Shown one piece after another: positions 1-22,740 of a stretch of 22,740 nucleotides of DNA (position 1 is the first letter of the stretch; every line of letters begins with the position of its first letter). The notes beneath the pieces were generated by a model that did not search any database, was not told the origin of the DNA, and worked only from the letters and a program-made list of their open reading frames with translations. The stretch lies in the NCBI GenBank assembly GCA_016235455.1, contig JACRKZ010000007.1, forward strand, positions 1-22,740, given 5' to 3'. The stretch is from Armatimonadota bacterium (GTDB lineage Bacteria; Armatimonadota; UBA10988). A program made the translations under genes and the position numbers.

Positions 1-51
1 AGGGCTGGGGACCTGCCGCGTGGGGCGCTCTATGCGCCAAGGGAGTGCAAC

Positions 52-927
52 ATGCAGATCGGTGTCAGTTCGTACAGTTTCAGTCGCCTGGTCAACAGCG
101 GGGCCATGGCGCAGTTGGCCGTGATCGGCGCGGCCAAGGACCTGGGGTTCGAGGTCATCGAGTTTTCGACCATCGCCGTGCCCGCGGGCAAGACGCTGCC
201 CGGCTTCGCCAAGGAGCTGCGCGCGGAGTCTGAGCGCGTTGGCCTGCCCATCGCCAACTACACCATCGGCGCGGACTTCCTGCGCGGCTCGGGCGGCGAC
301 CTGGCCGCCGAGATCGCGCGGGTCAGAACCGAGGTCGACATCGCCGTGATCCTCGGCGCGCCCGGCATGCGCCACGACGCCACCGGCGGCTATCCGGCCG
401 ACCATGTCGGCCCGCGCAGCTTCGATAGCGCCGTGGCGCGCCTGGCCGAGGGCTGCCGCGCCGTGACCGAGTATGCCGCCGAACGGGGCATCAAGACCAT
501 GGTCGAGAACCACGGCTACTTCTGCCAGGACTCCGAGCGCTGCGAGAAGCTGGTCAACGCCGTCGCGCACCCGAACTTTGGCCTGCTCGTGGACATCGGC
601 AACTTCACCTGCGCCGATGAGGATCCCACGTTAGCCATCGGCCGGCTGGCGCCCTATGCCATTCACGCCCACGCCAAGGACTTCCACATCCGCTCGGGCT
701 CGCTGCCGACGCCGGGCGAGGGCTGGTTCCCGTCGCGTGCGACCAATTACCTGCGCGGCGCGATCATCGGCCACGGCGATGTGCCACTGGTGCAATGCAT
801 CCGCACGCTGCGCCGCAATGGCTACGACGGCGTGCTGTCCATCGAGTTCGAGGGCATGGAGGATGTGCTGACGGGCATCCGCATCGGGAGGGACAACCTG
901 GCGCGGCTGGTGGCGGCCGCGGGATAG
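52..927 (+). CDS. Sugar phosphate isomerase/epimerase (AP endonuclease 2 / xylose isomerase-like TIM barrel)
   Basis: 291-aa ORF with family metal-ligand motifs VENHG, LLVDIGN, HAHAKDF, G-GDV and LSIEFEG; SD-like AAGGGAG at 39-45. Confidence 0.9.
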   Translation: MQIGVSSYSFSRLVNSGAMAQLAVIGAAKDLGFEVIEFSTIAVPAGKTLPGFAKELRAESERVGLPIANYTIGADFLRGSGGDLAAEIARVRTEVDIAVILGAPGMRHDATGGYPADHVGPRSFDSAVARLAEGCRAVTEYAAERGIKTMVENHGYFCQDSERCEKLVNAVAHPNFGLLVDIGNFTCADEDPTLAIGRLAPYAIHAHAKDFHIRSGSLPTPGEGWFPSRATNYLRGAIIGHGDVPLVQCIRTLRRNGYDGVLSIEFEGMEDVLTGIRIGRDNLARLVAAAG

Positions 928-928
928 C

Positions 929-957
929 TTGACGCGCCCCGTCGGCGTGCCTAGAAT
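929..957 (+). promoter_or_regulatory. Sigma70-type promoter, TTGACG-N17-TAGAAT
   Basis: -35 at 929-934 and -10 at 952-957 with an exact 17-bp spacer; each hexamer is 5/6 consensus in a GC-rich genome. No credible plus-strand protein gene follows. Confidence 0.75.
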
Positions 958-1002
958 GCCGGTGTGCCGAGCCATCCGGCCTGGCACACCGAGTTCGAAG
1001 AG

Positions 1003-1092
1003 CTACCGCAGTCGGTCAGGGTACGCAAGCCCCCAGACCACGACCATGGTAACCGTCCCGTGCAGTAACACGGGACCGTGTCGCCATCGCAT
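1003..1092 (-). CDS. Putative 29-aa small peptide MRWRHGPVLLHGTVTMVVVWGLAYPDRLR (candidate type I toxin); below the ORF track cut-off
   Basis: Minus strand reads GAAAGGAGGTG-CCGCC-ATG: a perfect SD (AGGAGG 7 nt from the ATG at 1092), stop TAG at 1005-1003, basic ends and a moderately hydrophobic centre. Confidence 0.45.
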   Translation of the reverse strand: MRWRHGPVLLHGTVTMVVVWGLAYPDRLR

Positions 1093-1109
1093 GGCGGCAC
1101 CTCCTTTCC

Positions 1110-1151
1110 GGCAGGCCGGCGGTCTGAACCACCGCCGGCTTGCCTCGTTTT
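1110..1151 (+). terminator. Intrinsic terminator-like hairpin
   Basis: GGCAGGCCGGCGGT (1110-1123) pairs with ACCGCCGGCTTGCC (1131-1144; one G-U), followed by TCGTTTT. Confidence 0.55.
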
Positions 1152-1298
1152 GGCCAGGGAGATTCACCGTGGGTGATGGCCTTGGCCAATCCGGTAAGGA
1201 GGGGCAAGCCGGTTGCCGGGTGCGTGAGCACGGGGCCGAACGTGTATAGTCCTACATGGCGTGACGGCCTGGGTGCAACTCTCGCGACTCCCTGCACG

Positions 1299-1374
1299 TC
1301 CACAGATTGCACAGATTGCACAGACTGCACAGATTGCCGATTGGCTCATCTGTGTAATCTGCGCAATCTGTGGA
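1299..1374. repeat. REP-like palindromic element of tandem 9-mers (CACAGATTG)x4 facing inverted copies
   Basis: TCCACAGATTGCACAGATTGCACAGACTGCACAGATTG (1299-1336) and ATCTGTGTAATCTGCGCAATCTGTGGA (1348-1374) form a long imperfect inverted repeat just downstream of the ruvB stop. Confidence 0.85.
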
Positions 1375-1409
1375 TCTGCCAGGTGGCTGGCGCGGAATCC
1401 TCGGCTGCG

Positions 1410-2441
1410 TCAGTCGAACAGCCCTGGCTGGTCACCCAGCACCGGCGGTGCGATGCCCAGGTGCCGGAACGCCGCCGGCGTGGCCACGCGGCCGCGCGCG
1501 GTGCGCTGCAAGAAACCCAGATAGAGCAGAAACGGCTCGATCACGTCTTCCAGCGTCTCGCGTTCCTCGTTGAGCGTGGCGGCCAGGGTCTCCACGCCGG
1601 TCGGGCCGCCGCCGAACTTGGCCAGCAGCGCGTCGAGGTAGCGTCGATCGCTGCCGTCCAGGCCGAGGTGGTCGATGCCCATGCCGTCGAGGGTCTCGTC
1701 GGCGAGCTGGGCGGTGATGGTGCCGTCGCCGCGCACCTGGGCGTAGTCGCGCACGCGCCGCAGCAGGCGGTTGGCCACGCGCGGGGTGCCGCGGCTGCGG
1801 CCGGCGATCTGCGCGGCTCCTTCGGCGTCGATGGGCACGCCCAGAATGCGCGCGGACGACAGGACGATGGTCCGCAGTTGCTCGGGCGTGTAGAGGTCCA
1901 CGTGGTGCACCACGCCGAAGCGATCGCGCAGCGGCGAGGTGAGCAGTCCGACGCGGGTCGTCGCGCCGATCAGCGTGAAGCGCGGAATGGGGATCTTCAC
2001 CGCCCGTGCCGCGGGACCCTTGCCGATGACCAGGTCGATCTCGTAGTCCTCCATAGCCGGATAGAGGACCTCTTCCACCACGCGGTTGAGCCGGTGGATC
2101 TCGTCGATGAACAGCACCGTGCGCGGGTCGAGATTGGTCAGCAGCGCGGCCAGGTCGCCGGGCCGCTCGATGGCCGGGCCGGAGGTGCTGCGCAGGAAGC
2201 AGCCCATCTCGGCGGCCAGGATCTGCGCCAGCGTGGTCTTGCCCAGGCCCGGCGGGCCGTGCAGCAGCACATGGTCGAGCATGTCGCCGCGCAGTTGCGC
2301 CGCCTCAATGCCGATCTTGAGCTGCTCCTTGACCGAGTCCTGACCGACGAAGTCCAGCAGGCGCTGGGGACGCAGGCTGGGCTCGGCCAGGCCGTCCTCG
2401 CCGCGGCGGGTGGGGTTGAGATCGTGGTCCGACCAATCCAT
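1410..2441 (-). CDS. ruvB: Holliday junction branch migration DNA helicase RuvB
   Basis: SLRP..L.DFVGQ, Walker [55 protein letters not shown]. Confidence 0.98.
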
Positions 2442-2442
2442 G

Positions 2443-3036
2443 CTAGCCCCCCGATCCCGCTTGCTTGAGCGCCAGCCGGATCAGCTCCTCCAACGGCGCG
2501 TCGGCGCCGGCCTGCTTTGCCGCGAACTGTGCCAGCCGCCGTGACTCGACGCCGGTGAAGCCCAGGCCGGTCAGCGCCTCGATGACATCGGCTTGACGCG
2601 CATCGACCGGCGCCGCGGCCACCGACCAGCTCTTGGTGCCGATCTTGTCGCTCAGTTCCACGACGAGCCGCTGGGCGAGCTTCTTGCCCACGCCGCTGAC
2701 CTGGGTCAGCGAGGCCTCGTCGCCGCGCGCGATGGCCTCGACCAGGCGCGCCGGCGGCAGCGCGGCGACCAGATTCTGGGCCACCTTGGGCCCCACGCCG
2801 TTGACCGCCAGCAGCACTTCGAACAACTCGCGCTCCTCGTCGGTGGAGAATCCATAGAGCGTCAGCGCGTCCTCACGTACGGCCAGCCAGGTAGGCAGAC
2901 GCAGCGTGCCGCCGACCTCGGGCAGGCGCGCCAGGGTCGGCGGCGCCACGGTGACCCGGTAGCCCACGCCGGCGCACTCCACTACCACGCTGTCCTCGCT
3001 GAGGTTGGTCAGCCGGCCGTTGAGATGAGCGATCAC
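2443..3036 (-). CDS. ruvA: Holliday junction branch migration protein RuvA
   Basis: [22 protein letters not shown], HhH motifs VNGVGPK and VSGVGKK, ALTGLGF; sits between ruvC and ruvB. Confidence 0.97.
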
Positions 3037-3629
3037 GATGGCTCCTCCGCTGTCTCCTTGAGGTGTTCACGACGACGCGCCTCATCGGCGGCCAGCGCTG
3101 CCGCGATGCGGTCGCCGGCGCCGGCGCCGGCGCTGGTCTGGCCCGGTGCGGCGGCGCGGCTCAGGCCGCTGTGGACATGGGTGATGCATAGCGCCAACGC
3201 GTCGGCGGCATGATCGGGCCGCGGTGGTTGGGGCAGGTTGAGCAGGCGCTGCACCATGTACTCCACCTGATGCTTGTCGGCCTGGCCGTTGCCCACCAGC
3301 GTCAGCTTGACGTGTGTCGGCGAGTACTCGGCGATGGGCAGCCCGACCTGCACGGCAGCCAGCCGCACGACCCCCACCGCCTGGCCCACCGACAGCCCGA
3401 CACTGCCGTCGCGCAACTGGTAGAGGTGTTCCATGACCAGCACTTCCGGCCGATGCTCGCGGATCAGCGCGGTCACGGTGTTGTGGATGGTGAGCAGGCG
3501 CAGCCCCAGTTCCTCGCCGGCGGGCGTACGCAGGCAGCCATAGCCGAGGCTGGCGTAGCGCGCGCCCTCGCGCCGCACCACGCCCCATCCCGTGGAGGCC
3601 AGGCCGGGGTCGATGCCGAGTAGAACCAC
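3033..3629 (-). CDS. ruvC: Crossover junction endodeoxyribonuclease RuvC (start revised to GTG 3629)
   Basis: LLGIDPG, TGWGVV, EYSP..VK, GNGQADKHQV, DHAADALA; SD GGGAG at 3640-3636 before GTG; 4-bp overlap with ruvA. Confidence 0.96.
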   Translation of the reverse strand: MVLLGIDPGLASTGWGVVRREGARYASLGYGCLRTPAGEELGLRLLTIHNTVTALIREHRPEVLVMEHLYQLRDGSVGLSVGQAVGVVRLAAVQVGLPIAEYSPTHVKLTLVGNGQADKHQVEYMVQRLLNLPQPPRPDHAADALALCITHVHSGLSRAAAPGQTSAGAGAGDRIAAALAADEARRREHLKETAEEPS

Positions 3630-3647
3630 ACGCGGCTCCCGGGCGGG

Positions 3648-3656
3648 ATTGTAGCA
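3648..3656 (-). promoter_or_regulatory. Extended -10 promoter (TG-C-TACAAT) for ruvCAB
   Basis: Minus strand TGCTACAAT ~20 nt upstream of the ruvC GTG; implies a very short leader containing the SD. Confidence 0.6.
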
Positions 3657-3667
3657 CAGGGAGCCGG

Positions 3668-3768
3668 CGGGACGTGGGCGGTGGGCCGTGGGACGTCGGA
3701 CGTGGATGGGCGGCACCGTGGCCCGTAGCGGTTCTCACCCAGTTCCACCTCCTCCATCCCACGTCCCG
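3668..3768. repeat. Tandem heptamer repeat (GGACGTG-like x5) with a distal inverted copy
   Basis: GGACGTG GGCGGTG GGCCGTG GGACGTC GGACGTG at 3670-3704; CCCACGTCCCG at 3758-3768 is the reverse complement of CGGGACGTGGG at 3668-3678. Confidence 0.65.
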
Positions 3769-3771
3769 GAC

Positions 3772-3801
3772 TTGACGCCGACCCTCTCCAGAGTCCATGC
3801 T
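3772..3801 (+). promoter_or_regulatory. Possible sigma70 promoter TTGACG-N18-CATGCT for the SMP-30 cluster
   Basis: -35 at 3772-3777 and a weak -10 at 3796-3801, ~35 nt upstream of the ORF start. Confidence 0.35.
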
Positions 3802-3836
3802 CTTGGGGCGGTCGGCTCGGGCCGGCGCGCGGCGAG

Positions 3837-4718
3837 ATGATCATGGGTGAAGTACGGCATTGGCAAGCGGCGCGTGATATCGCGGGCGAGACACCGATCT
3901 GGGTGGCCGAAGAGGGCCTGTTCTACTGGACCGACTGCTGCGCGCCGGCCATCCACCGGGCCGCGCCGGGTGCGACGACCTGCGAGACGTTCACGCCCTC
4001 GGAGATCGTGACGGCCTTGGCGCGGCGTGCGTCGGGTGGCTGGATCGTGCTCACGCACGGCGGGCCGGCCTTCTGGGCCGGCTTCGGCAGCGACCTGGTG
4101 CCCGCGGTGAACGCCGTGGCCGACCGGCCGGGCCATCGCTGCAACGACGGCGCGGTGGATCGCGCCGGCCGCCTGTGGCTGGGCACCATGCACAAAGAGG
4201 ACCTGAACGATAGCGGCGGCACGCTGTGGCGGGTGGATGCGGACCTGAGCCTGCACGAGATGGCCACCGGGTTCGCCGTGCCTAACGGCATCGCCTTCAG
4301 CCCCGATGACACGGTGCTGTACCTGACCGACATGTTCCACGGGCGTATCGTCGCCTACGACTTCGATCTGTCCGCCGGCACCATCGCCAACCCGCGCGAC
4401 TTCGCCGTGGTCCCGGCCGAGGATGGCTGGCCCGACGGGCTCATCGTCGACGCCGAGGGTTACCTGTGGTCCGCGCATTGGGGTGGCTGGCGCGTGACGC
4501 GCTATGCGCCCGACGGCACGATCGCCGCTGTGCTGCGGCTGCCCGTGTCCAACGTGACCTGCATGGGCTTCGGTGGCGCCGACTTGCGGGAGCTGGTCAT
4601 CACCAGCGCCAATCTGATGTTGAGCGAGGACGACCTGGCGGCGCAGCCGCTGGCCGGCGATGTGTTCACGGCGCGGCCCGGTGTGGCCGGCCTGCTCGAA
4701 CACGCCTTCGCGGGCTGA
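3837..4718 (+). CDS. SMP-30/gluconolactonase/LRE family protein (sugar lactone lactonase)
   Basis: GETPIW, YWTD, RCNDGAVDRAGRLWLGTM, PNGIAFSPD, PDGLIVDAEG.LW, VTCMGFGG, ITSA. Start may be 3843. Confidence 0.93.
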   Translation: MIMGEVRHWQAARDIAGETPIWVAEEGLFYWTDCCAPAIHRAAPGATTCETFTPSEIVTALARRASGGWIVLTHGGPAFWAGFGSDLVPAVNAVADRPGHRCNDGAVDRAGRLWLGTMHKEDLNDSGGTLWRVDADLSLHEMATGFAVPNGIAFSPDDTVLYLTDMFHGRIVAYDFDLSAGTIANPRDFAVVPAEDGWPDGLIVDAEGYLWSAHWGGWRVTRYAPDGTIAAVLRLPVSNVTCMGFGGADLRELVITSANLMLSEDDLAAQPLAGDVFTARPGVAGLLEHAFAG

Positions 4719-4736
4719 GCCAGAGGGAGGGCAACC

Positions 4737-5903
4737 ATGTTGACCAAGGAAGAACGTGTTCTGCGAGTGATCCGCGGCGAGGAAGTCGACTACCTGCCGA
4801 GCCAGATCACCTTCTCCGACCGCACCCGCGACAAGGACATCGCCGCGGCGCTGGGTTTGGCCGGACCCGATGAGCTGGATGGCTACCTCGAGAACCACAT
4901 CTGCATCTCGCTGTGCTACCACGACAAGCCGCTGTTCTACCGCAACGACCGCGAGGAGATGGCGCGCCTGGCGGAGTTGGGCTTCTGCGGCCCGCACTGG
5001 GAGGCGCGCTCGGTCTATGACGCGTATGGCATGGGCATCCGCGTGGGCAGCGACGGCTTCTTCAACAACTTCAACCCGCTGGGCGCTCGCGGCACGGCCG
5101 AGATCGCCGCGCACATGCCGCCCGATGTCGACCCGGCCTGGCTATTCGAGACGGACATCAACAAGGCGGTGGACGCCTACCGCGTGCCCGACATCAACCG
5201 GCCGCGCAACTTCGAGGAGATGGAGCGCGACCTGGCCGAGCAGTCCGGCGCGTTCCTGGTCATGCCGTCGGGCTACTTCGGCCTGTATGAGCGCACCCAG
5301 GCGTTGATGGGCTTCCAGGAGTTCATGACCAACATGGCCGCGGAGCCGCGGGCGGTGCACAAGCTGCTGGACAAGGTCACCGAGTACCGCGTGGCCTATG
5401 CCGAGAAGGTGGTCGAGATGGGCTTCAAGGTGGCCCACCACGGCGACGATCTGGGCACGCAGGCGCAAACCCTGTTCTCGCGCAAGATGTTCCGTGAGTT
5501 CGTGCTGCCGCGGCTGGCCCAGTGCTGGGAGCCCTACCGACGCGCCGGCATCCCCGTCATCATGCACTCGTGCGGCAACATCATCGACTTCCTGCCGGAC
5601 CTGATCGAGATTGGCCTGCGCGTGCTCGAGCCGGTGCAGCCGGTCATGGATCTGGCGCTGCTCAAGCGTGAGTTCGGCAAGGATCTGGTGTTCTGGGGCG
5701 GTATCGAGACGCAGAACATCCTGCCGTTCGGCACGCCCGAGCAGGTCAAAGCCATGGCGCGCGAGACCATCCGCACGCTCGGCGCCGGCGGTGGCCACAT
5801 CATCGCGCCCAGCCAGGAAGTCATGAACGACGTGCCCATCGAGAACGTCAAGGCGCTGGTCGAGACCATCGTCGAAGAGCGGCAGACCGTGCTTGGCCGC
5901 TAG
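4737..5903 (+). CDS. Uroporphyrinogen decarboxylase (URO-D/MtaA-CmuA) superfamily protein
   Basis: MLTKEERV start, GDDLGTQ, FREFVLP, MHSCGN, LIEIG, PVQP, FWGGIETQ.LPFGTPEQV, GGGHIIAPS; SD GGGAGG. Not canonical HemE. Confidence 0.88.
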   Translation: MLTKEERVLRVIRGEEVDYLPSQITFSDRTRDKDIAAALGLAGPDELDGYLENHICISLCYHDKPLFYRNDREEMARLAELGFCGPHWEARSVYDAYGMGIRVGSDGFFNNFNPLGARGTAEIAAHMPPDVDPAWLFETDINKAVDAYRVPDINRPRNFEEMERDLAEQSGAFLVMPSGYFGLYERTQALMGFQEFMTNMAAEPRAVHKLLDKVTEYRVAYAEKVVEMGFKVAHHGDDLGTQAQTLFSRKMFREFVLPRLAQCWEPYRRAGIPVIMHSCGNIIDFLPDLIEIGLRVLEPVQPVMDLALLKREFGKDLVFWGGIETQNILPFGTPEQVKAMARETIRTLGAGGGHIIAPSQEVMNDVPIENVKALVETIVEERQTVLGR

Positions 5904-5912
5904 GAGCGTGAC

Positions 5913-7553
5913 ATGGCCAAGGGGCGCTGGTTGCTCGCCGTACTGGGCCTGTTGGCGCTGGCGGTGCAGGCGGCCGATCTGGGCCCGCGCACCATGGACA
6001 AGCGCTGGCTGTTCGTCTGGCGCGGCATGGACGACGCCAAGGAGGTCGACCGCGTCATCGAGCGGCTGCCCGCGGCCAGCGCGGCGGGCTACAACGGCGT
6101 GGTTCTGCCGGCCAACGTCGCGCCCGAGCGTGCTCCGGCACTGCGCGCGGCGGCGGCCAAGGCCGGCCTGGACCTCGTGGCCGTGGTCATGGGCAACCCG
6201 CGCGACCGCAACTACATGGAGGGCGTGGAGGTCAAGGACGCGCTGTTCGTCGTGCGCGACGGTGCCTTGGCCTTCGTGCCCGACAACCCCATCCGGCTGC
6301 TGAACACCGACTTCGAGCAGGCGGCCGGCAACCAGCTTGGCGGCTGGACCATGCAGGACGACCCGGGCGTGACCACCTTCGTCGACCGCGAGGTCTACCA
6401 CGGCGGCAAGGCTGCACTGCGCCTGGAGGACGTCGGCCGCAACGCGGCGCGCCATGCGCGCGTGGCGCAGGCCTTCCGGCTCACGCCGCAGCGGCAGTAC
6501 CGGATCAGCTTCTGGGCGAAGACCGACGGCTTCCAGCCGGTAGACGCCGACGTCAAGGTGCTCACCGCCGATGCCTCGAAGACCATCTGCTTCCAGACCT
6601 TCCGTGCCGACCGCACCCAGGACTGGAAACGCTATGACCTGGTCTTCAACAGCCTGGAGCACAGCGATGCGCGCCTCTACGTCGGTTCGTGGGGAGGCGA
6701 CAAGGGCCGGATCTGGTTCGATGACCTGAGCATCGAGGAGATCGCGCTGGTCAACGTGCTGCGCCGGCCCGGCTGCCCGGTGACCGTGCGGCGCGACGAT
6801 GGCACGCCCCTGGCCGAGGGCCGCGATATCGGCCCGGTGATCGACCGTCAACTGCATCCCTGGCGCGGCTGGCACGAGCCGCCGGTGGTCAAGGTGTTGC
6901 CCGCGGGCACGCTGCGCGACGGCGACCGCGTGCGGCTGGGCTACTACCATTCGCTGATCGTCTACGAGGGGCGGCTCAACGGCTGCCTGAGCGAGCCGAA
7001 GATCCTCGACGACTGGCGCGACGAGGTGCGCGCCGCCGACCAACTGCTGCATCCGGCGGCGTTCCTCATGTCGCACGATGAGATCCGTGTGGCCAACCGC
7101 TGCGCGTTGTGCCGTGGCAAAGGCCTGACGCCTGGCGCACTGCTGGCCTGGAACGTGAAGCAGGCGGCGGCGATCATTCGCACCGCGCGGCCCGATGCCG
7201 GCATCTGGGTTTGGAGCGACATGTTCGACCCGCAGCACAATGCCGTGGACGACTACTATGCGGTGAACGGCTCGCTGAAGGGCTCGTGGCAGGGCCTCGA
7301 CTCGGACGTGGGCGTTGTCAACTGGCATGGCGAGTTGGCGGGCCGCAATTGTCAGTTCTTCGCCGATCTGGGTCTCAGGCAGATCCTGTCGGGCTACTAC
7401 GACGGCGACGACGACGGCTCGGCAGTCACGCGATGGCTGGCCAACACCGCGGGTGTGAAGGGCATCGTCGGCGCCATGTACACGACGTGGGAAGACAAGT
7501 ACGAGCCGATGACCACCTGGGCCAAGGCGGCCTGGGGCGAGGCGCGCCGCTAG
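5913..7553 (+). CDS. Secreted protein: putative GH20-like TIM-barrel glycoside hydrolase with an inserted CBM4/9-like domain
   Basis: Signal peptide MAKGRWLLAVLGLLALAVQA; LLNTDFE...GW...Y.ISFWAKT...DWKRY...IWFDDLSI beta-sandwich; C-terminal MSHDEIR, WVWSDMF, VVNWH, GAMYTTW. Confidence 0.7.
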   Translation: MAKGRWLLAVLGLLALAVQAADLGPRTMDKRWLFVWRGMDDAKEVDRVIERLPAASAAGYNGVVLPANVAPERAPALRAAAAKAGLDLVAVVMGNPRDRNYMEGVEVKDALFVVRDGALAFVPDNPIRLLNTDFEQAAGNQLGGWTMQDDPGVTTFVDREVYHGGKAALRLEDVGRNAARHARVAQAFRLTPQRQYRISFWAKTDGFQPVDADVKVLTADASKTICFQTFRADRTQDWKRYDLVFNSLEHSDARLYVGSWGGDKGRIWFDDLSIEEIALVNVLRRPGCPVTVRRDDGTPLAEGRDIGPVIDRQLHPWRGWHEPPVVKVLPAGTLRDGDRVRLGYYHSLIVYEGRLNGCLSEPKILDDWRDEVRAADQLLHPAAFLMSHDEIRVANRCALCRGKGLTPGALLAWNVKQAAAIIRTARPDAGIWVWSDMFDPQHNAVDDYYAVNGSLKGSWQGLDSDVGVVNWHGELAGRNCQFFADLGLRQILSGYYDGDDDGSAVTRWLANTAGVKGIVGAMYTTWEDKYEPMTTWAKAAWGEARR

Positions 7554-7569
7554 GTCGTATCGTGTTGGC

Positions 7570-7598
7570 TTGCGCTGGTGTGCCGCAACGGTCATAAT
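7570..7598 (+). promoter_or_regulatory. Sigma70-type promoter TTGCGC-N17-CATAAT for the 9-gene operon
   Basis: -35 at 7570-7575 and -10 at 7593-7598, followed by SD GAGGAG (7615-7620) and ATG 7627. Confidence 0.6.
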
Positions 7599-7626
7599 GG
7601 CCCGCCGCTGGGAAGAGGAGTGCCGC

Positions 7627-9432
7627 ATGCCACAGTCGGTGCCAGGTCTGCTTCGCGAGTCCGCCGAGCGCTATGCCGCGCGGCCGGTTCTGTATCGTCG
7701 TCTGGCCGACAAGACGGTCGGCCACGAGACCTATGCCGACCTGCGCGCCGCCGTGGATCGCGCGGCCGCGGGGCTGGTGGCCTCTGGCGTGATGCCGGGC
7801 GACCATGTGGTGCTGCTCTCGGAGAATCGTCGCGAATGGGTGGTGGCCGACCTGGCCATCCAGTCCGTCGGCGCGGTGACCGTGCCGCTGTACCCGTCGC
7901 TACCCGCGCCGCAGGTGCAGCCGCTGATCAGCCGTGTGCGGGCCAAGGTGGTCATTCTCGATGACCACCGCCAATTGACCAAGCTCGACACCTGCCTGGC
8001 CGAGTTGCCGCTGGTGGAGCAGGTGTGGGTCTTCGACAGCGCCAAGATCCCCGCTGACCACCCGCTGGCGCGCGACTGGACCGTGCTCGAAGCGCAGGGC
8101 ACGGAGCGCATCGCCGAACTGCTGCCCGAAGTCGACCGGCGCATTGCCGCGCTCGGCGCGCACAGTCCGGCGACGATCATCTTCACCTCGGGTACGACCG
8201 GCGTGCCCAAGGGCGCCGTGCTGACCCATGGCAACTTCGTGACCAACGTGGACACTTCGCAGCGGCGCATCGCGCTCTACGATACCGACCGCCTGCTGGC
8301 TGTGCTGCCGCTGTCGCATGTGTTCCAGCGCATGATCACCTACCTGGGCCTGAGCGTCGGCGCGGGCTGCCTGTTCAACGAGAGCCTGCGCCACATGCTG
8401 CCCGACATGCTGGCGCTGCGGCCGACCATCATGATCATGGTGCCGCGCATGCTGGAGATGCTGCGCGACAAGGTGCTGTCCGGCGCGCGCGACAAGCAGG
8501 GCCTGGCCGGCACCATCGCGGGCTGGGCCATGGGGCTGGCGCCGCTGATCGGCCAGCGCTATCAGGACGGCAAGCCGCAAGGCGCCTGGATGAGCCTGCA
8601 GCAGAGCCTGGCCGAGCAGCGCGTCTACTCGGCGGTGCGCGAGCAACTCGGTCTCGACCAGTTGCGCTTCGCGGTGTCCGGTGGCGCGGCGCTGCCGGTG
8701 GACGTGAGCCGTTGGTTCCATGGCGTGGGCATGCGCGTCATCCAGGGCTATGGCCTGACGGAGACCTCGCCCGTGGTGGCGGTGAACCCCAGCGAGGGCC
8801 GCTACCGCTTCGAGACCATCGGCCCGCCGGTGGACCTGGTGGAAGTGCATATCGCGCCCGACGGCGAGTTGTGGACGCGCGGGCCGTGCAACATGGCCGG
8901 CTACTTCGAGATGCCCGAGGAGACGGCCGAGGCCATCGATGCCGACGGCTGGTTCCACACCGGTGACCTGGCCGCGCAGGACGCGGACGGACACATCCGC
9001 ATCGTCGGTCGCAAGAAGGAGATCATGGTGCTGGCCAGCGGCAAGAACGTCGCGCCGGTGCCCATCGAGGCGACGCTGGGCGAGAGCCCGCTGATCGAGC
9101 GGTGCGTGGTCTTCGCCGACGGCCAGCACGTGGTCTCGGCGCTGGTGGTGCCCGCCTTCGATGCGCTGTGGGAGGTGGTGGCCAAGTCGGCCGGCACGCC
9201 GGAGCGCGACGAGCAGAACACCTGGGTCACCTGCGACGCGGCCGCGCAGGCGGTGCGCGCCGAGATCGACCGATTGTCCGACGCCCTGGCGCCGTTCGAG
9301 CGGGTGCGGCGGTTCCGGCTGCTCACGCGGGACTTCTCGCTGGAACACGAGGAGGTCACGCCGACCATGAAGTTACGGCGGTCGATCATCGCCGAGCATT
9401 TCGCCGATCTGATTCGCGAGATGGCGGAGTAG
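7627..9432 (+). CDS. Long-chain fatty acid-CoA ligase (AMP-dependent synthetase; start revised to ATG 7627)
   Basis: IIFTSGTTGVPKGAVLTHGN, LPLSHVFQR, SGGAAL, QGYGLTETSP, GWFHTGD, GRKKE...SGKNVAP, TPTMKLRR. Confidence 0.95.
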   Translation: MPQSVPGLLRESAERYAARPVLYRRLADKTVGHETYADLRAAVDRAAAGLVASGVMPGDHVVLLSENRREWVVADLAIQSVGAVTVPLYPSLPAPQVQPLISRVRAKVVILDDHRQLTKLDTCLAELPLVEQVWVFDSAKIPADHPLARDWTVLEAQGTERIAELLPEVDRRIAALGAHSPATIIFTSGTTGVPKGAVLTHGNFVTNVDTSQRRIALYDTDRLLAVLPLSHVFQRMITYLGLSVGAGCLFNESLRHMLPDMLALRPTIMIMVPRMLEMLRDKVLSGARDKQGLAGTIAGWAMGLAPLIGQRYQDGKPQGAWMSLQQSLAEQRVYSAVREQLGLDQLRFAVSGGAALPVDVSRWFHGVGMRVIQGYGLTETSPVVAVNPSEGRYRFETIGPPVDLVEVHIAPDGELWTRGPCNMAGYFEMPEETAEAIDADGWFHTGDLAAQDADGHIRIVGRKKEIMVLASGKNVAPVPIEATLGESPLIERCVVFADGQHVVSALVVPAFDALWEVVAKSAGTPERDEQNTWVTCDAAAQAVRAEIDRLSDALAPFERVRRFRLLTRDFSLEHEEVTPTMKLRRSIIAEHFADLIREMAE

Positions 9433-9436
9433 ACTG

Positions 9437-9931
9437 GTGGCCGTGCCGACCCGCATCGACCGCGCCGTGTTCGGCGACTTGGAGGCCATCCTGACGCTGT
9501 TGCGGCTGTTGGCCTACGAGCACGAAGCGTTCGACGAGTCGTTTGCCGTGGCCGACGACTGGACGACGTCGATGGAGTCGTACCTGACCGAGCGCCTGCG
9601 TTCGCCCGAGCACCATGTGTCCGTCGCGCGCGAGGGCAGCGCCGTGGTCGGGGTGGTGGTGGCGTCGATGCGCTGGCAGCCGGTGTTCGCCGAGTCGCCG
9701 CGCGGCTACCTGGAGAACGTGGTGGTGGCGCCGTCGCGTCGACGCCAGGGCCTGGGCCGGCGGCTGGTCGAGGCGGCCAGCTTGTGGTGCGAGGCGCGCG
9801 GTGCGATGGCGGTGGAACTGAGCGTGGCCGTGGCCAACGGCGCCGGCCGCGAGTTCTGGGCCTCCATGGGATTCGAACCGGTGCTGCTGCAGATGCGGCG
9901 GCCGAGGCGCGCGGGCCACGGCCCTGAGTGA
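9437..9931 (+). CDS. GNAT family N-acetyltransferase
   Basis: Acetyl-CoA motif A VVAPSRRRQGLGRRLV; L.V..AN..GREFW.SMGF. Confidence 0.9.
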   Translation: MAVPTRIDRAVFGDLEAILTLLRLLAYEHEAFDESFAVADDWTTSMESYLTERLRSPEHHVSVAREGSAVVGVVVASMRWQPVFAESPRGYLENVVVAPSRRRQGLGRRLVEAASLWCEARGAMAVELSVAVANGAGREFWASMGFEPVLLQMRRPRRAGHGPE

Positions 9932-10353
9932 TTGAGGGACAGGCGGTGTCTAACGACTGGGAGCAGCAACGACGGCTGTCGGAGCAGGACGAAACCATGC
10001 TGCTCCGGCGCGCCTTGTCGGGTGAGGCTGCGCGTCGGAGCCAGGAATCCTGGCCCGCGCAGTGCAGCGTCGAGGTCTATGACATCGACGGGCAACTCAT
10101 CGACATGCGCACCGTGCCGCCCGAAGGGCTGACCATCGGCCGCTCGTCCGACCAGGACATCCGCCTGCCCGACCGCACCGTGTCGCGCCGGCACGCGCGC
10201 ATCGAACTGGCCGACGGGCACTACTGGCTGGACGACACCGGTAGTTTGAACGATACGCTGTTGGATGGCGAACCGGTGCGCGGCCGGGCCGAACTGCACG
10301 ACGGCGCGCAGTTGACCATCGGCCTGCACACGCTGCGCATCACCGTACGCTGA
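9928..10353 (+). CDS. FHA domain-containing protein
   Basis: LTIGRSSDQDIRL, VSRRHARI, DTGSLNDT, LHDGAQLTIG; GTGA overlap with the GNAT stop. Confidence 0.9.
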   Translation: MIEGQAVSNDWEQQRRLSEQDETMLLRRALSGEAARRSQESWPAQCSVEVYDIDGQLIDMRTVPPEGLTIGRSSDQDIRLPDRTVSRRHARIELADGHYWLDDTGSLNDTLLDGEPVRGRAELHDGAQLTIGLHTLRITVR

Positions 10354-10377
10354 TCGGCGACCATCGAGGAGGCAGGC

Positions 10378-12390
10378 TTGGCGCCCGAGGCCTGGAGCAA
10401 GTTGGCAATCGTCTTCGCCGCCGGTGCGCTCGGCCTCATCGGCTCGTTGCTCACCGGTCTGGTGATCGTGCCCTTCTGCGCGCGGCGCATGTTCATCAGC
10501 CGTGAGAGCAAGGTCGGCGTGGCCCAGGGCCGCACCGACGTCGTGCCCATGGGCGGCGGGTTCATCCTGCTTTTCGGCGTGACGCTGGTGGTCACCGTCT
10601 TCACCGCGCTCAAGCAGATCCGTACGGGCTATGCCGGCCTGTTCCTGCTCATCACCTGGGGCCACGCCGTGCTGGGCTTCCTGGACGACTACTCCAAGAC
10701 GCAGGTGCGCGGCATCGGCGAGAAGGCCAAAGTGGTACTCCAGGCCAGCCTGCTGTTGGCCTTTTCGGTGTTCTTCTACTGGTACGGCATGCGCATGGTG
10801 CCGGAGTCCGACCTGGGCCTGCTGACCTTGCCCTTCATTGGCGAGGTCGGGCTCAAGGTGGCCTACATCGGCTTCGTCATCGTCTTCCTGTTCGGCGTCT
10901 CCAATGCGGTCAACTTCACCGACGGGTTCAATGGCCTCGCGGGTGGGGTGGGCGCCATCGTGGCGCTGGCATTCGCCGTGATCACCTTTGTGGTGGGCGT
11001 CAGCGAGATCGAGCGGGCGCGCATCCTGCTCTGGCCCGACACGCCGACCGGCGCGCGCATGTTTGCCCTGAGCGTGATGAGCGCCGGCCTGGCCGGCAGC
11101 TGCATTGGCTATCTCTACTACAACTTCCGGCGCGGCTCCATCTACTTCGGTGATACCGGCTCCATGGCGCTCGGCTCGGCGCTGGCCTTCCTGGCGCTGT
11201 TCGCGCGCGCCGAGGTGCTCATGTTGGTCATCGGCGGGGTGTATACCGCCGAAATGCTCTCCAGCGGCCTCCAGAAGCTGTGCCAGAAAGGCTCGGAGCA
11301 CGTGGTGCATCCGGTCATGTTGCGGCGCGTGGAGCCCACGCTGCCGTTCATCATGGCGCCGCTGCACCACCATTTCGAGCACATCTGGCTGCGCGAGATG
11401 GAAGACGAGCACGGCCAGATCCCGCCCCAGGCGCGCGACCAGGTGCGGCGCGCGCTGACCCTGCGCGCCTGGATCGCCAGCGCCCTGTTCGCCGCCGTCG
11501 GCGTCATCGGGCAGTACGGCCGCTACGGCGAGCGCTGGGGCATCTTCAACTGGGCCTGCGTGGTCGGCCTGCTGATGATCGCCGGCCTGCTGGTCTACGG
11601 CATCCTGACCCGGTTGGTCTATGACTGCTACTTCATCGGCCCCGACCTGCAGCGGTCCGAACTGCTGACCCTCTATCGCGGTGTCCCGCTGCGGATCGGC
11701 GCCCTGCCGCTGTTCCATGTCTACCAGTTGACCGACATCCCGTTCGACAGCCTGGGCTATCTGGAGCGCCGGACCGCGCTGTTCCGGCTGCAGACCAACC
11801 GTGTCGACGCGCGCACGGCGTTCGGACTGCTGCATTTCGGCATGGCCGAGCGGAGCGACGGCCCGGCCCGCCTGGCCCATTTACGTCAGGCCATGGCCTA
11901 CTGGGGCCAGGTGCCGCGCGTACGCTTCCGCGCCGCGGGTCGGCAAGAGGTCCTCCGCCACATGGCCACCTGCCACGTGGCGCTGGGTCATCCGGCGCGC
12001 GCCGTGGAGAGCCTGGAAGAGCTGCACACCGCCACGGGTGATGCGTTGGTGCTCGACGATATCCGCGCGGTCATCGATGATGCGCTGAGCGCCGCCGAGG
12101 CCGGTTGGGCGCATTGGCGCGGCGACCGGCGCGAGGCGGCGCGACAGGAAGCGCTGCACGGCCACGAGGAGTTGGTGAACATCATGTACGGCCGCCGCGA
12201 GCGGGCGGTGCGCGTCTTGGAGCGGCTCCGCGAGACGCGTCCGGCGAGTGACGCCGAACGCATGGCGGTTGAGGATGAGGTGAGTTGGCTGGACGACGGG
12301 TTGGCGGTCGCCGACAACCGTTGTGAGCAACTGCGCGCCGCGGCCGGTACTGGAGCCGCGCGGCGCCGAGCGATTGCAGAAGGGAACTGA
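10378..12390 (+). CDS. Atypical MraY-family phospho-MurNAc-peptide transferase with a ~255-aa C-terminal helical (TPR-like) extension
   Basis: PMGGG, LGFLDDY, SNAVNFTDGFNGLA, YFGDTGSMALG, GGVYTAE, MAPLHHHFE; multiple TM segments; SD GAGGAGG before TTG. Confidence 0.88.
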   Translation: MAPEAWSKLAIVFAAGALGLIGSLLTGLVIVPFCARRMFISRESKVGVAQGRTDVVPMGGGFILLFGVTLVVTVFTALKQIRTGYAGLFLLITWGHAVLGFLDDYSKTQVRGIGEKAKVVLQASLLLAFSVFFYWYGMRMVPESDLGLLTLPFIGEVGLKVAYIGFVIVFLFGVSNAVNFTDGFNGLAGGVGAIVALAFAVITFVVGVSEIERARILLWPDTPTGARMFALSVMSAGLAGSCIGYLYYNFRRGSIYFGDTGSMALGSALAFLALFARAEVLMLVIGGVYTAEMLSSGLQKLCQKGSEHVVHPVMLRRVEPTLPFIMAPLHHHFEHIWLREMEDEHGQIPPQARDQVRRALTLRAWIASALFAAVGVIGQYGRYGERWGIFNWACVVGLLMIAGLLVYGILTRLVYDCYFIGPDLQRSELLTLYRGVPLRIGALPLFHVYQLTDIPFDSLGYLERRTALFRLQTNRVDARTAFGLLHFGMAERSDGPARLAHLRQAMAYWGQVPRVRFRAAGRQEVLRHMATCHVALGHPARAVESLEELHTATGDALVLDDIRAVIDDALSAAEAGWAHWRGDRREAARQEALHGHEELVNIMYGRRERAVRVLERLRETRPASDAERMAVEDEVSWLDDGLAVADNRCEQLRAAAGTGAARRRAIAEGN

Positions 12391-12393
12391 TCA

Positions 12394-13503
12394 GTGCGTG
12401 TGCTGCTGGTGGGCGGTCGTAGCGGTGGTCATATCTATGCCTTGGTCGCGGTCGCGGCGCATCTGCGCGCGCGCGACGCCGAGTGCCCGCTGCTCTTCGT
12501 GGGGGAGAAGGGCCGTATGGAAGAGGACTTCGTGCCCCGCGCGGGCTACGAGCTGACCGTCCTCGACATGCCGTCCGCCAGCGGACCCGCTTGGCGACGC
12601 GCGCTGAGTCTGCCGCGCTGGTGGTCGTTGTACCGCCAGTCGGCGGGCATCATCAAGCGCTTCGCGCCCGACGTGGTACTGGGCAGCGGCGGCCAGGTCT
12701 GCCTGCCCGTGCTCCTGGCCGCCAAGCGTGCCGGCCTGCCGACGCTGCTGCTGGAGCCGAACGCCATTCCCGGCTGGGCCAATCGCCTCACCGCCAAGTA
12801 CGCGCGGCCCGACATCGTCGGCCTGCTGCTGCCCGAGGCGGCGGACAAGTGGCCCACGGGCCAGCGCATCGAGATGACCGGCTATCCGCTACGGCCCGAG
12901 ATCCTCGACACGACCCGCGCCGAGGGCCTGGCCGCGCTGGGCCTCGACCCGGCCCGCCGCACGCTGCTTGTGTTCGGCGGCAGTCAGGGCTCGGGCCACC
13001 TCAACGACGTGCTGACCGCTTGGCTGGCCACCTGCGACGCGGCGTGGGCCGACGGCTGGCAGGTGCTGCACCTGGGCGGTTGGATCAATGCCAAGGGCTT
13101 CGACAGCGACCAACGGCCACGGCTGCCCTACCACTACCTGCCGTACCTGCACGAGATGGAGCAGGCCCTGGCCGCCGCAGACCTCGTGCTCGGCCGGGCC
13201 GGGGCGACCTCCATGGCCGAGTTGACCGCCCTGGGCCTGCCGGCGGTGCTTGTGCCGCTGGCGGGCGTGGCCGACAACCATCAGGTGCACAACACGCGCT
13301 GGATGGCGCAGTCCGGCGCCGCCGAGGTCATCGGCGACAGCGAGTTGACGCCGCAAAGGCTGGGCCAAGTGCTCGACTCGCTGTGTGGCGACCCGGCGCG
13401 GCTGGTGGCCATGGCCGACGCCAGCGCCGCACTGGGCACGCCCGACAGCGCCGAGCGCGTGGTGGCTCTGCTCGACGAACTCGCGGAGGGCCGGCGCTCA
13501 TGA
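12394..13503 (+). CDS. MurG-like glycosyltransferase (GT28), divergent
   Basis: GGRSGGHIYA, GSGGQVCLP, EPNAIPGWAN, TGYPLR, FGGSQGS, RAGATSMAEL, HQVHN. Confidence 0.88.
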   Translation: MRVLLVGGRSGGHIYALVAVAAHLRARDAECPLLFVGEKGRMEEDFVPRAGYELTVLDMPSASGPAWRRALSLPRWWSLYRQSAGIIKRFAPDVVLGSGGQVCLPVLLAAKRAGLPTLLLEPNAIPGWANRLTAKYARPDIVGLLLPEAADKWPTGQRIEMTGYPLRPEILDTTRAEGLAALGLDPARRTLLVFGGSQGSGHLNDVLTAWLATCDAAWADGWQVLHLGGWINAKGFDSDQRPRLPYHYLPYLHEMEQALAAADLVLGRAGATSMAELTALGLPAVLVPLAGVADNHQVHNTRWMAQSGAAEVIGDSELTPQRLGQVLDSLCGDPARLVAMADASAALGTPDSAERVVALLDELAEGRRS

Positions 13504-14510
13504 CCGAGCCGTACCTGCCGTCCCCGCTCGACGCCGCGCTGGCCGACTGGGCCCTTACGGACGCCCCGCGCACGCAGCTCACCGGCGATGTCTCGCCGCG
13601 CCAGTACTACCGGCTCCGCCTGCCCGATGGCGGCACCGGCGTGGTCATGGTCACGCCGGCCGAGAAGCTGCCCAGCCTGAGCGATTGGCTGGCCATCGGC
13701 GACTGGCTGGCCAGCCACGGATTGGCCGTGCCGCGCGTGCTGCGGCGTCGAGTGGACCTCGGCGTGCTGCTCATAGAGGATGGCGGCGACCGACTGCTGA
13801 CCGCGGTGGACGACGACGCGACCGCCGACGGCTGGTACCGCGATACGTTGAGCCGCCTGGCCGACCTGGAGCGCACCGCCGCGGGTGACACCAAGACCGC
13901 CAGCCCGGCGCACGGCCGGATCCTCACCGAGGAGCGCATGCGCTGGGAGCTGCGCCGCTACCGCAAGGTGGTGGCGGCACCGGTGACCGACCTGGACGAT
14001 GACGAACTGGCCCTGTGGAAGCGCGGCGAGGACCAGGTTGTAGCGGCGCTGCTGGCCGCGCCGCGGGTCTGGATGCACCGCGACCTGCATGCGCGCAACC
14101 TGCTTATCGCCGACGACCGCGCCATGTGGATCGACTTCCAGGATGCCATGATGGGCCCCTGGCAATATGACGCCGTGTCACTGCTGTTCGACCCCTACGC
14201 CGCACTCGATGAGGCCCGACGCGAGGCGCTGCGCGCGCACTACCTGGCCTGCTCCACCCACACCGCGGGCGACGGCGAGGCGGACGCACTATGGTGGCTC
14301 TGCGCGGTGCAGCGGCTGATCCACTGCGTGGCCTGCTATGTCTTTGTCTGCGAGCACCAGGCCAACAGCGCCTACGTGCGCTACCTGCCCTTCGCCCTCG
14401 ACCGGCTGCGCGAGGTCATGGCTCGTTGCGAGGCCGCCGAGCCGCTGGCCCGGGTGATGGCGCCGCGCTGGGCAGCGCTGGCCGAACGGTGGTGCGCCTA
14501 TGCCGAGTGA
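13500..14510 (+). CDS. AmgK-like anomeric MurNAc/GlcNAc kinase (APH/ChoK fold; start revised to ATG 13500)
   Basis: GDVSPRQYYRL (cf. AmgK DASFRRYFR), LLIEDGGD, HRDLHARNL, IDFQDAMMGP..YDAVSLL, AVQR, YVRYLP; ATGA overlap with the MurG-like stop. Confidence 0.85.
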   Translation: MTEPYLPSPLDAALADWALTDAPRTQLTGDVSPRQYYRLRLPDGGTGVVMVTPAEKLPSLSDWLAIGDWLASHGLAVPRVLRRRVDLGVLLIEDGGDRLLTAVDDDATADGWYRDTLSRLADLERTAAGDTKTASPAHGRILTEERMRWELRRYRKVVAAPVTDLDDDELALWKRGEDQVVAALLAAPRVWMHRDLHARNLLIADDRAMWIDFQDAMMGPWQYDAVSLLFDPYAALDEARREALRAHYLACSTHTAGDGEADALWWLCAVQRLIHCVACYVFVCEHQANSAYVRYLPFALDRLREVMARCEAAEPLARVMAPRWAALAERWCAYAE

Positions 14511-15591
14511 CCTGACCTTTCGCCTCTTGGCCGACGACGAGCGCGACCTGTGGGACGCGTTCGCCGCGGCGCATCCACGCAGCGACTTCGCTCAGGCCTG
14601 GGACTGGGGCCGCATGAAGGCCGAAGGCGAATGGTCGGTGGTGCGCGCCGGCCTGTTTGGCGCGGACGGGCTGGTGGCCGGCGCGCAGATCCTCACACGG
14701 CCGTTGCCCTACCTGGGCGGTCGGCTGGCCTATGCCTCGCGCGGGCCGCTGACCGATCTGGAGACCGTCGACGGAGCCGGGCAACGCGCCGCGCTGTTCG
14801 ACGGCCTCGAAGCTTGGTGCCGCGGCCAGGGCGCGGTCTGCCTCAAGGTCGATCCGTGCATCACCGCCGAGCACGACCGCTTCCTGCGCGTCTGTGGCGC
14901 GCGGCCGGCGCCGGTGGAGAACCCCGACTTCGGCGGCACGCAGCCCAAGTACGTCATGCGCCTCGACCTGAGCGCCGGGCTCGACCGCGTCATGGCGGGG
15001 TTCAAGCCCGACTATCGCAACCGCATCCGCAAGTCCGAACGCCGTGGCGTCACGGTGCGGCGCGCGGAGTCGACCGACGACTGGCGCGTGTGGTATGACC
15101 TGCTGCTCGGCACGGCCGACCGGCAGCACTTCCGCGTGCGCGCCTTCTCCTACTTCGAGTCCATTCGCACGCACCTCCAGGGCGCCTGCCAGGCGTGGCT
15201 GCTGGTGGCTGAACGCGAGGGCCGGCAAGTCGGCGGCATCTTGTGCCTGCGCTACGGACAGACCGTGTGGTACCTGTACGGCGCGATGAACGAAGAGGGC
15301 CGGGAGCATTACAGCGGCTACCTGCTGCAGTGGGACGCCATGCAGCGCGCCGTGGCCGAGGGTTGCGGCATGTACGACTTCCGCGGCGTGGCGCCCTTCG
15401 ACCGCGAGGACAGCCCGCATTTCGGCCTTAATCGCTTCAAGTCGGGCTTCGGACCCGCCGAAGTCGAGTGGGTGGGCGAGTGGGACCTGGTCTTCTCGCC
15501 ATGGCGCTATCAGGCGTTCAACTTCCTGCTGCCCCGGGCGCGAGCCCTCGTGCCGCGGCTCAAGGCGCTGCTGCGCCGGGGACGCGGGTGA
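14500..15591 (+). CDS. FemABX/FemX-like aminoacyl-tRNA-dependent peptidoglycan peptidyltransferase
   Basis: FAQAWDWG..K, YASRGP, LKVDP, QPKY...LDL, RNRIRKSERRGV, YLYGA, LLQW, YDFRGV, GLNRFKSGFG, VGEWD. Confidence 0.9.
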   Translation: MPSDLTFRLLADDERDLWDAFAAAHPRSDFAQAWDWGRMKAEGEWSVVRAGLFGADGLVAGAQILTRPLPYLGGRLAYASRGPLTDLETVDGAGQRAALFDGLEAWCRGQGAVCLKVDPCITAEHDRFLRVCGARPAPVENPDFGGTQPKYVMRLDLSAGLDRVMAGFKPDYRNRIRKSERRGVTVRRAESTDDWRVWYDLLLGTADRQHFRVRAFSYFESIRTHLQGACQAWLLVAEREGRQVGGILCLRYGQTVWYLYGAMNEEGREHYSGYLLQWDAMQRAVAEGCGMYDFRGVAPFDREDSPHFGLNRFKSGFGPAEVEWVGEWDLVFSPWRYQAFNFLLPRARALVPRLKALLRRGRG

Positions 15592-16532
15592 TCGGCGGCC
15601 CGCCGCTGCGTCCGCTGGTGCTCGCCGCCGGGCTGGGCCAGCGGCTGCGCCCGCTGACGCTGACCCAGCCCAAGCCGCTGGTGCCGGTCTGCGGCCGGCC
15701 CGTGGTCGAGCCGCTCCTGGAATGGCTGGCCGACTCCGGGCTGCGTGATGTCGCCATCAACAGCCACTGGCTGCCGGACGTGCTGCGTGACCACCTGGGC
15801 GATGGCTCGCGCCTGGGCGTGACGCTGCACTGGCAGCATGAGCCCGAGTTGCGCGAGGGCGCGGGTACCCTCAAGTCGTTCGAGCAGTTCCTCGGCGAAG
15901 CCACGGCCCTGGTGGTCAATGGCGATTGCGTGCTGGACATCGACCTGGCGGCCGCGGTGGCCGCGCACCGAGCCGCGGGCAGCGTGCTCACGCTGGTCTG
16001 TGCGCCGGTCATGGGTCCGCTGGCCAGGCCCGTTAGCTTCGACGAGTCGGGGTGGTTGCGCGGTATCCGGCGCTACGGCCTGGACGATCCACGGGGCAGT
16101 CAGCGGGCCGAGTTCATTGGCGTCCATCTGGTGGAGCCCGAGGTATGGCGCCGCCACATCCCGCGCGGCAAGCGCTGCAATCTGGTCGCCGACGTCATCC
16201 CGCGGCTGCTGGCGCGCGGCCTGCCCGTGGCGGTCCACGTCGCATCCGGCCTGTTCTGCGACATCGGCGACATCGACAGCCTGCAGCGTGCGGCGCGGCT
16301 GGTGCTCGACCGGCGGCCGGCGCGTTACCTGCGGGCCGCGCAAGAGGTCAGCTTCGGTGTCTGGTGCGAGCCCGGCGCGCAGGTGCTGGGCCAGGTTGTG
16401 CCGCCGGTCTACCTGGGCGCCGGCGCGCGGCTGGCGCAGGGCGCCCGGCTGGGCCCCTACGCGGTCCTTCCGGCCGGCTGCACGTTGCCGGCGGGCGCCT
16501 TTCTGGCGTATGGTGTGGGGCAAGGAGCCTGA
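15588..16532 (+). CDS. Sugar-1-phosphate nucleotidyltransferase, MurU-like (start revised to GTG 15588)
   Basis: LAAGLGQRLRPLT...PKPLVPV, INSHWL, VVNGD, FCDIG; short C-terminal hexapeptide-like repeats; GTGA overlap with the femX-like stop. Confidence 0.88.
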   Translation: MIGGPPLRPLVLAAGLGQRLRPLTLTQPKPLVPVCGRPVVEPLLEWLADSGLRDVAINSHWLPDVLRDHLGDGSRLGVTLHWQHEPELREGAGTLKSFEQFLGEATALVVNGDCVLDIDLAAAVAAHRAAGSVLTLVCAPVMGPLARPVSFDESGWLRGIRRYGLDDPRGSQRAEFIGVHLVEPEVWRRHIPRGKRCNLVADVIPRLLARGLPVAVHVASGLFCDIGDIDSLQRAARLVLDRRPARYLRAAQEVSFGVWCEPGAQVLGQVVPPVYLGAGARLAQGARLGPYAVLPAGCTLPAGAFLAYGVGQGA

Positions 16533-16533
16533 G

Positions 16534-17805
16534 ATGAGCGAGGAGACCCGCTGGCCGCGACTGTACCGCGTTACGCGGCGCTTCCCCGGCACGCCGGTGG
16601 CCGATATCGCCGCCGCCACGCGCGAGGCCCTGGGCGCGCTGCACCTGGAGTCGCGGGTCAAGTCCGGCCAGCGCGTCGTCATCACTGCGGGCAGTCGCGG
16701 CGTGGCCAACATCGTGGCCGCCACCGCCGCTGCCGTGGCCGAGGTCCGGCGGCTGGGCGCCGAGCCCATCGTCATCCCGGCCATGGGCTCACATGGTGGT
16801 GGTACGCCCGAGGGCCAGCTCGCGGTGTTGAGCAGCTACGGCTTCACCCCCGACGCCGTCGGTGCCCCGGTCATCTCGCAGGGCGAGGTCGTCGGACTGG
16901 GTAACACCGAGGGCGGCGTGCCGCTCTTCGCCGACCGCCTCGCCGCCGAGGCGGACGGCATTCTGGTGATCAACCGGGTCAAACCGCACACCGACTTCAC
17001 CGGCGAGCTCGAGAGCGGGCCCAACAAGATGCTGGCCATCGGCCTGGGCAAGAAGCACAGCGCCTCCACCTGCCACAGCTGGTTCTGCGAGCGGGGCTAC
17101 GACGCGGTGCTGCGCGAGGTGGGCGCGGCGCTGTGGCAGCGACTGCCCATGCTCGGCGCGCTCGGTCTGGTCGAGAACGGACACCATGAGACCGTGCGCA
17201 TCGGTGCCGTGCGACCCGCCTCGCCGCACGCCGATGAGGCGGAGCTGCTCGCGGAATCGCGCAAGGTTTTTGGTTACCTGCCGTACGAACGGCTCGACGT
17301 TCTGGTCGTCGACCGTCTGGGCAAGGACATCTCCGGCTCCGGCATGGACCCCAACGTCACCGGGTCCGACGGCTGCAAGCTGCATGGCCGACGGCAGACG
17401 CCGTTCATCTGGCGCATCTGCGTGCGCAACCTGTCGGCCGCGACACACGGCAACGCCACCGGCATCGGCAACGCCGACTATGCCCTGCGGCGGTGCGTCG
17501 ACCAGGTGGACTGGGCGGCGACCTACACCAACACCGTCGCCGCGGCGTCGCCCGAGGGCGCGCGCTGCCCGGTGGTGTTCGACACCGACGCGGCCATGCT
17601 CGAGGCGGCCTTCCGCACCTCCGGCCCGCGGCCGCCGGCCGGCAAACGGCTGGTGTGGATCCGCGACACTCTGCGTGTGGACGACATCCTGGTCAGCGAG
17701 GCGCTGCTCGACGAACTGCGCGACGAGCTCGTGACCAGCATCTCACCCTATGAGTCGGGGCTTGATCTGGACCACGACGGCTTCCTGGGCAACCCCTGGG
17801 CCTAG
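16534..17805 (+). CDS. LarA (lactate racemase)-superfamily / DUF2088-type protein (start revised to ATG 16534)
   Basis: ITAGSRGVANI, PAMGSHGGGT.EGQ, INRVKPHTDF, ESG..KMLAIGLGK, GKDISGSGMDPNVTG, GNATGIG.AD, IRDTL; SD AAGGAG at 16522-16527. Confidence 0.82.
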   Translation: MSEETRWPRLYRVTRRFPGTPVADIAAATREALGALHLESRVKSGQRVVITAGSRGVANIVAATAAAVAEVRRLGAEPIVIPAMGSHGGGTPEGQLAVLSSYGFTPDAVGAPVISQGEVVGLGNTEGGVPLFADRLAAEADGILVINRVKPHTDFTGELESGPNKMLAIGLGKKHSASTCHSWFCERGYDAVLREVGAALWQRLPMLGALGLVENGHHETVRIGAVRPASPHADEAELLAESRKVFGYLPYERLDVLVVDRLGKDISGSGMDPNVTGSDGCKLHGRRQTPFIWRICVRNLSAATHGNATGIGNADYALRRCVDQVDWAATYTNTVAAASPEGARCPVVFDTDAAMLEAAFRTSGPRPPAGKRLVWIRDTLRVDDILVSEALLDELRDELVTSISPYESGLDLDHDGFLGNPWA

Positions 17806-18092
17806 CCAGAGAGCGCCCGCGCGAAGTCCACGTCGGCCTGCGTCACGCCGCCCGCGGAGTGAGTCGTGGTGGTCACGGTCAGCGTGCGCGTGGTGGTGCA
17901 GAGCACGACGTCGGGGTGGTGTCCGGTGGACTCGATAGTGTCGGCCAGCCGCCGCACGAGCACGGTGATCTCCGCGAACGAGGCGCAGATGAAGCGTCGA
18001 GTGAGCGCGCGGCCCAGGAATGCCCAGTCCGGCAGCGCGGCCAGCGCCTCGGCCACCTGCGCGGGACCCAAGGCCCGCTTGTCTTCCGCCAT
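17802..18092 (-). CDS. Pterin-4-alpha-carbinolamine dehydratase (start revised to ATG 18092)
   Basis: 96 aa; LPDW, L.RRF...SF, GHHPDV, TTHSAGGVT..DVDFA; SD GGGAG. Stop overlaps the convergent LarA-like stop in CTAG. Confidence 0.9.
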   Translation of the reverse strand: MAEDKRALGPAQVAEALAALPDWAFLGRALTRRFICASFAEITVLVRRLADTIESTGHHPDVVLCTTTRTLTVTTTTHSAGGVTQADVDFARALSG

Positions 18093-18104
18093 GGCGTGTC
18101 TCCC

Positions 18105-18137
18105 AAAAGCAAACGGCCCGGCCGAAGCCGGGCCGCT
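18105..18137 (-). terminator. Intrinsic terminator after the response regulator
   Basis: Minus strand AGCGGCCCGGC-TTCG-GCCGGGCCG-TTTGCTTTT: perfect GC stem, C(UUCG)G loop and U tail. Confidence 0.85.
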
Positions 18138-18168
18138 AAGCCTAGTGTGTAGCCTGGCGCTGGTTCGG

Positions 18169-18909
18169 TCAGGCGGCCGGCCCGCTGGGCGGCACCACGG
18201 TCTCGATCTCCGAGGAGAGCATGTAGCCACGGTTGCGGATGGTCTTCAGCAGAACGCCATAGCCGCCGGCGACATCCAGCTTCTTGCGCAGGCGTGAGAT
18301 GTGCACGTCCAGCGTCTTGGAGTCATCGTAGACATCGTCGCCCCACACGGCCTGGAAGATGTGCGCGCGTGACAACAGCGTGCCGTAGTGAGAGGCCAGC
18401 GTGTAGAGCAGCAGGAACTCCTTGCCCGAGAGGTTCAGATCGATCTCGCCGAGCATGCCCAGTTGGGCAGAGAAGTCGAGCCGCAGGGGACCAACAGTGA
18501 CCGGCGGCAGCGCCAGCGGCGCCTCGGCGCGTGGCGTGCGGTTGGCGCGGCGCAGCACGGCGCGAATGCGGCTGACGAGTTCCTCGCGATCGAAGGGTTT
18601 GGCAATGTAGTCGTCGGCGCCCGTCTCCAGGCCCCGGACAATACTCTTGGTGTCGTTCAGTGCCGTGACCATGATGATCGGCACGTGCGAAAAATCGCGC
18701 ACGCGACGGCAGCACTCGAATCCGTCGAAGTCCGGCAGCAGCACGTCCAGCAACACCAAGTCGAATCGCCCCCCACGCAAAGCCGCGATCGCCTCCTCAG
18801 CGTCGGCGGCCGCGGTCGCGACGTACCCACTGGCCTCCAGCATGCGCGCGATGAGCAACCGCGCCTCGAAGTCGTCATCGACCACCAGAATGCGTTGCGT
18901 TTCAATCAT
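18169..18909 (-). CDS. OmpR/PhoB family DNA-binding response regulator (start revised to ATG 18909)
   Basis: ILVVDDD, LVLLDVLLP, PIIMVTA, GADDYIAKPF, LSGKEFLLL, TLDVHISRLRKKL, TIRNRGY. Confidence 0.95.
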   Translation of the reverse strand: MIETQRILVVDDDFEARLLIARMLEASGYVATAAADAEEAIAALRGGRFDLVLLDVLLPDFDGFECCRRVRDFSHVPIIMVTALNDTKSIVRGLETGADDYIAKPFDREELVSRIRAVLRRANRTPRAEAPLALPPVTVGPLRLDFSAQLGMLGEIDLNLSGKEFLLLYTLASHYGTLLSRAHIFQAVWGDDVYDDSKTLDVHISRLRKKLDVAGGYGVLLKTIRNRGYMLSSEIETVVPPSGPAA

Positions 18910-18987
18910 AGGTTCTCTGCCCTGACCGAGTGATTGCGCTGTCCGGATGGACCGCGCCCGCCGTGCTGTTGCATTCGGCGTAGCACT

Positions 18988-18993
18988 ATTATA
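18988..18993 (-). promoter_or_regulatory. Consensus -10 box (TATAAT) upstream of the response regulator
   Basis: Perfect TATAAT on the minus strand ~80 nt upstream of the ATG; no consensus -35 at 17 bp. Confidence 0.5.
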
Positions 18994-19176
18994 CATCCGT
19001 GCCCCAGGCTATGCTCCATGTTGCGGACACCAATCGTTTACATTCGCCTTAACTAGTCGTGTCGCGCGCGCGTGAGAGGGGTTGGGTGGGGCGGCGAGTC
19101 GGCCGCGCCATGCGCCCAGGGAGGTCGGTCTGGCGAGGGACTGTGGGGGCCGCGCTTGGTCGGCCGAGGCGAATGC

Positions 19177-19205
19177 TTGACCAAACTGGCCAGGTGGGTT
19201 AGTAT
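19177..19205 (+). promoter_or_regulatory. Sigma70-type promoter TTGACC-N17-TAGTAT of the str operon
   Basis: -35 at 19177-19182 and -10 at 19200-19205 (alternative TATCCT at 19203-19208). Confidence 0.6.
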
Positions 19206-19508
19206 CCTCAGCCTGTGGGCAGGTGCTAGAACGCACCTACTCGCATCCGATAGACGATCGGAACCACGCCGGGCACTGCTCGAACCGCTGCGGGCGCGAC
19301 TGCGCAGTAGGCGATCAGGCCGCCACCGAGTCGAACCGTGTCCTTGCGTGGACGGGAAGCGCCTAGCGCTGACACGGCTCGCCACACGCGACGCCCCAGT
19401 GCCCGCCGCCCGTCACTACCACGTCGTCTAGGGCGCGGTTTGCGCGATAGATGGGACCGGAGCTGGCTGCTCGAGCGCCCTCCGGCCAAGAGAATTAAGG
19501 GTTACGGT

Positions 19509-19925
19509 ATGCCGACCATCAACCAGTTGATCCGCAAGGGCCGCAATCGGCAGCGCACGAAGAGCAAGTCGCCCGCGCTGCAGTTCGGCTACAACGTGCT
19601 CAAGCGGCGCAGCTATCCCGTGCAGGGCGGTTCGCCCCAGAAGCGCGGCGTCTGCACCAAGGTCTACACGACGACGCCTAAGAAGCCGAACTCGGCCCTG
19701 CGTAAGCTGGCCCGGGTGCGCTTGACCAATCGTCGTGAAGTGCTGGCCTACATTCCGGGCATCGGCCACAACCTGCAGGAGCACAGTGTGGTGCTCATTC
19801 GCGGTGGTCGCGTCAAGGACCTGCCGGGTGTGCGCTACCACATCATCCGCGGCGCGCTGGACGCCACGGGCGTGGCCAACCGCAAGCAGGGCCGCAGCAA
19901 GTACGGCGCCAAGGCGCCCAAGTAG
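19509..19925 (+). CDS. rpsL: 30S ribosomal protein S12 (start revised to ATG 19509)
   Basis: [57 protein letters not shown]. Confidence 0.99.
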
Positions 19926-19945
19926 CTGCGGGTGAGGAACGGGAT

Positions 19946-20416
19946 ATGTCTCGCAAGTCCACGATTTACTTTCGGCCGGTAAGCCCCGACTCGGTTCTGG
20001 GCAGCACCACCACGGAGCGGTTCATCCGCTACCTGATGCGTGGTGGCAAGCGCACGCGCGCTGAGTACTGCATGTACGGTGCTCTGCTGCGCATCGCCGA
20101 GCGCACTGGCCGCAACCCCCTCGAAGTGTTCGAGGAGGCGTTCATCAATGTACGGCCCCGGGTCGAGGTGCAGAGCCGCCGTATCGGTGGCGCCACCTAC
20201 CAGGTGCCGGTGGAAGTGCGACCGACTCGGGCGGTTGCGCTGACCATTCGCTGGATCGTCAACGCGGCTCGCTCGCGCGGCGAAAAGGGGATGGTCGAGC
20301 GATTGGCCAACGAGTTGATCGATGCGGCGGGCCGCGGCGGCGGCGCCTACAACCGGCGCGAGCAGATCTACCGCATGGCGGAGGCCTCCAAGGCATATGC
20401 CCACTACCGCGTCTAG
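19946..20416 (+). CDS. rpsG: 30S ribosomal protein S7 (diverged)
   Basis: 156 aa between rpsL and fusA; [44 protein letters not shown]. Confidence 0.96.
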
Positions 20417-20474
20417 TACGAATAGCCGCACGATTCCGTCGCAGACAGCAGGCGCGGAGCGGAAGGGTCGAGCA

Positions 20475-22556
20475 GTGGCGCGAGAATTCCCACTGGAGCG
20501 AGTTCGGAATATCGGCATCGCAGCACATATCGATGCCGGCAAGACGACCGCGACTGAGCGCATCCTGTTCTATACCGGCCGCACGCACTCGCTGGGTGAG
20601 GTCCATGAGGGCACGGCCACCATGGACTGGATGGAAGAGGAACAGCAGCGCGGCATCACGATCACCGCGGCAGCCACCACGGCTCGCTGGGATGATCATG
20701 TGATCAACATCATCGACACGCCTGGGCATGTCGACTTCACCGTCGAGGTGGAGCGCAGCCTGCGGGTGCTCGACGGTGTGGTCGCTGTGTTCTGCGCGGT
20801 GGCCGCGGTCCAGCCGCAGTCGGAGACCGTGTGGCGCCAGGCGGACAAGTACCGCGTGCCGCGCCTCGCCTTCGTCAACAAGATGGACCGCATCGGCGCC
20901 GACTTCCTCAAGGCGGTACAGTCCATGCGCGACCGGCTGGGTGCCAATGCGGTGCCCATCCAGCTGCCCATCGGCGCCGAGGACTCCTTCGAGGGGGTCA
21001 TCGACCTGGTCGAGCAGCGCGCCATCATCTATCAGGACGTGCTGGGCTCGGACTACGAGGTCGGTGAGATTCCCGAGGACTACCGCGAACAGGCGGCCGA
21101 GTACCGGCTGCACCTGATCGAGGCCCTGGCCGACGTGGATGACCAGTTGCTCGAGAAGTATCTGGCGGAAGAACCGATCTCCACCGAGGAGATCAAGCAG
21201 GCCATCCGCCAGGGCACCGTGGCCTCGATGATCGTGCCGGTGGTGTGTGGCTCGGCCTATCGCAACACGGGTGTGCAGCCGCTGTTGGACGCGGTGGTGG
21301 CTTATCTGCCGTCGCCGCTGGACCGCGGGAACACCGTGGGTCGCCATCCCAAGACGCTGGAGCCCATCGAGCGTGCGCCGTCGGACGACGCGCCCTTCTC
21401 GGGTCTGGCGTTCAAGGTGATGAACGACCCGCGCATGAACCAGAAGCTCACCTATGTCCGTATCTACTCGGGCACGCTGAGCAAGGGCATGCAGGTGCTC
21501 AACGCCGCCAAGGACCAGAAGACCAACGTTGGTCGCGTGCTGCGCATGCATGCCAACAAGCCAGAGGACCTGGCCGACGCTCGCACCGGCGAGATCGTCG
21601 CGGTCGTTGGTCTGCGCGACGTGGCCACTGGTGACACGCTGTGCGACTTGCGCGACCCGATCGCCTTCGAGAACATCACGTTCCCGGAGCCGGTCATCTC
21701 CATGTCCGTGGAGCCGCGCAGCCGTGCCGACGAAGAGAAGTTGTCCACGGCGCTGGCGCGACTGCGGGACGAGGATCCTACGTTCCGCGTGCGCTACGAC
21801 GAAGAGACGGGCCAGACGGTCATTTCCGGTATGGGTGAACTGCACCTGGAGATCATCGTCAACCGGCTGCTGCGCGAGTTCAACGTGGGGGCCCGTGTGG
21901 GCACCCCCGAGGTGAGCTACCGCGAAGCGCTGGGCAAGGCCGCGCGTGGCGAAGGTCGCTTCGTGCGCCAGACCGGCGGCAAGGGCCAGTACGGCCACTG
22001 CGTGCTGGAACTGGAGCCGCTGGGCGAGGACCACGCGGGCGGGTTCGAGTTCGTCGACGGGACGATCGGCGGGGTCATTCCCCGCGAATACATGCGCAGC
22101 ATCGAGGCGGGCGTCATCGAGGCCGCGGAGAACGGTGTGCTGGCGGGCTACCCGCTGGTGGACTTCCGCGCCACGGTGGTCGACGGCAGCTACCACGAAG
22201 TGGACAGCTCCGAGATCGCCTTCAAGGTGGCCGGCTCGATGGGTCTGCAGGACGCTGCTCGGCGTAGCGGCGTGAAACTGATGGAGCCGATCATGAAGGT
22301 CGAGGTGGTCACCCCGCGTGACTACCTGGGCGATGTGATCGGCGACCTGAACCAACGACGGGCGCGCATCAACGCGATGAACCCGTCGCCGGGTGATACC
22401 GAGACGATTATGGCCTTCGTGCCGCTGGCTGAGATGTTCGGGTACGCCACCGCGCTGCGGTCGTCCAGCCAGGGCCGGGCTACGTATACGATGGAACCCG
22501 CACGGTACCAAGAGGTGCCCGCGAGTATCCGAGAGGAATTGCTGGCGAAGCGATGA
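20475..22556 (+). CDS. fusA: Elongation factor G (start revised to GTG 20475)
   Basis: [80 protein letters not shown]. Confidence 0.99.
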
Positions 22557-22603
22557 CCCGGTGATGCCGGGTATGGGGACCCCCTAGGAGGCGAAGCGTT
22601 ACG

Positions 22604-22740
22604 ATGGCACGTCAGAAGTTCGAGCGCACCAAGCCGCACGTGAACGTGGGCACGATTGGTCACGTGGACCATGGCAAGACCACCCTGACCGCCGCGATCA
22701 CCCGACTGCAGGCGACCAAGGGCTGGAGCAAGTTCGTGCC
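22604..22740 (+). CDS. tuf: Elongation factor Tu (5' part, truncated by the window end)
   Basis: Translates to [33 protein letters not shown]; SD AGGAGG at 22586-22591. Confidence 0.98.

Follow-up and report, generated by a model that had tools for sequence, protein, structure and literature searches.

Does a compact run of nine genes in an Armatimonadota genome return muramic acid to lipid-linked peptidoglycan precursors without the Mur ligases, or does it belong to the ordinary pathway? The question arises from the window, a stretch of DNA of 22,740 nucleotides, in which MraY-, MurG-, AmgK-, FemX- and MurU-like genes stand side by side while murC-F and ftsW are, as the initial annotation rightly stated, absent from the block. 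That annotation proposed that MurNAc-peptides are re-activated without Mur ligases, or a variant peptidoglycan built, in the order kinase, nucleotidyltransferase, MraY and MurG. With moderate confidence, we arrive at a different answer: the block would be the family's main lipid-linked peptidoglycan operon, arranged around a long paralogue of MraY, and would not bypass the Mur ligases.

Layout and conservation of the block

The nine open reading frames are intact and lie between positions 7627 and 17805, all on the + strand. With the chosen starts, their junctions measure +4, -4, +24, +3, -4, -11, -4 and +1 bp, and stop and start codons overlap at four of the eight, which agrees with the co-oriented genes with overlaps or gaps of 1-24 bp described initially. 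The first gene (7627..9432; 601 aa from ATG 7627, the frame being open from 7570) encodes a long-chain acyl-CoA ligase-like protein with Pfam AMP-binding (2e-79) and AMP-binding_C_3 domains, whose best NCBIfam match is FadD11 (292 bits, far under the cut-off of 950). It is followed by a GNAT acetyltransferase (9437..9931, 164 aa; Pfam Acetyltransf_1, 1.8e-18), a small FHA-domain protein (9928..10353, 141 aa; Pfam FHA, 5.6e-19), the long MraY paralogue (10378..12390, 670 aa; Pfam Glycos_transf_4, 3.6e-26; NCBIfam MraY, TIGR00445), MurG (12394..13503, 369 aa; GT28 N and C, 2.2e-21 and 9.2e-32), an AmgK-family kinase as a separate gene (13500..14510, 336 aa; Pfam APH, 5.1e-23), a FemX-like aminoacyl-tRNA-dependent transferase (14500..15591, 363 aa; Pfam FemAB, 1e-43), a MurU-like sugar-1-phosphate nucleotidyltransferase (15588..16532, 314 aa; Pfam NTP_transferase, 1.3e-23) and a LarA-like nickel-pincer-cofactor isomerase (16534..17805, 423 aa; NCBIfam NPN isomerase group 22). 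Pfam and NCBIfam profiles thus support the gene identities first given at the level of families; among the best NCBIfam names of the nine genes, only that of the LarA-like protein passes its curated cut-off (NF052515, 440.4 bits against 400), and all peptidoglycan-specific scores fall under theirs.

A Shine-Dalgarno-like GGAAGAGGAG sits 5' of ATG 7627. The candidate promoter proposed at 7570..7598 on the + strand (TTGCGC-17 nt-CATAAT) is weak; it matches the consensus at 8 of 12 positions and missed the threshold of a scan that returned 0 promoter-like sites between 7000 and 18500 (0.8 expected). Because another + strand gene (5913-7553) ends 73 bp before ATG 7627, transcription could begin further upstream. 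The scan detected no terminator-like site within the block and three at 18061-18137, against 3.1 expected.

Gene order is retained in all five relatives compared within the block's own family (f1, six genomes), at 44-70% amino-acid identity, so that a chance arrangement can be dismissed; the gene combination is indeed conserved, as had been anticipated. The common order is ACS-(GNAT)-FHA-MraY-MurG-kinase-FemX-(NTP transferase). The acyl-CoA ligase-like gene lies upstream in 5/5 relatives, the FHA gene is immediately 5' of the long MraY in 5/5 and MurG separates the long MraY from the kinase in 5/5; GNAT is present in four of the five (missing in G001), and the MurU-like gene occurs in all four whose contig reaches far enough. 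The synteny first suggested, from mraY to larA, held up to the MurU-like gene but not beyond, as the LarA-like gene adjoins the block only here and in G001, lies about 4 kb off in G003 and did not appear next to the block in either G002 or G004. This gene, which barely passes Pfam Lar_N (3.8e-5; 23.4 bits vs a cut-off of 23.3) and gave no PDB sequence match, is probably a loose, unrelated passenger; the genome also encodes LarC (463.9 bits). Judged from these sequence comparisons, the nine genes form a genuine cell-wall operon that one Armatimonadota family has conserved, and they would be co-transcribed.

The Mur pathway and the sole copies of MraY and MurG

A route free of Mur ligases was not borne out. 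A search for murA-F outside the block recovered MurC, MurD, MurE, MurF and MurB, all above their NCBIfam cut-offs (393.8, 358.2, 475.6, 389.4 and 193.3 bits, respectively), and MurA, which the search of this 93%-complete assembly did not recover, is present in 5/5 family relatives. A remnant dcw cluster (rsmH-PBP-murE-murF-ftsW) lies on contig C144, where the murF and ftsW frames overlap by 4 nt and therefore leave no room for mraY-murD. The sole MraY-type match in the genome is that of the window, the two weaker GT4 genes being WecA-like. In an assembly where MurA is missing, a canonical MraY may be missed as well, yet none was found in any of the six f1 genomes, which have the long form alone (145.5-160.8 bits; open frames of 657-695 aa); canonical MraY was above cut-off in 20 of the 31 genomes searched. 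MurG (210.6 bits against TIGR01133, cut-off 250.25; 209.7-239 in f1) likewise has a single match in its own genome, that of the window, and one in each of the 31 genomes. As sole copies, the MraY-like protein and MurG of the block must therefore be responsible for ordinary lipid I and lipid II. The outcome named at the outset as speaking against a bypass, that these are the genome's only ordinary mraY and murG, applies as regards copy number but not as regards MraY itself, which is a divergent, long-tailed paralogue.

The remaining enzymes of the block are assigned with less precision. The FemX-like protein scores 87.6 bits against NCBIfam FemX (cut-off 500) and matches 6snr, a lipid II:glycine glycyltransferase (5.4e-31), and Weissella FemX (1.1e-20) in the PDB. 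Full-length relatives in other families share 35-42% identity, and FemX matches are wide but patchy, occurring in 18 of the 31 genomes, including families without long MraY; this search found none in G008 or G023. A second FemAB gene is located on contig C51. For the MurU-like protein, the score against NCBIfam MurU (113.9 bits, cut-off 250) is a statistical tie with other sugar-1-phosphate nucleotidyltransferases, the mannose-1-P guanylyltransferase model giving 111.1. Its PDB matches are 4y7t (6.9e-28, over residues 8-137 only), 8x7s (1.7e-27) and the MurU 8hhd (2.9e-20), and it exceeds solved MurU proteins (231 and 239 aa) by about 90 residues, with an extra repeat-like C-terminal tail.

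The long MraY paralogue, its kinase and its FHA protein

The long MraY scores 155.7 bits against TIGR00445, under the cut-off of 192.05, and comprises a core (aa 1-~350), TM10-TM11 (aa 352-415) and a beta/TPR/coiled-coil arm (aa 416-~655). All five PDB sequence matches are MraY, and its AlphaFold2 model (pLDDT 88.4, pTM 0.83) matched MraY structures exclusively among the fold matches listed (E up to 7.6e-10; TMt 0.77-0.87). The DD, NxxNxxDG and GDTGS motifs and the MraY-specific HHH loop are kept, with invariant residues D103, D104, N176, N179, D182, D259 and H330-H332, and the enzyme is predicted from residues and model to be catalytically complete; the second Asp of DGxDG is Asn in five of the six f1 proteins. 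The model has an 11th membrane helix, and helix count and topology would place the arm in the cytoplasm. In the tree, long and fused MraY domains form a group of their own (SH-aLRT 98), set apart from a WecA-like outgroup and the 18 canonical copies, which on this phylogeny makes the long MraY an old, lineage-specific paralogue clade.

The arm itself (~250 residues; 11623..12390 of the + strand, within the MraY gene) has a narrow distribution. A profile built on aa 359-658 matched 34 of 301 Armatimonadota genomes (6/6 in f1, 1/1 in f4, 10/12 in f18, 2/2 in f21, 14/15 in f25, and G123 of f38), and only 18 whole-arm matches were obtained among 1.84 billion representative proteins, the remainder being generic TPR. 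It gave no significant PDB fold match and only weak TPR leads in the Atlas (0.83). Outside f1, the long MraY coexists with canonical MraY: of the 28 arm holders there, 26 have a top TIGR00445 match of canonical strength (E <= 3.4e-70). We found no description in the literature of this long form, which has an FHA protein and a module resembling sugar kinases as its companions, and it is apparently undescribed.

The kinase, the sole AmgK-type gene in the genome, scores 83.6 bits against NCBIfam AmgK (cut-off 550; profile positions 27-318 of 324) and matches PDB 3csv (4.2e-22). Its catalytic loop reads HRDLHARN, followed by IDFQDA, and its nearest kinases outside the family are stand-alone proteins (27-36% identity), some of which JGI annotates as N-acetylmuramate 1-kinase. 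AmgK-profile matches above 40 bits occur in 41 of the 301 phylum genomes, 33 of them arm holders. GT4 and APH domains share a single chain in 6/10 library representatives and in both relatives' proteins scanned; the kinase part lies within one frame of 971-1075 aa in 16 of the 18 fetched other-family loci, and AmgK is its best match among kinase families in 6/6. The tree of kinases did not resolve descent of the f1 kinase from a fused domain. In the other families, no MurU-like gene neighbours the kinase module, the best NTP-transferase matches being at least 23 kb off or on different contigs, which makes salvage less convincing as a purely metabolic account of why MraY and the kinase are linked. 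Nor was an acyl-CoA ligase-like gene found within about 9 kb of the 18 loci.

The FHA protein matches NCBIfam FhaB/FipA (1.9e-15) and OdhI (8.7e-12), both under cut-off. It carries an N-terminal acidic-Thr motif (acidic-acidic-T-x-hydrophobic-hydrophobic-R), which reads EQDETMLLRRAL in the window and EETQLLRRAL in relatives, and which is present in 5/5 relatives' and 12/12 other-family FHA genes read. Seven Hanks-type kinases are encoded in the genome, one of them about 1.6 kb from a SEDS gene.

Competing readings and a proposed model

It is conceivable, albeit rather unlikely in our view, that the AmgK-like protein, even in f1, is mainly the control partner of the long MraY and not a MurNAc salvage enzyme. 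A kinase-fold sensor or protein kinase would then gate lipid I synthesis with the FHA protein, much as happens in mycobacteria, where FhaA and the pseudokinase domain of MviN regulate the synthesis of the cell wall (the MviN-PknB-FhaA precedent, described in PMC12599244). Fusion of the kinase fold to the MraY arm in other families is consistent with such a role, as are the near-confinement of this fold in the phylum to genomes with long MraY, the fused domains without a MurU-like neighbour, the FHA gene with its acidic-Thr motif directly 5' (12/18 other-family loci, 5/5 relatives and the window) and the Hanks-type kinases. Moreover, in the fused domains, Glu replaces the catalytic Asp in 17/17 compared, His replaces the catalytic-loop Asn in 10/17, and conserved changes affect 20 of 35 AmgK-invariant positions. 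The window kinase, in contrast, retains all 35 invariant or near-invariant positions of 27 AmgK-family proteins, including HRD..N and DFQD, resembles stand-alone AmgK-type kinases (128 bits) more than it does the fused domains (about 40-62 bits) and stands two genes from a MurU-like gene kept in 4/4 assessable relatives. APH-fold enzymes are, in addition, mostly small-molecule kinases.

A merely historical adjacency, with no shared regulation or physical coupling, is improbable: no link to peptidoglycan is evident for the acyl-CoA ligase, GNAT and LarA-like genes, and the latter two are sometimes absent in relatives, but the overlapping codons at half of the junctions, the order kept throughout the relatives and an FHA-MraY-kinase core found in six families, often fused, argue against it. 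We regard the re-activation of MurNAc-peptides or the building of a variant peptidoglycan as very improbable. Five contiguous enzyme types with no Mur ligase in the block would suit it, the divergence of the kinase and the nucleotidyltransferase makes altered substrates possible, and channelling would fit the physical connection of MraY and kinase in relatives. However, the genome has the complete Mur ligase set and MurB, the sole MraY and MurG must also serve the normal pathway, the sequences bear no sign of acceptance of peptide-bearing MurNAc, the other-family module comes without the nucleotidyltransferase, and FemX is a widespread phylum gene. The chance that the block makes a non-peptidoglycan undecaprenyl-linked glycan is slimmer still; scores of MraY and MurG under equivalog cut-offs, and the coexistence of long and canonical MraY in other families, might point that way, but there is no other MraY or MurG for peptidoglycan although MurB-F, FtsW, PBPs and FemX are retained, and the HHH loop, the complete catalytic residues and the PDB matches are those of MraY. 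Taken as a whole, the initial annotation was right about identities at family level, layout and conservation, whereas its central idea of a pathway free of Mur ligases found no support.

The reading that we favour is that of a main lipid-linked peptidoglycan operon. MurA/B and MurC-F, encoded elsewhere, would supply UDP-MurNAc-pentapeptide to the MraY and MurG of the block, which would be the cell's source of ordinary lipid I and lipid II. The 11th membrane helix would return the MraY chain to the cytoplasm, the arm following. The long MraY always travels with an AmgK-family kinase fold, usually fused to the arm end in five other families and a separate gene in f1, and usually with the small FHA protein; arm and FHA protein might control or scaffold lipid I synthesis, the latter as a phospho-threonine switch on which one of the Ser/Thr kinases of the genome would act. 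Free MurNAc may be turned back into UDP-MurNAc by the AmgK-type kinase together with the MurU-like protein, still via MurC-F, and FemX may add the residue of the side chain; this model gives no role to the acyl-CoA ligase, GNAT and LarA-like genes. In f1, the dcw cluster would have shrunk and lost its canonical MraY, and the long paralogue would have taken over, with murG, femX and the sugar-1-phosphate nucleotidyltransferase gathered beside it.

The nine-gene block and the Mur pathway of its genome

Nine intact open reading frames were read on the + strand between positions 7627 and 17805, in line with the nine co-oriented genes proposed in the initial annotation. By their Pfam and NCBIfam matches they encode, in order, an AMP-binding acyl-CoA ligase (ACS), a GNAT protein, a small FHA protein, a MraY-like protein of 670 aa (the long MraY), MurG, an AmgK-like APH kinase, a FemX-like protein, a MurU-like nucleotidyltransferase and a LarA-like protein. 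With the starts chosen in this analysis, the successive junctions are +4, -4, +24, +3, -4, -11, -4 and +1 bp, and the terminator scan found no terminator-like site inside the block. The candidate promoter TTGCGC-17-CATAAT matches 8 of 12 consensus positions and was not called by the promoter scan. A co-oriented gene for a secreted carbohydrate-binding protein ends 73 bp upstream of the block (positions 5913-7553); its 546-aa product has a CBM_4_9 domain and a hydrophobic N-terminus that, read by eye, resembles a signal peptide, and the gene could be on the block's transcript. The flanking genes are housekeeping genes (ruvCAB, URO-D-like, pterin dehydratase, response regulator, EF-G), and the window is the complete contig C24 (22,740 bp), part of a 6.5-Mb assembly that is 93% complete and has 65-73% G+C.

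The gene combination is kept in the window's own family, f1: the order ACS-(GNAT)-FHA-MraY-MurG-kinase-FemX-(nucleotidyltransferase) was found in all five relatives, at 44-70% identity. The names carried by close homologues put f1 in Armatimonadota. GNAT is absent from the block in one of them, and the LarA-like gene adjoins the block only in the window and in the relative G001.

The Mur-ligase-free route suggested for this block did not hold, since MurC (C178, 393.8 bits), MurD (C139, 358.2 bits), MurE and MurF (C144, 475.6 and 389.4 bits) and also MurB (C101) are encoded elsewhere in the genome. The five Mur_ligase_M genes of the genome are named MurE, MurF, MurC, MurD and FolC by NCBIfam. 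A reduced dcw cluster, rsmH-PBP-murE-murF-ftsW-(ftsQ-like), remains on contig C144; in it the murF and ftsW reading frames overlap by 4 nt, so that mraY and murD are cleanly missing from their usual position; the long MraY gene lies on a different contig from this remnant. MurA was not found in the 93%-complete assembly, where the best match (31 bits) is probably AroA. As MurA is above the cut-off in 5/5 f1 relatives, its absence is most likely an assembly gap, and for the same reason MurNAc auxotrophy of this genome was dropped as an explanation.

The only MraY-type match and the only MurG match of the genome are the genes of the window, the two weaker GT4 genes being WecA-like. Judging from this gene content, the block must therefore supply the normal lipid I and lipid II of the cell. 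We infer that the long MraY transfers phospho-MurNAc-pentapeptide to C55-P, because no other MraY-type gene was found in this genome, which does encode MurB-F, FtsW and PBPs. A 609-aa protein encoded at C159:17808-19637 of the same genome, with a WecA/MraY-family domain and an EPS-type polyprenyl glycosylphosphotransferase domain, seems to unite two initiating transferases in one chain.

MurG has both GT28 domains and scores 210.6 bits with TIGR01133 (cut-off 250.25). Across the 31 phylum genomes searched, MurG gave a single match in each, with scores forming a continuum from 200.8 to 316, and we treated the window protein as the probable orthologue. One canonical MurG match (G025:C67:50297-51370) contains one in-frame TAG. 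The FemX-like protein is assigned by its profile matches to the FemABX family (Pfam FemAB, PF02388, 1e-43, 150.2 bits, above the cut-off of 24; NCBIfam FemX NF047883, 87.6 bits, below 500; PDB 6snr, 5.4e-31). The genome also has a second FemAB-family gene (C51:4058-5479; 473 aa when read from the first start, within an open frame of 653 aa), whose product shares 32% identity with the FemX-like protein and is extended by a long stretch at the N-terminus. The MurU-like protein reaches 113.9 bits with NF045761 (cut-off 250), a tie with the mannose-1-P guanylyltransferase model (111.1 bits), and its PDB matches are 4y7t (6.9e-28, partial), 8x7s (1.7e-27) and 8hhd (2.9e-20). The LarA-like protein exceeds the cut-off of the NPN isomerase group 22 model NF052515 (440.4 bits, cut-off 400), and LarC is encoded on C137 (463.9 bits). 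In the searched text of PMC11770544 this group is given no function, and neither group 22, LarAH22 nor peptidoglycan is mentioned.

The long MraY and its relatives in Armatimonadota

The long MraY scores 155.7 bits with TIGR00445 (157.7 in the genome search) and does not reach the equivalog cut-off of 192.05. Its alignment shows a complete MraY core that shares the motifs DD, NxxNxxDG, GDTGS and HHH with canonical MraY, all of them invariant. Across 24 sequences, the PNPT catalytic residues D103, D104, N176, N179, D182, G183 and D259 do not vary, the one exception in these motifs being DGxDG, whose second Asp is replaced by Asn in 5/6 f1 sequences. The MraY-specific HHH motif of cytoplasmic loop E is also kept (H330, H331 and H332 invariant). 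In a PDB sequence search, all five matches were MraY. The AlphaFold2 model (pLDDT 88.4, pTM 0.83) shares the canonical fold over residues 1-~370 (TIGR00445; PDB 4J72, 9ZNO, 8G01): the listed matches at E up to 7.6e-10 of the PDB fold search were all MraY, with TMt 0.77-0.87, and DPAGT1 came next at ~0.62.

Unlike the canonical ten-helix enzyme of ~320-390 aa, the long MraY has in this model an eleventh membrane helix (387-415) and an arm of ~250 residues, made of a small beta unit (418-455) and a helical TPR/coiled-coil part that extends to 655. MraY has an N-out/C-out topology, so that the extra helix places the arm, in the model, on the cytoplasmic side. A search of the arm against PDB folds gave no significant match, the best being a TPR protein (E 0.033), and the Atlas gave only sub-threshold TPR leads (0.83). 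The complex prediction for the arm (aa 425-670) and the AmgK-like protein had a score of 0.00 and a mark of 0.32, and is uninformative either way.

Canonical MraY was above the cut-off in 20 of the 31 phylum genomes searched. All six f1 genomes have the long form only, which scores 145.5-160.8 bits and lies in frames open for 657-695 aa. In a profile search, the arm was present in 34/301 Armatimonadota genomes, belonging to f1 (6/6), f4 (1/1), f18 (10/12), f21 (2/2) and f25 (14/15), plus the f38 genome G123. Outside f1, the open frame of an arm match is usually ~950-1090 aa, the 7 shorter ones of 29 lying at contig ends or in split frames, and the best TIGR00445 match is of canonical level in 26 of 28 arm holders. 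Only 18 whole-arm matches were found among 1.84 billion representative proteins, 11 of them 925-1013 aa long, and a MraY domain occurs together with an APH kinase domain in 6/10 representatives scanned. In a MraY-domain tree of 6 f1, 12 fused and 18 canonical sequences (the latter from 13 families) with a WecA-like outgroup, the f1 proteins and the MraY-kinase fusions form one group (SH-aLRT 98), in which the two are sisters (100 and 99). Because the tree unites them apart from canonical MraY, the long MraY is, on this phylogeny, an old paralogue, and it is the only copy found in f1. It thus differs from canonical MraY in its location outside dcw, its score under the equivalog cut-off and its separate clade.

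At two f25 loci (G132:C1:3940830-3942801 and G271:C1:767210-769181), the MraY-arm and kinase parts occupy neighbouring frames of their own (716 + 400 aa, and a kinase frame of 262 aa), which reflects either independent splits or sequencing frameshifts. None of the three f9 genomes (G013, G028, G099) has a MraY match at E <= 1e-28; in the two included in the 31-genome search, the best MraY-profile scores are 68-76 bits, a WecA level, and MurG scores 295-303 bits. The f11 genomes have MraY matches of only ~90-150 bits. MraY seems unusually plastic across Armatimonadota.

The FHA protein and the AmgK-like kinase

An FHA gene lies directly 5' of the long MraY gene in the window, in 5/5 f1 relatives and at 12 of 18 other-family loci; at f18 loci it was found in 0/6. 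In the f1 relatives (5/5) and in the other-family FHA genes read (12/12), an acidic run followed by T-x-hydrophobic-hydrophobic-R precedes the FHA domain; the window's own protein has EQDETMLLRRAL. The acidic Thr motif resembles the phospho-acceptor/FHA-docking motifs of GarA/OdhI-type switches, which are likewise small proteins with an N-terminal acidic Thr motif and then one FHA domain. The block protein matches the NCBIfam OdhI model at 8.7e-12 and is under the OdhI and FhaB cut-offs. Unlike GarA/OdhI, the other-family FHA proteins have in addition an N-terminal zinc ribbon. The target of the FHA protein is presumed to be the MraY module, in contrast to the dehydrogenase of the GarA/OdhI type. 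The genome encodes seven Hanks-type kinases. One of its four SEDS genes (RodA/FtsW-type, C6:21203-22273) is followed, ~1.6 kb downstream, by a gene for a Hanks-type Ser/Thr kinase (C6:23851-24483), a pair reminiscent of the actinobacterial rodA-pbpA-pknA-pknB neighbourhood.

The AmgK-like kinase scores 83.6 bits with the AmgK model NF045759, aligned to positions 27-318 of the model's 324, without reaching the cut-off of 550, and both its APH-type catalytic loop HRDLHARN (HxDxxxxN) and the metal-binding Asp in IDFQDA are intact. The kinases of f1 retain HRDLHARN...D(F/Y)QDA and, like the window kinase, preserve each of the 35 positions found to be invariant or almost invariant in a set of 27 AmgK-family proteins. 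Moreover, 30 invariant columns are common to the window kinase and stand-alone kinases of other phyla, some of these being labelled N-acetylmuramate 1-kinase; the nearest proteins outside f1 are stand-alone kinases, at 27-36% identity.

For the fused kinase part, AmgK is the best among kinase families in 6/6 proteins (23-54 bits), and in the fusion-bearing genomes (5/5) this part is the sole match to the window kinase. The AmgK-family profile matches 41/301 genomes, and matches >40 bits all fall in f1, in f2 (same order as f1) or in holders of a long MraY. All 17 fused domains compared have Glu in place of the catalytic Asp, the loop Asn is His in 10 of them, and conserved changes affect 20 of the 35 AmgK-invariant positions; the metal-binding Asp is kept. 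This pattern looks like altered function rather than decay. The kinase tree has three clean clades (f1, fused, AmgK from outside) that join at one node, a meeting which does not decide whether the f1 kinase descends from a fused domain. One f18 genome has an intermediate AmgK-profile match (G264:C157:846-1751, 150 bits, 644-aa frame). The only f2 genome, G006, has an f1-like stand-alone kinase (C357:167-1177, 297 bits), and no long MraY was found in its assembly (88% complete, 710 contigs).

MurG, FemX, nucleotidyltransferase, ACS, GNAT and LarA genes were all absent within ~9 kb of the 18 other-family long-MraY loci. Because of this, the old core is, as far as gene neighbourhoods indicate, FHA, long MraY and kinase, and the nine-gene block is a family-level addition. 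FemX orthologues were found in 18/31 genomes, including many families that lack the long MraY, which sets FemX outside the old core. Among the features of a control module, the MraY-kinase fusion occurs in relatives and not in the window, and the conserved Thr motif is the only docking candidate seen.

Readings of the block and their meaning

We consider it fairly probable that in f1 a regulated paralogue took the place of canonical MraY and the operon formed around it, with the kinase and the MurU-like protein serving salvage and the arm and FHA protein regulating or scaffolding. The regulated paralogue would have displaced the canonical enzyme and then seeded a lipid-linked peptidoglycan operon, in which MraY and MurG would carry out the ordinary lipid I and lipid II steps and FemX would attach a residue as a branch. 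MurNAc would be turned by the AmgK-type kinase and the MurU-like enzyme into UDP-MurNAc, which would pass onward via MurC-F, and the arm and the FHA protein would regulate or scaffold the MraY step. AmgK-MurU is the MurNAc salvage pathway of Pseudomonas, with UDP-MurNAc as its product. As in that pathway (NF045759, NF045761; 4Y7T, 8HHD), the block pairs a kinase of the AmgK family, its catalytic loop complete, with a MurU-like gene, here in one operon, and the same expected product would feed MurC. It differs from the Pseudomonas system in that both proteins score far under the family cut-offs, the nucleotidyltransferase has 314 aa where solved MurU proteins have 231 and 239, bears an additional tail at its C-terminus and ties with ManC-type models, femX lies between the kinase and MurU-like genes, and mraY and murG lie alongside. 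In the sister families, the kinase fold is instead fused to MraY and lacks a MurU partner.

It is also conceivable, though rather unlikely, that, even in f1, the kinase serves mainly as a partner that regulates MraY. This is supported by analogy with the mycobacterial MviN(MurJ)-pseudokinase/PknB/FhaA system, which controls cell-wall synthesis according to an excerpt of PMC12599244. Both systems appear to combine a polytopic enzyme of peptidoglycan precursors with an intracellular kinase fold, an FHA partner and Ser/Thr kinases in the genome. The enzyme is the lipid I synthase MraY in Armatimonadota and a flippase in the MviN system, the kinase fold originates from AmgK/APH small-molecule kinases and not from Hanks kinases, and, unlike the MviN pseudokinase domain, the window kinase is encoded by a gene of its own and its catalytic residues are intact. 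A merely historical gene neighbourhood is improbable, next to the gene order shared by all f1 relatives. The bypass of the Mur ligases, for which the block does have a kinase and a nucleotidyltransferase, is very improbable in a genome with all four ligases, and it is hardly credible that the block, with the sole MraY and MurG of the genome, builds a non-peptidoglycan glycan.

Beyond the salvage reading, the conserved trio of a zinc-ribbon/FHA protein with its acidic Thr motif, the MraY paralogue with its eleventh helix and cytoplasmic TPR/coiled-coil arm, and the AmgK-derived kinase fold might, as a tentative proposal by analogy, be a hitherto unrecognised control unit acting where peptidoglycan synthesis first reaches the membrane. 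A fold derived from a MurNAc kinase could perhaps sense or phosphorylate a turnover product or the FHA protein, and thereby gate lipid I synthesis. With the same reserve, the trio may be a functional analogue of MviN-pseudokinase-FhaA acting on MraY from a sugar-kinase fold, and the regulated paralogue may have wholly replaced the canonical enzyme in f1. MurG2 of Kitasatospora is a precedent for the location outside dcw of a gene for a membrane step of peptidoglycan synthesis: this alternative lipid II synthase is present as an extra copy beside the dcw MurG, as reported in part of PMC8092295. There MurG is duplicated, whereas in f1 MurG is single-copy and the paralogue is MraY. In the literature searched, no published description was found of a MraY-kinase fusion, of a MraY-FHA pairing or of this operon, and the word MraY does not occur in the available part of the bacterial pseudokinase review (PMC12599244).

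Since the MraY, MurG, AmgK and MurU proteins fall under their cut-offs, genomes like this one may be misjudged in annotation as unable to make lipid I/II. MraY is essential to cells and a target of antibiotics, and to our knowledge the tuning of its activity in cells is still poorly understood. A MraY with a kinase-fold fusion and an FHA partner, which is the sole MraY in one lineage, would thus offer a natural system for the control of lipid I, and for asking how cell-wall turnover or Ser/Thr phospho-signalling can be linked to lipid I synthesis. The f1 family would be an example of paralogous displacement of a core dcw gene, with the dcw cluster reorganised around the displacing copy.
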